Source of the DNA: Pseudobdellovibrionaceae bacterium
GTDB taxonomy: Bacteria; Bdellovibrionota; Bdellovibrionia; Bdellovibrionales; UBA1609
DNA length: 59,599 bases
Assembly: GCA_043720065.1 (NCBI GenBank)
Contig: JAYSTF010000130.1
Span: 1 to 59,599, forward strand
Reading direction: 5' to 3'
Positions 1-59,599 of the stretch are shown piece after piece (the first letter of the stretch is position 1; each line of letters opens with the position of its first letter). Position numbers and translations under genes: made by a program. Under the pieces are notes generated by a model. The model saw only the letters and a program-made list of their open reading frames with translations, was not told where the DNA came from and searched no databases.

Positions 1-65
1 CCACGAATGAGAGGCACTACTTTTATCAGCTCCGCGGCTGTGCCGAGCACAAACCAAAGCGTCAT
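1..65 (-). CDS. N-terminal fragment of a UDP-GlcNAc 2-epimerase-like protein (runs off window)
   Basis: ATG at 65 directly after the gmd stop; MTLWFVLGTAAELIKVVPLIR resembles the WecB N-terminal motif (GTRPExIKxxP). Confidence 0.6.
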   Translation of the reverse strand, partial: MTLWFVLGTAAELIKVVPLIR

Positions 66-1106
66 CTACTCGTACCTTTTCGCGCCGCGGTCCGGGAGAT
101 CCATGCTGAGGCCTAGGGCCGACATATCGCTCTTAACCATCAGACGAACTAAATCTCTAAATGTAGTTTTTGATTTCCATCCCAAAACTTTTTGCGCTTT
201 TGAGCTATCACCAAGGAGCACATCCACTTCCGTCGGTCGGAAGTAGCGCGGGTCGATTTCAACGTAGTCCTCCCAACGAAGATTTACGAGTCCAAAGGCT
301 TCGGTTAAAAATTCCTTTACTGAATGAGTTTCTCCGGTGGCGACCACATAATCGTCACTCTTTGGTTGCTGAAGCATCATCCACATGGCTTCGACATAAT
401 CTTTCGCATAACCCCAGTCTCGTTTGGCATCCAAGTTTCCGAGAAATAGTTTTTTTTCTTTCCCAGACAAAATCCGTGCAAGGCCACGAGTGATTTTTCG
501 CGTAACGAACGTTTCTCCACGGCGGGGAGATTCGTGGTTAAAAAGTATGCCATTTGAACAATGCATGTCGTACGCTTCGCGGTAGTTTTTTGCGGCCCAA
601 AAACTCATTACTTTGGCGCAAGCATAAGGCGACCTGGGATAAAACGGCGTAGTTTCCCGCTGCGGAGTTTCCTGCACCAAACCGTACATCTCAGACGACC
701 CCGCCTGATAAAACTTAATTTGTTTTTTATCGCCGATAGAGCGAATGGCTTCAAGAATTCTAAATGTCGACATGGCGACTGTGTCCGCGGTGTAGAGCGG
801 AATATCGAAGCTGACGCGCACGTGGCTCTGAGCCGCCAAATGATAAACTTCATCAGGCATGATTTGCCGCATAAGAGCTTCGATCGAAGAGGTGTCGGTG
901 ATGTCACCATAGTGAAGGAAAAACCGCACATCTTCCGCATGTAAATCCTGGAAGATATGCATAATACGGCCCGTATTGAAAGATGACGATCGACGAATAA
1001 TTCCATGCACTTCGTAGTCTTTTTCTAAAAGCAGTTCCGCTAAGTAAGAGCCGTCTTGCCCTGTGATCCCGCTGATAAGGGCGACTTTGCGTTTTTGTGC
1101 AGACAT
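66..1106 (-). CDS. gmd: GDP-mannose 4,6-dehydratase
   Basis: [53 protein letters not shown]; start moved to MSAQKRK (1106). Confidence 0.97.
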
Positions 1107-1120
1107 CTTGAGACTCCTCT

Positions 1121-2386
1121 TTAACTTTCCTTGAAAAACGCGCTCACCGCTTTGGCGATGTGCTTGACGTGAGCTTCGTTCATTTGGGGATGGCTTCCCC
1201 AATACACTCCCCGCCGCATGATTTCCTGAGCGGCCGGAAGCGGGCCGCCTATGCGATGAGGGAACAGCTTCAAAAACGGTTGCTCGGCGAGATTGCCCGC
1301 AACGATAGGTCTGGTCTCAATATTCCATTTCGCCAAATGGCTCATGAACTCAGCGCGATTTCGTCCCGGTGTAAGCAAGAACGGAAATCCAAACCAGGTG
1401 TGATAAGTGTCTTTTGTCGGCTCAATCCAGGTGAAATGGTCATTAAATGGTGCGAGGGCTGCATGCATGAGTTTCGCGATTTCAACTCGTGCTTTATTAA
1501 ACCTGTCTAATTTATCTAGCTGCTTTAGGCCAATGGCGGCATTCACGTCCGTTGAACGTACATTAAACCCTGTGTTGACGAAGAGAAATCTTGGATCCAA
1601 ATGTGAATGTTGCTTCTCTAGCTCTTCTCTCGTGTGCATGTGGCGGGTCCAACCATGAGCCCTGAGGCAGCGCAAAAGGTCGGCGAACTGGTCGTCATCA
1701 GTGACGATCATCCCACCTTCAATCGTCGTGATATGGTGACTGAAATAAAACGAGTAACTCGCCGCAAGGCCAAAGCTGCCGGTTTTTTGACCCTTGTATG
1801 TCGTACCCAGCGCCTCACAACTATCTTCCAGAAGCACTAGACCATGCTTTTTCGCAAGCTCCTGAAACGGCGTCATGTCGGCGCAGTTGCCGAGAATATG
1901 CGCTATAAAAATCGCTTTCGTTTTTGGCGTGATTGCACTTTCCGCAGCCGCAACACTCATGTTCAAAGTTTTTAATTCCGCATCGACCAACACCGGCACT
2001 AACTTAGCCCCAATAACCGGCGTGATGGTCGTTGACCACGTCACTGCGGGGACTAAAACCTCGTCGCCTGGCGAAAGCTTAAGATGCTTCGGTGTTAGCG
2101 GATTACAAAGAGCCTCGATCATCAGAAGATTTGCAGAAGACCCAGAATTGACCATAACCGCGTGTTTGCGGCCGATGTACTTGGCAAAGCGGGATTCAAA
2201 TTCCAACACCTTTTCGCCCATAGTGAGCCTTTGCTCAACAAAGCAGCGAAGAACAGCCTCCACCTCTTCAAGTCCAGTGGTCGGCGCAGATAACGGGACT
2301 TGGTCGGCCGGAATCGTGAACGAGCGCTCAAAGTGATCCTTGAGATTTATCCGCAAATCAGAAAAGATTTTTTCCATGCCGCTCAT
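1121..2386 (-). CDS. DegT/DnrJ/EryC1/StrS-family PLP enzyme, ColD-like GDP-4-keto-6-deoxymannose 3-dehydratase
   Basis: [33 protein letters not shown] (His at the usual Schiff-base Lys position); adjacent to gmd. Confidence 0.8.
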
Positions 2387-2443
2387 TAAAAAAGCCTAAA
2401 CCAGGGTTGGTGGTTGTCAAGGCTTCGGATATACTTTCATCCT

Positions 2444-3838
2444 ATGGAGCAACATGATCTTTCGCCTTTGAAAAAAGCCCGTCACGTCAACATGGACCCC
2501 GACTTCTACGGCACGTTCGCTGAAATCGGTGCCGGCCAAGAGGTGGCGCGCTACTTCTTCCTTGCTGGGCGCGCCTCTCAAACAATCGCTAAAACCATGT
2601 CCGCCTACGATATGACCTTTAGCGACGCGATATATGGGCGAACCTCCCGCTACGTCAGCGAAGAGCGCTTGCTAAAGATGCTCGATCATGAGTTTAAGCT
2701 GGTCGTTGAGCGTTTGGACCAGCAGCGTGGTGATAAGACGCGATTCTTTGCTTTCGCCGATACGGTTGCCACCAGCAGCCATGTTGAACACACGGCCCGC
2801 TGCCATGGTTGGATCGGCATTCGCTACCAGGCAAACGCGCGCGGACCCACCAATGACATCATCGTTCACGTTCGCATGAAAGATCGCACTCGCCTTCTGC
2901 AACAAGAGGCCTTGGGGATTCTCGGGGTAAATCTAATTCACTTAGCGCATACGCCGACTGGCTCTCTTATGCATATTGTTGCTCACTTGGTTCAAACGCT
3001 GACCTCTGAACGCATTGAAGTAAATCTGGTTCGGTTCAATGGACCCGATGTCGCTCATATCGATAATCGATTATTGAATTTGGAAATGGTTCGGCAAGGG
3101 GTGACGGAAGCCATTTTGTTTGAACCGGACGGGTCTATTTCAAATCCATCAGATAGTTTATTTAAGAAGCCCGTAATGGTCCAGCGTGGAACATTTAGGC
3201 CAGTGACGAAAACGAATGTCACATTACTTGAGCGGGGCTTGGATCAGTTTAAAGCCTCGCTGCCGAAAGATCCCGCGGCTGAAGTTTTATTTGAACTCAC
3301 GATGGATAATCTATCGGGCGATGGCGGTGTGCGCCCGGAAGATTTCCTCGATCGGGTCGATACTTTGGGAGTTCTCGGTCATAAAGTTTTAGTGTCGCAG
3401 TTTAAATTATTTTATCAAGTGAAGCACTTTCTAAGGCAGTTCACTGACCAGCCCCTTGCATTGATCATTGGAGCCGCTCATCTAGAAAAATTATTTGATG
3501 CCAAGTACTACGAAACTCTCTCCGGTGGAATTCTGGAGGGATTCTCTAGACTTTTCGATGATCAAACTCGCATCATGGTTTTTCCGTTCAAGTCAGAGCG
3601 AACCTGCAAAACGACGAAAACTTTTAATCCCCCGGGAAGCTTGGCCCATCTCTACGCTTATTTGACGACTAACAAATCGATCATCGATATTTTAAATTGC
3701 GATGACATAGACACTAGCATTCACTCAAAAGACGTGCGTGAGATGCTCTCATGCGGTAATGCCGCCTGGAAAGATCTTGTACCGCCTAAAGTTCGTGACT
3801 TAATCGTGGCAAGAAAAATGTTCGGTATCCCCTCATGA
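2444..3838 (+). CDS. Conserved protein of the YGTFAEIGAGQEV family (often labelled nicotinate-nucleotide adenylyltransferase-like; function unproven)
   Basis: YGTFAEIGAGQEVARYFF, TIAKTMSAYDM, RGTFRPVT motifs. Confidence 0.7.
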   Translation: MEQHDLSPLKKARHVNMDPDFYGTFAEIGAGQEVARYFFLAGRASQTIAKTMSAYDMTFSDAIYGRTSRYVSEERLLKMLDHEFKLVVERLDQQRGDKTRFFAFADTVATSSHVEHTARCHGWIGIRYQANARGPTNDIIVHVRMKDRTRLLQQEALGILGVNLIHLAHTPTGSLMHIVAHLVQTLTSERIEVNLVRFNGPDVAHIDNRLLNLEMVRQGVTEAILFEPDGSISNPSDSLFKKPVMVQRGTFRPVTKTNVTLLERGLDQFKASLPKDPAAEVLFELTMDNLSGDGGVRPEDFLDRVDTLGVLGHKVLVSQFKLFYQVKHFLRQFTDQPLALIIGAAHLEKLFDAKYYETLSGGILEGFSRLFDDQTRIMVFPFKSERTCKTTKTFNPPGSLAHLYAYLTTNKSIIDILNCDDIDTSIHSKDVREMLSCGNAAWKDLVPPKVRDLIVARKMFGIPS

Positions 3839-5616
3839 AAGGCAAGTGGCTTTCCCCCCCGGGGCCACTGATATTGCTGGCCCTTGCGATCTTTGGCGCT
3901 TCGATCTTTTTTCCGTTTATCGCCTTGGATGATGCAAAACACATTTGGCAAAACCCGTATGTCATGAGTTTCTCGTGGAAGAACGTCCAATTCTTTTGGC
4001 AGGCGCCCTATTATGGTTTGTACGTTCCATTGGTTTATAATTTTTGGTCTCTGCTTGCGGCGCTCACTCAAGGGCTCGGGCTTAAGAATGAATTTACTGT
4101 GATAAGCGGTGGTGTTTTTCACTTAAGCAACGTGGCGCTTCATCTTCTAAACATCCAGTTAGCTTGGTGGCTTGCTATACAGATTTATTGGCGGATTTTC
4201 CCTGGCGATGCAGAGGGAAATAAAAGACGTGCCCTTCTAAGTATTGTTCCTTTTGCCATTCATCCCCTTCAGGTGGAAAGCATTGCGTGGGCTTCGGGTT
4301 TAAAAGATGTCTTGTCGGCTACTCCCACTTTGATGGCGATGCTCTTTGGGCTTTCTTGCATACCGGTGGCTTTTGTTTCTAAGAAAAACAAGCGGGAGAT
4401 CGCGGCGCCGACGCCCATAAAGTTTTTTGCGCGCAATCCTCCATTTGGATTTTTCATCTGTACGGTAATGGCGTTACTTTGCAAACCAAGCGCCGTTGTT
4501 TTGCCGGTCGCATTTTTGGTTTTAGTTTGGGCGATCGACCGCGCGCAATGGCGTAAAGCTTTGAAGCTTGCGCTTCCCGTGCTTGCCATTGCTTTGTATT
4601 TTGCGTTTTTAACTAAATCATCCCAGCCCGATGCACGTTTGGAATTTCAGTTGGCCGTATGGCAAAGACCGCTAGTGGCTTTGGCAAGTTTGGGCTTTTA
4701 TATTTTTAAATTCTTGGCGCCTTGGCCTTTGTCGCCGGATTACGGCCTTACGCCGCCTCGTCTGCTGGCATCGGCTGAGAGCTATTTATACATGGGATTA
4801 GCAATGCTGTTTGTTGGCGCGGGATTGACCGCACTGTTACGACGCTGGAGCACTTCAACAATTGCGATCACTTGGGTTGTGGTCGGATTGCTGCCGATTT
4901 TGGGATTTATTCCATTTGAATTTCAAAATCTTTCGGCCGTTGCTGATCGTTATAATTATCTTTTTCCCGCACTTGGAATGGGAATCTTGTTTTCGGAATT
5001 GGTAATGCGACTGCCGGCTTTAAAGTTCCGTACTTTTTTGCCGGTCGGGCTTGTGATAGCGTGGTCGGCATTGAGCTGCCTTCAGACTTTGAACTGGCGG
5101 AGCAACGATCATTTGTTCCGCCATGCTGTGCTGGTGAATCCGCAAAGTTATTTAGCATTAAATAATCTTGGGCTGCAGGATATCCGCCGCAGTGATTTTG
5201 ACTCGGCAGAAAAGAATTTTAAACTGGCTCTTCAGGCTAAGCCGGATTATTTGGCGGCTTTGGCCAATCTGGGCGTCGCTTATTTTAAGCGGCATGATTA
5301 TCCGGCGACTATCCGGCATTACACGGAAACTTTGGCGAAGATGCCAGAAGCTGGCATAGGGAGCCCTGCGACCTACGCCGATATGCATTTTAATCTCGGC
5401 GCGGCTTATTTGAATACTTCGCAGTTTGAATCTGGATTGGTTCATTTGATGAAAGCGACTGTAATAAACCCGGATCATTTTTTAGCGAATTATCATCTCG
5501 GGCGGGCCCTTGTTGTTAAGGGCGATAAGGAAGGTGCAAGGCGCGCGCTTATGAATGCGCTCCGGTTACAGCCTGGGGATGCAGGTGTGATGGCGGAGTT
5601 AAATAAGGTGCGGTAA
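3835..5616 (+). CDS. Multi-pass membrane protein with C-terminal TPRs (TMTC-like GT-C glycosyltransferase)
   Basis: ALDD after first TM, HPLQVESIAW, ADRYNY, C-terminal TPR repeats (ALNNLG, ALANLGVAY). Confidence 0.75.
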   Translation: MKGKWLSPPGPLILLALAIFGASIFFPFIALDDAKHIWQNPYVMSFSWKNVQFFWQAPYYGLYVPLVYNFWSLLAALTQGLGLKNEFTVISGGVFHLSNVALHLLNIQLAWWLAIQIYWRIFPGDAEGNKRRALLSIVPFAIHPLQVESIAWASGLKDVLSATPTLMAMLFGLSCIPVAFVSKKNKREIAAPTPIKFFARNPPFGFFICTVMALLCKPSAVVLPVAFLVLVWAIDRAQWRKALKLALPVLAIALYFAFLTKSSQPDARLEFQLAVWQRPLVALASLGFYIFKFLAPWPLSPDYGLTPPRLLASAESYLYMGLAMLFVGAGLTALLRRWSTSTIAITWVVVGLLPILGFIPFEFQNLSAVADRYNYLFPALGMGILFSELVMRLPALKFRTFLPVGLVIAWSALSCLQTLNWRSNDHLFRHAVLVNPQSYLALNNLGLQDIRRSDFDSAEKNFKLALQAKPDYLAALANLGVAYFKRHDYPATIRHYTETLAKMPEAGIGSPATYADMHFNLGAAYLNTSQFESGLVHLMKATVINPDHFLANYHLGRALVVKGDKEGARRALMNALRLQPGDAGVMAELNKVR

Positions 5617-5628
5617 AATTCTCCGTGC

Positions 5629-7140
5629 CTAAACCAAATTCTCCAAAAACCTAGCAAGACACTGCACCGGCTGCCCGCTGCCACCAGCTTCCACCCACGC
5701 GCCATCCGCGCCGTCTTTCCAACCGTAAATGTCCAAGTGAACCCAGGGACAGTCTTTAACAAAGTTCTCTAAAAACAGTGCCGCCGTAATAGCGCCGCCA
5801 AATCCGTCACCGGCATTCGCCATGTCCGCCGCGACCGACTTTAAAGCTGTTTTGTATTTGCGGTGCAAAGGCATGGCCCACATCCAGTCGCCCATCTCCT
5901 GACTGGCGCGCGCCATGTGCCTTACCCATTCATCATCATTGCCGAAAAGTCCCGCGATCTGCGAACCGAGTCCCGCTTTAATTGCACCAGTGAGTGTAGC
6001 GACATCCACAACTAATGCCGGCTTAGCTTCAACGGCGACGTCTAGTGCGTCCGCCAAGACCAACCGACCTTCGGCGTCCGTGTTATGAATTTCAACTTGG
6101 GTCCCAGACCGTGCTTGAATAACATCGCCCGGTCTAAATGAGTTTCCGCCGACCGCATTCTCTGCAACGGCCAAATAAAAATCGCAGGCGCGTGGGAATC
6201 CAGTTTTAGCCACCCACCACGCCAGACCCGTGACCGCGGCGGAGCCGCCCATGTCTTTCTTCATCCACCGCATGTTGGAATCTGGCTTAATATTCACGCC
6301 GCCTGTGTCGAACGTGATCCCCTTGCCAACAAAAGCGATCGGCTTTTCTTTGCTCGCATTCTTCGGCCGATACTTAATATGAATGAACTCAGCCGGTGTT
6401 GCGGATCCCTGGCCCACGGCTACTAACAAATTCATTTTTTCTTTTTTAATTTTGGCTAGGCCCCAAACATTCACTTCGCAACTGCGCTGGCCCTTGAATA
6501 AAGATTTGACCGCCTCTGGATAGGTTTCCGGATTCAAAATGTTTGCCGGTAAATTCGTTAGGTGCCGGGCAATGTTTGTCGCACACCCCAAACTTGAGGC
6601 CTCTGACAATAAGTCGGCCGCAACAGGCTTCCCATCCCGAAGGACTTTCAGTTTTGAACGAGGTGCCTGTCCGCCCATAACACGTTTAAAGGAATAGCTC
6701 GCGATTTCCAGGGCTACCAATCCGCCCTTTACGATCTCATCGTCACAATGCCAGAAATCGAGGGATACGGTTTTCGCGCCATGTTCCAGCGCGCTCGCAA
6801 GAGCAGCACCGACTGTGTCCCTCCCCCTGGTGTATTCAGTCAGCAGCAGATGCCCGCCATGGCCGCCGGCTTTATCGTCAGCCCCAAGCTGATGAGGCCG
6901 CACCCACCAGACTGGGCCGCTTTGCCCCGCGAACAAAGTTACTGTCTTTGGTTGATCAAGGGATTCCTGCCATTGCCATTGGGGCAAGGTCAGCTTTAGT
7001 TTTTGCTTTAAATTAGAGGGATCTTTTTTCTCTCCCCAAACAATGACGCGGGCGACCCGTCCCTTTTCGGCTTTCCCCGCCCCTTTTAACCAACTCTTCG
7101 CTGCTAGCTCTAGACTTGAGATCACTTCGCTTCGACTCAT
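5629..7140 (-). CDS. Leucyl aminopeptidase (M17)
   Basis: VGKGITFDTGG, MKKDMGG, NTDAEGRLVLAD, WVHLDI. Confidence 0.95.
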   Translation of the reverse strand: MSRSEVISSLELAAKSWLKGAGKAEKGRVARVIVWGEKKDPSNLKQKLKLTLPQWQWQESLDQPKTVTLFAGQSGPVWWVRPHQLGADDKAGGHGGHLLLTEYTRGRDTVGAALASALEHGAKTVSLDFWHCDDEIVKGGLVALEIASYSFKRVMGGQAPRSKLKVLRDGKPVAADLLSEASSLGCATNIARHLTNLPANILNPETYPEAVKSLFKGQRSCEVNVWGLAKIKKEKMNLLVAVGQGSATPAEFIHIKYRPKNASKEKPIAFVGKGITFDTGGVNIKPDSNMRWMKKDMGGSAAVTGLAWWVAKTGFPRACDFYLAVAENAVGGNSFRPGDVIQARSGTQVEIHNTDAEGRLVLADALDVAVEAKPALVVDVATLTGAIKAGLGSQIAGLFGNDDEWVRHMARASQEMGDWMWAMPLHRKYKTALKSVAADMANAGDGFGGAITAALFLENFVKDCPWVHLDIYGWKDGADGAWVEAGGSGQPVQCLARFLENLV

Positions 7141-7180
7141 CTATTATTCCTTCTGCTCAAACTTTGGTATAGTAGCAGTG

Positions 7181-8206
7181 ATGCTAAACGCCAATCAAAA
7201 GCATTTGCGAGTCGCCCTGCTAAATTGCGAAAATCTCTTCGTCTTCATGGATCTTTGGAAAGCTCAGAACCTCGACAATATGAATGAGAAGGAGTGGCAG
7301 CAGCTTTCCATCGGCACGGTCCAAAACAAGCCTCTACGGAAAGTAAAGTGGCTCGCCCAATCGTTTAAGGCCATGAACCCGGATGTTATTTTACTAAACG
7401 AGGTTGGTGGGATCGAGTCTATCTCCAACTTTAGTCGGCACTTTTTAAACGACGATTATAGCAGCCACCTCATCGAGGGAAACTCCGACCGCGGAATCGA
7501 TATAGGTTACCTAGTGCGAAGAACCTTGCCTTATAAGTTTGATCTAATTTCCCATCGCCGGCGCCCAATTAATTTTCTCTATCCGCACGAGATCGAATCC
7601 AACCTTTATTTTGCGGGCCTAGAAAAGCCCGCGGTTAAGTCGCATTATTTTAGCCGTGATACGCTTGAGCTTCGGGTGCACAGGCCTAATGACACCAAGC
7701 CTGGACTGATTTTCCTTCTCGTTCATCTAAAATCGGCACTTGACCCACTTGGAATCGATCCTGGTGGAAAGGCACGCAGAGCTGCCGAGTTGAAAACCCT
7801 AACGGAAATCTACAACGAGGTTCGCCAAGAACTCCCGGGTACGCCCACCATCGTAGCCGGCGATTTTAATGGGTCGGCTGGAAAAGCTGATCTTGAGCCC
7901 GAATTTTTGCCGATCTATGAAACAACAGATCTTATTGAGGTGTTTGATGTTGTTGGCAAACCACCGTCGGAAAGTGCCACAAGGGTGAACTTCAAATCGG
8001 GTTCGCCGCCGAAACTGGTCAAAATCGATCACGTGTTTTTGTCGCCTGAGCTTCACGCCAAAGTCGTGCCCGATGAAACAAATGTTTTTCTTTTTCGCAG
8101 TGATTTAGACGTGAAGATGCCTTATGCAGTGACCGTCGAGCAGCGCGCGGCGCTGCCCTCCGATCACTATCCAATACTTGTGACTATTTGTGATCCGCTG
8201 GCTTGA
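7181..8206 (+). CDS. Endonuclease/exonuclease/phosphatase family protein
   Basis: NCENLF, LNEV, HLKS, AGDFN, IDHVF, SDHYP. Confidence 0.9.
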   Translation: MLNANQKHLRVALLNCENLFVFMDLWKAQNLDNMNEKEWQQLSIGTVQNKPLRKVKWLAQSFKAMNPDVILLNEVGGIESISNFSRHFLNDDYSSHLIEGNSDRGIDIGYLVRRTLPYKFDLISHRRRPINFLYPHEIESNLYFAGLEKPAVKSHYFSRDTLELRVHRPNDTKPGLIFLLVHLKSALDPLGIDPGGKARRAAELKTLTEIYNEVRQELPGTPTIVAGDFNGSAGKADLEPEFLPIYETTDLIEVFDVVGKPPSESATRVNFKSGSPPKLVKIDHVFLSPELHAKVVPDETNVFLFRSDLDVKMPYAVTVEQRAALPSDHYPILVTICDPLA

Positions 8207-8921
8207 GCTTGTCGGCAGCCGCGGGTGCGCTTGACGCCGCGTCAGCGTCTTTAATGTCTATCAACTCGACTTCAAAAATCAAAGCCGAGTTTGCCGGAAT
8301 TGAAGGACGACCACGCTCGCCGTATGCAAGTTCGGGCGCAATGTAGAATTCGTACTTACCGCCCTTTTTCATTAACTGTAGGCCCTCGGTCCAACCTGGA
8401 ATAACGGCCTTTAATGGAAATTCTGCCGGCTGACCACGCTTAATTGAACTGTCAAATTCCGATCCGTCGAGCAAAGTTCCTTTGTAGTGAACGACCACAA
8501 CCTGGGAATCCTTAGGCATAGCACCTTCGCCTTCGGAAACCACTTTGTACTGAAGACCTGAGGGAGTGACTTTCACGCCTTCTTTTTTCTTATTAGCTTC
8601 GAGCCATTCCTGACTCTTCTTCAAGTTGTCGCCCGATTCCGCGTTCATTTTCTTTGAACGCTCTTCGTACATCGCCTGCATCACACGCTGCATTTCCGCA
8701 TCATCGACTTGGGAAGGCTTGTCCGTGTTTACATCGCGAATAGCTTGCTTCAATGAATCGATGTCGTATTCGACATTTTGCTGCTTTAAGTTCTTCGCAA
8801 ACTGATAACCAATGGCGTAGCTGTACTTTTCTTTGTCCGACTTCGGTGTTTTCGGGCGATCACAGCTCATTAAGCCAAGGGTCATTAATAAAGTGATCCC
8901 AATTGCCCAAGCGCGATTCAT
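8184..8921 (-). CDS. fkpA: FKBP-type peptidyl-prolyl isomerase lipoprotein (FkpA/Mip-like)
   Basis: Lipobox LMSC, YSYAIG, SGLQYKV, HYKGTLLDGSEFDSS, VIPGWTEGL. Confidence 0.9.
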   Translation of the reverse strand: MNRAWAIGITLLMTLGLMSCDRPKTPKSDKEKYSYAIGYQFAKNLKQQNVEYDIDSLKQAIRDVNTDKPSQVDDAEMQRVMQAMYEERSKKMNAESGDNLKKSQEWLEANKKKEGVKVTPSGLQYKVVSEGEGAMPKDSQVVVVHYKGTLLDGSEFDSSIKRGQPAEFPLKAVIPGWTEGLQLMKKGGKYEFYIAPELAYGERGRPSIPANSALIFEVELIDIKDADAASSAPAAADKLKPADHK

Positions 8922-8974
8922 TTTGTCTCCTTTTAAAAGTATCGGGCTATATAACTTCAGGAACCTTTTCGCTG

Positions 8975-9400
8975 TCAAACGAGAACCCACTCGGCCTCAG
9001 CCAGTTCTTGAGCCAAAACTTCATGAAGTTCCACAAGAGGAAGGGTTCGACGCACCCCGACCCAAACGACTCGCGCCGCTTCCACCTCGGGAAATGCGCT
9101 GACGTCTTTGACGTCCAAATCGAAGACAGAAATACGGGAGGCCACCTTTTCCCCAATAACAATTAACTGTGACTTTTGTGAATCAGTGACTTCGCCAACA
9201 AAGCCTACCGTTAAGTGCAATTGCTCAAGGGGCGTCCATTTCACATCCCATTCCAATTCCTTTGCTGTGCGGCGCAAACGCTGGGAGACGCGCAGAATCT
9301 GAGGATTTTCAGTGAGAACCTTCGGAGCTAGGGCGAAAAACCAACGGGCGTGATCCCTGGCCCAAAACCTACGTGAAAACCAGTTGAAATCCAAGTGCAT
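8975..9400 (-). pseudogene. Truncated or half-size 2H phosphoesterase (ThpR-like RNA 2',3'-cyclic phosphodiesterase)
   Basis: RWFFAL, WTPLEQLHLTVGFVG, AFP..ARVVWVG; only one HxT motif, stop precedes the second. Confidence 0.6.
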
Positions 9401-9482
9401 CAGTAACTGATATTCGAAAGAGCGACCTTTGACTTCATCTCAGCGTTAAGCGATTCCTTGCCTCCACCCGGAGGATTTTAAG

Positions 9483-10733
9483 ATGACGTTTTTAGTGGTT
9501 CTGTTTTCCGCTATTCTAGCCAACGCGCAGACTGCGAGCGAGACGCGATTAAAGGATTTTGAGGCCCGCTTAAACGCCCTGGAGAAAACGCAAAAAGAAT
9601 CGACCCAATCTTTGACCGATGAAGTCGCAAGACTCAAAACCGGGTCTGCGGTGCCTGAATTAAAAAATTTGAGTTTCATGGGCTTAGGTGCCGCGGCTTC
9701 AAAAATTTATTTCAGCAAAAATCCCCTGTCCATCGGCGGCTACGGCGAAGTGATCTATCAAGATCCTAGAGGTGGCTCGGCCGGAAACACATCCGACAAT
9801 TATCGGTTTGTCCCATATTTCAGCTATCGTTTCTCCGACAAGATCATCTTCAACAGCGAAGTGGAATTCGAACATACAAGCTCTGTTGCAGTTGAATTCT
9901 CTTACTTAGACTTTTTATTAACTCCGGAGTTTAGCGTTCGCGCTGGCCACGTGTTAGTGCCAATTGGAATGACGAATTTAAAACACGAACCGAATTACTT
10001 CTACACTGTTTCACGACCTGAAGTGGAAACCGAACTAATCCCAACTACCTGGCATGAGAATGGCGTGATGATTTTTGGCCAGAACGAGACTTTACGCTAC
10101 CACCTTGGGGCGGTTAACGGAATGAAGGCCTCCCAAGCCGTCGCTGCAGCGGATTCCGCGCGGTGGGTGAGGAAATTTAGGCAATCCGGCAGGGAGGCTC
10201 AAACGGAAGATCTCGGTTACTTCGCTAGGCTGGATTGGGTTCCGGCGGTGAATGGCGAAATCGGCGCCTCGATTTACCATGGTGATAGTGGACAATTGTT
10301 AGCGGACACGATCGGCAAAGCTACGGTACAGATTTGGGAATTGCATGGCCGCTGGTCAAACGATGGGTTAGAGGCGGATTTCTTGTATGCGAATGGATCG
10401 CTTAAAGACGTGAACTTCACTCCGGCAGCTACCCTCCCTGGCGAGGAAGTTGAAGGATACTATGCGACTCTTGCCTATGACGTGCTGTTCGGCCGAGCTA
10501 CCGGCACACGCCTACTGGTTTTCACTCGGTATTCAGCTTATGACTTAAATAAAAAGGCCCAAGTCGAGGCAACTGGTGGCCGCGACGCCTCCCTTGAAAG
10601 AGAAATTTGGTCCTTTGGCGCAAACTATTTCCCCGACCCTAATGTGGTAATAAAGGCGAATTATGACTCGAGAGACAACGCGGCCACCGGTTATGACGAT
10701 CGCTTTGAACTGGGCTTGGGTTTCGTATTTTAG
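9483..10733 (+). CDS. Outer-membrane beta-barrel porin with N-terminal coiled coil
   Basis: Signal peptide, coiled coil, IGGYGE, NSEVEFEH, C-terminal GLGFVF. Confidence 0.85.
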   Translation: MTFLVVLFSAILANAQTASETRLKDFEARLNALEKTQKESTQSLTDEVARLKTGSAVPELKNLSFMGLGAAASKIYFSKNPLSIGGYGEVIYQDPRGGSAGNTSDNYRFVPYFSYRFSDKIIFNSEVEFEHTSSVAVEFSYLDFLLTPEFSVRAGHVLVPIGMTNLKHEPNYFYTVSRPEVETELIPTTWHENGVMIFGQNETLRYHLGAVNGMKASQAVAAADSARWVRKFRQSGREAQTEDLGYFARLDWVPAVNGEIGASIYHGDSGQLLADTIGKATVQIWELHGRWSNDGLEADFLYANGSLKDVNFTPAATLPGEEVEGYYATLAYDVLFGRATGTRLLVFTRYSAYDLNKKAQVEATGGRDASLEREIWSFGANYFPDPNVVIKANYDSRDNAATGYDDRFELGLGFVF

Positions 10734-11253
10734 TTTTATCCTTTGTGCCGGCTCCCCATTCGCATATGCCGATGTGTTGGCGGAGCCCGACGCGCTTCTT
10801 AGCGCTAAATTTCCTGGTGCCGAGATTGAAAACGTCAATGTGCTGCTTACTACCAATCAAGCCGAGAAAATAAAAAAGCGCATTGCTCAGTCCTTTGACG
10901 ATCGGGTATTTACCTTTTTCGTTGCTAAAACATCCGGTAAAGAAATCGGATACGCGGGACTCTACACGCGCAAGGTTCGCAGCAAAGACCAAACAGCGCT
11001 TTATTTTATCGATCTAAGTGGTGCGCTTAAAAGCATCGACCTCGTCGCGTTTTACGAGCCCATAGAATATAAACCAAAAGAGAAGTGGCTAAGGAAATTT
11101 AAAGGTAAAAGCGATCCTAACCGACTAAAACTCGGGGGCGAGATTCAAGTGGTGAGCGGCGCTACATTGACCGCCCAGTCCTTCATGTCGGCCGCTAAGC
11201 TCATACTTGCGGTATGGCAAGAGCGGTTTGCATCGGCCGCAAACCCAAAGTAG
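10663..11253 (+). CDS. Extracytoplasmic FMN-binding (flavinylation substrate) protein; start uncertain
   Basis: VVSGATLT flavinylation motif, FYEPIEY; ApbE nearby. Confidence 0.85.
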   Translation: MTRETTRPPVMTIALNWAWVSYFSFILCAGSPFAYADVLAEPDALLSAKFPGAEIENVNVLLTTNQAEKIKKRIAQSFDDRVFTFFVAKTSGKEIGYAGLYTRKVRSKDQTALYFIDLSGALKSIDLVAFYEPIEYKPKEKWLRKFKGKSDPNRLKLGGEIQVVSGATLTAQSFMSAAKLILAVWQERFASAANPK

Positions 11254-11263
11254 GATTTCTCCT

Positions 11264-11746
11264 ATGCACTTTCTCATTCACCGTAATCTGCGAGCAAGCC
11301 CTGTCATTCGCTGGACACTAGCAGCCTATACGTTTGGTTTAGCTCTGTTCTTATCTTTTCGCCCATGGCTTGAAAATTTGAGAACCGGAATTACTCCAGC
11401 TGAGTACTGGAGAGCGGTCCACGGTGATCCGAAAATGTTTGTCCTGCCCACGAGCGCGATTGATTTTGTTAGCCGAATTCACGTGGATCTGTTTATTGAC
11501 AGTTTACTTGCCATCGTTTTGGTTGCGGTACTGATTCGACTTCCAGTGGCGCCGCTCTTTAGGCGGATCACTGCACCGACGCTTCTAATTTTGCCTGTCG
11601 TGCTTACGGTCGCGGCAAGTTTAGTGTTACAGGGTTTTGCGTGGGCCACAATCGTTAGAGTCGCCGCGTTTTGGTTGCTCTGGGCCGCGCACTGCCTTGT
11701 GGCGGGCCGAGTTCTGATTTACTTGTTAAGGCCTGGACAAACATGA
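11264..11746 (+). CDS. Small multi-pass membrane protein
   Basis: About 4 hydrophobic segments, IHVDLF; inside the porin-FMN operon. Confidence 0.65.
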   Translation: MHFLIHRNLRASPVIRWTLAAYTFGLALFLSFRPWLENLRTGITPAEYWRAVHGDPKMFVLPTSAIDFVSRIHVDLFIDSLLAIVLVAVLIRLPVAPLFRRITAPTLLILPVVLTVAASLVLQGFAWATIVRVAAFWLLWAAHCLVAGRVLIYLLRPGQT

Positions 11747-12192
11747 AGCGAGCTCGGGAATTAAGGCATCTTCTCTTGTTTTGGTGCTTACTCGCCACAA
11801 CGCAGATGTTTACAGCACTTTGGCTTTTCTCGCTTAGGTATGGCTGGACCTTGGAGACCATCGCCAGAGGGCATTTCGGCGGTGAAAATCAGGCAGAACT
11901 TGGTTGGACGACATGGGGTGAAATCGCGACCCCACATTTGTTTGCCATCGGTACGTTTTGTTTCGTACTGGCGCATCTTCTCGCGTTCGTTGCGGCCAAG
12001 GGTAAACAAAGTCTGATCATCGCACTAAGTTTAGTTATCAGCGGTCTCGCTCATACTTTGAGCGGCAGCATCGTTTTGCAATTTGGACCGGGCTTCGCTT
12101 GGGTAAAGCTTGGTACGCTCATATGGTTTGAAATCTCTTTCGCACTTGCGGCCTGGCGAATTATTAGTGCGCCGCAACCTCGCGAAATTTAA
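11743..12192 (+). CDS. Small multi-pass membrane protein with TM histidines
   Basis: 4-nt overlap with previous gene; TPHLFAIG..LAHLL. Confidence 0.65.
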   Translation: MKRARELRHLLLFWCLLATTQMFTALWLFSLRYGWTLETIARGHFGGENQAELGWTTWGEIATPHLFAIGTFCFVLAHLLAFVAAKGKQSLIIALSLVISGLAHTLSGSIVLQFGPGFAWVKLGTLIWFEISFALAAWRIISAPQPREI

Positions 12193-13180
12193 AATCGGTT
12201 TCGCTTTCCCATTTTAGATCAGTCACTAATTCCAAAAAGCGCTTGTTGTAAATCACTTCGCCTTTTTGCGTGACGAGAACGTAACCGTAATGAGGATTGC
12301 GCTTTAAAAATTCCAGGGCCTTCGCCTGGGGCATTGTACTCACACCGGTTGCAAGTCCATCAAGGAGCGCATTTCCGCCCTGACTTAAGAGTGAGACGCT
12401 AAGAAAGGTCTGCTCAGGCCTACCGGAATCTGTACTGATTAGATGATGTGTATTTCCGGGCCCCTTGTTTTCATAAACTCCACTTGTAGATATAGCGAGT
12501 TCATTCGTCGCCGCCATGAAGGAGGCGAGCTTTCTGGCACCGTCTTTAGGATGCACGATTGCAGCTTGGCAGGCATGTAAACAACGAATGTCACCGCTCG
12601 CCGCGATCACGGCTTGGTTGACCCCTTCGGCCTGAAGCCGGTTTGCTGCCATATCAACGGCAAATCCTTTTCCAATCCCGCCGAAATCTAATTTCATACC
12701 GGGACTAAGGGTTATCTTTGATCCATCAATTCTTACTTTCCGGTAGCCGATTTTTGTTTTTGCGAACTCAATTTCCTTTCCCGTAGGTTGGCGCACCTGC
12801 TTAGTTCCAAATTTGTAGGTGCCCATTGTTAGTGCGCCGATGGTCGGGTCGAAATGCCCGTTCGTTTGATCAGCTACGTGCAGGGCGAGGACCATGCATT
12901 GCTCGGTAAGCGAAGACATTTCGCCACCACCGTCGCGGTTAAGCCTAGCGACTTCGGAGTCGGTCTTATAACTTGAAAGTAGATCTTCCACTTCGCGAAA
13001 CACACTGAACACAGAATCTGCATGCGCCACTTGCTCATCGATGAGGGAAACAGAAACGAAGGTTCCCATGTGAACCTGAGTTCGATTCACGAAAAACGTT
13101 TTCTCCGTCCGAGGCTTCGTCGACGCGCAGCCTAATAAACAAACTATGTTTATTCCAAGAAGACTCAAAATCAGCTTCAT
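12164..13180 (-). CDS. apbE: FAD:protein FMN transferase lipoprotein
   Basis: Lipobox LLGC, MGT, FDPTIG, DFGGIGKGFAVD, SGD, STSGVYE, HHLI. Confidence 0.95.
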   Translation of the reverse strand: MKLILSLLGINIVCLLGCASTKPRTEKTFFVNRTQVHMGTFVSVSLIDEQVAHADSVFSVFREVEDLLSSYKTDSEVARLNRDGGGEMSSLTEQCMVLALHVADQTNGHFDPTIGALTMGTYKFGTKQVRQPTGKEIEFAKTKIGYRKVRIDGSKITLSPGMKLDFGGIGKGFAVDMAANRLQAEGVNQAVIAASGDIRCLHACQAAIVHPKDGARKLASFMAATNELAISTSGVYENKGPGNTHHLISTDSGRPEQTFLSVSLLSQGGNALLDGLATGVSTMPQAKALEFLKRNPHYGYVLVTQKGEVIYNKRFLELVTDLKWESETDFKFREVAAH

Positions 13181-13190
13181 TTGCCTAACC

Positions 13191-14135
13191 TCAGTGCTTA
13201 GTGGTTTCGTGAAACACTAGCACAGGGCAATGAGCCCGGCGAACGATCTGACGCGCGACGCTTCCCGTAATAATACTTGAGACAGGCCCCGACTGACTAC
13301 AGAGCGCAATAACGTCGATATCTGAATTCTCCGCCATCTGCAGAACCGCATCCCCGACAAGACCCGGCTGATCGATAATTTCAATGCTGGCTTGAACTCC
13401 CGCAGCGAGGGCCTCCTCCTGCCAAACTTGAAGCTGCTGCTTTCTTTCCGTGCTTTCTTTTTCAAAATACTGCGACAGCGTAATCCAGCCACCACCCGCC
13501 ATATAAACGCCGCTTTGAACGATAGGCTCGATCGGATCAGGAAGTTTATGCGCAATGACGAGCTGCGCTCCCCAGCGCTTGCACCGATTAACGAGTTTTA
13601 CAAAAGCTGACTTTGAATTCCCCGATAAATCCGTAGGAAATAAAATGCGGCGAATGGAATCCGGAGGCGTCGTATGGGGATTCACACAGAGCACTGGAAC
13701 CTTACTAAACATTAAAAGCGATTCCGCAAAACTTCCTAGCAAGAAGCGATCTAATCCTTTTCTTGCGTGAGTTTGAACGACGATAAGGCTGCGATGCTGT
13801 TTCTCGGCGTCGAGGGCAAGTTTTTTGACGTCACCGCGCAAAGAGGCCTTTTGGTTTACCAGAATTCTAACTGGCATGATCGTTTCATCGTAATACTCCG
13901 CTAAAACAGTTTCCGCGGCTGTCTCAGCCAAAGGCTTATACTTCTTTACCCAAGGGCCGGAAAATTCGCCAGACCAGTTGAGGCCATCCGGCGAGAGCAC
14001 ATAAACCGGCTCAACCGTTGAGTCTTCAATTTTCGCAATGTAATCAAGAAATCGAGCCCAAGGAGTTAGGTCTGCCGTTGGTTTTGAAAACGGGTCGAAT
14101 GCCCAAGCCACTTTTGCTGTGTCGTTCTTTTCCAT
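13191..14135 (-). CDS. Tandem-domain universal stress protein
   Basis: THARKGLDRFLLGSFAE, ILFPTDLS, GSVARQIVRRAHCPVLV. Confidence 0.9.
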   Translation of the reverse strand: MEKNDTAKVAWAFDPFSKPTADLTPWARFLDYIAKIEDSTVEPVYVLSPDGLNWSGEFSGPWVKKYKPLAETAAETVLAEYYDETIMPVRILVNQKASLRGDVKKLALDAEKQHRSLIVVQTHARKGLDRFLLGSFAESLLMFSKVPVLCVNPHTTPPDSIRRILFPTDLSGNSKSAFVKLVNRCKRWGAQLVIAHKLPDPIEPIVQSGVYMAGGGWITLSQYFEKESTERKQQLQVWQEEALAAGVQASIEIIDQPGLVGDAVLQMAENSDIDVIALCSQSGPVSSIITGSVARQIVRRAHCPVLVFHETTKH

Positions 14136-14211
14136 GCGATGAACCTCCGTCGGCTCAATACTGAGCAATACGCATTCCATCGGTTACTGGGACTCTTTGC
14201 CCCTTATAGAC

Positions 14212-14727
14212 TTAGTTTACACCGCCGCAAGCTCGCGTGGCTTGCCGAACGTCGTCGAGAGTCCTACAACCAAGCTTATTACAATGCGACGTCACGCATG
14301 CCCCCGAGACAGTCCCAGTGCATGCCATATTAACATCTGCTACGTCACTTGCATTTCTGCAACCAATGAAGCCACAGGCAGCAGCCGCACACGAATGATC
14401 ACAAGCACCTTGGCAACTCGCGCCAACCGTTTTGATCGCGGCCATTCCAGCGCAAGCGCGCTCGCCGATGATCCCACAAGAGCTAGATAAACAATTGCCT
14501 GTGGTGTTGTTCATGCAAGCGTCTTCCACATCTTGGACCGCAGCAGCCCATCGGCATGCACCTTTGTCACCGCCAAGTAGCGCGCAACCAGTCGATACGC
14601 AGGTCGGTCCTTCTTCAAGCGAAGTGTCTCGACCGCAGACGAAGCCGTTTGGCGGTGGTCGTTTGGCTAAGGCAAAGGAACTAAACACTGTGCATGAGAC
14701 TAAGACGGCAAGTAACAATGTCTTCAT
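14212..14727 (-). CDS. Secreted cysteine-rich repeat protein
   Basis: Signal peptide MKTLLLAVLV..ALA; 18 Cys in the mature part, four CxxxxCxxxG repeats. Confidence 0.75.
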   Translation of the reverse strand: MKTLLLAVLVSCTVFSSFALAKRPPPNGFVCGRDTSLEEGPTCVSTGCALLGGDKGACRWAAAVQDVEDACMNNTTGNCLSSSCGIIGERACAGMAAIKTVGASCQGACDHSCAAAACGFIGCRNASDVADVNMACTGTVSGACVTSHCNKLGCRTLDDVRQATRACGGVN

Positions 14728-14853
14728 AAATCCCCCCGGATTACAAACGTCATATATTAGAGGACTTGCGGACGCTAGCGCCATTTTACGGCAAAGCCTT
14801 GAACTCTTTTCCTGACTCAAAGCTCCATTAGCCCGTGAACTGCGCCTAAAGCG

Positions 14854-14868
14854 TGGCACCACCATTGC
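14854..14868 (+). promoter_or_regulatory. Sigma54 promoter for the TolQ/TolR motor genes
   Basis: TGGCAC-CACCA-TTGC matches the -24/-12 consensus, 38 bp before the ATG. Confidence 0.75.
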
Positions 14869-14905
14869 CATTAGAGTCCTCCGGACGCATTTGGAGGAAA
14901 TTAAC

Positions 14906-15574
14906 ATGGAACTGATTTTAAAGAGTTTTGCAGAGGGCGGATTTTGGATGTACCCGATTTTGGGAGTTCAGATCGCAGCCGTGGCCATCATTATCGAGCG
15001 TACAGTCGCATTATTCGTAAAGCGCTCAATCTCAACCCGATCTCTAGTGGGGATCTTTGAGGAAGATATCAAAAAGGGCAACCTGAGCACGGTTTTAAGA
15101 AAGGCCGAAAGCCTGCCTTATGATTCAGCCCTGCGCAAAGTCGTCGAAGCTGGAACTACAGCTGCCATCAATATGGGTGGACGAGAAGAAATCCAAGCCA
15201 AAATGGACGAAGTTCTTTACCACGAACAAGGCCGTCTTGAGACTCGAGTTGAATTCCTAAGCATGCTCGGAAACGTAGCAACACTTATGGGACTTCTTGG
15301 AACGATCGTTGGTATGATTCGCTCATTCGCTGCTATCGCGACTGTTGATCAGACGACGAAGGCCACAATGCTGGCGCAAGGTATTTCTGAGGCGATGAAC
15401 GCAACCGCATATGGTTTGATCGTAGCGATCCCAACTCTTGTTATGTACTCAGTTCTTCAGAACCGCGTGCACAAGATTTCGGATGACATGACTAAGTCAG
15501 CGCTTCGTTTGTTTAACCTTCTCGGGTTTCATCACGAGAGCGTACCTACTAAGAAGACTGTATCCGGCAAGTAA
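14906..15574 (+). CDS. MotA/TolQ/ExbB proton channel (AglR-like)
   Basis: LMGLLGTIVGMI, GISEAMNATAYGLIVAIP; followed by two TolR/ExbD genes. Confidence 0.9.
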   Translation: MELILKSFAEGGFWMYPILGVQIAAVAIIIERTVALFVKRSISTRSLVGIFEEDIKKGNLSTVLRKAESLPYDSALRKVVEAGTTAAINMGGREEIQAKMDEVLYHEQGRLETRVEFLSMLGNVATLMGLLGTIVGMIRSFAAIATVDQTTKATMLAQGISEAMNATAYGLIVAIPTLVMYSVLQNRVHKISDDMTKSALRLFNLLGFHHESVPTKKTVSGK

Positions 15575-15576
15575 TA

Positions 15577-15631
15577 TTAGTGCCGCCTAAGCGGCGCTAA
15601 GACATTAGGTTAGTGCCGCCTAAGCGGCACT
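15577..15631. repeat. Two tandem copies of a 22-24-bp palindrome
   Basis: TTAGTGCCGCCTAAGCGGCGCTAA (15577) and TTAGTGCCGCCTAAGCGGCACT (15610). Confidence 0.85.
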
Positions 15632-15653
15632 TTTGGTTTGAAGGGACAAAGCT

Positions 15654-16118
15654 ATGATTCCGCAAAGTAATAAATCAGGGCGCAGAAATTTAAGTTTCGA
15701 ACTAAATCTCGTCCCATTCATCGACGTTCTCTCTACTTGTATCTGCTTTCTCCTCGTTACTGCGGTGTTCATCCAATTGGGCACTGTAAATGTGAAGCAA
15801 GCGATCGGTGACGGAGCGGCAGTGCAAAAGAAAGATCAGCCAGCCATGTGGCTGCGTCTGCATGAAGACGGCGCCATTCAAGTGACGGTAAAAAACGTGA
15901 AGCGATCAAACGCCAGTGAATTCACGATTTCAGCCTCTGGCAGTGAGCCCAATTGGGAGCGCTTCGCGCAGTCGCTTGTTACTGTGAAGCAAAAGTATCC
16001 GACCCTTGTGACCGCACTTGTTATGCCTGCGGCCAAGTCCCGCTATGACGAAGTGATTCAGGCTATGGATTTAATCAAGAAGGGCGAATTCACCCAAGTG
16101 GGAATCGCTCCTCTGTAA
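15654..16118 (+). CDS. ExbD/TolR family protein (AglQ-like)
   Basis: ELNLVPFIDVLSTCICFLL, YDEVIQAMD. Confidence 0.88.
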   Translation: MIPQSNKSGRRNLSFELNLVPFIDVLSTCICFLLVTAVFIQLGTVNVKQAIGDGAAVQKKDQPAMWLRLHEDGAIQVTVKNVKRSNASEFTISASGSEPNWERFAQSLVTVKQKYPTLVTALVMPAAKSRYDEVIQAMDLIKKGEFTQVGIAPL

Positions 16119-16137
16119 AAACGGAGTTTTTTTGAGT

Positions 16138-16635
16138 ATGGGACACACAAGCTTTCTAAAAAATAAAGTACTCTACTCCCCTCTCGCGAGCCAGTCGGCG
16201 CTTCGGCCCCAAGGCCGCCGCGGTCGACCAAGCATGGGCTCTTCCTTGATGCTGACTTCGCTCGTCGACGCCTTTTCGATTCTTGTGATTTTCTTGATGA
16301 TGAACTCATCGACCGACCAGAGCGACTTTCAAGTTGATAAAGGCCTAGTGCTGCCAAAAGCTACTCAAGCCGTAGCAACTTTAAAAACCGCTACAGTTAA
16401 ACTGAATGGCGGAAAATTAAGCGTAAACGATAAGCCTGTAACTTCAGAAGGTTTAGCCGCCGCCCTTAAGGTGGTTCGTGATCAGCTCAAGGCATCTGGC
16501 AGCACAGCTGTTGATAGCTTAGTTGTCATCGCCGACCGCGATCAGGATTTTCTGACGTTGAATCCAATTATCGTTGCAGGTTCACGCGTGGGCTTCAGCG
16601 AATTTAAATTCGCCGTTGAGCGGAACGAAAAGTAG
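16138..16635 (+). CDS. ExbD/TolR family protein (AglS-like)
   Basis: LMLTSLVDAFSILVIFL, VIADRD. Confidence 0.88.
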   Translation: MGHTSFLKNKVLYSPLASQSALRPQGRRGRPSMGSSLMLTSLVDAFSILVIFLMMNSSTDQSDFQVDKGLVLPKATQAVATLKTATVKLNGGKLSVNDKPVTSEGLAAALKVVRDQLKASGSTAVDSLVVIADRDQDFLTLNPIIVAGSRVGFSEFKFAVERNEK

Positions 16636-16690
16636 TCTCGTCTAAATCTGGGTTAGTTACGCGAATTTAAAATCGATATGGGAGCTTAAG

Positions 16691-17179
16691 ATGAGACTTG
16701 TCCTTTTGTTTGTAACACTGATGTCAACTTTCGCCTATGCGGGCGACTTTAACTTCAGCTCAAAGATTGAGCCCAGTTTTCGAATACCCAGCGCAACCGT
16801 GGTTGGACTCACTAACATTACTTATGATGGATCGCCGATTCTTACAATTTCTCCAGATGATAAGTTTAAACTGAATTCCTTAAAGGTGGCGTATGAATCA
16901 GCCCGCAGAAGTGGCGACATCGAAAAGGCACGTACTATAGGCTTAGAGATTGACGCAACAAATCCTGTTGAAAAAAACTTTGGGATTCTCTGTCGAAAAA
17001 TGGGCTTCAAGCAAATCGTCTCTGGTGGGGGCATTTCGATTAACGCGATGAAACTCGGATTACCGGGTCGATTTGCCATGGTTCAAAATGGGGAACTGGT
17101 TGTTACAACAGTAACTCAACAGAACCCTGTAGGCGCGCAGCTTTCAGTCGTTACGGGATTAGCTTGTACCACAAAATAA
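16691..17179 (+). CDS. Secreted hypothetical protein
   Basis: RBS GGGAG, signal peptide ending AYA. Confidence 0.7.
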   Translation: MRLVLLFVTLMSTFAYAGDFNFSSKIEPSFRIPSATVVGLTNITYDGSPILTISPDDKFKLNSLKVAYESARRSGDIEKARTIGLEIDATNPVEKNFGILCRKMGFKQIVSGGGISINAMKLGLPGRFAMVQNGELVVTTVTQQNPVGAQLSVVTGLACTTK

Positions 17180-17498
17180 TGGACAGTCTCGACAGCTGTG
17201 AGAACAAAAATGGTTTTCACGTGTACCGCTTAGTTTGAACATATACCTCCTGAATTGGCAGGCACAAATATTTTTCTTACCTCTAATTTTTATTGACTGA
17301 CTTACGTGCATTCCAATTTGGCCGTTATTTTATTCTATCTTGATTTTTGTTTTGAACTTGGTTTTTTCCCGAAATCGCCAGCCACAATGTCGTTTAAGCT
17401 TAACCTCGAGCCCGTCTATGTCGTGCTTTGCGGCCTATAAAAATCCAAGCTCAAAAATATGTGTTAGGTTTCTTTTAAATCCGCGAAGGAGGAATCTA

Positions 17499-18386
17499 AT
17501 GTCATCAGTGCTTGATAAAAACCAGCTCCAGTTGCATGAGCGCGCGATCCAGTTAAGTCGGGAATTCCGCCGTGTGGAAAGTGAGCTCATATTGATCATT
17601 GGCGAAATCGATCAACAAACGTTTTTCAAACGACTGGGCTATGCTAGTCTGTTTACTTATGCCGTTGGCGCGTTGGGACTAAGTGAGGCTAATGCTTACT
17701 CCTTTATTTCTGTGGCTCGCAAGAGCCGCGAAATTCCGGAACTAAAAACCGCGGTCATTGAACAAAAAATCACAGTTGCCAAGGCTAGTCGAATCGTGGC
17801 CGCGATTACTAAGGAGAATGCGCCCGATTTAGTTAAATTTGCAGAGACGCACACTACCCGCCAAACTGAAATTGAAGTGGCGCGCCTTCAGCCAAGCGCT
17901 GCGGTTTCAGATAGAATTAGGTTTAAGGGAGAGGATCTTGTTCAACTTGAATGCGGGATCACAAATGGCACTCATGAAAAACTTGAACGGGTAAAGTCAA
18001 TTTTAGCGGCTAAGGGTCAGTTTAGCCTGGATAAAGTTCTATCAGAGGTTTTGGACGATTACTTACAACGGCATGATCCAGTTAAAAAGGCTGAGAGAGT
18101 GCTCGCAAAGAAGCCGAAAACTACAAAACTCTGCACGCTCAGAGTTCGGCCTGGTTCAAAACGAATCCCGCTTCCCGCCCGCACCAGACATCAGGTTCAC
18201 GCACGAGATCAAGGTCGCTGCACTCATACTAATGAAAACGGCGAGCGCTGTGGGAATGATCGGTGGATTGAACTTCACCATGTCCAACTCGTAAGCAATG
18301 GGGGTGGCAATGAGGTGGAAAACCTAACGATACTTTGTGGTTTTCATCATGATTTGGTGCACCAGTTGAGTTTGCCGCTGGTTTGA
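17499..18386 (+). CDS. HNH endonuclease with DUF222-like helical N-terminus, copy 1 (295 aa)
   Basis: RBS AGGAGG; LGYASLFTYAVGALGLSE; RDQGRC..C..WIELHH..GGGN..NL..LCGFHH. Confidence 0.9.
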   Translation: MSSVLDKNQLQLHERAIQLSREFRRVESELILIIGEIDQQTFFKRLGYASLFTYAVGALGLSEANAYSFISVARKSREIPELKTAVIEQKITVAKASRIVAAITKENAPDLVKFAETHTTRQTEIEVARLQPSAAVSDRIRFKGEDLVQLECGITNGTHEKLERVKSILAAKGQFSLDKVLSEVLDDYLQRHDPVKKAERVLAKKPKTTKLCTLRVRPGSKRIPLPARTRHQVHARDQGRCTHTNENGERCGNDRWIELHHVQLVSNGGGNEVENLTILCGFHHDLVHQLSLPLV

Positions 18387-18569
18387 GAGGCTGTGTATAG
18401 TCATTGGCAGCGGAACGTTCGTGCCGGACGACTTGGGACAACACCAGCGACGTCGCGGGGGAAACCGGCCTATAAGATTTACTTGTCAGAAGATTGGATG
18501 TCGCTCCCTCTCACCACTTAGAATAATCTTATCAAGACTTATTGAAATTTAAACTTTGGAGCTATCGCT

Positions 18570-18974
18570 ATGAAACTTTCCACTTGGTTCCTGTTCGGCA
18601 TTTCAGCGCCAATCTTATTTAGCACTCAGGCACACTCCGCCGACTGTGAGGCACATGTGAAGCCTGTAGAATCCCCGTCAGAACTGCCCGGCCTTCCTAA
18701 CAGAGGAACGCCAGTGAATCTTAAAAAATTAGGCGATCCATACGAAACTTTTGTTCTAGAAGACTCGCATCCAAGCCTCGCCGGCTATCAAAGCATCGTA
18801 AACATTTATCCGAATGTGAATTTGGTCACCGCTCGGATCGACAATAGCGCTCAAGCGCGACACCTCTCCTTCACGGGCGGGCTAGATGCTACAGGCAAAA
18901 TTACCTTCCGCTTTCAGCTTTCTAAAGATGAATTTCTAGATGTCCGTTGTCAGAAGACAAGTCGATTAAAATAG
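18570..18974 (+). CDS. Secreted hypothetical protein
   Basis: Signal peptide ending AHS, GGAG RBS. Confidence 0.65.
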   Translation: MKLSTWFLFGISAPILFSTQAHSADCEAHVKPVESPSELPGLPNRGTPVNLKKLGDPYETFVLEDSHPSLAGYQSIVNIYPNVNLVTARIDNSAQARHLSFTGGLDATGKITFRFQLSKDEFLDVRCQKTSRLK

Positions 18975-19138
18975 ATATGGCAAATTACGCTAAGTAATTT
19001 TTAGGCCACGCAAGCAATGCTCGCTCATCAGCTGCCTAAAGATCGAACTTACTGTAAACGTTACCAGGATATTATTTGAAGAGTCACAAGTCTTTTAGTT
19101 TGAGTTACGTTAATCACCAACTCAATGAAAGGTCCTTT

Positions 19139-19486
19139 ATGAATAAGTTGAATGTTCTGATGACTGCACTGTTGCTTATGTCAAATCAAAGCACTGCATT
19201 TGCGAAGGCAGATGATGCATCGATTTCAAAATTTATAAGAGGCACCGTGTGTCGGGCGATTGACGCAAAATATCCCAACTCCCTAGTCGGTATCGATGGC
19301 CGTCCAGGCTGGCTTGTATGCCGTGAAGGTGGCGCACGCTTTACTCGCCCAGAACCTCAGGCAGATCCAACCTACCTTGCAATTGCTGCGAATATTAGGG
19401 CGGGGAATCCAATGTCTTGCGTTGCACGTGTTCAGCAGCCATCTCGGGCTAAGACCCCTGGCATTATTGTGGCTTGTTGGCAGTAG
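19139..19486 (+). CDS. Secreted hypothetical protein (4 Cys)
   Basis: Signal peptide ending AFA. Confidence 0.65.
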   Translation: MNKLNVLMTALLLMSNQSTAFAKADDASISKFIRGTVCRAIDAKYPNSLVGIDGRPGWLVCREGGARFTRPEPQADPTYLAIAANIRAGNPMSCVARVQQPSRAKTPGIIVACWQ

Positions 19487-19683
19487 GCCCATGAGAACGC
19501 TTGGCTAAAGCTCTTTTATGGATTCGAAAGCGATCTTTATAAACAACCTTAGAAGCCGACCAGAGCACCCCTACGCTTTAACCAAGCACACGCTCGAATT
19601 CCCGCACAAATCGTAAACGGGGTCATCCTTTTGGTTGCCGGGAATTACCCGCGATGTTCATTGTAGCCTTGGTGTTCGCTGCT

Positions 19684-19910
19684 GAAATTCTGGACGACTA
19701 CTTGAGACGCCATGATCCAGTTAGAAAGGCCGAGCGTTTCCTTGCGAAAAAGCCGAAAACCGAAAGGCTCTGCGCGCTCAGAGTTCGGCCCGGTTCGAAG
19801 CGAACGTCCTTTCCCGCCCGCACCAACCATCAAGTTCATGCCCGAGATCGAGGTCGATGCACTCATACTAATGAAAATGGCGATCGTTGTGAAAATGATC
19901 GATGGATAGA
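19684..19910 (+). pseudogene. Internal fragment of the same HNH endonuclease
   Basis: EILDDYLRRHDPVRKAER...RDRGRCTHTNENGDRCENDRWIE matches both intact copies; both ends missing. Confidence 0.9.
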
Positions 19911-20024
19911 ACCGGCCAAAACCATTCCTTTTTTGTCACTGTATACTTCCTATGCAGCTCTGATCCTGTGTATTGGTTCAGGTGTTGCTTAGGTACCGGC
20001 ACTTCGAATGCAATGGAGTGTAGA

Positions 20025-20978
20025 ATGACAAAAATCATTTGTTTGATCGGGCTAATGTTGAGTCAAGCTGCACCGGTTTCCGCGCAGTCGGCCCACTTTC
20101 TTGATCAATCCAAACTCGTGGCAATTGCTGATCGAGTCGTAGTGTTAGCTACCCAAGAACGTATGGACTCTTCGGCCGAAGAGACCGAGTTTTTTGACCG
20201 TATAGCCCGAATACATAAGGCGGCTGCAGAAGATAAACTCGATTTTAGAGAACAAATGGCTTTGAAGGCGATTAATTTTCTTGGTGTTCAGCCCAGTCGA
20301 ACAGGTGTCGGATATTGTTTGGGATTCGTTCTTACTCCCACGGTCATCCTAACTGCGAAGCATTGCAGCTTGGGCTTTAGATCATCCTCTGCTCCCGGAT
20401 ACGTTCTAAGATATGATCTGAAAACAAATGAGTGGAAGATTTCCAGATTCTCTCAGCAAATGATCACCATGGGTCCCATACCCAAAACTAATCATCCTAT
20501 TGGTCTATGGACCACCGGTCCTGATATTGCGCTCGTCAAAATTGATTCATCTCAGCCGGTGGATATTTTTAAGAATGAATATGATTTTCAGGTCGAGCCA
20601 CCAAAGAATGCCGATCGATGTTTCGCATTCGACTGGTACAACTTCCCACAGAATTTGAAGTCACTGAGTGTCGACAGCCCCGAATTAATGGCCGCAGTGA
20701 CGGGAGTGTGGGATCAAACCGATCGCACTTTCTTCACCCGTTATATGGGACTCGGAATGGAACTATTTGATCGTGCGGGCAACTACGAGACTACGACGAT
20801 GAAAAAGCCGGGTCACATAAAGCCCGGAAACTCGGGCGGCTCTGTTGTTTGCGTAAATGACAGCAAGAGAATTTCAATATCCGCAGTCGTTAGCTCAGGC
20901 AAACCATTTAACGAAAAATATGTCGGCCTGAGCCTCATTAATGCGCAGGTTCAAGCTTGGATCCAACAGAATTTATAG
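20025..20978 (+). CDS. Secreted trypsin-like serine protease
   Basis: Signal peptide; LTAKHC, DIAL and GNSGGS catalytic-triad motifs. Confidence 0.85.
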   Translation: MTKIICLIGLMLSQAAPVSAQSAHFLDQSKLVAIADRVVVLATQERMDSSAEETEFFDRIARIHKAAAEDKLDFREQMALKAINFLGVQPSRTGVGYCLGFVLTPTVILTAKHCSLGFRSSSAPGYVLRYDLKTNEWKISRFSQQMITMGPIPKTNHPIGLWTTGPDIALVKIDSSQPVDIFKNEYDFQVEPPKNADRCFAFDWYNFPQNLKSLSVDSPELMAAVTGVWDQTDRTFFTRYMGLGMELFDRAGNYETTTMKKPGHIKPGNSGGSVVCVNDSKRISISAVVSSGKPFNEKYVGLSLINAQVQAWIQQNL

Positions 20979-21098
20979 TAGACCGGCCAAAACCATCGGC
21001 CAATGTATCTGGGTTGCTCATGCCGGTCGTAGGATCAAATTGGGCCCTTACCTTGCATAATTGAAGGCAAAACTGCCCGTAGGCGAAAGAGGTCGACG

Positions 21099-22385
21099 TT
21101 GATTCGCTCTGAGCGAAATTTTTGGTGCCGCTTTTTGGCGTTGGCGATTGTCTTGGCCGGCTTTTGTCATGGACTCAGCGCTTCGGCAAAGGACAGACGC
21201 TTCGAAACTATCGACCTCGAATGCGCCAAATTATTGGGCGCGGAACCTGAAGTCATAGCCTTAGACAGCAGTATTCAGATCCTTAAAAACGAAGACGTAA
21301 GAAAAAGGGTCTTTGCTAAGGTCAATTCAACCAAATTCAAAGTGATGGGCGACTTTTCGGATCCCATATTTCTTAGCACGATTGAACAGATGCAGACAGA
21401 GTTGGCGAACGTCGACGACCGCTTGAAAAAGGCTGGATATTCGTGGCTTTTTCGCAAGACTCTGAGCCCGTATAAGGCGCTACTCACTACAGCCCTATTG
21501 CTTCACCGTTTGAACCCGAGTTACCATGGTACTTTGTCCGTAGGACTGAAATTCACTGCATTCATGAGCCTAGTAAGTTTTCTCGAAAAAGGAATTGGCG
21601 AAGACATTTGGGCATTGACCAAACCGGCAAGCTGGACCGAGCCTGCGTTCAATGAGGCATTCAGTTTGATCCTAATTTCGTTTCTCAATGCCTCTTTTGC
21701 GAACCACAATGTACAGGCTGCGATTGAATTCTCGGCAAGCACTGGAATATTATTTCTGCCGACTTTAGCACCGCTTAGTGAAGCGCACTTCAATCGTCTG
21801 TGGGCTCGCCGCATATTTCCGATTGGGCTTGCAGCTCGGCCGGTAAACTTCGATGGGCAAATAGCCGTGCTGCGATATCCCAAGCACGATTTCGACCACG
21901 CAATATTTATGTTTAATAGCAATTCAGCCGATCTCGACCTATTCTCAGGCGCTGGCCAATTTATTAAGTTAAATTGGACCCATCGCTTTATACCCCATCG
22001 CGACTTAGTCCAATTTAAAACCCAAACGCAGAGTGCCGAGATATTAGATCTCCCCATATTAAATGAGCTCGAGCGTTTCCGGATGGATGAATTAGTTGTG
22101 CCAGAATCCGGGATATCTCGTGATATGATTGAGGAAGCATTTTTTAGCATTCGCCATGAGAATTATAAGTTACCCGGAAGCTCCAGATTTATGGCCGCTG
22201 CAATCTCTAACGTTCAAGAATTTTTCAAAAATGAAGATAGTTGGAACATCGAAAAGAACAGGTGGCGAATCGCGCAAATGTGGCTCTATCTTCGATGGGC
22301 GCGCTCCATTCCGGAACTAAAGGCGGCCATTATTCCTTCCGAAGTCGAAGAACGAAAACTTCGCGAATTCGGATTAACTTTTTAA
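21099..22385 (+). CDS. Secreted hypothetical protein
   Basis: 428-aa ORF, signal peptide ending ASA, HDFDHA motif. Confidence 0.65.
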   Translation: MIRSERNFWCRFLALAIVLAGFCHGLSASAKDRRFETIDLECAKLLGAEPEVIALDSSIQILKNEDVRKRVFAKVNSTKFKVMGDFSDPIFLSTIEQMQTELANVDDRLKKAGYSWLFRKTLSPYKALLTTALLLHRLNPSYHGTLSVGLKFTAFMSLVSFLEKGIGEDIWALTKPASWTEPAFNEAFSLILISFLNASFANHNVQAAIEFSASTGILFLPTLAPLSEAHFNRLWARRIFPIGLAARPVNFDGQIAVLRYPKHDFDHAIFMFNSNSADLDLFSGAGQFIKLNWTHRFIPHRDLVQFKTQTQSAEILDLPILNELERFRMDELVVPESGISRDMIEEAFFSIRHENYKLPGSSRFMAAAISNVQEFFKNEDSWNIEKNRWRIAQMWLYLRWARSIPELKAAIIPSEVEERKLREFGLTF

Positions 22386-22747
22386 GGCGTTTAATTACCT
22401 TTTGGATGCCGGGAATTACCTGCGGACGTCGCGGGTAGGCTTGAGGCAATCAATCGCGATAATGCTTTTAATTGTGTTTCACACAGCTCAATTGGACCGA
22501 TATTAATTGGCGCGCATTTTTTCTTCCTTATACTTTTTCTTGACCGACTTTCGCGCATCCCAATTCGGGCGCTGTTCAATTTAATTTTGAATTTTTCATT
22601 GAAAGCGATTCTGCATTCGAATTGACCGTTATACTAACGTTTAAGCTTAACAGCGAGCCCCGCAATGTCAGGCTCGGTGGTATTGAGAAATTCATACCCA
22701 AAAGCGTGTGATAGATTCTCTGTTCAAATCCGCGAAGGGGGAATCTT

Positions 22748-23635
22748 ATGTCTTCAATGCTTGATAAAAACCAGCTCGAGCTTCATGAGCGCGCGCTCCA
22801 GTTAAGTCGGGAATTCCGCCGAAAGGAAAGTGAGCTCATATTGATCATAGGCGAAATTGATCAACAAAAGTTTTTCAAACGACTGGGCTATGCTAGTCTG
22901 TTTACTTATGCCGTTGGCGCGTTGGGATTAAGTGAGGCCAATTCTTACGCATTTATTGCTGTAGCTCGCAAGAGTCGTGAAATCCCGGAGTTGAAGATCG
23001 CTGTGATTGAGCAAAAAATCACAGTCGCTAAGGCTAGTCGAATCGTGGCCGCGATTACTAAGGAGAATGCACCCGATCTAGTTAAATTTGCAGCGGCGCA
23101 CACTACCCGCCAAACTGAAGTTGAGGTGGCGCGTCTTCAGCCAAGCGCTGCGGCTTCGGATAGAATTAGGTTTAAGGGAGAGGATCTTGTTCAACTTGAA
23201 TGCGGAATCACAAAAGGCACTCTTGAAAAACTTGATCGTGTAAAGTCAATATTAGCGGCTAAGGGTCGGTTTAGCCTGGATAAAGTTCTATCGGAGGTTC
23301 TGGACGATTACTTACAGCGGCATGATCCAGTTAGAAAGGCGGAGCGTGTCCTTGCGAAAAATCAAAAAACCAAAAAATTCTGCGCGCTCAGAGTTCGGCC
23401 GGGATCGAAACGAGCACCGCTTCCCGCTCGCACCAAACATCAGGTTCACGCACGAGATCGAGGTCGATGCACTCATACTAATGGAAAAGGCGGTCGTTGC
23501 ACGAATGACCGATGGCTTGAACTTCATCATATCCAGCCTGTTAGCAGAGGGGGCGGCAATGAGGTCGAAAACCTAACGACGCTCTGTGGTTTTCATCATG
23601 ATTTGGTTCACCAGTTGAGTTTGCCGCTGCTTTGA
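22748..23635 (+). CDS. HNH endonuclease with DUF222-like N-terminus, copy 2 (295 aa)
   Basis: Same length as copy 1; about 36 aa differences by manual count (~88% identical); HNH motifs intact. Confidence 0.9.
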   Translation: MSSMLDKNQLELHERALQLSREFRRKESELILIIGEIDQQKFFKRLGYASLFTYAVGALGLSEANSYAFIAVARKSREIPELKIAVIEQKITVAKASRIVAAITKENAPDLVKFAAAHTTRQTEVEVARLQPSAAASDRIRFKGEDLVQLECGITKGTLEKLDRVKSILAAKGRFSLDKVLSEVLDDYLQRHDPVRKAERVLAKNQKTKKFCALRVRPGSKRAPLPARTKHQVHARDRGRCTHTNGKGGRCTNDRWLELHHIQPVSRGGGNEVENLTTLCGFHHDLVHQLSLPLL

Positions 23636-23798
23636 GGGGCGAGGATCACCCGTAGGCAACTGAGCAGATGTGATGAGCCGCGTGGAACCTCGCCCTTGCG
23701 AGTGATCCCGAACCGGGCGCCCGCGGGGCGCGCCGAGTGACTCAATTCGCCTCGTCTTTTACCCCGAGCTGGGTCTCGCAATTGCAAAGACAATCCTC

Positions 23799-24590
23799 AT
23801 GAAGATCGTCGCTACAATCCTCACGCTACTGTTTAGCTTTAATTCAAACGCTCAGAGCGTTTCAGCTCAAAACAGCAATCACTCCATTTTAGGTTTAATG
23901 GCCTGCCAAGCGGCGCTTTCTCGCTCTCACGATGTTTTCGATATCGGCCGGCTTGAAGCCATGAAAGTTCAGGCGGAGCCGGATTCAACCACATTTCTTT
24001 ATCCAACTGGTTTGATTGCAAGTTCGATGGGGGAAGTCGTGGAGCTGCGCGGGCCACATTACGTCCACCCCACCGGGTTTTATAAATCTTCGATGGGATT
24101 GAGCGCCAAGGACTTTCTCGTCGAAATGCTTGGGCAAAAGCCGAGAGGCCTTGGTCAACGCATCTTGATCGCTCATAGTGGCGGCGGCGCATTGGCCAAA
24201 GGACTTAGGGAGCGAGGCTATTTGGCATTTAGTGCTGAAACCTCCGTCTCCCTCGAGCAAGCACAGTCGGGAAATTACCTACTCGCAGAGCCCACTTGGT
24301 CGATAGCCAAAGACCTCTCATTTGACATCATCATCGCCTGGTATGGCCCCGTGAATCGCATCCTTGATATGGGTGCCACCGAATTGACCCAGATACTCAA
24401 CGAATATGAGCGAATTCTTTATCCCGGATCCAAAGTGATTATTGGTCCATTTCCCACCGACGAAGCCTCACAAGTTGAAAACAGAATTAAGTTATTTCCC
24501 CGCTGGAAAGTGAAGCCCTCACGGGAATTCAAAACCGGCCAAGACAAATTAAAGGTCGTTGAACTTGTTTCTCCCTTAAGTCCCCGTTAA
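23799..24590 (+). CDS. Signal-peptide-bearing protein with a degenerate class I SAM-methyltransferase fold
   Basis: RILIAHSGGGALAKGL, SFDIII, EYERILYPGSKVII. Confidence 0.6.
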   Translation: MKIVATILTLLFSFNSNAQSVSAQNSNHSILGLMACQAALSRSHDVFDIGRLEAMKVQAEPDSTTFLYPTGLIASSMGEVVELRGPHYVHPTGFYKSSMGLSAKDFLVEMLGQKPRGLGQRILIAHSGGGALAKGLRERGYLAFSAETSVSLEQAQSGNYLLAEPTWSIAKDLSFDIIIAWYGPVNRILDMGATELTQILNEYERILYPGSKVIIGPFPTDEASQVENRIKLFPRWKVKPSREFKTGQDKLKVVELVSPLSPR

Positions 24591-24682
24591 TACTGGCCAG
24601 GGCACCAGCGCCAATTTGCGGCACCGCCACACAAAACTTTCAACGAATTCACCTTCTTAAGGCGTAGAACACCCCTCCCCAC

Positions 24683-24697
24683 TGGCACCCCACTTGC
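24683..24697 (+). promoter_or_regulatory. Sigma54 promoter for the glt-like operon
   Basis: TGGCAC-CCCAC-TTGC. Confidence 0.75.
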
Positions 24698-24743
24698 CTA
24701 TTGCATTGGAGTTGGGCGGACTTTTGTCCTCTCCAAACCAGAG

Positions 24744-27692
24744 GTGTTGGTTGTGAACGTTTCATGTATTGCGATGACATTGGCGTTAAGTTTCGCTCTG
24801 CCGGCTGCGGCTGAGCGCATGAACGTCAATACTCATTCGATCGTTATCAACAAGCTTGAAGGTGCCTTAAGTGGGTTACCGGCAAAGACTACTGAGCACC
24901 GCTCGATTGCCGTACGCCTAGCGGACCTTTACGCCGATCGCGCCCGTTTACTTTTACTAGCCAAACAAGAGCCTAAAAAAGACCGGCAGCGAGCAATTGT
25001 TCTTTACGCTCAAGTCGTAGATCAGCTTGATACGGCGGCACAAGGTCCAGTTTTATTGCAACTCGCTCATTTACAAAATCAAAATGGTGAAATTTCTAAG
25101 GCAATTAAGAACTTGGATCGCGCAACAACGAAAAAATATGCCCAAGACATTTCAGCCCGTGCCAATGCACAGCTGGGCGAAATTCGCTTTCGAAAAGCCG
25201 AGTTTTCAGTCGCTGAAGGCCACTTCAAAAAAGCTCTACAAAACGAAACTATCCAAAACCGCGGCTTCATCACTTACCGATTAGCCTGGGCTCAATTAAA
25301 CCAAGGCAAATCGCAAGTCGCGACAGCCACATTAATTCATCTTTTAAAAACTCCTGATCTTTTGACTGTTGAAAATCAAGAAGGCGTCGTTTTCGACGAC
25401 TCCTTCCATGAAGATATCACTCGTGATCTCGTTGTCTTTTTGGCTCGTGGAAACGTCAGCGATAACGAACTCGAGACTCTTCTAGAGTTAACTCCAGAAA
25501 AAATGCGTAAAGAAAACCTTTACGCCTTTGCCAATGAGCTAGAGCGCCTTGGCAAGAAGTATTCGGCAACACTTGCTTGGCGCGCTTATTACGGAGAAGG
25601 TGGCACGACGCCATACGAAGCTTTAGAAACTCAAGTGCGCGTGGCCCAACTTCAATGGGATATGGGCCGAAAATCAGAAGCGCTTGAAGAATATGGCCAA
25701 GCGTCTGAGTTGTGGCGCAAAAAAGGTTGCACGGATGACGTGAAATGTCCTGAACTCGCCAAGCGCTTCAAAAACTTCGTCACAACCTGGAATCGCGTTG
25801 AAAAGGACAAACCTTCTTCAAACTGTTTAGCTGCTTATAAGTACTACCTCAATGTTTTCGATCAAGATCCAGAGATGTATTATAAGGCGGCTACGGTTGC
25901 TTACTTAAATAAGAATCATAAAGAGGCTGCAGCTCTTTTTGCCAAGTCCGCCATTGTCGCAGCCGAACTTGTTCGCCAAGGACAATCCGTTAACAAAGAA
26001 CTCCTTGAAGCATCCTTAATGCAACAGATCGAATCGGCAGAATTGACCAAAGATAAGACCGCCCGCCTTAGCGCCTACAACACTTATTTAGAGCTGAATC
26101 CAAAAGGTACTAAATCCGTTGAAGTGCACTATCAGAAAGCTCATGTGATTTACGAAATGGGCCAGCATGATCAGGCCTTTGCCCAATTTAAAGAAATCGC
26201 TTTTGAAAACCCCAATGATCAGCGTGCTCTTCGTGTTAAAGCTGCGGACTTGGCCCTTGATTGCTTAGCTGCAATGAAGAAGGATCAAGATATCTTCGAA
26301 TGGGCGCCCAAGTTTTCCAAAGCCTATCCAGAACGACTGGCAGAATACGCAAAATTGCAGCGTCAGGCTGTTATTCTCATGGCAACACGAATTCTTGATA
26401 AAAAGGATGCGAGCCAAAGCGAACTTCGCCAAGAACTCGATAAACTTAAAGTAATGGATACGAAAATCGCGTCAAAGGACGAGCAAGTCCTCATCTTTAA
26501 GAACCGCGTCGCGATTGGCGTTCGCTTGCAGGAGCTCGATGAAATCAATACTGCAAGTCACGCGATGCTCACAATCAAAGGTTTGAGCAACAACGACAAA
26601 GACTTGAGCCTTCGTAACCTGGCCTGGGTTGCTGAACTTAAACTCGATTTCAAATCCGCAATCAAATTTACTCGCCAAATGAAAGACGACAAACTTGCCA
26701 AAGACGATGGTCACTTACGTTTGGCGATGTTAACGGAGTTAGCTGGCCAAGACGCGACGAAAGAATATCACAAAGCGCTAAAGGCCACGAACTCAAAAGA
26801 TAAGGCGATGAGCATACGCGCGACACTTGTCCGCCGTGCGAGCCGGCCTTGGCCTGTGCTAGAAGAGCACGCCCCACAGCTCTCACGAAATTCTCAATTG
26901 ATCTCAACCTTGCTCCTTGAAGTTTACGGCAAACAGGGCAATGACAGCAAAGCCAAGTCATTCATTAAGCGCTATGGTTTAAAGAAATCTTCACTCGCTA
27001 AGCTCTTCAGTCGCCAAGATTTCTTTGCCGCTTGGAAGATCGAAGATCGCAAACTGGGCCAACATAAACTCTACGTTCGCTCCGATGCTCTATTGCAAAA
27101 AACTTTGACCGAGCGAATCGCAAAACTTAACCGTCTTGATTACTTAGGGCGTGAAGCCTTACAAATGGCCGACTGGGCCGCGCAGCTTGCGGTTCTTACA
27201 ACTGTTTCGCGCGAAAACAGACGACTCTACGATGATCTTTTAAAACTCCCAGCTCCTCATAGCCTTAAGAAAGATCAGCGCCAACAGTACTTGAGCCTAT
27301 TAAAAGCTAAAGCCGAACCCTTTAAAATTCGCGCCCAAGAAGCAAGCCAGAAACTCAAAGAGTTCCATGACAATGACACCGCGGTCGAGGAAATGGTCTT
27401 CGCCCTTAAAAATTCCCAGGGCAAGGTTCGCGACTTGCTAGCAAAAGACGTAAAAGTAATTTCACGACTTGCCTCTAATTCGCAAAGACGGCAGCTTGAA
27501 AATGCAACTGAGGCTGAACGTAGCAGCCCTTCCACTTTAGATATCGCCCGCGCCAAATCGCGTTTAGCAAACGACCCGTTTGATACGAGCGTGGCGCAAG
27601 ACCTTAAGAATATGGCCGATCGCCGCGGCGACACTACAATGGTGGCATTTCTCGACGCGCGCATTCAACAGTTGAAAAAAGGAGTCCAATAA
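24744..27692 (+). CDS. Large secreted TPR protein (GltD/AgmU-like gliding component)
   Basis: Signal peptide, RLADLYADRAR, many TPR-like helices; context with GltG-like and OM-barrel genes. Confidence 0.7.
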   Translation: MLVVNVSCIAMTLALSFALPAAAERMNVNTHSIVINKLEGALSGLPAKTTEHRSIAVRLADLYADRARLLLLAKQEPKKDRQRAIVLYAQVVDQLDTAAQGPVLLQLAHLQNQNGEISKAIKNLDRATTKKYAQDISARANAQLGEIRFRKAEFSVAEGHFKKALQNETIQNRGFITYRLAWAQLNQGKSQVATATLIHLLKTPDLLTVENQEGVVFDDSFHEDITRDLVVFLARGNVSDNELETLLELTPEKMRKENLYAFANELERLGKKYSATLAWRAYYGEGGTTPYEALETQVRVAQLQWDMGRKSEALEEYGQASELWRKKGCTDDVKCPELAKRFKNFVTTWNRVEKDKPSSNCLAAYKYYLNVFDQDPEMYYKAATVAYLNKNHKEAAALFAKSAIVAAELVRQGQSVNKELLEASLMQQIESAELTKDKTARLSAYNTYLELNPKGTKSVEVHYQKAHVIYEMGQHDQAFAQFKEIAFENPNDQRALRVKAADLALDCLAAMKKDQDIFEWAPKFSKAYPERLAEYAKLQRQAVILMATRILDKKDASQSELRQELDKLKVMDTKIASKDEQVLIFKNRVAIGVRLQELDEINTASHAMLTIKGLSNNDKDLSLRNLAWVAELKLDFKSAIKFTRQMKDDKLAKDDGHLRLAMLTELAGQDATKEYHKALKATNSKDKAMSIRATLVRRASRPWPVLEEHAPQLSRNSQLISTLLLEVYGKQGNDSKAKSFIKRYGLKKSSLAKLFSRQDFFAAWKIEDRKLGQHKLYVRSDALLQKTLTERIAKLNRLDYLGREALQMADWAAQLAVLTTVSRENRRLYDDLLKLPAPHSLKKDQRQQYLSLLKAKAEPFKIRAQEASQKLKEFHDNDTAVEEMVFALKNSQGKVRDLLAKDVKVISRLASNSQRRQLENATEAERSSPSTLDIARAKSRLANDPFDTSVAQDLKNMADRRGDTTMVAFLDARIQQLKKGVQ

Positions 27693-27949
27693 TGACGCGA
27701 ATTTTTATTTCGCTCATTCTGATTCTTAGCTCAGGGTTGGCATTTGCCGGCTCTACGAAAGTCAAACCGAGCGATCGGTCGAGCTCTCTTCGTACAGACT
27801 TCACCTTTACCGCGAGCGATGTTGGTGGAAAATACCAAACTCCCGGCGAAGCGATTACCACGGTAGAAAACGAAAAAGCCTTGATGGACCTCATACAACC
27901 CCGACGGGAATTCAAGGACCGATTACGTAAATCGGTGACGCAAAGGTAG
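27692..27949 (+). CDS. Small secreted protein (GltF-like)
   Basis: TDFTF..VGGKYQTP..LIQPRREFKDRL; sits between the TPR and GltG-like genes. Confidence 0.6.
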   Translation: MTRIFISLILILSSGLAFAGSTKVKPSDRSSSLRTDFTFTASDVGGKYQTPGEAITTVENEKALMDLIQPRREFKDRLRKSVTQR

Positions 27950-27950
27950 G

Positions 27951-29150
27951 ATGATTATGAAAAGTGCATTGGTCATTGAAAACACAAAGGGACAGGTCGT
28001 TCGGACCATTCAGTGGAATGAGTCGGACGTTGTTGTCTACCTCAATCACTTTACGGGCCGTATTGATCTTGCAAATAATCTCAAAGACCTCGAAGACGTC
28101 GATTTCCATTACACTGTATTAGGTGAATTGACGCGCCAACAACTAGAGGCCGAGGGCTTCTCATTAAATGGACGTGGTCATTTGAAACTAGTGACTGAGT
28201 TCGATAAACTCGCCAGTCTAGTTAAATTAGAGAACGACAGTCCAGAAGAGATGAAGGTCATCAGCAAATGGACCGCGATTTCACACGGCATCTTGGTTCT
28301 CCTTATGTTGATCGGCAGTTTCATACTCGGAAAATTACAGCCCGAAGAGCCGCCCATCGTTACCGTTTTCCACCAAAACGAAATTCTCCAGGAAAAACGA
28401 CCGACTGTAAAAATGGCGGAGAAGAAAATTGAACGCCAAACTTTTAAAGCTAAAGTTTCTAACCGCACAGTTAAGCCAAAGACGATAAATGTCGCGCGCA
28501 AAACTCCTTCTAAAGTTCGCTCACAGGTTTCCATCAGCAAAGTTGGCGCTCTTGGCGCACTTGGTGGAATGAAAAACGGCCTTAAAGGAAGTGCGGGCTT
28601 TAATGTGAACGCAACGAACGCATCACTTGGAACAAGTGTAAAAGAGATGGGTAAAGGCGGAGCTGGTGGTTTCGAACGTGCCGCTCACGGCCCAGGCCTT
28701 ATCTCAGGACCCGTTGGAACTGGCGGAGCTAAGGGCACTGGCGGATACGCGACTCGCGGATCTGGTGGCGGCCGACCTGGTTACGGCAATATGTCGATGG
28801 TTGGTGGCTCGGAGGGTTACTTCTTGCCTCTTGAAGAAGAAGCTCTAATTGAAGGCGGATTAGATAAAGATCAAATCGCAGCAGTTGTGCAACGTCATCT
28901 TGGTGAAGTCATCTATTGCTACGAAAAAGGCCTTCAAGTTGAAAAGTCGCTCGCTGGACGAGTCAACATGAACTGGGTCATCGGTGCCGGCGGCCAGGTG
29001 TCAACCGCACGTGTTCAACAATCAAGTTTAAAATCGTCTTCGGTCGAAGGTTGCATCTTAAGCAAGCTTCGTAACTGGAGATTCCCGAAACCGATCGGTG
29101 GCGTGAACGTTAAAGTCACTTATCCATTCCTGCTTAGACGGGTTGGATAA
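27951..29150 (+). CDS. AgmX/PglI C-terminal (TonB-C-like) protein, GltG-like
   Basis: Single TM, Gly-rich linker, GGLDKDQIAAVVQRH..YCYE..WRFPKPIGG..VTYPF. Confidence 0.85.
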   Translation: MIMKSALVIENTKGQVVRTIQWNESDVVVYLNHFTGRIDLANNLKDLEDVDFHYTVLGELTRQQLEAEGFSLNGRGHLKLVTEFDKLASLVKLENDSPEEMKVISKWTAISHGILVLLMLIGSFILGKLQPEEPPIVTVFHQNEILQEKRPTVKMAEKKIERQTFKAKVSNRTVKPKTINVARKTPSKVRSQVSISKVGALGALGGMKNGLKGSAGFNVNATNASLGTSVKEMGKGGAGGFERAAHGPGLISGPVGTGGAKGTGGYATRGSGGGRPGYGNMSMVGGSEGYFLPLEEEALIEGGLDKDQIAAVVQRHLGEVIYCYEKGLQVEKSLAGRVNMNWVIGAGGQVSTARVQQSSLKSSSVEGCILSKLRNWRFPKPIGGVNVKVTYPFLLRRVG

Positions 29151-30079
29151 TGAGGAGAATAAATATGGGCAAACTAACTCTTAAATGGACAGGCCTCTTC
29201 GCTGCCGCTCTTGTTGCGGTTGCTTGTGACCGTCAATCAGATCCAATGAAAGATTATCCTGAGTTGGCTCGCGATGTACCGGTTGCCCAGGCAAAAGAAA
29301 ATGACCAGACTTTCGACGGGCTACTCTTTGACATTCGAGTGCAAGGTAAACGAGGCAACATCTCTGAGCTTCAGTTTGAAGAAGGCAAAGAGACGACCTA
29401 CACTGTCCTTGTTCGCGGATTCATGAAAGGCCTCGACTATAAATTAGTGCCCCATGATTTCCCCAAAGACGGTCCTCGCTTAGAGTCGACCTCACGCAAA
29501 GACACTTATTTAATTAAGTGGGCTCCCGCCAAAGGTGCTATCCCCAAAGGACTCACCAGCCAATCCGTAGAAGTAAAATTGGAGTTTGCAATTGATTCGA
29601 ACTCTTCAGCAGCGGCTCGGGTGGCGTTTGAGCGAGATAAACGCGATCGATTGACGAACTACACTTTGACAGTCAGTCTTCCCGACTCTGAGCCTACAAT
29701 CAAAGTAGTGGGCCTCGACAAAACAGAATACAAGAAATATGATGTTGTCGATTTCACCGTCGAAGTCACTGACGTTAACGCTTCCAAGGCTCGCCAGCCG
29801 CGCGTTTCCATCGATGCCGTTCGTAACGAATCTAATGAAGTAAAGACCTATCCCCTAGTTGCACTTTTCGATCACGCAAAGGGTGCACGCTTTGAAAACA
29901 ACAAATGGATTTTCCCCTTCAAGCTGGACACTTCCTTCGTGAAGGAAGAGTACATCCGCCCGAACTCAGGCTACGCAACTGGTGAGTTCTTAGTTTACGT
30001 CGTAAACCCAGCAAGTCGAAAAGACGCTGAGCTTAAAAAACGCATTAAAGTCGTTCCGCCCCAAGGAGCAGTACAATGA
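29150..30079 (+). CDS. Lipoprotein, beta-rich (Ig-like), in the gliding operon
   Basis: Lipobox AVAC; overlaps both neighbours. Confidence 0.7.
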   Translation: MRRINMGKLTLKWTGLFAAALVAVACDRQSDPMKDYPELARDVPVAQAKENDQTFDGLLFDIRVQGKRGNISELQFEEGKETTYTVLVRGFMKGLDYKLVPHDFPKDGPRLESTSRKDTYLIKWAPAKGAIPKGLTSQSVEVKLEFAIDSNSSAAARVAFERDKRDRLTNYTLTVSLPDSEPTIKVVGLDKTEYKKYDVVDFTVEVTDVNASKARQPRVSIDAVRNESNEVKTYPLVALFDHAKGARFENNKWIFPFKLDTSFVKEEYIRPNSGYATGEFLVYVVNPASRKDAELKKRIKVVPPQGAVQ

Positions 30080-30780
30080 AATCAGTAAAATTCGCGGTTC
30101 TTAGCATGATCCTTGTGAGTGGCGCGGCCTTCGCCGACTTGGATACAGATTTAAATGGCCTTGGCGGAAATAAAGATCTCATTCGTCGAGCAAAAGGCCT
30201 GGATCCAAAAAATCGCGTCTCTGTCGTGCAAAACCGCTCAGTTGATCGCGACTTCCGCCTTGAGTTCGGCGTAAATGCAGGCGTGAACAGCGGTGGCGAT
30301 CCTTATGTAAAAACCGATAGTATCGGTGGATCCGTTGATTTCCACTTCACTCCCCGCTGGTCTGTTGGTGGTCGCTACTACTCGCACAACAATACGTTAA
30401 GCTCCGAGGGTGAGCGCGTGTTCAAAGCTGCCGCTGCTTCGCGTGAACCTGGCACTGGTCTAAATCGTCGAGACATCGACTACGCCTCTGACACCACTTT
30501 AGGTGTGATCAACTGGTACCCGATGTATGGAAAATTAAATTTGTTTGATATGGGCATCGCGCAGTTTGATATTTATTTGCTTGGGGGCGGGGGCAGCGTA
30601 AGCCTCGCATCGGGTTCAGCCCCAACTTGGACTGCCGGCGTGGGTATGGGTTTTTGGTTGAACCAGCATTTCAGTACGCGTCTTGAGGCCCGCTATCAGT
30701 CATACGAAGACGAGATTTCTTCTGGATCTCGCCAGATCGACTTAACCGTTATTTCCGCTAGCATAGGATTTTTGTTATGA
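30076..30780 (+). CDS. Outer-membrane beta-barrel protein (GltA/GltB-like)
   Basis: VVQNR, WYPMYGKLNLF, FDIYLLGGGG, C-terminal IGFLL. Confidence 0.8.
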   Translation: MKSVKFAVLSMILVSGAAFADLDTDLNGLGGNKDLIRRAKGLDPKNRVSVVQNRSVDRDFRLEFGVNAGVNSGGDPYVKTDSIGGSVDFHFTPRWSVGGRYYSHNNTLSSEGERVFKAAAASREPGTGLNRRDIDYASDTTLGVINWYPMYGKLNLFDMGIAQFDIYLLGGGGSVSLASGSAPTWTAGVGMGFWLNQHFSTRLEARYQSYEDEISSGSRQIDLTVISASIGFLL

Positions 30781-31856
30781 AGACCATTGCTTTCAGTCTC
30801 TTTACTTTAATGATCGGGCTTTCCAGTCACGCTAAAGTGGCGGAGCGGCAGTCGTTCATCGTCAAGAACACAAAAGAGCTGAAGGCCCTTGAGGCCAAGA
30901 TGAAAAAGTCTGGTGGTGAGGAGAAAGCCTGGCTGCGATGGCAGCTTGCTCTAAACGCACCGTTGGTTGGCAATGCGAAACTTGGACTTGCAGCTCTTGA
31001 TTCATTGATCACTTCAAGGCAAAAGCTGATCGCGGTTGATCAAATTGACCTCACTCGCGCGCGAATTCACTTCCAAGAAGGTAATTTTGAGGACGCCATC
31101 GACGCTTACCAAGCCGTTGGTAAAGCTTCTGAATATTGGTTTGAAGCCTTAGAAGAAGAGGCCTGGTCTTACATCCGTTTAGGACAGCCCGATAAGGCGA
31201 CAGCAAAACTCGCAACTCTTCTTTCTCCCGTCTTTCAAACATGGGTCGGGCCAGAAACTTTTTTCGCAGCGAACTACACGGCGCTAAAGACTTGTGACTA
31301 CCCGACGGTTTTCAAATACGGAAAGCAGTTTAAAGAGCGTCACATGAAGCGAATTAAGGAACTAGAAAGTTTATCAAAGACCGGCAATAATTCAGTGACT
31401 TCAACCGCACTCGCGCGCTTAGAGAGTGGCGAAATGAATTTCACTGCGTTTGCGAAAGAAGCCACGGCTATGCCACGCTTCTTTTGGCGCGATGAATTCT
31501 TGCGCCGTCATGTCGCTGACATCAAAGACGGCAAGGCTTCACCTAAAAATGCAGCAAAAGCCCGTAGCAAAATGGTTGCGCGACTAAAGGCGCTTGCAAA
31601 GTCAGAATTGAGTGAATATAAAACTGTGATCCAAAAGCTTCACATTATTGAAGCTGAAGCGATCCAACGCATGTACCTTGATGATTCATTAACGGGTGTT
31701 CGCCCAGAACTTGCCGAAACCAAGAGCGATCCAAACGTTTTAAGCTTCCCGCATGATGATGAAATGTGGATCGACGAGATCGACAGCTATCAAGCTAAAG
31801 TGAAAGAGTGTCCCCAACTTAAAGAGGCCAAGTATGACGTCAAATCTAATAACTAA
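30777..31856 (+). CDS. TPR protein (GltC-like)
   Basis: YWFEALEEEAWSY, C-terminal FPHDDEMWIDEIDSY...C. Confidence 0.75.
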   Translation: MKTIAFSLFTLMIGLSSHAKVAERQSFIVKNTKELKALEAKMKKSGGEEKAWLRWQLALNAPLVGNAKLGLAALDSLITSRQKLIAVDQIDLTRARIHFQEGNFEDAIDAYQAVGKASEYWFEALEEEAWSYIRLGQPDKATAKLATLLSPVFQTWVGPETFFAANYTALKTCDYPTVFKYGKQFKERHMKRIKELESLSKTGNNSVTSTALARLESGEMNFTAFAKEATAMPRFFWRDEFLRRHVADIKDGKASPKNAAKARSKMVARLKALAKSELSEYKTVIQKLHIIEAEAIQRMYLDDSLTGVRPELAETKSDPNVLSFPHDDEMWIDEIDSYQAKVKECPQLKEAKYDVKSNN

Positions 31857-33078
31857 ATTAATAGTTATCGGTGCGGTTTGGGCTCTGACCGGCTGCGAAA
31901 GCAAGAGCAGCGACCTCGGCCAAGGCAAAATCGAGTATGGCGTGCGCAGCGCTCAGGCAGATCCCTTGAAGATTGATGTTAACGCAAATGTCGATATTCT
32001 TTTTGTGATCGATGATTCTGGAAGTATGAAATCGCATCAGACGAAATTTGTTCAGAACATCAATGAGTTTGTAAAAGAATTCGCGAAGAATAGCGTTATT
32101 GATTTCCATATTGGTGTCACGACCAATTGGGACTCCATCCGCTACGGTGAGTACGATGCGGAATCCAATCAAGTGGTCACGCGAACAATCGTTCCTTTCA
32201 AAGACCGTAACGGCGTTCAACAGTATGAAGAAGTTGGACACTTACGTCCGCTCAAGGCTCCGAAAGGGCTTGCTGAAGATGTGGCGCTTGCAGCACTTAA
32301 AGCACAGCCTGCAAATTACATCGTCAATGGTCCAAACTTTATGGACATTTTAAAAGATGCTCTTGATGTCGGAATTCGTGAATTTCAGCGGGCTAGTACG
32401 GACAAAGTGGATGCCAAGGGACCGGAAAATGAAGAGTTTTTCTCTCCCATCGCCGCGGCCATTAGGAGTCCAGTAGCTGACGGACCGAACAAAGGTTTCT
32501 TACGGCCTGGCGACGAATCTTTTCTAGTGGTGGTCATTGTAACTGATGCGACTGACGCGAGCTCGATCTCTGTCGGTCAATTGAACGGGTACTTGAAATC
32601 GGTCAAAGGTAAAGGCAACTACAGTGTATTCGGAGTACTGAACCTCAATGCTAAGGCATCTAAGGATTGCACATTCGACCCTGCGATGAATCGACCGCTG
32701 CTCAAGGACCCTGTTACCGGGTTGCGCGCGGATTCAATCATGGAGCTCGTCAGTATTACGGGTGGTAAGGCCCTGCATATGTGTTCGAATTACGCTAAAG
32801 AACTTTCTGAGATTGGTGCACTTGTTCGCGATCGCACCTTAAAGGAAATTATTGTGCCGGTACCCGCGGGCGCGTTGCTTGATTCAAATACTGTTGTCGT
32901 AAAATACGGCAAGGACACAGTTCCTTATGGACAGATCAATGGGTGGAGCTGGAACGTTGGATCTAAGTCCATCGTGATTCGCGGTGCAGCGAATTGGGAA
33001 GCGCAAAAGGATGCGAAAATATCCGTGGCTTTTGAGCCTGTTGATCCCTCACGCCGCTCGTCACATATCAAAGAGTAG
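31834..33078 (+). CDS. VWA-domain lipoprotein (CglB-like adhesin candidate)
   Basis: Lipobox LTGC; VDILFVIDDSGSM MIDAS motif; LVVVIVTD. Confidence 0.8.
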   Translation: MTSNLITKLIVIGAVWALTGCESKSSDLGQGKIEYGVRSAQADPLKIDVNANVDILFVIDDSGSMKSHQTKFVQNINEFVKEFAKNSVIDFHIGVTTNWDSIRYGEYDAESNQVVTRTIVPFKDRNGVQQYEEVGHLRPLKAPKGLAEDVALAALKAQPANYIVNGPNFMDILKDALDVGIREFQRASTDKVDAKGPENEEFFSPIAAAIRSPVADGPNKGFLRPGDESFLVVVIVTDATDASSISVGQLNGYLKSVKGKGNYSVFGVLNLNAKASKDCTFDPAMNRPLLKDPVTGLRADSIMELVSITGGKALHMCSNYAKELSEIGALVRDRTLKEIIVPVPAGALLDSNTVVVKYGKDTVPYGQINGWSWNVGSKSIVIRGAANWEAQKDAKISVAFEPVDPSRRSSHIKE

Positions 33079-33129
33079 TGCCAACATTTGCGCCGACCCG
33101 GTAGCATAAGAACCTCATTGGAGGTTCTT

Positions 33130-33903
33130 ATGCGCTTCGTTTTATGGATAGCTCTAGGGCTCGGTTTCCTTGGCTGTAATTCTACCGATATAAAACCCGA
33201 AACTCCATTAACCCCTCCAGCGCCAACCTGGAATTCACCTGTTAATTCTGTAACCGTTATGACGTTCAGCGTGCAACGAGAGACCACACTTGAGCAATTA
33301 GGCGATTCTATTCGAGCCGGCCGCAATGGCATAGGGCCCGACATTTTAATTTTAGGGGAAGTTAAAAGTAAGGCGTTCTTGCGCCGATTAGTCGACGAAG
33401 AGCTAAAGGGCCTAGGTTATACGTCAATAATTTTAGTTGAGGGAAAGCGCTCGCACAGGCCCCATGTCGCAATCATAGTTAAGTTAAAGACTGTGGGAAA
33501 ACCTAAGCTTCACGAAAACCAGAAGATTCTTGAAGCCGCCATTAAAATGCCTGACGGTCGCATAGTTAAAGTGTTTGCCGTTCACTTGCCAGCTCCACCG
33601 AAGCCAAGCGATCTGCGAGTCGAGGCGATGAAGTTCCTCAACTCACTTAAAAAACGGCTGCCTCAAGGGCAGCTTGCAATTGCAGCTGGCGATTTCGGCA
33701 TAACAAATGAAGAAGACGCTCAGTCGAGAGTCATTGAGCGGTTTGCAGACCAAGAGTGGCTTGTCGCCCACAAACTCGGATGCAAGGACTGTCAGGGCGT
33801 GATTTTAATGAGCAAAGAATTCTACGACGGCGGCCTGGACTGGAAGGTTCTACGGGCAAGCGTGCGCTCAGTGAACGGCGCAAGCGCTGTGGACTTCGAA
33901 TGA
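33130..33903 (+). CDS. Degenerate endonuclease/exonuclease/phosphatase-fold lipoprotein
   Basis: Lipobox FLGC, GPDILILGEV, AVHLP, AGDFG; no C-terminal SDH. Confidence 0.65.
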   Translation: MRFVLWIALGLGFLGCNSTDIKPETPLTPPAPTWNSPVNSVTVMTFSVQRETTLEQLGDSIRAGRNGIGPDILILGEVKSKAFLRRLVDEELKGLGYTSIILVEGKRSHRPHVAIIVKLKTVGKPKLHENQKILEAAIKMPDGRIVKVFAVHLPAPPKPSDLRVEAMKFLNSLKKRLPQGQLAIAAGDFGITNEEDAQSRVIERFADQEWLVAHKLGCKDCQGVILMSKEFYDGGLDWKVLRASVRSVNGASAVDFE

Positions 33904-34006
33904 AATGTACCACATGACTTTCCGCAACCCAGTGTGTCTTAGGCCCACCTGTCCAGGTGGGCCTAAGACACACTGAGTTGCGGAAAGTCATGTGGTACAT
34001 TTCATT
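33899..34006. repeat. 108-bp near-perfect palindrome between convergent genes
   Basis: 53-bp arms, one mismatch, 2-nt centre (TC). Confidence 0.95.
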
Positions 34007-34741
34007 TCACGCGATCTTGCGGATGGCCTCAAGGCGGTCTTTTAGAATTTTAACTTCGCCCTTCAAAGCTTTGTTTTCTTTTTGAATGCTTAAGATCAGA
34101 GCTTGCAGAGATTTCATTTCGGTGGCGATTTTGCCGTCGCCGACTTGGCGGCTGCCAACGGTGACCTCTTTTATCGCTTCAGACACAAGTTCTTTTGTTT
34201 TGTCCGCGGCAGCTGCTTCGCTCGCCAACTCCAAGGGATCCATTTCACCACGTACGAAAGTAGAAGATTGCAGCAAGGCCTCTTCCACCTTTTCCGTAAT
34301 TATTGTGCCCGGATCTACAACTTCTAGGCGAAGTTCGCCGTCAGTGATCATTCGACGGACGGCTTCAATTAGCTTCACATGGGTTATCGCGATTTCGTGA
34401 GCCTGGGGCTTCGCGGTTTCGAATTCCGAGTTGATTCGGCGGCGTTCACCACCCGGCAGGCCGCCAAGAAAGCGCTCAATCTCCTCTGGTTTCAAACCAT
34501 GAAGAGCAATTCCTAAAATATTCACGTTCATCTTGGGCACGATTTCCGCGAGTGTTGCCGAGGGCCACGCTAAAATTCTTGGAATGGTTAGCATCTTTGC
34601 GCGCAGAGCTCCACCCCAAGTAGGGTTCTCTAGATCGACGATGTTTAGAAACTTCTCTTGCTTCTGCGGGGCGAAGGATTCAATAAGCGAAAGAAGCTGT
34701 CGAAAACCGCCTGGTTTTTTATACCTATCTAACTGTCCCAT
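34007..34741 (-). CDS. FliG C-terminal-domain-like protein with C-terminal coiled coil
   Basis: MGQLDRYKKPGGFRQLLSLIE; FliG-C-like helices ending LIEAVRRMITDGEL. Confidence 0.65.
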   Translation of the reverse strand: MGQLDRYKKPGGFRQLLSLIESFAPQKQEKFLNIVDLENPTWGGALRAKMLTIPRILAWPSATLAEIVPKMNVNILGIALHGLKPEEIERFLGGLPGGERRRINSEFETAKPQAHEIAITHVKLIEAVRRMITDGELRLEVVDPGTIITEKVEEALLQSSTFVRGEMDPLELASEAAAADKTKELVSEAIKEVTVGSRQVGDGKIATEMKSLQALILSIQKENKALKGEVKILKDRLEAIRKIA

Positions 34742-34794
34742 AGGCTTTCTTATCGGTTGAAAGCCCCTCCTAGCTTGAGTCTCATTGAGAGAAT

Positions 34795-35145
34795 CTAAAG
34801 CTCCGAAGGCCCTGATTTATCTTTGCGCTCCAGAGAAATCTGAAAATCACCGGTCGTCATAGCTGCCTGCTGGCGTTGTTTTTCGTCCCACCTCACCCTA
34901 TAGGCGTTGTAATGACGTTTAGCTTCGTCCACGTTACAGCGGCTGCGCTTCAACCCGTAAAAGGGCTTACACTGAGTGTATTGGTGCATGAAATGAGCGA
35001 TCGATTTTGGTGCCCGTTTATACTTAACTTTGACGGTCTTCCGCTGCCGAGCGATTTCCCGGTCAAAATCCAACGCCAAAGCTGATGGAAGTCCTAAGAC
35101 GAAGGCAAAAGACAGCATCATTAGCCGCGTAAGTGTAATAAGCAC
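34795..35145 (-). CDS. Small secreted basic protein; start uncertain
   Basis: Signal peptide ending ALA, LDFDREI. Confidence 0.55.
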   Translation of the reverse strand: MLITLTRLMMLSFAFVLGLPSALALDFDREIARQRKTVKVKYKRAPKSIAHFMHQYTQCKPFYGLKRSRCNVDEAKRHYNAYRVRWDEKQRQQAAMTTGDFQISLERKDKSGPSEL

Positions 35146-35375
35146 AAAAGCCCTCCCAGTCGCTGGTTACTAACTCTTCGACATTCTGCGTCGCTAGCCT
35201 CTGCTCTAAATTGAGAAATCAGTAACAATTTTAGGTATTTAACAAAATCTGAATAAGTTATTGACGCTATGTATAATCGGACTTAGCCGATACTGTCGAA
35301 CTATTTTCATTGGTATGAAGTTGTTTCATTGTAAAACCTTCATCCCCTTAGTATTCGAATAAGAGGGGGAATAAA

Positions 35376-36713
35376 ATGGGGATAAAATTACTCGCTCTTT
35401 TCGCATTCGCTAGCAATGCTTTCGCCGCTGACTTGCCGGTGAACGATGCTGATTTTAAGTGCATCTCAGCGACACAGGCCGAGCGCTACGTGACCGAGTT
35501 TGGCATCAACGTCAACTCTTTCGGGGGCATGGAACTTTGCAATTCCACCGTCGACACTAAGAAACTTTTTAATGACCTACAGCTCGTCGAAGAAGGCCGG
35601 TTCAGTGGGGCTAAAAAGAATTTGTTTATTCGGGATGCGATCCCCGTCACCCAATATTATAGCTGGTTGAAAAGAATGACCGCCGGTATTCGCCGGGGTC
35701 ACGACATGCCAACGGCCACCGCGTACAACTCCGGTGGATACTTCACAATGCAAGATGGCTGGGCAACTTTATCAACACTTGGCCGCGTCGGAACTCTGGT
35801 TCACGAAGCGCGCCACACCGAAGGCCACCGCCACATGCAGTGCAGCCACGGCCCCTATAAAGACGCCTTCATGAGCGGTTGCGACAGCTCGATTGCGCAA
35901 GGCGGGTCACACGGTATTGAAATGGAGTATTACTCAAGAGTTGTACTTCAAGGCGAAAACTTCCATCCTGCCTATGCGCAGATGGCTCGGCTGATGAACC
36001 TTGCACGAGCGAACTTCGTGTTTAACCAAGACCCTATGACCCAGGCTGAAGCGCTAGTTGCCGTGTCAAACCAAGACCTGATTCTCTTGAATCAACAAGG
36101 TGTGCTTAGCGACCAATCCATTCAAGGCTTGTCGGATTATCGACTTCACCGGGCCTCTCATGGCGTGAGTTTACAAAAAGACAACGTGGCTTTAGCAGTG
36201 GATTTAAATCAAAAAAATTCAACTCCGGTCGAAGACGACTACTCGTACTTTAAACTTCTCTCCGAGAGACGCCTCAATGAAGAGTATGTCGAACTTCAGG
36301 AAGTGGACTTAGCGAATCGCCGGTACCTTTTGGCGCTCACGAAGAGTGGAAAACTCTATACCTATGAATTTGCTCAAGGCGGCTGGTCTAATCCTTCACC
36401 TGCCCCTGATGTCGCGGCACTAATAACAACGGCGCCAAATGGCCTAGAAGGCATTTTCGTTCTCACCAAGACCGGCCAAGTTCAACCCATAGATCCCCGA
36501 ACCCTGACGAGAAGCCCAGCACTTGCAACGAATTGGCCCGACAATGCGGAAGATTTTGTAAACTGGAATTCCCAGCTCCTCATGGTTTCAAGCCAAGGCA
36601 AAGTCGAAGAGGTAAGCTCAGGAAAGTCCTTCTCACCCCTTTCGAACCGAAGTATACAGCAGTTAGTTCGCGCCCCTGTTTACAACGCCTTTACCCGATC
36701 TGAGGAGCTATAG
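35376..36713 (+). CDS. Secreted protein with HExxH zinc-metallopeptidase motif and beta-rich C-terminus
   Basis: Signal peptide ending AFA; LVHEARHTEG. Confidence 0.7.
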   Translation: MGIKLLALFAFASNAFAADLPVNDADFKCISATQAERYVTEFGINVNSFGGMELCNSTVDTKKLFNDLQLVEEGRFSGAKKNLFIRDAIPVTQYYSWLKRMTAGIRRGHDMPTATAYNSGGYFTMQDGWATLSTLGRVGTLVHEARHTEGHRHMQCSHGPYKDAFMSGCDSSIAQGGSHGIEMEYYSRVVLQGENFHPAYAQMARLMNLARANFVFNQDPMTQAEALVAVSNQDLILLNQQGVLSDQSIQGLSDYRLHRASHGVSLQKDNVALAVDLNQKNSTPVEDDYSYFKLLSERRLNEEYVELQEVDLANRRYLLALTKSGKLYTYEFAQGGWSNPSPAPDVAALITTAPNGLEGIFVLTKTGQVQPIDPRTLTRSPALATNWPDNAEDFVNWNSQLLMVSSQGKVEEVSSGKSFSPLSNRSIQQLVRAPVYNAFTRSEEL

Positions 36714-36717
36714 ATCA

Positions 36718-37389
36718 ATGCGTGTTCGACGTTATGGATTTCAACCTGGTTGGTGGCGAAGGTACTTACCCTTCGCCGGAGGCTTTGGAATCGTCGCCAC
36801 AGTTTTGATCGCTTCCTATCTTAATAACCGGGTTCCGATCGTTCCGGCCCGACGCTTGGTCGACCAGGAAGCTATCTCCCGCATTAACTCCAACGCCACC
36901 CGAACACAATGGCGTGAAATTAAAAAATCCTATGCTGCTGAGAAGAATCTCTCTCCCGTTGAAAAGTTCGTGCGTATGGAGAGTTTGAAGGTGGGTCAAG
37001 CCGATCCCGATCCTTCAAAAACCCACGCAAGGCTTAGAGCGGTCGCCCGCGGCCTGGGAAAAAAAGATTTGGACACTCTCCAGCGCTCGGCAATGAATAC
37101 ATCGCTTGGTAATGATCGTCGGTTTTTAAGTGTTTACCTTTTAGCGCTGTCTGAGAATGCGCAATCCGCTCCCGCCCTTTTGGGCATTGCCCTAGCCCCA
37201 ATGACCATTCAAGACAGCACCTCCGTTCACTACGCGGAAGAACTTATGATACGCACTCAAGCCCTAGAGGGAATGGCTCGACAAAACCCGGAAACTTTAA
37301 AGAAGTTCCTGGCCAATCAAGACAATTCATTTCTAGCGGAACAAGCTCGGCGACTACTGCGCGAAAAAAAGCAATCAGCTCGCAACTGA
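36718..37389 (+). CDS. Membrane-anchored helical (HEAT-like) protein
   Basis: N-terminal TM; RFLSVYLLAL, IRTQALEGM. Confidence 0.6.
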   Translation: MRVRRYGFQPGWWRRYLPFAGGFGIVATVLIASYLNNRVPIVPARRLVDQEAISRINSNATRTQWREIKKSYAAEKNLSPVEKFVRMESLKVGQADPDPSKTHARLRAVARGLGKKDLDTLQRSAMNTSLGNDRRFLSVYLLALSENAQSAPALLGIALAPMTIQDSTSVHYAEELMIRTQALEGMARQNPETLKKFLANQDNSFLAEQARRLLREKKQSARN

Positions 37390-38034
37390 GTTTAGTAGTA
37401 CGGCAAGACTTCCAAAAAAGGCGATCCCTATTCCGAGTGCGATAGATCCAAGCACAGTCATCAAACCGTCGCGCTCAATCAAGGCAATGCAGTACAAGAT
37501 CACCGCCGCCGCAGGGCCAACGTTCCCTCCCGGGGGCGCCGGCATCGCCAACAGAATCGCACTAAATCCGATCAGCGCCCCATGAGAACGCGAACAAGCA
37601 CTGCCAGGACTAAAATTAAACCATCGGGGTTTAAGCCAGCGCTCGAGCCACTCAAGCTTTGGCCCCGCCTTCTCATCAATCCGGTGAAGCAGCTTTGAAG
37701 GTACGCCCAACTTTTTTAGACGCTTAGGCAGCCAGGGCGGCCTATTGAGAAGAATCCCTATGCCGACGAAAAAAATTATGAAGCCAAACGGCGTTGATAA
37801 CCCAGGAAGGGGAACTGGTAGAACAAATGGAATGGCCCAGATAAAGCCAAAGAGGGCATGCCCCCTTGGTCCCAAAATCAAAAGCAGGTCACCTACGGTG
37901 ACGGCCTGCTGGTCAGAAGTGATCGCAAGATTTTGGATCTGCTTACGCAGACCCTCTTTTACAATTGTATTACTCGTCACCACATTGAGCAGCCTTACCT
38001 TTGTCCGGCAACTCAGGGTAGTTTTCGTCATCAA
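37375..38034 (-). CDS. exoD: ExoD-family exopolysaccharide synthesis protein; true start probably downstream
   Basis: VTVGDLL..GPRG, PFVLPVPLPGLSTPFG, PWLPKRL, LKPRW, ERDG. Confidence 0.85.
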   Translation of the reverse strand: MMTKTTLSCRTKVRLLNVVTSNTIVKEGLRKQIQNLAITSDQQAVTVGDLLLILGPRGHALFGFIWAIPFVLPVPLPGLSTPFGFIIFFVGIGILLNRPPWLPKRLKKLGVPSKLLHRIDEKAGPKLEWLERWLKPRWFNFSPGSACSRSHGALIGFSAILLAMPAPPGGNVGPAAAVILYCIALIERDGLMTVLGSIALGIGIAFFGSLAVLLNSVAS

Positions 38035-40093
38035 TTAGGCGTAGGTCAAGACTGCGGTTGTTAAGAACCGAGTAAATGTACATAACCGCCTTATAGAGGC
38101 TACGGTTATTGCAGGGTCCAAAAGTGATCGACAATCCATCAGAATTTTTCGCCGTCCACTGGGATTCGAAGTAGATGTGTTTCAACAACTCTTCAATTCC
38201 TTTTTCAGCACCCTTTTCATTCTTCTTCGCTTCGTCCTTTAAGACATGAACCAAGAAGCCTGGACCGATTTCGCCAAACAACGGGTTGGAACGCAAATTA
38301 ACGAAGGCATTCGAGCGCTTTTTCGCCGGTTCATCGCGATTAAAAACAACCACTAAGTTCTCATGGATCTTGTTCAGATCGTGGTGAAACTTATCTTCGA
38401 ACTTCGTTGCATTCCTATTCCAGCCATCCGAATTCGAATCCTCAGGCTCTGACTCGATCTTTGGCAAAGTCTTTACGTACGCAATCATGGCCTGGCGCAG
38501 ATCAGTGTATGCTAGGTTTTCCGCCAACATCAACGCGCCTGGCTTGAAAACGAGAAGCGAGGTCACACGAGCATTCGTGCGCGATCGCTCATCCGCCCAT
38601 GCTCCCCACTCAATGCGATCATAGAGCTCGGATGGAACACGTTTACGTAAAAAATCTTTCATACCGCGAATTTCGTCACGGTCAAACTTCTTGTCCCGAT
38701 ACTCTAGTGCAAATGATAGTTCACCGAACGAGGTGATCTCTTGCTTGGCATCTGTCTCGAACAACAACGTTCCAGTGCCATGGGCTACTTCACTGATGAA
38801 CCCAAGACCGGCGCGAAATTCACTTAGCTTCGTTACGACAGGTAAATAAAAGTATCGGGCGCGATCATACTTGTCGTTTATAGTAACGTAGTTGTCCGCG
38901 TAAGCATTACCGATGGCGATTTGAGCAATGTCTCGATGACCAAGTCGGATAAACATGGGCTTGGAAACGGCGTTGTTGGAGCCCATAAACGCACGGTCAA
39001 TGGCGCGATCACCTTCCGCCTTGTTCTTTTCTTTTTGGTATAGCGCCTCAAGTCCCGCTACCTCTACAAGCAACATATCCTGAATTTTTGCGCGACGACT
39101 AAACGGATTCATGATTTGTAGGTTATTTAACACCACCGACTTCACAGTCCAAACCGACTTCATCAAGTCGTTATAAACCGCGCGAGCTTCTTCTTTGGCA
39201 AAATTAAATTTGTAATCCACCATGAAAAGATTTGTTGTCGCCTTCGAGCCACGGATTTCGATTGGTTTAAACTCTAAGCGGCGCTTAAGTGTGCTACCAA
39301 TGAATTTAACTTCCGTGATTTTAAGCGTATCTCTGGGGCTATAACCAAAACTAATGCCTGCACCGAGCTCTCGCGTTCGAACGGCAATCATTTTCATTCC
39401 GAAGTTATCGTTGGCGGCGCGATTAATATGAAGTTGGAATTCACCACTGATTAAGTAGAAACCGTCGGCTTTGATTGGAAGGGTCGGATTCGTCATCAAT
39501 AATTGTGAGCCGCCAGCGATGACGTTTAAGTTCGCCTGCATGATGATAAAATCACCCGGCTTCATTTTAGCCATCGCTCTTTCAGCACTTGTCGGCTGGT
39601 GCGTGAGGGGCGAATAAACGCCACCGGCTACGAAGTTGTTCAAGTTGTCGCTAAGCTTAGTGCCTTCGACTTGGCGGGCGAAAACCCAACGAACTAATCC
39701 GCCGGGCCCAATCCCAACTTCGGTATCCTTTTCAAGAGTCTCATCCAACTTACCGTGGTCGTAACCCGCTTTGATTTCGAAATCGTCGATCAAAGTCATA
39801 AAGCCTTTTCTGTACGACGGCTCTAAACGGCGTTCCCATTTAGCGCCCGCTCCCAGCGGCTCATCAAATTCATCCCATGACAGCACTTTGGTATGGAGCG
39901 GGATTCGGTCGATGATCGACTGAATCTGCTCAAGGCGCTTATTGCTAATTAGTGGTGCTTCCTCTTTAACTTCAGCGGAAATCACCGGATCGGCCATCTG
40001 CGAGTGAGCAGAGGTGCCCGCCACTAGTCCGAGAATAAGAAGGGCTGCAAGACCGGCCTCAAATAAATTCGATTGGTCGTCGCTCTTAGGCAA
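37970..40093 (-). CDS. Large secreted hypothetical protein
   Basis: About 707 aa; TTG start after AGGGAGG RBS; signal peptide; upstream sigma54-like site at 40145-40159. Confidence 0.75.
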   Translation of the reverse strand: MPKSDDQSNLFEAGLAALLILGLVAGTSAHSQMADPVISAEVKEEAPLISNKRLEQIQSIIDRIPLHTKVLSWDEFDEPLGAGAKWERRLEPSYRKGFMTLIDDFEIKAGYDHGKLDETLEKDTEVGIGPGGLVRWVFARQVEGTKLSDNLNNFVAGGVYSPLTHQPTSAERAMAKMKPGDFIIMQANLNVIAGGSQLLMTNPTLPIKADGFYLISGEFQLHINRAANDNFGMKMIAVRTRELGAGISFGYSPRDTLKITEVKFIGSTLKRRLEFKPIEIRGSKATTNLFMVDYKFNFAKEEARAVYNDLMKSVWTVKSVVLNNLQIMNPFSRRAKIQDMLLVEVAGLEALYQKEKNKAEGDRAIDRAFMGSNNAVSKPMFIRLGHRDIAQIAIGNAYADNYVTINDKYDRARYFYLPVVTKLSEFRAGLGFISEVAHGTGTLLFETDAKQEITSFGELSFALEYRDKKFDRDEIRGMKDFLRKRVPSELYDRIEWGAWADERSRTNARVTSLLVFKPGALMLAENLAYTDLRQAMIAYVKTLPKIESEPEDSNSDGWNRNATKFEDKFHHDLNKIHENLVVVFNRDEPAKKRSNAFVNLRSNPLFGEIGPGFLVHVLKDEAKKNEKGAEKGIEELLKHIYFESQWTAKNSDGLSITFGPCNNRSLYKAVMYIYSVLNNRSLDLRLIDDENYPELPDKGKAAQCGDE

Positions 40094-40244
40094 GGGATCC
40101 TCCCTGGATCTTTTACATTTCGTGTTAAGAAGCAAAAGAGTTGAGCAACAACCACGCCACCGCGGCGCACAATATAAATAGGTTTTAGTCTACAAGAGCT
40201 TGTAAGGGATTCAGGACTGTCGGTAAAACCAGCGGGATTAACGA

Positions 40245-40568
40245 CTAATCTTCTAGGGAACGCCGACGTCGTTGACCAGCGGAATTTACGAAGCCCGTGA
40301 TGCGTTTTTGCGCAGTTACGCGATTGAGTTTCCGATGCCCTGGTGCATGGGCTGCGTCCATTTCAATTTCAGCAGTCTTTTGTTTGGGCTGCGGGATAAA
40401 TTCTGAGTGAGCTTGAGGCTGCGCGACTACTTTTTTTGACTTAGATTTCTTAGCTTTTTGCTCGGCTTTAGGTGCTGACGAAACCTTTGCGCTCAACTTC
40501 GCTTTTCTTGATGTCTTGTTAGCGGCTTTCTTGTTGTCTTTCACTTTGCGTGCTTTTGTCGCTGCCAT
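40245..40568 (-). CDS. Lys/Ala-rich basic protein (histone H1-like composition)
   Basis: MAATKARKVKDNKKAANK...; AGGGAG RBS. Confidence 0.7.
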   Translation of the reverse strand: MAATKARKVKDNKKAANKTSRKAKLSAKVSSAPKAEQKAKKSKSKKVVAQPQAHSEFIPQPKQKTAEIEMDAAHAPGHRKLNRVTAQKRITGFVNSAGQRRRRSLED

Positions 40569-40648
40569 TTTTTCTCCCTTGAAATACGTTACTTGCCCTG
40601 ACCCTTGTCAGAGCAAGCTACATACCAGGCGAAATGAGGCATTTTGGG

Positions 40649-41176
40649 CTATTTCTGGCCCTGAATTCTTACGAAATTTACCACTTCGGTAAAGTGCCCA
40701 CCGCACTGTGATGTGGCCCTTTTCGCGTGAATGACTGAAATGCGATTGGCGTCAGTCAATCTAACTTTGGCCTTTATCCAGCGCGTGGGCTCATTCAACA
40801 GCGAGCGCGATCCTTTGGAGTCCGTCTCTTTGCCACGCAAAATTCTAAGGCTAAGTTCTAGTGCATTCGAGTCCTCGATGGCCTCCATCTTATACTCGCC
40901 GATCACGTCTTCTTGAAGCCCTCGTGTATAGTCAGTCTGAATCCTCAAAAGACCCGATGGAAAAAACGCCATAGATTGACGCTTAACCGATTTTACCTTC
41001 AGCTCAAAAGAATTATGTGCGTCTTCACAGGTAACGCTGACCCGACGAAATTCGCCGTTTAAGACAATCTTTTTAGCGTCCAACGCCTCAGTGGTTGTCC
41101 TAATAGAATTATCGCTCTCTGCATGCGCGAAAGAGTAAGGAAGGATAAGGGCCACAACTAAAGCTAGGTTTTTCAT
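40649..41176 (-). CDS. Secreted hypothetical protein
   Basis: MKNLALVVALILPYSFAHA signal peptide. Confidence 0.7.
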   Translation of the reverse strand: MKNLALVVALILPYSFAHAESDNSIRTTTEALDAKKIVLNGEFRRVSVTCEDAHNSFELKVKSVKRQSMAFFPSGLLRIQTDYTRGLQEDVIGEYKMEAIEDSNALELSLRILRGKETDSKGSRSLLNEPTRWIKAKVRLTDANRISVIHAKRATSQCGGHFTEVVNFVRIQGQK

Positions 41177-41493
41177 TTTACACTCCGGGGTTAAGATCGA
41201 CGGACGAATAGAGAGCAAGACCTATTCCGCCGGCTACAGCACTAGGCAAGTCACCGATACCCCGTTAATTGCTTCCCACGCAGGGACCTAGCTGATTTGA
41301 AATTAAGGTGACGAATTTGGCCTGGGCATCTGGCGAACTTTCGTACAAGGGGAATTGGGGCCAAGTCCATACCCATTTTTCCATTTCGATTGAAAGAATT
41401 GCTGATTTGTGGCTCACAGCTCCATCCAGTTGTCGACAGAGTATGGCCGTCAGAATGCATACAGACGGACGAAAATCAGAAGCAGGGATCATC

Positions 41494-42489
41494 ATGTTTA
41501 ATAATTTGAAGTTAATCTTTTGTCTTTGCATGATTGCATATCCAACTCTTGGACATGGTTCGGATCCCATTGAGGTAAAATATAATTCTTTAACCGGCGC
41601 AGTTCAGGTGTCGAATAGCGATGGCCCATTTAACTTCCAAATCCCAGCCAATTTATCTACGACCCTCTATGCGGATACTGTATTCACGATTGGCCCGTCT
41701 GGAGTGCTGGTAAAGGACAAAGACGCCATTGTTTTGCATGTAAACCATCATTTTTATTTAGTTGAGAGAGTAGGTAAGAGATCAGAGATAACTTCCGAAC
41801 AACCGCATCTCAACGGGTTAAAATTTAATCACAACTACACACATACATCTGCGCTTTATATCAGAAGTTTAAGTTACGTGATTTTCTTAACAAGCCACAC
41901 GGATCCTATAGGTTGGTGGTCTTCGCAAGCCGGATTTACGAATTCCACAGAAGACGATGAGAATTATTCCGACGAAGATGCGAAATTTCTTTCTGACGTA
42001 TATAGTAAAGAAATCGACCGAGCCTATAAAGAGCAGTGGCCATACCACCCCATCGCGCTATTTGAACAAGTCATTGCCAGCTTAAAGGTCGATCCAACTA
42101 TTTGGAAAAAAATAGTTCGGCCCGCCGCGAAGGACGATTCGTCCGTCTATAAAGTGTCAGAAAATGATTTAAACATAAGCATTGAAGCGATGGCAATCGT
42201 CCGACCTCGAATTAAAAATAAGGTCGAGCCCATCACAGTCATTGAGATAGAAAGTTCTATCTCCAACCCGCATCAGCTGCTAATAAAAACCACTTTTTCT
42301 AATAAGAAGGGCAGCAAAGTGTACCAGGGCTGGGCGGTAGATACCCGCGTTGGAGCAGCTAGTAGTATAAGCAAGCCTCTATCTAAGGATTTTCAGTTAA
42401 GCGCGCTTAATTATGTATTTGTTGGGAACCGACTCTTATCTCCTCGGGGCAAAATCGTGAACCTTAGTTGCGCTGAAGCTTTAAAGTAG
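41494..42489 (+). CDS. Secreted hypothetical protein (AT-richer)
   Basis: MFNNLKLIFCLCMIAYP signal-like start; C-terminal SCAEALK. Confidence 0.65.
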   Translation: MFNNLKLIFCLCMIAYPTLGHGSDPIEVKYNSLTGAVQVSNSDGPFNFQIPANLSTTLYADTVFTIGPSGVLVKDKDAIVLHVNHHFYLVERVGKRSEITSEQPHLNGLKFNHNYTHTSALYIRSLSYVIFLTSHTDPIGWWSSQAGFTNSTEDDENYSDEDAKFLSDVYSKEIDRAYKEQWPYHPIALFEQVIASLKVDPTIWKKIVRPAAKDDSSVYKVSENDLNISIEAMAIVRPRIKNKVEPITVIEIESSISNPHQLLIKTTFSNKKGSKVYQGWAVDTRVGAASSISKPLSKDFQLSALNYVFVGNRLLSPRGKIVNLSCAEALK

Positions 42490-42508
42490 GCCTACTAATG
42501 TGGGCCAG

Positions 42509-43567
42509 TTATTGAAGCTTCAGGGGCTTAGATAGTTTCAGTGCTCTCAATCCATAAGGAATGCTGCGTATTTCGACCGTATCCGCGGCCAAATTCCATT
42601 TCACTAATTTAGCCGTCTGGTCAGCCGGATTTGAGAAAACCGCAAACATCGTCTGAGCGGCAGGGTCAACCGTACACGTCCCTAATTGATGACCCGCGAG
42701 CCCTAAAACTTTCGAATTGGCCACAATTACGGTTTCAACGTAGTTGGGCATTCGATAAAGTTTGAGATTATCGCCGTCTGCGAAACACGCCAACAAATCG
42801 AGAGTGACTGGAACCTGACCTAAGAGTTGAAGTGGCTGGGCAAGAATTCGGGTGGATATGTTTGATCGCGATGTCAGCAGGATCGAACCATCTGGGCGAT
42901 AGTAATTATACGCAACCAATGGTCCATAGCTATTTGAACCGGCCCGTACAACGGAAATCATAGAACTGACTTGATGATCATTCGTGTAATCAAAATGTAT
43001 ATAGAATGGTAACGTCATGTTATGGCTCGAGCCGTCGGCATTTTGGTAGTAGGCGCCGTTACTCATAAATACAAAAGAATTATTTAAAGGGTAAGTTCCC
43101 CAGTGCAGCCATGGGACACCGGACTCGAGCGGCAAATAGTACTGCGAACCGTTGTTTCTGAGGGTCATCGCTTCCGTCTGCCCCCGCAACCAGAAAGTAA
43201 ACCACAAGCGAATCTTCGTCGTATCACGAAGAACCATTAAAAAATGAGGAATGCCGGTCTCGGCTTCATACCAAGGATGCCCAAAGAGTTTGGCCTTCCA
43301 AAGGTCCGTTGAATCGTCGAAGACGACCTCGGGATCTTTATCCAAGTGGAGTTCAAACATTGTATTCGAGGTGCCATTTGCGTTTGGCGCGATTCCGTAT
43401 AACCGGAACTGGGGTGGAGTAGGATTATTGGCTCCCCCATTGGACCCTTCGGCGCCTGCCCCCGATGACCCACTGCCAGATGAGCAATTGTTAAAGCTAA
43501 GGAGTAGTAACGGTATTGCAAACAAGCACACGATTGCGGACCTAGCCCGCGGGCGAATTCCAGCCAT
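42509..43567 (-). CDS. Lipoprotein with FNNC-type lipobox
   Basis: LLLSFNNC followed by a Ser/Gly linker. Confidence 0.7.
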   Translation of the reverse strand: MAGIRPRARSAIVCLFAIPLLLLSFNNCSSGSGSSGAGAEGSNGGANNPTPPQFRLYGIAPNANGTSNTMFELHLDKDPEVVFDDSTDLWKAKLFGHPWYEAETGIPHFLMVLRDTTKIRLWFTFWLRGQTEAMTLRNNGSQYYLPLESGVPWLHWGTYPLNNSFVFMSNGAYYQNADGSSHNMTLPFYIHFDYTNDHQVSSMISVVRAGSNSYGPLVAYNYYRPDGSILLTSRSNISTRILAQPLQLLGQVPVTLDLLACFADGDNLKLYRMPNYVETVIVANSKVLGLAGHQLGTCTVDPAAQTMFAVFSNPADQTAKLVKWNLAADTVEIRSIPYGLRALKLSKPLKLQ

Positions 43568-43768
43568 TTTTCCCCCAAATGCCATTAGCTTAATTATCGG
43601 TAAAGACTGCCGCCAACACAATCCTTACGTCCCGCCGTCTCAAAATGATCAAGTTCTGTGAGGAAATGTAGAACTGTTGATCAACGGCCGCGGTTTGAAA
43701 AATGGTAAACTGCTCCACAGACTTTGCAACGGCATGTGGCCTTCACTAACCTCTTCCCCGGAGGCACC

Positions 43769-44149
43769 ATGAAAACTGTTATTCTTTTCCTGTCATTTTT
43801 TGCTCTTTCACCCGCAGCATTTGCCAGCAAGTCACTTAAACTTAACTGTGCAATGACCTCGGAGCTCGGCACCATTGCCACCGATGTTAGATTGAACGCC
43901 GGTATGGTCGATCAATTAGATTGTCCCGGGTTTATTTGCGATGGCGGCAATTTCGCCGTCACCATGAACTACAACAGCGCCTATCAAGATGTCTCGGTTA
44001 CCATCGTAAAGAGAAGCACGGGTGAAATCTCTGCGACTACTCACCGTGGTGTGAAGGTAGGTTCTTCAGTGGAGCTTACAAGTGCTAATCAAAATACTGG
44101 TAAGTATTTGCGCATCGATTGTGAAGTAGCGGGTGTCCTGAAAAAATAA
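43769..44149 (+). CDS. Secreted hypothetical protein
   Basis: GGAGG RBS, signal peptide ending AFA. Confidence 0.7.
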   Translation: MKTVILFLSFFALSPAAFASKSLKLNCAMTSELGTIATDVRLNAGMVDQLDCPGFICDGGNFAVTMNYNSAYQDVSVTIVKRSTGEISATTHRGVKVGSSVELTSANQNTGKYLRIDCEVAGVLKK

Positions 44150-44204
44150 TTCGGTGCATTTTAAAAATAGGCCCACCAATGTGGGCCCGTTTTAAAACTC
44201 GAAA

Positions 44205-44465
44205 TTAAAACAAGCCGCCTCCTGAAGTCCAAACACAAGCGTAGCCCATGATTCTTCCTTCGGAATCGACATACTTAACGACCTTTTCGCCAGGAACAAC
44301 GCCGCAGCCTGAAAGTCCACGGTCGGCATTAAGGCTCAGGATGGACTTAGCTGTCTGGGCACACTGATTTGTATCGTTACAAATTACTGTTACATCGGCC
44401 TCTTGCGCTGTTGCAGATGTTCCAACAAACAACATTGCAATTACTGATATAAAAAGTGACTTCAT
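44205..44465 (-). CDS. Small secreted protein (4 Cys)
   Basis: Signal peptide ending ATA, GGGGAG RBS. Confidence 0.65.
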   Translation of the reverse strand: MKSLFISVIAMLFVGTSATAQEADVTVICNDTNQCAQTAKSILSLNADRGLSGCGVVPGEKVVKYVDSEGRIMGYACVWTSGGGLF

Positions 44466-44667
44466 ATAGAGAATCTCCCCGTCATTAATGACCCCGTTTT
44501 AGATTTGGTACTTTAAGCTTGATCAACTGCTATCACAGACTCTGCCCGAAGAATTGCGCTGTTATTCTATATGTAAAATTGTCTTTCCAGATAACGACCG
44601 AAGATGAAGGTCGACTTTTGTTTTAAGCCTTCGTAAACCTGTTTCTATTAATTGAGAAAGGGATCCT

Positions 44668-44970
44668 ATGAAAATAGTTTTTGCTCTAATGCTTCTATCT
44701 ACCGCCGCGCGGGCGCAAGGGTCGGACGTCTTTGCACCTTGTGCGAGCGCACCCAATTTATCCATACAGCTGACATGTAAAAATGAAGTCGTCGACGAGC
44801 TTATCGAGAAGCATTTGGGTAAAGCCAAACTTGCGAAGGCAACCTCCGGCGCTAAGGCAAGTTGCGCGTCAGTCCACGCAGGTGTGAAACTCGACCCAGA
44901 GCTGCGCCGGCTAGCCAGCTTACAATGCAAGCTTCAGTACAAAATCGAGTTTTACAATAATCACCCTTGA
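44668..44970 (+). CDS. Small secreted protein (4 Cys); 3' end duplicated at 48394
   Basis: Signal peptide ending ARA. Confidence 0.65.
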   Translation: MKIVFALMLLSTAARAQGSDVFAPCASAPNLSIQLTCKNEVVDELIEKHLGKAKLAKATSGAKASCASVHAGVKLDPELRRLASLQCKLQYKIEFYNNHP

Positions 44971-44988
44971 ATCTTGGGCCTCGTGCGT
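44928..44988 (+). repeat. 61-bp direct repeat, copy 1
   Basis: 58/61 identical to 48394-48454. Confidence 0.9.
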
Positions 44989-45011
44989 GAGCACAAAGGC
45001 CATCCGGCAAC

Positions 45012-45560
45012 TTAGTACCGAAAGCTCAGTTCGCAGTACAACTTCTTATGTCTAGTTGACCGGCAAGTAATATAAGAGCCAGCGAAGGTGTCGCTCTCTA
45101 AAATCGCAAGCTGATCTCCTTCAAGAACTACGGTTCCATTCTGATTGGCGATGCTTAAAACCGACTTTGAGGTGCTCTTGGAGAGAACATTGTACAGGTT
45201 CTCGGCCGGCGGGCCTTCAAGATCCACTGCCACGCCGTGCGGACCAGCTTGAATTTTATAGTGCGGAGTCGGAACTAAATTTAATTTTAGATCCAATAAA
45301 ACAACATTATCTGTGCCAGAATGAAAGTTGATGTCTTTACCGGTCAACAGCCCGTTGCTGTTTTTTACTGGAACCATTTCAGAAGATTTTGTCATGGCAT
45401 CGATCACTTTTGTCGCGAGGGCCGATGGCTTAACGAGGGTAAATGAAAGTGCTAGGATGCCCTCACCATAAGTTTCAACTTCAATGCCGTGAACGGTAGC
45501 AGCGTTGGCATTTGGAGCTAGAACCGCTGATAGAACTAGTCCTAAAACCGCGAATTTCAT
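45012..45560 (-). CDS. Secreted hypothetical protein
   Basis: Signal peptide ending ANA, GAGGT RBS. Confidence 0.7.
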   Translation of the reverse strand: MKFAVLGLVLSAVLAPNANAATVHGIEVETYGEGILALSFTLVKPSALATKVIDAMTKSSEMVPVKNSNGLLTGKDINFHSGTDNVVLLDLKLNLVPTPHYKIQAGPHGVAVDLEGPPAENLYNVLSKSTSKSVLSIANQNGTVVLEGDQLAILESDTFAGSYITCRSTRHKKLYCELSFRY

Positions 45561-45681
45561 CGTTACCTCTACTTTGCTAGAAAACGGGTTTGGCGATACA
45601 CGCGGAGACTTGCATTCGGTCGCGCGCTGGTCAACGGACGATATTAACTTTCCCTTGTTTACCTAGAACGTTGGGTTTGGA

Positions 45682-46239
45682 TTGTCGTGCAAACTTTGCA
45701 ACGTCGACAAACTTCAAAGACTAGCTGCCGTAACTTGCTTGGCGATTTCTAGCGGTGCGGCGCACGCCGGACCAAAAGCGTACTTCGTAGAACCGATGAT
45801 CTGCAAGGGTCAAGTTAACCAGCGTCCTCCTGGATGGGCAAAGTCATACGACAAAGCCGGAGTCAAAATCACTTCATTCAAGTCCATGCGCAAGGACTGT
45901 ACGCTCGCGAACTCATCTGCAACTCATTCCCAATACTTTGAGATCCAACAAGAAATCGTGGTCGATTCGGCTCCCGAAGTTTCCGGTTGGTACGGTAGCC
46001 CACCGATGAAGCAGGGAAACAAGGTCGTTATCCCGAATGGTGCATGGCCGAGCGAAGTCGAACTCACGATCACCAAAACAAAAGTTTCAGGTGGCGTTCG
46101 CTATGACACCCTCAAAGGGCGTGAACTGATTTTCAGAAAAGACGGCAAAGCGTATTACTACGATCTCGTCTGCCAAGCGAAGGTCGTTGACCAGGCATCG
46201 ACCATCGTGAACTACACGCGCGACTGTCCAAATCCATAA
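45682..46239 (+). CDS. Secreted hypothetical protein; start uncertain
   Basis: Signal peptide ending AHA; paired Cys. Confidence 0.6.
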   Translation: MSCKLCNVDKLQRLAAVTCLAISSGAAHAGPKAYFVEPMICKGQVNQRPPGWAKSYDKAGVKITSFKSMRKDCTLANSSATHSQYFEIQQEIVVDSAPEVSGWYGSPPMKQGNKVVIPNGAWPSEVELTITKTKVSGGVRYDTLKGRELIFRKDGKAYYYDLVCQAKVVDQASTIVNYTRDCPNP

Positions 46240-46481
46240 TAAATTTAAAATGAAGTGATTTAGTGAAAATCCATTACCCCAGCAATCGAAAGTTGCGCTC
46301 TGTTTAAAACAGAATTAAGCCCTCCGCCACAGTTCTGAAACAACGTCATTACTGCAGATAGAGTCAGCACTAAAAGCGATAGAATAACAAGGCCCCCCAG
46401 ATGTCCAATTTTAGCTTTGCGCCTACTTTTTCTACCGCTCAAAATGGGGCAGGTGAGCGACGGCTTTTGATTCCTTAGAAT

Positions 46482-46809
46482 CACCCGCGACGTCGCCAAT
46501 ACATGTCGGTTAAGGATTTATGATAATTCTATGGGCCCACCAGTTCCGTATGCTCTGGATTGCCGGAACAGGACCATCGATCATATGCGTCGCACTTAAA
46601 TAGCGTTTCGCTGGACCGAAACGAGATTGAATTTTACGCAAGAGATTAAAAACCCGCGGAGTACGACTACAGGAGGCTACAACTGACGCATATGATCGAT
46701 GGTCCTGTTCCGGCAATTGAAGGTGGAACGGCTTGGCGGACCTTCAACGGCTTAAGTATTTTTCAGTCACAAACTCCTTAACCGACATGTATTGGCGACG
46801 TCGCGGGTG
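46482..46809. mobile_element. 328-bp non-coding nested inverted-repeat element (MITE/REPIN-like), copy A
   Basis: Perfect 35-bp terminal IR (46482-46516/46775-46809) and perfect 33-bp inner IR (46559-46591/46685-46717); related to 49257-49584. Confidence 0.85.
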
Positions 46810-47251
46810 CAGTCCGATCTCCGGACAAGGTCGACTTCAGTATTAAGTAAAATCTAAATCACAAAGACCTAAGAATTGCAGAAGCCTTCTTGGCCGAAGC
46901 CCCTCGCCTGTGGGTGAACCCTACAAACGAGAGGAGAAAGATATGATTCATTCAAGTTATGATGATTATCGGAATGCCTGGGACTTTTATAAAGGACTTG
47001 TCGCTTTGAACCTAATTTTGTTCAAGCTACTCCTTATTTGGGTCCAGCTTTGACGTCAACACGGGAAAAGTAAAAACCGCTTTTCCATTTGATTCTCGCA
47101 CTGATTTTATTAGGCTCGCCCCTCCTTCGTTACCTCTAGCACAGACGACGCCATCTGCTGGCAGCGTCATCTGTGAGGGTCTGCTGAAAGGGCCTTTTGA
47201 GCATTAGGAAGTGTTCATGGATCCGGCTGGGTAGAGGGTCTAAATGAGCCC

Positions 47252-47293
47252 CTTGCCCGCCACCTTGACAGTGGCGGGCAAGTGGCGGACAAT
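47252..47293 (+). promoter_or_regulatory. Fic promoter: 12-bp IR operator enclosing TTGACA, 17-bp spacer, GACAAT
   Basis: CTTGCCCGCCAC-CTTGACA-GTGGCGGGCAAG; ATG 5 nt after the -10, no RBS. Confidence 0.7.
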
Positions 47294-47298
47294 GGGTC

Positions 47299-48354
47299 AT
47301 GGATTCAAGATACCCCCACCTCAGCCGCCTGAAAATACCCCATGAGGTTGTTCATACGGACACCCTGGTGAAATCGCTTATGCGCATTGCTGAAACCAAG
47401 CCCTTTTTGGATGAGTACCTGGGCACCCCGCAAGAAATAAAACTCCTGCGCAAAGCCAAGGTACGGGCCATCACCTACTCCAATCAGATTGAAGGCAATA
47501 ACCTTGGCGAAAGTGAAGTGACGGCCGTCCTTCAGGGCAAGCGCGTGGCTGGTTCTAAAAAGGACGTTAAAGAAGTACAGAACTATCACGAGGCCCTCGA
47601 TTACGTGGAGCGCCTGATAGAAGATTCTAGGCCACTTAAAGTTGCTGATATGTGCGACCTACAAAAGCTGGTGACTCAGGGGCTGATCGAAGAAAGACAG
47701 TGCGGGCGTGTTCGCACAATACCAGTCAGTATCGTCAATGCTGCCACCGGCGAGAAAATTGACGAATGCCCGCAACCTCATGAACTTACGGACTTGCTCG
47801 ATGATCTCTGGCGCTGGCTCGATGACACTAAAGATATGAGTCCTTTTGCCAGAGCCTTTGCTTTTCATTTTATCGCGGTATCCATACACCCCTTTGCCGA
47901 TGGTAATGGCCGCACGGTGCGCCTCATGCAGCACCTGCTGCTCTTGCTAGGCGGCCAGCGTCTTGCGAGGTTCGTACCTAGTGAGACCGCCATCATGCGT
48001 GGCCGTGACCGCTACTATTCGGCCATTCGCCAAAGCCGGTCCCTGGAATCACTGCATCCCATTTTAGAATTTCTGGCGGAATGCTTTGCGGTATCCGCAG
48101 AAGAAGTTGTCGAAGACGGCCGCAAGCTTTTGCGTGAAAGCGCCGGCAAAACTCCAGAGGCTAGGCATCGCAAGATTTTGGCACACGCTAAAAAGCAGGA
48201 TGAGTTTTCCATACAGAATGTGGTCGAATGGATGCCCGATGTCCCTCGCCGCACAGTGGAGCGAGACGTGGCGACCCTGGTTAAAAAGCGCGCACTCAAA
48301 ACCAAAGGCGAATCGAAAGCCAGAATTTACAGCCTGGCGAAATGGCAGAAATAA
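47299..48354 (+). CDS. Fic-family protein with C-terminal HTH
   Basis: HPFADGNGRTVR; SNQIEG inhibitory motif; VPRRTVERDVATLV. Confidence 0.93.
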   Translation: MDSRYPHLSRLKIPHEVVHTDTLVKSLMRIAETKPFLDEYLGTPQEIKLLRKAKVRAITYSNQIEGNNLGESEVTAVLQGKRVAGSKKDVKEVQNYHEALDYVERLIEDSRPLKVADMCDLQKLVTQGLIEERQCGRVRTIPVSIVNAATGEKIDECPQPHELTDLLDDLWRWLDDTKDMSPFARAFAFHFIAVSIHPFADGNGRTVRLMQHLLLLLGGQRLARFVPSETAIMRGRDRYYSAIRQSRSLESLHPILEFLAECFAVSAEEVVEDGRKLLRESAGKTPEARHRKILAHAKKQDEFSIQNVVEWMPDVPRRTVERDVATLVKKRALKTKGESKARIYSLAKWQK

Positions 48355-48393
48355 TTTTTAGACCTGGAAAAACGAACCACCCAGCCCATAACA

Positions 48394-48454
48394 CAAGTTT
48401 CAGTACAAAATCGAGTTTTTCAATAATCACCCTTGAATCTTAGGCCTCGTGCGT
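48394..48454 (+). repeat. 61-bp direct repeat, copy 2
   Basis: Orphan copy of the 3' end and trailer of 44668-44970. Confidence 0.9.
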
Positions 48455-48482
48455 AGGCATCTGACAAGTCCTCGAGTCGCAG

Positions 48483-48977
48483 CTACTTTAATTTAGCAGT
48501 TTCAGCACCACAGTAGGGGGAAACTTTCGGGGTTAACTTAACATCATTTCTGTCAGCGGGAAGAAAACGTCGGTATCCATACTTGCCGTCGAGCTGCAAC
48601 TCGTTGGGAGTCAGCTTTGTGATCTTGAACTTAATCGTCTCTTGGCCCAAGGGCATATAATCCCCGTCTCTTAGTTTCGGAAGCTGAAACTCTATTTGAT
48701 CGTTGGCCGCAGAAAATCCTGTCATTCCGTTGGATGATTTATCCGCCATGCAATAATCAAATTGATTTAAGTCATTTAGATTGAAGCTCAATTTCATCAC
48801 GCCCGGGATGCGAGGAACATCACTCGCCTTTTCAAAGGAATTTTCTAATTGCCAATAACCATACAACTTCTGCTCTAACGTAGGAGGAGACGGCGCAGTG
48901 TCCTTTTTGTCTCTCTTCGCACAGCCAATAAACAGAACACAAAACGTCACTAACCCTGTAAAAAATAGTCTAGTCAT
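48483..48977 (-). CDS. Lipoprotein, lipocalin-like start
   Basis: Lipobox FIGC; KLYGYWQL. Confidence 0.7.
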   Translation of the reverse strand: MTRLFFTGLVTFCVLFIGCAKRDKKDTAPSPPTLEQKLYGYWQLENSFEKASDVPRIPGVMKLSFNLNDLNQFDYCMADKSSNGMTGFSAANDQIEFQLPKLRDGDYMPLGQETIKFKITKLTPNELQLDGKYGYRRFLPADRNDVKLTPKVSPYCGAETAKLK

Positions 48978-49256
48978 TGCATCTCCTTCGAGTAATCAGC
49001 ACTTTGGGCTAAGGGAGCAAAACCCAAGGCCATATCCAGCATCCGTCCAGCCACCCAGAATTTCAAGCGGCAACGGAGCATGGGAATTTAACTAGGTTCC
49101 TGGTACACCTCAAATGACGAGTGTCCCCGAATTGGAATTCCACCACCCAAACCACATCCATTGATTCTTGGATCAATCATACCTGTGCCCTTGTGTGAGA
49201 TTCCAAAACGGGAACACTACTTTTTTGAAGGCGCTAGGGAAATGACGACCGCTAAT

Positions 49257-49584
49257 CACCCGCGACGTCGCCAATACATGTCGGTTAAGGAGTTTGTGAC
49301 TGAAAACTACTTAAGCCGCTGAAGGTTCGCCAAACCGTCCCGCCCTCAATTGCCGGAACAGGACCATCGATTATATGGCGTCAGTCATGGCCTCTTTAAG
49401 TCGTTCTCCGCGGGTTGCCAATTGTCCTGCCTAAAATTCAATCTCGTTTAGATCCAGCGAATCGCTATTTAAGTGCGACGCACATGATCGATGGTCCTGT
49501 TCCGGCAATTGAGGGCACACGAAACTGGTGGGCCCATAGAATTGTCCTAAGTCCTTTAACCGACATCTATTGGCGACGTCGCGG
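49257..49584. mobile_element. Nested inverted-repeat element, copy B (inverted relative to copy A)
   Basis: CACCCGCGACGTCGCCAATACATGTCGGTTAAGGA ... TTAACCGACATCTATTGGCGACGTCGCGG; inner IR ATTGCCGGAACAGGACCATCGA. Confidence 0.85.
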
Positions 49585-49620
49585 TGGTCCGCCTGAAGGA
49601 CACCCGTTTAAAAAATGAAT

Positions 49621-51096
49621 TTATGGCGAGTACGGTAACGGCCCGCAATCATTTTGCGAGGCTATTTGACTAAGGTGGGCCCTATCGTTCCAGTGACTAG
49701 AACCTGGAACCAGCGTTGCCGCTTGCGCCCGCATAATATCCAGTTGGGCATCATAAACACCCAAATGATTTAAATGCACACTCAAGCGATCCAGAAGGGC
49801 CTGGTGTTGCACAATAAATCCTTTTAAATAGGGTTTATTTATTTTTTTTAATGTCTTCATCCGTTCGAGAACGCCGTTTCGAACCTGATTCAAGCGCACG
49901 GTTTTATCCACGATGGCCTGATAAATTTCCGCGCGAAGTTTAATTTCCGCCTCTTGGAACTTATTATCTGGAAACGGTCTCACCCGCACTGGAACTGGGT
50001 GTCTAGACTGCGGCACCATGGCAAGAGTGTGCTCCCGAAACCGTCCGCAAATATTGTGGTTGCGAAAGTCACTGATCATTTCTTCCAGACTCGTTTGTAA
50101 AGCCAAATCTTGAGTCGATACCCAAGCCAATGCACTGTTCGTGAGCTGAGCTCCAAGGACGTAACGCTGCCAATCAGTCACGCTCGAAGACTGCAAAGCT
50201 TTTGCAAGCTCTAAAGTTTCGGCCTCGTGTAACTTGTGGTACTGATCTGTGATCTCTTTGCTTGTAAAATACGCAGCTAATTTCCCTAATGGGTACGCGA
50301 CTACAAAACCAACGACGGTCGACACAGAGACCAACTTATTCGCTAACAAGGCGGACGTCAGATACCTGAGCGCTAAAACTGACACCGTAGCCTGGACCGT
50401 GCCCGCAGTTAAAGCTTCCGCGGTCAAAGTGGCCAAGTCACGCATGAGGTGAAGGTCAGAGTAATTTACATAGATCATGCCCCCCAGTATATCGAAAGGA
50501 GGCGCCTGCATTTTGGCGCCAGAGTGACCTCCCTGCGGGTCGCCAGCGCTAGACGCTGAGATTGCAGTCCGAGCAAACATGATTGCTGCAAGGTACTTCG
50601 CCATTCGAATAAGGGCGGGTCTCGCCGTCGTTCGCATTTTCGTAAGAATAGGTGTTCGCAGTACAATGGCGGCTCCACCAAGCACCAAGGTTCCTGCGGT
50701 GAGTCCTACTACGCCTTTAGCCACGGCCGAGGATTTGTAGTTTTTCATTCCTTCGTAATTATCGCTGAGCCATTGAAGTTGAAAAATCACCTTCAAGTCC
50801 TCATAGGCACTACCGGACCGACTGTACTTCGCTTCAAACACTTTTAGGCGAGACTCGTAAACTTGGCTGTTTTCGGCCTTAAATAGATCGGCTGTCGCCA
50901 TCCACGAGGCCCGAGACAAGCACCCAAAGTCGGGAGCTTTCTGAGCCATATATTCGTCAACCGCTTGCTCGAATGAAACCGGCGTCGACCAATCAGCGCA
51001 TCGTGTGGTCGGGGCCTCCATCGCCACGGCCAACGATGTCATCACTAAACTTCCAAAAACGCCTGATACTATTTTTATCAAATTGAGTTTTATCAT
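49621..51096 (-). CDS. Secreted/membrane helical hypothetical protein coupled to cti
   Basis: 1-nt overlap with the cti stop; signal peptide and several hydrophobic Gly/Ala-rich helices. Confidence 0.7.
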   Translation of the reverse strand: MIKLNLIKIVSGVFGSLVMTSLAVAMEAPTTRCADWSTPVSFEQAVDEYMAQKAPDFGCLSRASWMATADLFKAENSQVYESRLKVFEAKYSRSGSAYEDLKVIFQLQWLSDNYEGMKNYKSSAVAKGVVGLTAGTLVLGGAAIVLRTPILTKMRTTARPALIRMAKYLAAIMFARTAISASSAGDPQGGHSGAKMQAPPFDILGGMIYVNYSDLHLMRDLATLTAEALTAGTVQATVSVLALRYLTSALLANKLVSVSTVVGFVVAYPLGKLAAYFTSKEITDQYHKLHEAETLELAKALQSSSVTDWQRYVLGAQLTNSALAWVSTQDLALQTSLEEMISDFRNHNICGRFREHTLAMVPQSRHPVPVRVRPFPDNKFQEAEIKLRAEIYQAIVDKTVRLNQVRNGVLERMKTLKKINKPYLKGFIVQHQALLDRLSVHLNHLGVYDAQLDIMRAQAATLVPGSSHWNDRAHLSQIASQNDCGPLPYSP

Positions 51097-53705
51097 TATT
51101 CCTCCAATTCTTCACTCACCGACCGGCGCAGTAACGGTGGTAAATTGCTGAAATATTCTCCGGTTTCATCACCGTTGTACCGATAATCGATGCCGTAACG
51201 GTTGAAGTCCAAAGCGCCATATTCCAGCGGGTACTTCTGCTGAAAAAGCTGATGCAATCGATCCGAAGCGGGCCAAAATTTTTCTGAGCCTGGTCCACTT
51301 CTCGGATTTCCGAAGGTTCTTGTCCACGCCTCGTAACTGGCGTGATCGGTGATGGCGACCATTTTTTCCAAGAAATCGCGTCCTTGTTCAACCCGGATCC
51401 AAAAAGTAAAGTTAGGATAGGAGCTCAGAATACCTTTATAAAAAATCATAGAATCGAGCGCTTCATTTCTTCGAGCCTTCTCCTGTGTCATTGAAGCGAT
51501 ATTCAAATGCTCTTTATTGCGAATCAGCGTGTAAATTTCTGCGCCTTCGGGGCCTTCCACAACAAGGATGGATGCACTTGGCATCAAAGTGACCCATTTC
51601 GAAAAGTAAGAGACCCGATCGCTTAATTTCGCTAGCTCGGTTTCAAACTGTGCGATCGTTTTAGTGTTATAAATTTTAACGTTCTTACTGCTACTGGCCA
51701 GAGGCTTGTCCGGATTTAATTGGTTGTTATCAACCACCGCAGGATTAATTCTTTCTTTAAACAGCTCGACCAAATCTCGGCGATACCGTCGCAAAACCGA
51801 TAATTTTTCGACTGTCGTTGCATGATCATAAATATTTTGATTGAGCGGCGGCAAAGGCACTTGATTGTCCTTATCAAGTCCCAACAAGGGAAATGAACCC
51901 GTGATAAAATCACCAGTGATTGCATTGAGCTGTTCCGCAATAGAAGTGGCTGATTTCAAATACCACGAACGGCGCATAGGAGGCCGAACATTTCGCGGTA
52001 AAAAGCTTAAGAAGTTTTCTTCCGCTTCCATTTTGGTATAGGACATATACAAGCGCGTGTGGACTTGATGAGTCGCATCCCCATACACATCAAAACCCAC
52101 GACCAAGTTATAATAAATGCGTTCAAAGATAGAATAGTCCAACACAAAGGCGGTCTTCGAAGTGGCACCGACCAATCCCTTGACCACGGCGGCAGAATCC
52201 TCGTGACGAAATACCGTCAGGGCCGCGTTTTCATTCGGACCTTCGCTGCTAATATTGCCTTCATCTTTTCCGTTCCAAATATCATTCACGGAATATCCCC
52301 GGGGAAACTCACGGCCATAATACTCATTCCGTAGCGACCGGAATTGATTTCTGTCATATCTTTGCAGAACGGCCCTAATAGCTCCCAGAATTTGACCACT
52401 GCCTTCCTGTGCCGGAAGATGGGAATAATCGATCGCGTCTTCAGAGAACCGCTTGTTTCGCACCATCAGGTCAGATTCCGGTTTTAAGAAGAACACATAA
52501 AACTGTTCATCGATGGAATTAACAGCCGTATTGCCTTTACAAACAGGCCCTTTGATAAAAGTCATAACGTGGTATTGGGCATCATCCAGCAAAAACTGAT
52601 ATCGAGCCTTTGCCGGAATATCTTTGAAGACTAGGAATGGGTTGTTAGCTTTGCTATCCTCACGAGGAGCCACATCCGCGCTGCCATTTTTACCCTTAAA
52701 TGAGACCGACCAAGACTGAGAATAAAAGAGGTCGGACCAGCGTTTAATCCTATTTTCATCCACCAGATAGGGCATATGAGTTTTGTTTACAACCATCGCA
52801 TCGTCTTTCTTTAAACAATAAAAGAAGGTCCCGGCCGTGTCATCCCAAGGTCTTCGGGTGGCGATTTCATCCGGAGAGTTACATGCGGTACGAGAACGAA
52901 TCAGCCGATAAAAACTATCCGTCCGGTCTTTTTGCAAATAAATATGGGCCAAAAAAAGATGTTCATAAATGTAACGACTGACAAGGCTTTGGCGTTTGGC
53001 TTGAACCAGATCTTTATTTGTAAGATACGCATTCAAAAACCCCTCGATGAACCGGGTTTTCATCAGGTCGCTCGCGGATTGAGCTAACGGTTTTGACTCC
53101 CGGGGCGATCCCATCTCTGTCCAAACTTTGATTTTCTGGATTTCGCTATTTTGTAAGGCTGGAAGCCCGTACGGCATTCCGGCATTAGGTCGACTCATCA
53201 AGTGCTCATTCAGCGCTTTTGGAACATCTGGACAAACACGAGAGTTTTCTGACAATTGCTTTGGATTGGCAAGATCATCAATCACCAAAGAGGCGTTGGC
53301 TTTTTTGTGAGTGACAGTTTTTAAAATGAGCGAAGCGTCGATATTCTTTTGCATATCGCCCGTGTCTTGAGTTACGGGTCTAAAATGAATTTCGTTTGAA
53401 AAATTACGCCACGCTTCGGTGGATTTACGATCAATTCCTAAGCGACTCATGGGAGCTGGCTTCAATCTTCCTGGACTAAAAACCTCAAAGTTTTTCACTA
53501 ATCCGCGATCCAGTCCTTCAGCGGACCCGACATTTAACTGGCAAGGAGAATTGTAACAAGAGTGACACTGAATGCAGCGGCTCTGAAAGATCGGCTTGAT
53601 ATTCAAGTCAAAATATTGAGCTCCAACAACATCTGCCACGGCGATCCCAGGTGTCGAACTTATGATCAAAAGCGGCAAAAACCGGTAAAGTATTCTCGCT
53701 AACAT
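51096..53705 (-). CDS. cti: Fatty-acid cis/trans isomerase (cytochrome c-type)
   Basis: RCIQCHSCYNSPCQL heme-c motif, GMPYGLP, YIYEHLFLAH, IATRRPWD, TFIKGPVCKG, LTVFRHEDSA, LDFNRY. Confidence 0.9.
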   Translation of the reverse strand: MLARILYRFLPLLIISSTPGIAVADVVGAQYFDLNIKPIFQSRCIQCHSCYNSPCQLNVGSAEGLDRGLVKNFEVFSPGRLKPAPMSRLGIDRKSTEAWRNFSNEIHFRPVTQDTGDMQKNIDASLILKTVTHKKANASLVIDDLANPKQLSENSRVCPDVPKALNEHLMSRPNAGMPYGLPALQNSEIQKIKVWTEMGSPRESKPLAQSASDLMKTRFIEGFLNAYLTNKDLVQAKRQSLVSRYIYEHLFLAHIYLQKDRTDSFYRLIRSRTACNSPDEIATRRPWDDTAGTFFYCLKKDDAMVVNKTHMPYLVDENRIKRWSDLFYSQSWSVSFKGKNGSADVAPREDSKANNPFLVFKDIPAKARYQFLLDDAQYHVMTFIKGPVCKGNTAVNSIDEQFYVFFLKPESDLMVRNKRFSEDAIDYSHLPAQEGSGQILGAIRAVLQRYDRNQFRSLRNEYYGREFPRGYSVNDIWNGKDEGNISSEGPNENAALTVFRHEDSAAVVKGLVGATSKTAFVLDYSIFERIYYNLVVGFDVYGDATHQVHTRLYMSYTKMEAEENFLSFLPRNVRPPMRRSWYLKSATSIAEQLNAITGDFITGSFPLLGLDKDNQVPLPPLNQNIYDHATTVEKLSVLRRYRRDLVELFKERINPAVVDNNQLNPDKPLASSSKNVKIYNTKTIAQFETELAKLSDRVSYFSKWVTLMPSASILVVEGPEGAEIYTLIRNKEHLNIASMTQEKARRNEALDSMIFYKGILSSYPNFTFWIRVEQGRDFLEKMVAITDHASYEAWTRTFGNPRSGPGSEKFWPASDRLHQLFQQKYPLEYGALDFNRYGIDYRYNGDETGEYFSNLPPLLRRSVSEELEE

Positions 53706-53869
53706 GCATTTCTCCTGACTCAAATGCGCCACCACGCTTGCCAAGAAGCAATCCGATGGATTCGATTTCTACCGGAAAATTATTACATAAAGTGGACCAT
53801 CGAATGCTGCCTCAATTTACTCGCTACATTGCCAAGGCGAAAGGAGGGTAGGAAAAAGGCGCCTAACAA

Positions 53870-53945
53870 CCCATTAGTTTCGTGTGCGCTCGATTGCCGG
53901 AACAGGACCATCGAGGGCTGAACGGTTCGGCGGACCTTCAACGGC
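53870..53945 (+). mobile_element. Internally deleted remnant of the nested-IR element (copy C)
   Basis: AGTTTCGTGTGC..ATTGCCGGAACAGGACCATCGA joined to GGCGGACCTTCAACGGC. Confidence 0.8.
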
Positions 53946-53946
53946 A

Positions 53947-54237
53947 TCCAGGTCGCACACAACCAGTTCATGCTGAGTTGACCCTTCTGATTTTTTCTTA
54001 TTTGCCACGACGCTTGTTTCTTTGATTTTTCTTCAGCTCAGTGAAAAGAACTTTAGTGTTCGTAGCAGTTGCTGGCTTTTTCGTTTCCCAGTCGCTGAAC
54101 TCACTCAACGCTTCCATAGATTCTTTTGCGTAAAAAGTTTTTTGAGAATCGGGAACGAAAGTACCCGCTGAAATTCGAATTTCGCTATCGCTGACTTCTT
54201 CGACGCGAACCCCAGAGAACGCAATCTTGCCGATCAT
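53947..54237 (-). pseudogene. Partial duplicate of the TA pair at 55670-56327
   Basis: 53947-54209 aligns with 55983-56245; antitoxin lacks its N-terminus, toxin keeps about 20 codons. Confidence 0.85.
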
Positions 54238-55298
54238 GGTTTTATGTACCGAGTTGTTCGGCCCACGCCCACGCGTTTCACCAATTTAAGTTCCAGTAAG
54301 CGGTTCAAAATTTGTTTTGCGCTGACGGCTGGAATCTTAAGGCGGGCCGCAATCAACTTTGTCGAAATTTCCTCCCGTTTATCGAGTAGCGTGAGCGCCT
54401 TTTGCTGATTTGGCGAAAGCAAGGCTTCCTTCGGTGCCGAACGCAAAAAACCCTGTAGCACTTCTATCTGGCGTACCATCGCATCGAGAAAAAAATGAAT
54501 CCAGCGAGCGACCTCCGCCTTAGGTGACTTGCCATCCTTCTGCGCGGTCCTCAGAGCTATATAGTATTCAACCTTATGGTCTTCGATGATCTTTTCAAGT
54601 GAAGCGTAGGGCATATAGGTATACCCCGCGTGGAGCAGCAGTAAATTAGTGAGTATGCGGCTCAAACGACCATTGCCATCGTGAAATGGATGGATAGCCA
54701 AGAACTCCACGATAAAATTAGCGATGACTAGAGCGGGATGATTTTCGCGAGATTTAAGTTGTGCCTTTGTCCATTCGATCAACTCCCGCATTTCAGAAGG
54801 TGTGAGATGAGGTTCAGTTGGATTGAACAGAACTGTTTCACCACCAGCTCGATCGAAGGCGACAACTTTGTTTGGTGCTGACTTGTATCTGCCTTTTCGC
54901 TTCTGATCCTTCTCGGAATATCTCAACAGCTGATCGTGAAATTGCAAGATCACACCTTCGGTAAAGGGGATGTCGCGGTAGGAGTCGAAAACAGTCCGCA
55001 GGACTTCGGCATAACCGGCGACTTCTTGCGAATCGCGATCTGTTAGCTTGCTCACGCGCAGCCCTTTGAGCAGTTTCTCAACTTCCTTATCCGAAAGATG
55101 GCTACCCTCGATTCGCGTCGAGGCACCTGTCGATGTGACTACGATACTTCGCTTAAGCCTACCTAGGGCCTGCGGATTTGATACGGGTCCTACTTTCCAA
55201 AAGCCTTTGAACTCGTCAATCTTGGAGATTCTCGATATAATAGCCTTCAGGTCCTTCCCGGATATGTTCTCTAAGCGTTCTGTTAAATGGGTACTCAT
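54234..55298 (-). CDS. Fic-family protein with C-terminal HTH
   Basis: HPFHDGNGRLSR; STRIEG motif; GVGRTTRY. Confidence 0.93.
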   Translation of the reverse strand: MSTHLTERLENISGKDLKAIISRISKIDEFKGFWKVGPVSNPQALGRLKRSIVVTSTGASTRIEGSHLSDKEVEKLLKGLRVSKLTDRDSQEVAGYAEVLRTVFDSYRDIPFTEGVILQFHDQLLRYSEKDQKRKGRYKSAPNKVVAFDRAGGETVLFNPTEPHLTPSEMRELIEWTKAQLKSRENHPALVIANFIVEFLAIHPFHDGNGRLSRILTNLLLLHAGYTYMPYASLEKIIEDHKVEYYIALRTAQKDGKSPKAEVARWIHFFLDAMVRQIEVLQGFLRSAPKEALLSPNQQKALTLLDKREEISTKLIAARLKIPAVSAKQILNRLLELKLVKRVGVGRTTRYIKP

Positions 55299-55437
55299 AA
55301 CTATATCCAATTATATCTGATTGTATCCGATAAAGAAAAGGTTATTTATGGGTGTAATTACGGGTAAGTGCTGGACAAAGGGCCTGTCCCTACCGGCACG
55401 TTTCCCGCCACATGGCGGACAAGTGGCGGGCAAATAC

Positions 55438-55596
55438 TTATACCTGGAAGAGTTGTACCACGCGGCCCATAACATCCTTGGGCGGCAGGATCTTTAGATT
55501 TTCAGTGGCACCTTCAATTTCGATTCCCGCAAGCCGAATATATTTTTGCTTTGTTTTTAGGTCTTTCCAGTCGCAAATTTTCATCACAACGATAGG
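55438..55596 (-). pseudogene. C-terminal remnant of a tyrosine recombinase/integrase
   Basis: Manual translation PIVVMKICDWKDLKTKQKYIRLAGIEIEGATENLKILP resembles integrase box II with the catalytic Tyr; not in the ORF track. Confidence 0.6.
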
Positions 55597-55669
55597 TGAG
55601 TGGTGCGAGGATCAAAGAAAGTATGCCTTCTTGATTTAGCAACAATTCGTCTTGCCGCTAAAAAAGCGG

Positions 55670-56044
55670 TTAGACATTTTCCCCACCACCTTCATCATAT
55701 GCACTGTCGTGATCGGGGTGAAGGGAAATAAAGCGCATAAAACGGCCGTCTCGACAAACACGAGCTCTAAGCTTTCCCGATATTCGAATCGACGCAATTG
55801 TTTTTCCGCTAGCTGTTTTTTGGCCTTCAATGGGTTCCCAATTAAGGCCTCGCTTCTGAGTTTTAGAAGAAGTTTTGTAAAGTTGATCCCAAGTCATCTG
55901 TAGAATTTTTTCGACGGCGTTTTCAACTTGTTCAAGATCTTCCATCTCGAGCTCTTGAAGTTCTTCCCGTACTCGCGGAAACTCCAGGTCGCAGATAACC
56001 AGTTCGTGCTGAGCTGACCCTTCTGATTTTTTCTTATTTACCAC
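55670..56044 (-). CDS. Putative RelE/ParE-superfamily toxin
   Basis: GLNWEPI..SIRISGKLRA..FISLHPDHDSAY; overlaps the upstream antitoxin-like gene. Confidence 0.6.
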   Translation of the reverse strand: MVNKKKSEGSAQHELVICDLEFPRVREELQELEMEDLEQVENAVEKILQMTWDQLYKTSSKTQKRGLNWEPIEGQKTASGKTIASIRISGKLRARVCRDGRFMRFISLHPDHDSAYDEGGGENV

Positions 56045-56327
56045 GATGCTTGGTTCTTTGGGTTTTCTTCAGCTCAGCGAAAAGAGCTTTAGTGTTCGTA
56101 GCAGTTGCTGGCTTTTTCTTTTCCCAGTCGTTGAATTCATTCAACGCTTCGATAGATTCTCTTGTGTAAAAAGTTTTTTGTGAATCGGGAACGAAAGTAC
56201 CCGCTGAAATTCGAATTTCGCTATCGCTAACTTCTTCGACGCGAATTTGCTTTCCTGCCCACGATGAGCCAATACTAATCTGGCCGTTTGCCGGAACCTT
56301 AATTAATTTGACTGCCTTTGCTCCCAT
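56034..56327 (-). CDS. Putative AbrB/MazE-like antitoxin
   Basis: IKVPANGQISIG..AGKQIRVEEVSDSEIRI swapped-hairpin pattern. Confidence 0.65.
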   Translation of the reverse strand: MGAKAVKLIKVPANGQISIGSSWAGKQIRVEEVSDSEIRISAGTFVPDSQKTFYTRESIEALNEFNDWEKKKPATATNTKALFAELKKTQRTKHRGK

Positions 56328-56336
56328 AATTTCCTC

Positions 56337-56371
56337 ATTTCCTATTTTCATAATATAGTAAAATAGGAAAT
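56337..56371. promoter_or_regulatory. 12-bp inverted-repeat operator upstream of the TA pair
   Basis: ATTTCCTATTTT-N11-AAAATAGGAAAT. Confidence 0.65.
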
Positions 56372-56568
56372 TAAGCAATAATCAAAAAAACAGCAGCAGA
56401 CCCGGGAAATATTGACTTATATATATGATTTTATTGAGTTATTTTAAACTTTGGGGTGACCCTTTGGTCAGTCGTCGAACCCCTTGTCATCCCCTTCGAT
56501 ATAGATTCAATGCTTCAGAAAAACTGTAAAGACGGAACCGTTAAACCCTGGAACTCTATAGGAAATAA

Positions 56569-56853
56569 ATTGGTTTTGAGGGAATCGTCAGTCGATCTTC
56601 TCAAGCGCCGTTCGGAAGGGACATCGTCCACGGACAGTTGATTCGAAATCAAATGGAATGGGGCTGGGTTGAAAAAATCCAAAGCCTTCGCGCGCAAGAG
56701 GCAAGTCTGCACAAGATTGCGGATTTTTTGACGGAACATAAAGTCCCGACAAAAAATGGCGGGCGTTGGTTTGCAAAAACCATCAGTCAGATCTTAAAGT
56801 TCAATGAAGGCATCCAGTTGAGGAGTGGAAATGGGACCAATGTCTCATCATGA
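56569..56853 (+). pseudogene. Remnant of a large-serine-recombinase DNA-binding (recombinase) domain
   Basis: SQAPFG..SLHKIADFLTEHKVPTKNGGRWFAKTISQIL; in-frame stop at 56566, no catalytic domain. Confidence 0.7.
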
Positions 56854-56912
56854 GACAAAGCCTGTAACCATTTGATTCTATTGAATTAAGCCACCACGCA
56901 GCGCCGCACATA

Positions 56913-56961
56913 AACTTAATATTGGCACTCAATTGACTTATTTGAGTGCCAATATTAAGTT
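56913..56961. promoter_or_regulatory. 20-bp inverted-repeat operator of abiE enclosing TTGACT
   Basis: AACTTAATATTGGCACTCAA-TTGACTTAT-TTGAGTGCCAATATTAAGTT; AbiEi proteins are known to autorepress via promoter IRs. Confidence 0.8.
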
Positions 56962-56967
56962 AAAGAA

Positions 56968-57564
56968 ATGAAGCCCAAAGCCGCTCTCATTAAAATAAAG
57001 TCTCTCCTGCGGTTCTCCAGCTTTAGGAGTAGAGACGCTCGCAAACTCGGCGTGAATGCCGCGACTCTCGCGTACTACGTCAAAGCTGGCGACCTTGAAC
57101 GCATTGGCCACGGCGTATACCGGGGAACGAAGGCGCCTTCCATTCAAGATTTCCGCTGGGAAGACCTCATTGACGCGGTCATCAGAACTCGTGGCGGGGT
57201 TGTCTGTCTCACATCAGCTCTAGCCCTCTACGGACTGACGGAAGAAATTCCAAGGCAGCACTGGATCGCGATTGATAATCACACGCGCCACCGTGCGAAC
57301 CGCTCAACCAAGATTATCAGAATGAGAAATCTCTCTTCTGGCAAAACCAAAATGGATCTGGGAGGCATTTCAATCCCGATTTTTGATCGCGAACGCACCA
57401 TCGTCGATGCGTTCAGATACCTCAGCAAGGAAACGGCGATCAAAGCCCTCAAGACAGCCCTTAACTCTAAACGCAGCGAGAAAGTCGACTTCGAGAAACT
57501 GAGAAAATATGCGAAGGCGCTCAGAGTCCAGATCGAGCCTTACATTCTGGCGGTGACGACATGA
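56968..57564 (+). CDS. abiEi: Type IV TA antitoxin, AbiEi family
   Basis: LERIGHGVY, VCLTSALALYGLTEEIP, DRERTIVDAF. Confidence 0.9.
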   Translation: MKPKAALIKIKSLLRFSSFRSRDARKLGVNAATLAYYVKAGDLERIGHGVYRGTKAPSIQDFRWEDLIDAVIRTRGGVVCLTSALALYGLTEEIPRQHWIAIDNHTRHRANRSTKIIRMRNLSSGKTKMDLGGISIPIFDRERTIVDAFRYLSKETAIKALKTALNSKRSEKVDFEKLRKYAKALRVQIEPYILAVTT

Positions 57565-58430
57565 AAGCAGAAGCGCTGAAAGCAAGAATTAAGGTTATCG
57601 CGCAAGAGCATCACAAGACGTTCAATGAAGTTTGGAAGCAACTGCTTCTGGAGCGATTTCTAGCGAGACTGGCCCGTTCAAATTACCATGATAAGTTCAT
57701 CTTCAAAGGCGGTCTTCTGCTCGCTCAGTATCTGATCATCGGAAGAGAAACGACAGATGCTGATTTCTTGATGACAAAGATGAAATCCGAAGCCGGCGCA
57801 ATAGAAACAGCATTCAAAGATATCACCGCAATCGACTTGGCAGATGGATTCAGTTTTTCTTACGCTGATATTGAAGAACTGAATCAACCGCATATGGAAT
57901 ATCCGGGCTTTCGAGTCATTCTCGATGCAAGTCTCGAAAAAATGAAAGATCGAATTCAAATCGACATCGGCGTTGGGGATCTCGTTGATGCCGTTTCGAA
58001 CCAGTTTCACCCTTTCGAATACAAAGGAAAACCAATTTTCGCAGGAGAAATTTCCCTCCTCACATATCCGGCCGAAGCCATTTTCGCCGAGAAGCTCGAA
58101 ACGCTCATTTCAAAGGGTGCAGCAAACAGTAGAATGAAGGACTATCACGACGTAATCTTAATGATCCGCGAACCCGAGCTGCTTGATGTTGATCGACTGC
58201 GAATCGCTGTAGATCAAACCTTCAAGCACCGAGGAACAGTTCTCAATATTCCGGTCGACTTCGATTTGACTGGAGCTGAGTTTCTTCAGAAGCTTTGGAC
58301 CCAACACCTGCGCGGCCTCGGCGCAGTCAAGGAGCAGCTCAATCTCCCTGAAAAGATATCCGACGTTTTGAAAGAGATGAATGTTTGGATTGTGCCGAAG
58401 CTTAAACCAACAGCCTCGTCAGGGTCCTGA
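57561..58430 (+). CDS. abiEii: Type IV TA toxin, AbiEii nucleotidyltransferase
   Basis: FIFKGGLLL..RETTDADF, AEKLE, NSRMKDYHD. Confidence 0.92.
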   Translation: MKAEALKARIKVIAQEHHKTFNEVWKQLLLERFLARLARSNYHDKFIFKGGLLLAQYLIIGRETTDADFLMTKMKSEAGAIETAFKDITAIDLADGFSFSYADIEELNQPHMEYPGFRVILDASLEKMKDRIQIDIGVGDLVDAVSNQFHPFEYKGKPIFAGEISLLTYPAEAIFAEKLETLISKGAANSRMKDYHDVILMIREPELLDVDRLRIAVDQTFKHRGTVLNIPVDFDLTGAEFLQKLWTQHLRGLGAVKEQLNLPEKISDVLKEMNVWIVPKLKPTASSGS

Positions 58431-58521
58431 GATGTGGCATCATGACGCTTTTGTCGATCAGGGATCCTCTAAAAGCATTTGGTTTTGGACGTCGATGTCT
58501 GGATAGTTTATTGTTCTAGTC

Positions 58522-59298
58522 ATGCCCGACTTTAAGGAAAAAATATTAGATGCGATCATTCAAGATCTTAAAGCGAATCCCAAAGCTTTGGCTGCTTGGG
58601 AAGGGGGATCTGCTGCGACTGGAACTACTGATCAGTATTCAGATATTGATCTGGCGGTCGTCGGTTCCGATTCAGTTGATATACTTTTTGAATCTATTGA
58701 ATCGACGCTGAATCGGATCTCAAGGATCACCCATAAATGGTTAGAGCCAAAGTCATTTTGGCCCGGCTGTTTTCAGCGAGTGTATATTCTTGCGGACTCG
58801 CCGAAACACTTCTTTGTCGACGTCGCTATATTCCTCCGCGAGTCAGACGATCTTCTACGTGAATTCATGGAGATCGATCGACATGGAAACCTTATTGTAC
58901 AATTTGATAAGTTAGCAATCCTCAAACCGCGAAGAGGCGATCCCGAAACACTAAAAGCCAAACAGCTTAACCGCCTAAGTGAAATTGAAGCCGCATTCCC
59001 TGTTTATAAAACCAATGTCATAAAGGAATTAGATCGGGAACATTCCATTGATGCTTTTGCTTTTTATTTTGGTGGTATGGTGAGACCGTTGGTGGAAACT
59101 ATGGGAATGCTCCACCGTCCTTTTCGCTTCGATTTCGGTTTGCGGTATCTTCACAAAACTTTTCCTATGGAAGATCAGAAACTTATCGAAAGATTTTTAT
59201 ATGTCAGAGATATGGACGAATTGAGAAAGCATGTTAACGAGATCGATATGTTATTAAAAAAAATAGCAAATCAGGTTCGAGATCGGCTTAGCAGATAA
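58522..59298 (+). CDS. Pol-beta-superfamily nucleotidyltransferase with helical C-terminus
   Basis: AWEGGSAATGTTDQYSDIDL. Confidence 0.85.
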   Translation: MPDFKEKILDAIIQDLKANPKALAAWEGGSAATGTTDQYSDIDLAVVGSDSVDILFESIESTLNRISRITHKWLEPKSFWPGCFQRVYILADSPKHFFVDVAIFLRESDDLLREFMEIDRHGNLIVQFDKLAILKPRRGDPETLKAKQLNRLSEIEAAFPVYKTNVIKELDREHSIDAFAFYFGGMVRPLVETMGMLHRPFRFDFGLRYLHKTFPMEDQKLIERFLYVRDMDELRKHVNEIDMLLKKIANQVRDRLSR

Positions 59299-59599
59299 GA
59301 GCACCAACCCCTTCATTTGTGAAATGTTGGCAACTTGTTTGTCCTGACTTGATGATTCCTTAATTTGTCAGAACCGACTTCTATTCGGAATTTTTTTGTC
59401 TTTCAAATGTGAACCCACAGACAAATTTTGGATTTGCCTGGGACGACTCCGGCGAAACAAAAATCACTTTCAACAAAATTGAAATGCCACCGCCGCAGCA
59501 AAAAAAATCCTTGAATCAATCGATCAAAGGGTTCAATCCCCTACAGTCCGATGAACCCGAAAACCGCTAGATACATGTTCTTTCAACCTGCTAAGATGA

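What the first reader, a model, noticed from the sequence alone, without database searches (positions are those of the whole stretch)
17270..23800. HNH endonuclease copies share a terminal palindrome with the non-coding nested-IR elements: candidate HNH-mobilised system
Seen: the 10-bp palindrome GCGACGTCGC forms both ends of the 330-bp elements (46487, 46795, 49262, 49573). It recurs 60 bp after HNH copy 1 (18447, GCGACGTCGCGGG). A collapsed form TACCTGCGGACGTCGCGGGTA lies upstream of copy 2 (22417-22437), and TACCCGCGATGT lies just before the broken copy (19646). The last two share a 27-bp context, CCTTTTGGWTGCCGGGAATTACCYGCG (19627 and 22398, 2 mismatches). Known: DUF222-HNH genes form dispersed repeats (REP13E12-type), and I know of no established mobility mechanism for them. 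Inference: the HNH could be the autonomous nuclease and the hairpin elements its non-autonomous partners, with ACCC-GCGACGTCGC-GGGT as the empty or target site, by analogy to RAYT/REPIN but with a different enzyme class. No DDE or HUH transposase is visible in the window.
Basis: partly seen in the sequence, partly recalled or inferred. Interest (0 to 1): 0.85.

Follow-up and report, generated by a model that had tools for sequence, protein, structure and literature searches.

The report
Nuclease subfamilies carry their own palindromes
In this bacterium most subfamilies of a many-copy DNA-cutting gene carry their own short palindrome inside the gene and scattered between genes, likely as the protein's docking site, and the 330-base hairpin elements are ordinary mini-transposons that landed in one such palindrome rather than partners moved by the nuclease.

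Summary
The 330-bp elements are IS4-subgroup MITEs: their ends fit the subgroup consensus, the same ends frame MITEs with 10-bp target duplications in distant phyla, and the 10-bp palindrome at both ends is the duplicated target, not the element end. An ISAs1 element uses the same target. The target is a 16-bp palindrome ('A', about 40 copies) that lies in frame inside the linker of a different DUF222-HNH subfamily (contigs C4, C133), not the window's. Of 22 other-clade loci, 11 carry a linker palindrome that is also dispersed; the window's clade has its own, which is not. The pairing holds in relatives (33 genes with a flanking copy of the linker word against 7 elsewhere in the gene); a blind prediction held in 1 of 2 genomes. 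The N-terminal half is modelled as a ParB-like helix-turn-helix plus ribbon-helix-helix (modest Z), so the palindrome is likely the protein's own site; spreading by nicking is inferred only. I found no paper on this pairing; this scan noted it earlier in other genomes.

The parts
17293..17498 (+). Conserved leader of HNH copy 1, starting at a sigma70-type -35 box
   Evidence: Alignment of 12 paralogue upstream regions, conserved from this box onward, ragged beyond; position
17499..18386 (+). DUF222-HNH copy 1 (window clade, 295 aa): predicted ParB-like HTH, RHH-like module, disordered linker, HNH
   Evidence: model of the 88%-identical copy 2
18127..18146 (.). Window clade's own in-frame linker palindrome ('W'); not dispersed in the genome
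18444..18459 (.). Free-standing palindrome A (1 mismatch), about 60 bp after the stop of copy 1
19627..19657 (+). 27-bp direct repeat, copy 1, running into a half of palindrome A
19688..19912 (+). Broken window-clade fragment (residues about 182-258) with palindrome W at 19766-19785
19902..20978 (+). Trypsin-like protease gene inside the 2.77-kb segment framed by the 27-bp repeats
   Evidence: Pfam Trypsin E 1e-7
21099..22385 (+). 428-aa ORF without a family, inside the same segment
22398..22437 (+). 27-bp direct repeat, copy 2, running into a degenerate full palindrome A (22417-22437)
22540..22747 (+). Conserved leader of HNH copy 2
22748..23635 (+). DUF222-HNH copy 2 (window clade, 295 aa)
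   Evidence: Pfam HNH; AlphaFold model pLDDT 83.8
23376..23395 (.). Palindrome W in the linker of copy 2
46487..46496 (.). 10-bp target duplication, left (core of palindrome A)
46497..46794 (.). 298-bp IS4-subgroup MITE with terminal inverted repeats and a 33-bp inner inverted repeat
46795..46804 (.). 10-bp target duplication, right
49262..49271 (.). 10-bp target duplication of the second MITE, left
49272..49572 (.). 301-bp second MITE copy, opposite orientation, 89% identical
49573..49582 (.). 10-bp target duplication of the second MITE, right
53870..53945 (.). Internally deleted relic of the MITE, no terminal repeats

Best explanation
The 330-bp elements are IS4-subgroup miniature transposons inserted into a dispersed 16-bp palindrome, and that palindrome is likely the DNA docking site of a different DUF222-HNH subfamily that carries it in frame in its own linker. 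Shown: each element reads palindrome arm, 10-bp core, terminal repeat ... terminal repeat, same 10-bp core, palindrome arm; ISAs1 and a second IS4-family element use these palindromes as targets too. Shown: this genome has 36 DUF222-HNH loci in many subfamilies, most with a subfamily-specific palindrome in the DNA coding the floppy linker before the HNH domain, and at least eight of these words are also dispersed between genes. Predicted: the N-terminal half is a ParB-like helix-turn-helix plus a ribbon-helix-helix dimer module, so a dimer would bind its 16-18-bp palindrome, with the copies at the gene's promoter and inside the gene acting as operators. Inferred, untested: the tethered HNH domain would nick beside bound sites, and repair by recombination would move gene copies to palindrome-rich spacers and leave or copy the short site. 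The window's three copies belong to a clade with its own, non-dispersed word; they sit next to palindrome A because these clusters are common landing zones, and some copies of this clade elsewhere ride between ISAs1 ends.
For: MITE: the element end pattern gave 118+ hits in other species; of 80 loci fetched, 42 have an inverted partner within 700 bp and 22 of those a perfect, 31 a near-perfect 10-bp duplication of unrelated sequences; one locus frames an IS4 N-terminal transposase domain (E 6e-16); ends and duplication length fit Table 1 of PMC2266710 (passage). ISAs1 element on C149 (NCBIfam 260 bits) has a 10-bp duplication of a variant of the same core, and its other ends abut the core. Pairing: the most repeated 16-mer of the gene lies in the linker with 5-30 outside copies for 11 of 22 other-clade loci, at most 4 anywhere else in all 36 genes, at most 6 in 150 random ORFs. 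Relatives: strong linker palindrome in 26 of 117 genes against 3 of 430 control windows; best own-flank match in the linker for 33 genes, elsewhere 7, none 77, linker 17% of the CDS, swapped control 6 of 466; three words each confined to the few of 41 genomes that have the family; copy directly behind a -10-like box in three genes. Blind test: G086 has palindrome A in the linker of a gene whose recognition helix matches C4 at 9 of 10 residues, plus two upstream copies. Fold: ParB-parS DNA-binding domain Z 7.6, rmsd 3.0 over 99; KorB 6.6; Spo0J 6.2; RHH rows for residues 144-193. No arm-to-arm compensation outside the core, as expected of a duplex protein site.
Against: No binding or cutting was measured. 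All fold Z-scores are under 8 and Foldseek gave no E below 0.001. 91 of 117 genes lack a strong linker palindrome and 77 lack a flanking copy; the genes are related and not independent. The blind prediction failed in G246: 3 copies of A, none in or near its 9 family matches. Word similarity follows overall protein identity (rho 0.44) as well as the recognition helix (0.40); within identity bins rho is 0.21-0.58 on non-independent pairs. One dispersed family (H, 16 copies) and the MITE's inner arm have no cognate gene in the assembly. No IS4-subgroup transposase was found in this genome or 300 others of the order. Nothing here shows how a 20-40-bp site is copied to new places.
Confidence: 0.58

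Rival explanations
1. The palindromes are the proteins' autoregulatory operators only; dispersed copies are scars left when gene copies flanked by two operators are deleted or decay, and the nuclease plays no active part in spreading them.
For: Copies sit at promoters and flank cognate genes; the window clade has no flanking copy of its word and no dispersed family; a clade of six loci lacks the HNH domain altogether and ends just after its palindrome; dispersed copies in G086 keep about 15 bp of linker flank.
Against: Dispersed sites favour gaps between convergent genes (28 convergent, 11 divergent over nine families, against 196 and 402 gaps; hand tally, crude gene calls), mix with other families in clusters and carry no longer gene remnants; C136, C90 and C108 have dispersed words but no flanking copy within 600 bp.
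Confidence: 0.2
2. The palindromes are REPs spread by the genome's Y1/RAYT-like transposases and have inserted in frame into the tolerant HNH linker.
For: 17 Y1_Tnp genes; REP-like location and clustering; six families share a 5-bp box about 14 bp from the centre (60 of 141 sites, background 1.6%), which hints at one common factor; in-frame repeat insertions are known (PMC3184786 passage).
Against: 0 of 17 Y1 genes have palindrome A within 1.5 kb; those with flanking repeats have different ones; the words occur in the HNH linker, one per subfamily, and not in 150 control ORFs; no hairpin compensation outside the core.
Confidence: 0.1
3. The window clade spreads mainly as a passenger of ISAs1-ended non-autonomous transposons that target the palindromes, which alone explains its place beside palindrome A (compatible with the best explanation for the other clades).
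For: ISAs1-type ends frame 2 of 16 clade loci on both sides (C146 with a 10-bp duplication inside another family's palindrome; C162) and touch 3 more on one side; an intact ISAs1 transposase is present.
Against: 11 of 16 loci, including all three in the window, show no such end (best match 6-9 mismatches of 19); flanks are ragged.
Confidence: 0.08
4. One reading: the window's HNH is the autonomous enzyme, the 330-bp hairpin elements are its non-autonomous partners and the 10-bp palindrome is their end.
For: A loosely defined palindrome A lies within 600 bp of 6 of 14 clade loci against 60 of 936 background genes; no IS4-subgroup transposase was found nearby.
Against: The loose pattern was shaped on the window's own three cases, and the strict form is not enriched; the ends are IS4-type with variable 10-bp duplications in other phyla; 7 of 15 ends in this genome have other flanks; the clade's own word is W.
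Confidence: 0.04

Closest known systems
RAYT (TnpA-REP) with REP/REPIN and BIME repeats
   Same: Species-specific 16-40-bp GC-rich palindromes, dispersed between genes, clustered in mosaics, flanking an enzyme gene, serving as IS targets (PMC3184786 passages).
   Different: The enzyme is an HNH nuclease with a predicted ParB-like DNA-binding half, not an HUH/Y1 transposase; the palindrome lies inside the coding sequence; no strand-transfer chemistry is known for HNH domains (own knowledge).
ParB-parS, Noc-NBS, KorB-operator
   Same: Predicted fold of residues about 20-135 and 16-18-bp palindromic sites, subfamily-specific.
   Different: No N-terminal CTPase domain in the model, an HNH domain is fused, the gene is multi-copy and carries its site in frame; binding untested.
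DUF222-HNH / REP13E12 repeats of mycobacteria
   Same: N-terminal half hits DUF222 in 33 of 95 members at E<=0.1, C-terminal HNH, dispersed multi-copy genes.
   Different: The papers found treat it only as a repetitive element (PMC10589994 passage); no cognate palindrome or mechanism seen in them. Whether mycobacterial members have the palindrome was not tested.
IS4-subgroup MITEs (such as cyanobacterial Nezha)
   Same: End consensus, 10-bp duplication, 80-490-bp size, strong secondary structure (Nezha described in PMC3184786).
   Different: Interior is unrelated to the cyanobacterial elements; preferred target here is palindrome A. The Nezha end sequence itself was not seen, so identity with Nezha is a lead.
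IscB/OMEGA and free-standing homing HNH endonucleases
   Same: HNH domain fold; selfish multi-copy behaviour.
   Different: Only the HNH part matches IscB (27-41 bits, cut-off 175); no Rfam RNA in the window; the presumed site is kept inside the gene rather than destroyed by insertion.

Membership tests
IS4-subgroup MITE (330-bp element) | Terminal inverted repeats fitting the IS4-subgroup end consensus | tested here: met
   Ends at 46497 and 46794 fit both conserved blocks of PMC2266710 Table 1; same end frames an Nterm_IS4 domain in L216
IS4-subgroup MITE (330-bp element) | 10-13-bp target site duplication | tested here: met
   10 bp at both window copies; 22 of 42 foreign elements perfect, 31 within 2 mismatches
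IS4-subgroup MITE (330-bp element) | Short, non-coding, multi-copy with different flanks | tested here: met
   298 and 301 bp; related copies on about 15 contigs
IS4-subgroup MITE (330-bp element) | Cognate transposase in the same genome | tested here: inconclusive
   No Nterm_IS4 in G000 (93% complete) or 300 order genomes; the IS4-family gene on C117/C62 has other ends
IS4-subgroup MITE (330-bp element) | Empty allele in a related strain | tested here: inconclusive
   No joint across the element in contigs of 4 runs of one study; element absent from 40 relatives
RAYT-REP | HUH/Y1 transposase flanked by the repeat | tested here: not met
   0 of 17 Y1 genes near palindrome A; the associated enzyme is HNH
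RAYT-REP | Dispersed intergenic palindromes, clustered, biased to gene 3' ends, used as IS targets | tested here: met
RAYT-REP | Conserved tetranucleotide directly 5' of the hairpin | not tested
   Not scored; a different 5-bp box lies about 14 bp from the centre
DUF222-HNH (REP13E12-like) | DUF222 N-terminal region | tested here: inconclusive
   33 of 95 members at E<=0.1, best 2e-7; window copies no hit at 1e-3; Atlas neighbour cluster 12% DUF222
DUF222-HNH (REP13E12-like) | C-terminal HNH domain, multi-copy | tested here: met
ParB-parS type | ParB-type helix-turn-helix DNA-binding fold | tested here: inconclusive
   Best N-terminal rows in four searches are ParB/KorB/Noc/Spo0J, but Z 5.2-7.6 and no Foldseek E<0.001
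ParB-parS type | N-terminal CTPase domain | tested here: not met
   The model starts with a long helix at residue 7 and the ParB match starts at residue 22
ParB-parS type | Specific binding of the 16-bp palindrome | not testable with these tools
   Needs EMSA, SELEX or ChIP
IscB/OMEGA | RuvC plus HNH over the family cut-off, with a guide RNA | tested here: not met
   27-41 bits against 175, HNH only; no Rfam match in the window
Homing endonuclease | Target site absent from (split by) the gene's own locus | tested here: not met
   The presumed site is intact inside and beside the gene; that it is the target is itself inferred
ISAs1-ended passenger element (window copies) | ISAs1-type ends around the gene | tested here: not met
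   Absent at the three window loci; present at 5 of 16 clade loci elsewhere

The most novel reading that the evidence does not exclude
DUF222-HNH genes are a class of selfish element in which a ParB-like domain reads a palindrome encoded in the gene's own linker and the HNH domain nicks there, spreading both the gene and a REP-like family of that word. Protein and word diversify together, so one genome holds eight or more orthogonal enzyme-site pairs, and the resulting clusters become landing pads for IS elements and captured genes. This would be a second, transposase-independent origin of bacterial REP-like repeats and a natural library of site-specific nickases whose target can be read from their own gene.
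Probability: 0.33. Interest if true: 0.87.

Novelty: new variant of a known kind. Interest (0 to 1): 0.66.

Why it matters
DUF222-HNH/REP13E12 genes are widespread repeats without a mechanism. A self-encoded, subfamily-specific palindrome gives each protein a predicted target that can be tested in one binding and nicking assay, and this genome offers a built-in specificity matrix of many non-cognate pairs. If the enzyme spreads its site, REP-like repeats have a source other than RAYT. The work also removes a false lead: the nested hairpin elements are conventional MITEs using the palindrome as a target.

Tried and rejected
Palindrome as element end: rejected. RAYT link to palindrome A: 0 of 17. 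Autonomous IS4-subgroup partner: none in G000 or 300 order genomes; element not found in 40 relatives. Guide or structured RNA: no Rfam match in the window; the leader alignment was not tested for covariation. Terminal repeats or duplications around the window's HNH copies: none. Hairpin or fold-back origin of dispersed copies: no compensation beyond the core except a weak excess in families F, P and S. Sequence profile against PDB: nothing useful. Foldseek: no E<0.001. Sequencing runs: no RNA holder listed; no empty-site joint in contigs. Papers: ten full-text searches found no description of the gene-palindrome pairing; the library lacks most subscription journals. Dropped rows: one generic HNH hit (C80) from the 37 profile hits; 138 of 225 relative matches were not analysed (87 best-scoring were); 74 of 117 genes without a confident site were left out. 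A systematic map of truncation breakpoints relative to the palindrome was not completed; only earlier outputs bear on it.
Full report
Observation. The five exact 10-bp cores, the collapsed form and the half form are at the stated places. The 27-bp context occurs only at 19627 and 22398 in the genome. The window is contig C35 of a 3.08-Mb, 174-contig, 93%-complete genome; Atlas neighbours of the protein are mostly Bdellovibrionota. The core occurs 41 times against about 8 expected, and it is the middle of a 16-bp palindrome, here called A, with 42 sites at up to 2 mismatches.

The 330-bp elements are MITEs. Each reads: arm of A, 10-bp core, terminal repeat, interior, inverted terminal repeat, the same core, other arm of A. 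Because the core is palindromic it looks like part of the inverted repeat, but it is the target duplication. A scan of species-representative genomes with the terminal pattern gave over 118 hits; among 80 fetched loci, mostly cyanobacteria and Polyangiaceae, 42 have an inverted partner within 700 bp, 22 of them with a perfect and 31 with a near-perfect 10-bp duplication of unrelated sequences. In one locus the same ends frame a broken transposase with an IS4 N-terminal domain. End pattern and duplication length fit the IS4 subgroup in Table 1 of PMC2266710 (passages seen). In this genome 8 recognisable ends abut the core and 7 have other flanks (three weaker rows not counted). No IS4-subgroup transposase was found here or in 300 genomes of the order, so the mover is missing or unassembled. 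A complete ISAs1 element on C149 has a 10-bp duplication of a variant core, and its other ends abut the core. REPs as IS targets are known (PMC3184786 passages).

Whose palindrome is A? A profile search found 36 DUF222-HNH loci (37 hits, one generic HNH dropped): 14 in the window's clade, 22 more distant. Palindrome A lies in frame inside two distant genes, C4 and C133, in the DNA coding the linker before the HNH domain, and also upstream of both and downstream of C133. Other subfamilies carry other palindromes at the same place, and these match other dispersed families. An unbiased scan counted, for every 16-mer of every gene, its copies outside HNH loci: the peak lies in the linker with 5-30 copies for 11 of the 22 distant loci; outside the linker no gene exceeds 4; 150 random ORFs reach at most 6 (AT-rich words) and 17 Y1 genes at most 8. 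The window's clade has its own linker word (W, 18127-18146) with at most 3 outside matches. Strict A is not enriched beside the window clade (2 of 14 against 44 of 936, p=0.14); the loose form is (6 of 14), but it was shaped on the window's three cases; any palindrome family is found at 9 of 14 against 156 of 936. The clade thus lands in palindrome-rich spacers generally. Five of 16 clade loci carry ISAs1-type ends, two on both sides, one with a 10-bp duplication inside another family's palindrome; the three window loci do not.

Relatives. The family is in 20 of 40 relatives. I analysed 87 of 225 matches from 18 genomes plus 30 genes of this genome. A strong linker palindrome is present in 26 of 117 genes against 3 of 430 control windows. 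The gene's best match in its own flanks is a linker word for 33 genes, another word for 7, none for 77; the linker is 17% of the CDS and swapped flanks hit in 6 of 466 pairs. In three genes the upstream copy follows a -10-like box directly. Three words were counted in 41 genomes: A has 38 sites here and 0-2 elsewhere; the second is confined to four and the third to two genomes, all with the family. Exact A occurs in only 2 of 300 further genomes of the order. I wrote down that both should hold a C4-type gene with A in its linker (sent together with the search and before its loci were read). G086 does, with a recognition helix matching at 9 of 10 residues and two upstream copies; G246 does not among its 9 matches.

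Protein anatomy. The model of window copy 2 (pLDDT 83.8) shows a helical domain, a strand-helix-helix module, a disordered stretch at the palindrome-coded linker and an HNH domain. The helical domain's best rows are ParB-parS (Z 7.6, rmsd 3.0 over 99), KorB and Spo0J, with Noc and P1 ParB in Foldseek at weak E-values. The C4 N-terminal half (pLDDT 93.4) repeats this at Z 5.2-6.4 and adds ribbon-helix-helix rows (TraM, NikR, PutA). These scores are modest. ParB-family domains bind 13-18-bp palindromes as dimers (own knowledge; titles of the listed structures). DUF222 is hit by 33 of 95 members at E<=0.1. Word similarity rises with recognition-helix similarity within identity bins (rho 0.21-0.58) but follows overall identity as well, so co-evolution is only suggested. 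Dispersed sites keep the core and, in six families, a 5-bp box about 14 bp from the centre with a variable spacer (60 of 141 sites, background 1.6%; only 3 of 42 for A), and show no arm-to-arm compensation: the pattern of a duplex protein site.

Mechanism. Shown: MITE and ISAs1 insertion into the palindromes; one word per subfamily inside, beside and away from the gene. Predicted: the dimer binds its word and represses its own promoter. Inferred: HNH nicking beside bound sites drives recombination that moves genes and leaves or copies sites. Indirect hints are that a six-locus clade ends just after its word and that two fragments of the window clade resume 3 and 9 bp before W (C162, C142); a systematic breakpoint map was not completed. 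The 27-bp direct repeat ending in A frames a 2.77-kb segment (broken HNH, protease, unknown gene) and may mark an insertion by recombination at that site; no empty allele was seen.

Novelty. Ten paper searches (listings, plus passages of PMC3184786, PMC2266710 and PMC10589994) found no account of the pairing. Earlier notes of this scan report the same pairing and the ParB-like fold in other genomes; I had reached both before seeing them and tested them here. New here are many orthogonal pairs in one genome, the assignment of A away from the window's clade, the IS4 and ISAs1 reading, and the blind test. Verdict: observation confirmed, interpretation partly supported, new variant of a known kind, interest 0.66.

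Noticed in passing
window 46559-46591 and 46685-46717; G000 C23:21242-21323, C47:1950-2031, C2:3155-3225, C62:763, C90:17477, C163:710: The MITE's inner arm also occurs outside MITEs, as inverted pairs or beside palindrome A, and carries the same 5-bp box; it may be the half-site of another HNH subfamily captured by the MITE. No cognate gene found.
   Followed up: partly
G000 C159, C23, C118, C122, C11, C55 (L045-L047, L113-L115): A clade of six loci encodes only the DNA-binding half and stops just after its palindrome: possible nuclease-free repressors.
   Followed up: partly
G000 C146:55320-56910 (L104) and C162:3178-3986 (L112): Non-autonomous elements with ISAs1-type ends carrying a window-clade HNH gene as passenger; the 85-bp inverted repeat at C146 begins with the ISAs1 end.
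   Followed up: yes
G000 C117:13833, C62:669, C41:22276 (L052, L012, L010): A second IS4-family element, split over contig ends, sits in the palindrome of the C90 subfamily with an apparent 9-bp duplication.
   Followed up: partly
G000, 16 sites such as C17:63222, C99:14882, C105:16779: Dispersed family H has no cognate gene in this assembly, while relatives G016 and G040 carry that word in the linkers of their own genes.
   Followed up: partly
window 33899-34006: 53-bp near-perfect inverted repeat of a family also found upstream of a RAYT-like gene on C52; a likely true REPIN-type element.
   Followed up: no
window 15579-15631: Two tandem copies of another 20-bp palindrome family (15 sites in the genome) between exbB- and exbD-like genes; no HNH partner seen.
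   Followed up: no
window 47299-48354, 54234-55310, 56968-58430, 58522-59298: Two Fic genes, each with a related hairpin upstream (47252, 55404), an AbiEi/AbiEii pair and a nucleotidyltransferase: a mobile or defence-rich end of the contig around the MITEs.
   Followed up: no
G246 C42:1294, C81:16796, C114:20541 (L301, L304, L307): Palindrome A embedded in roughly 60-bp near-perfect AT-rich inverted repeats, with no cognate gene found.
   Followed up: partly
L062 (G019): The linker holds a different palindrome whose translation resembles a repeat family known from other bacteria (recalled, not tested).
   Followed up: no
window 22308-22334: The end of the 428-aa ORF contains 27 bp resembling a stretch of the HNH genes (70-78%); chance or a small relic.
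   Followed up: no
G000, 17 loci (L001-L008 and others): Unusually many Y1/RAYT-like genes in several subgroups, most without obvious flanking repeats.
   Followed up: partly
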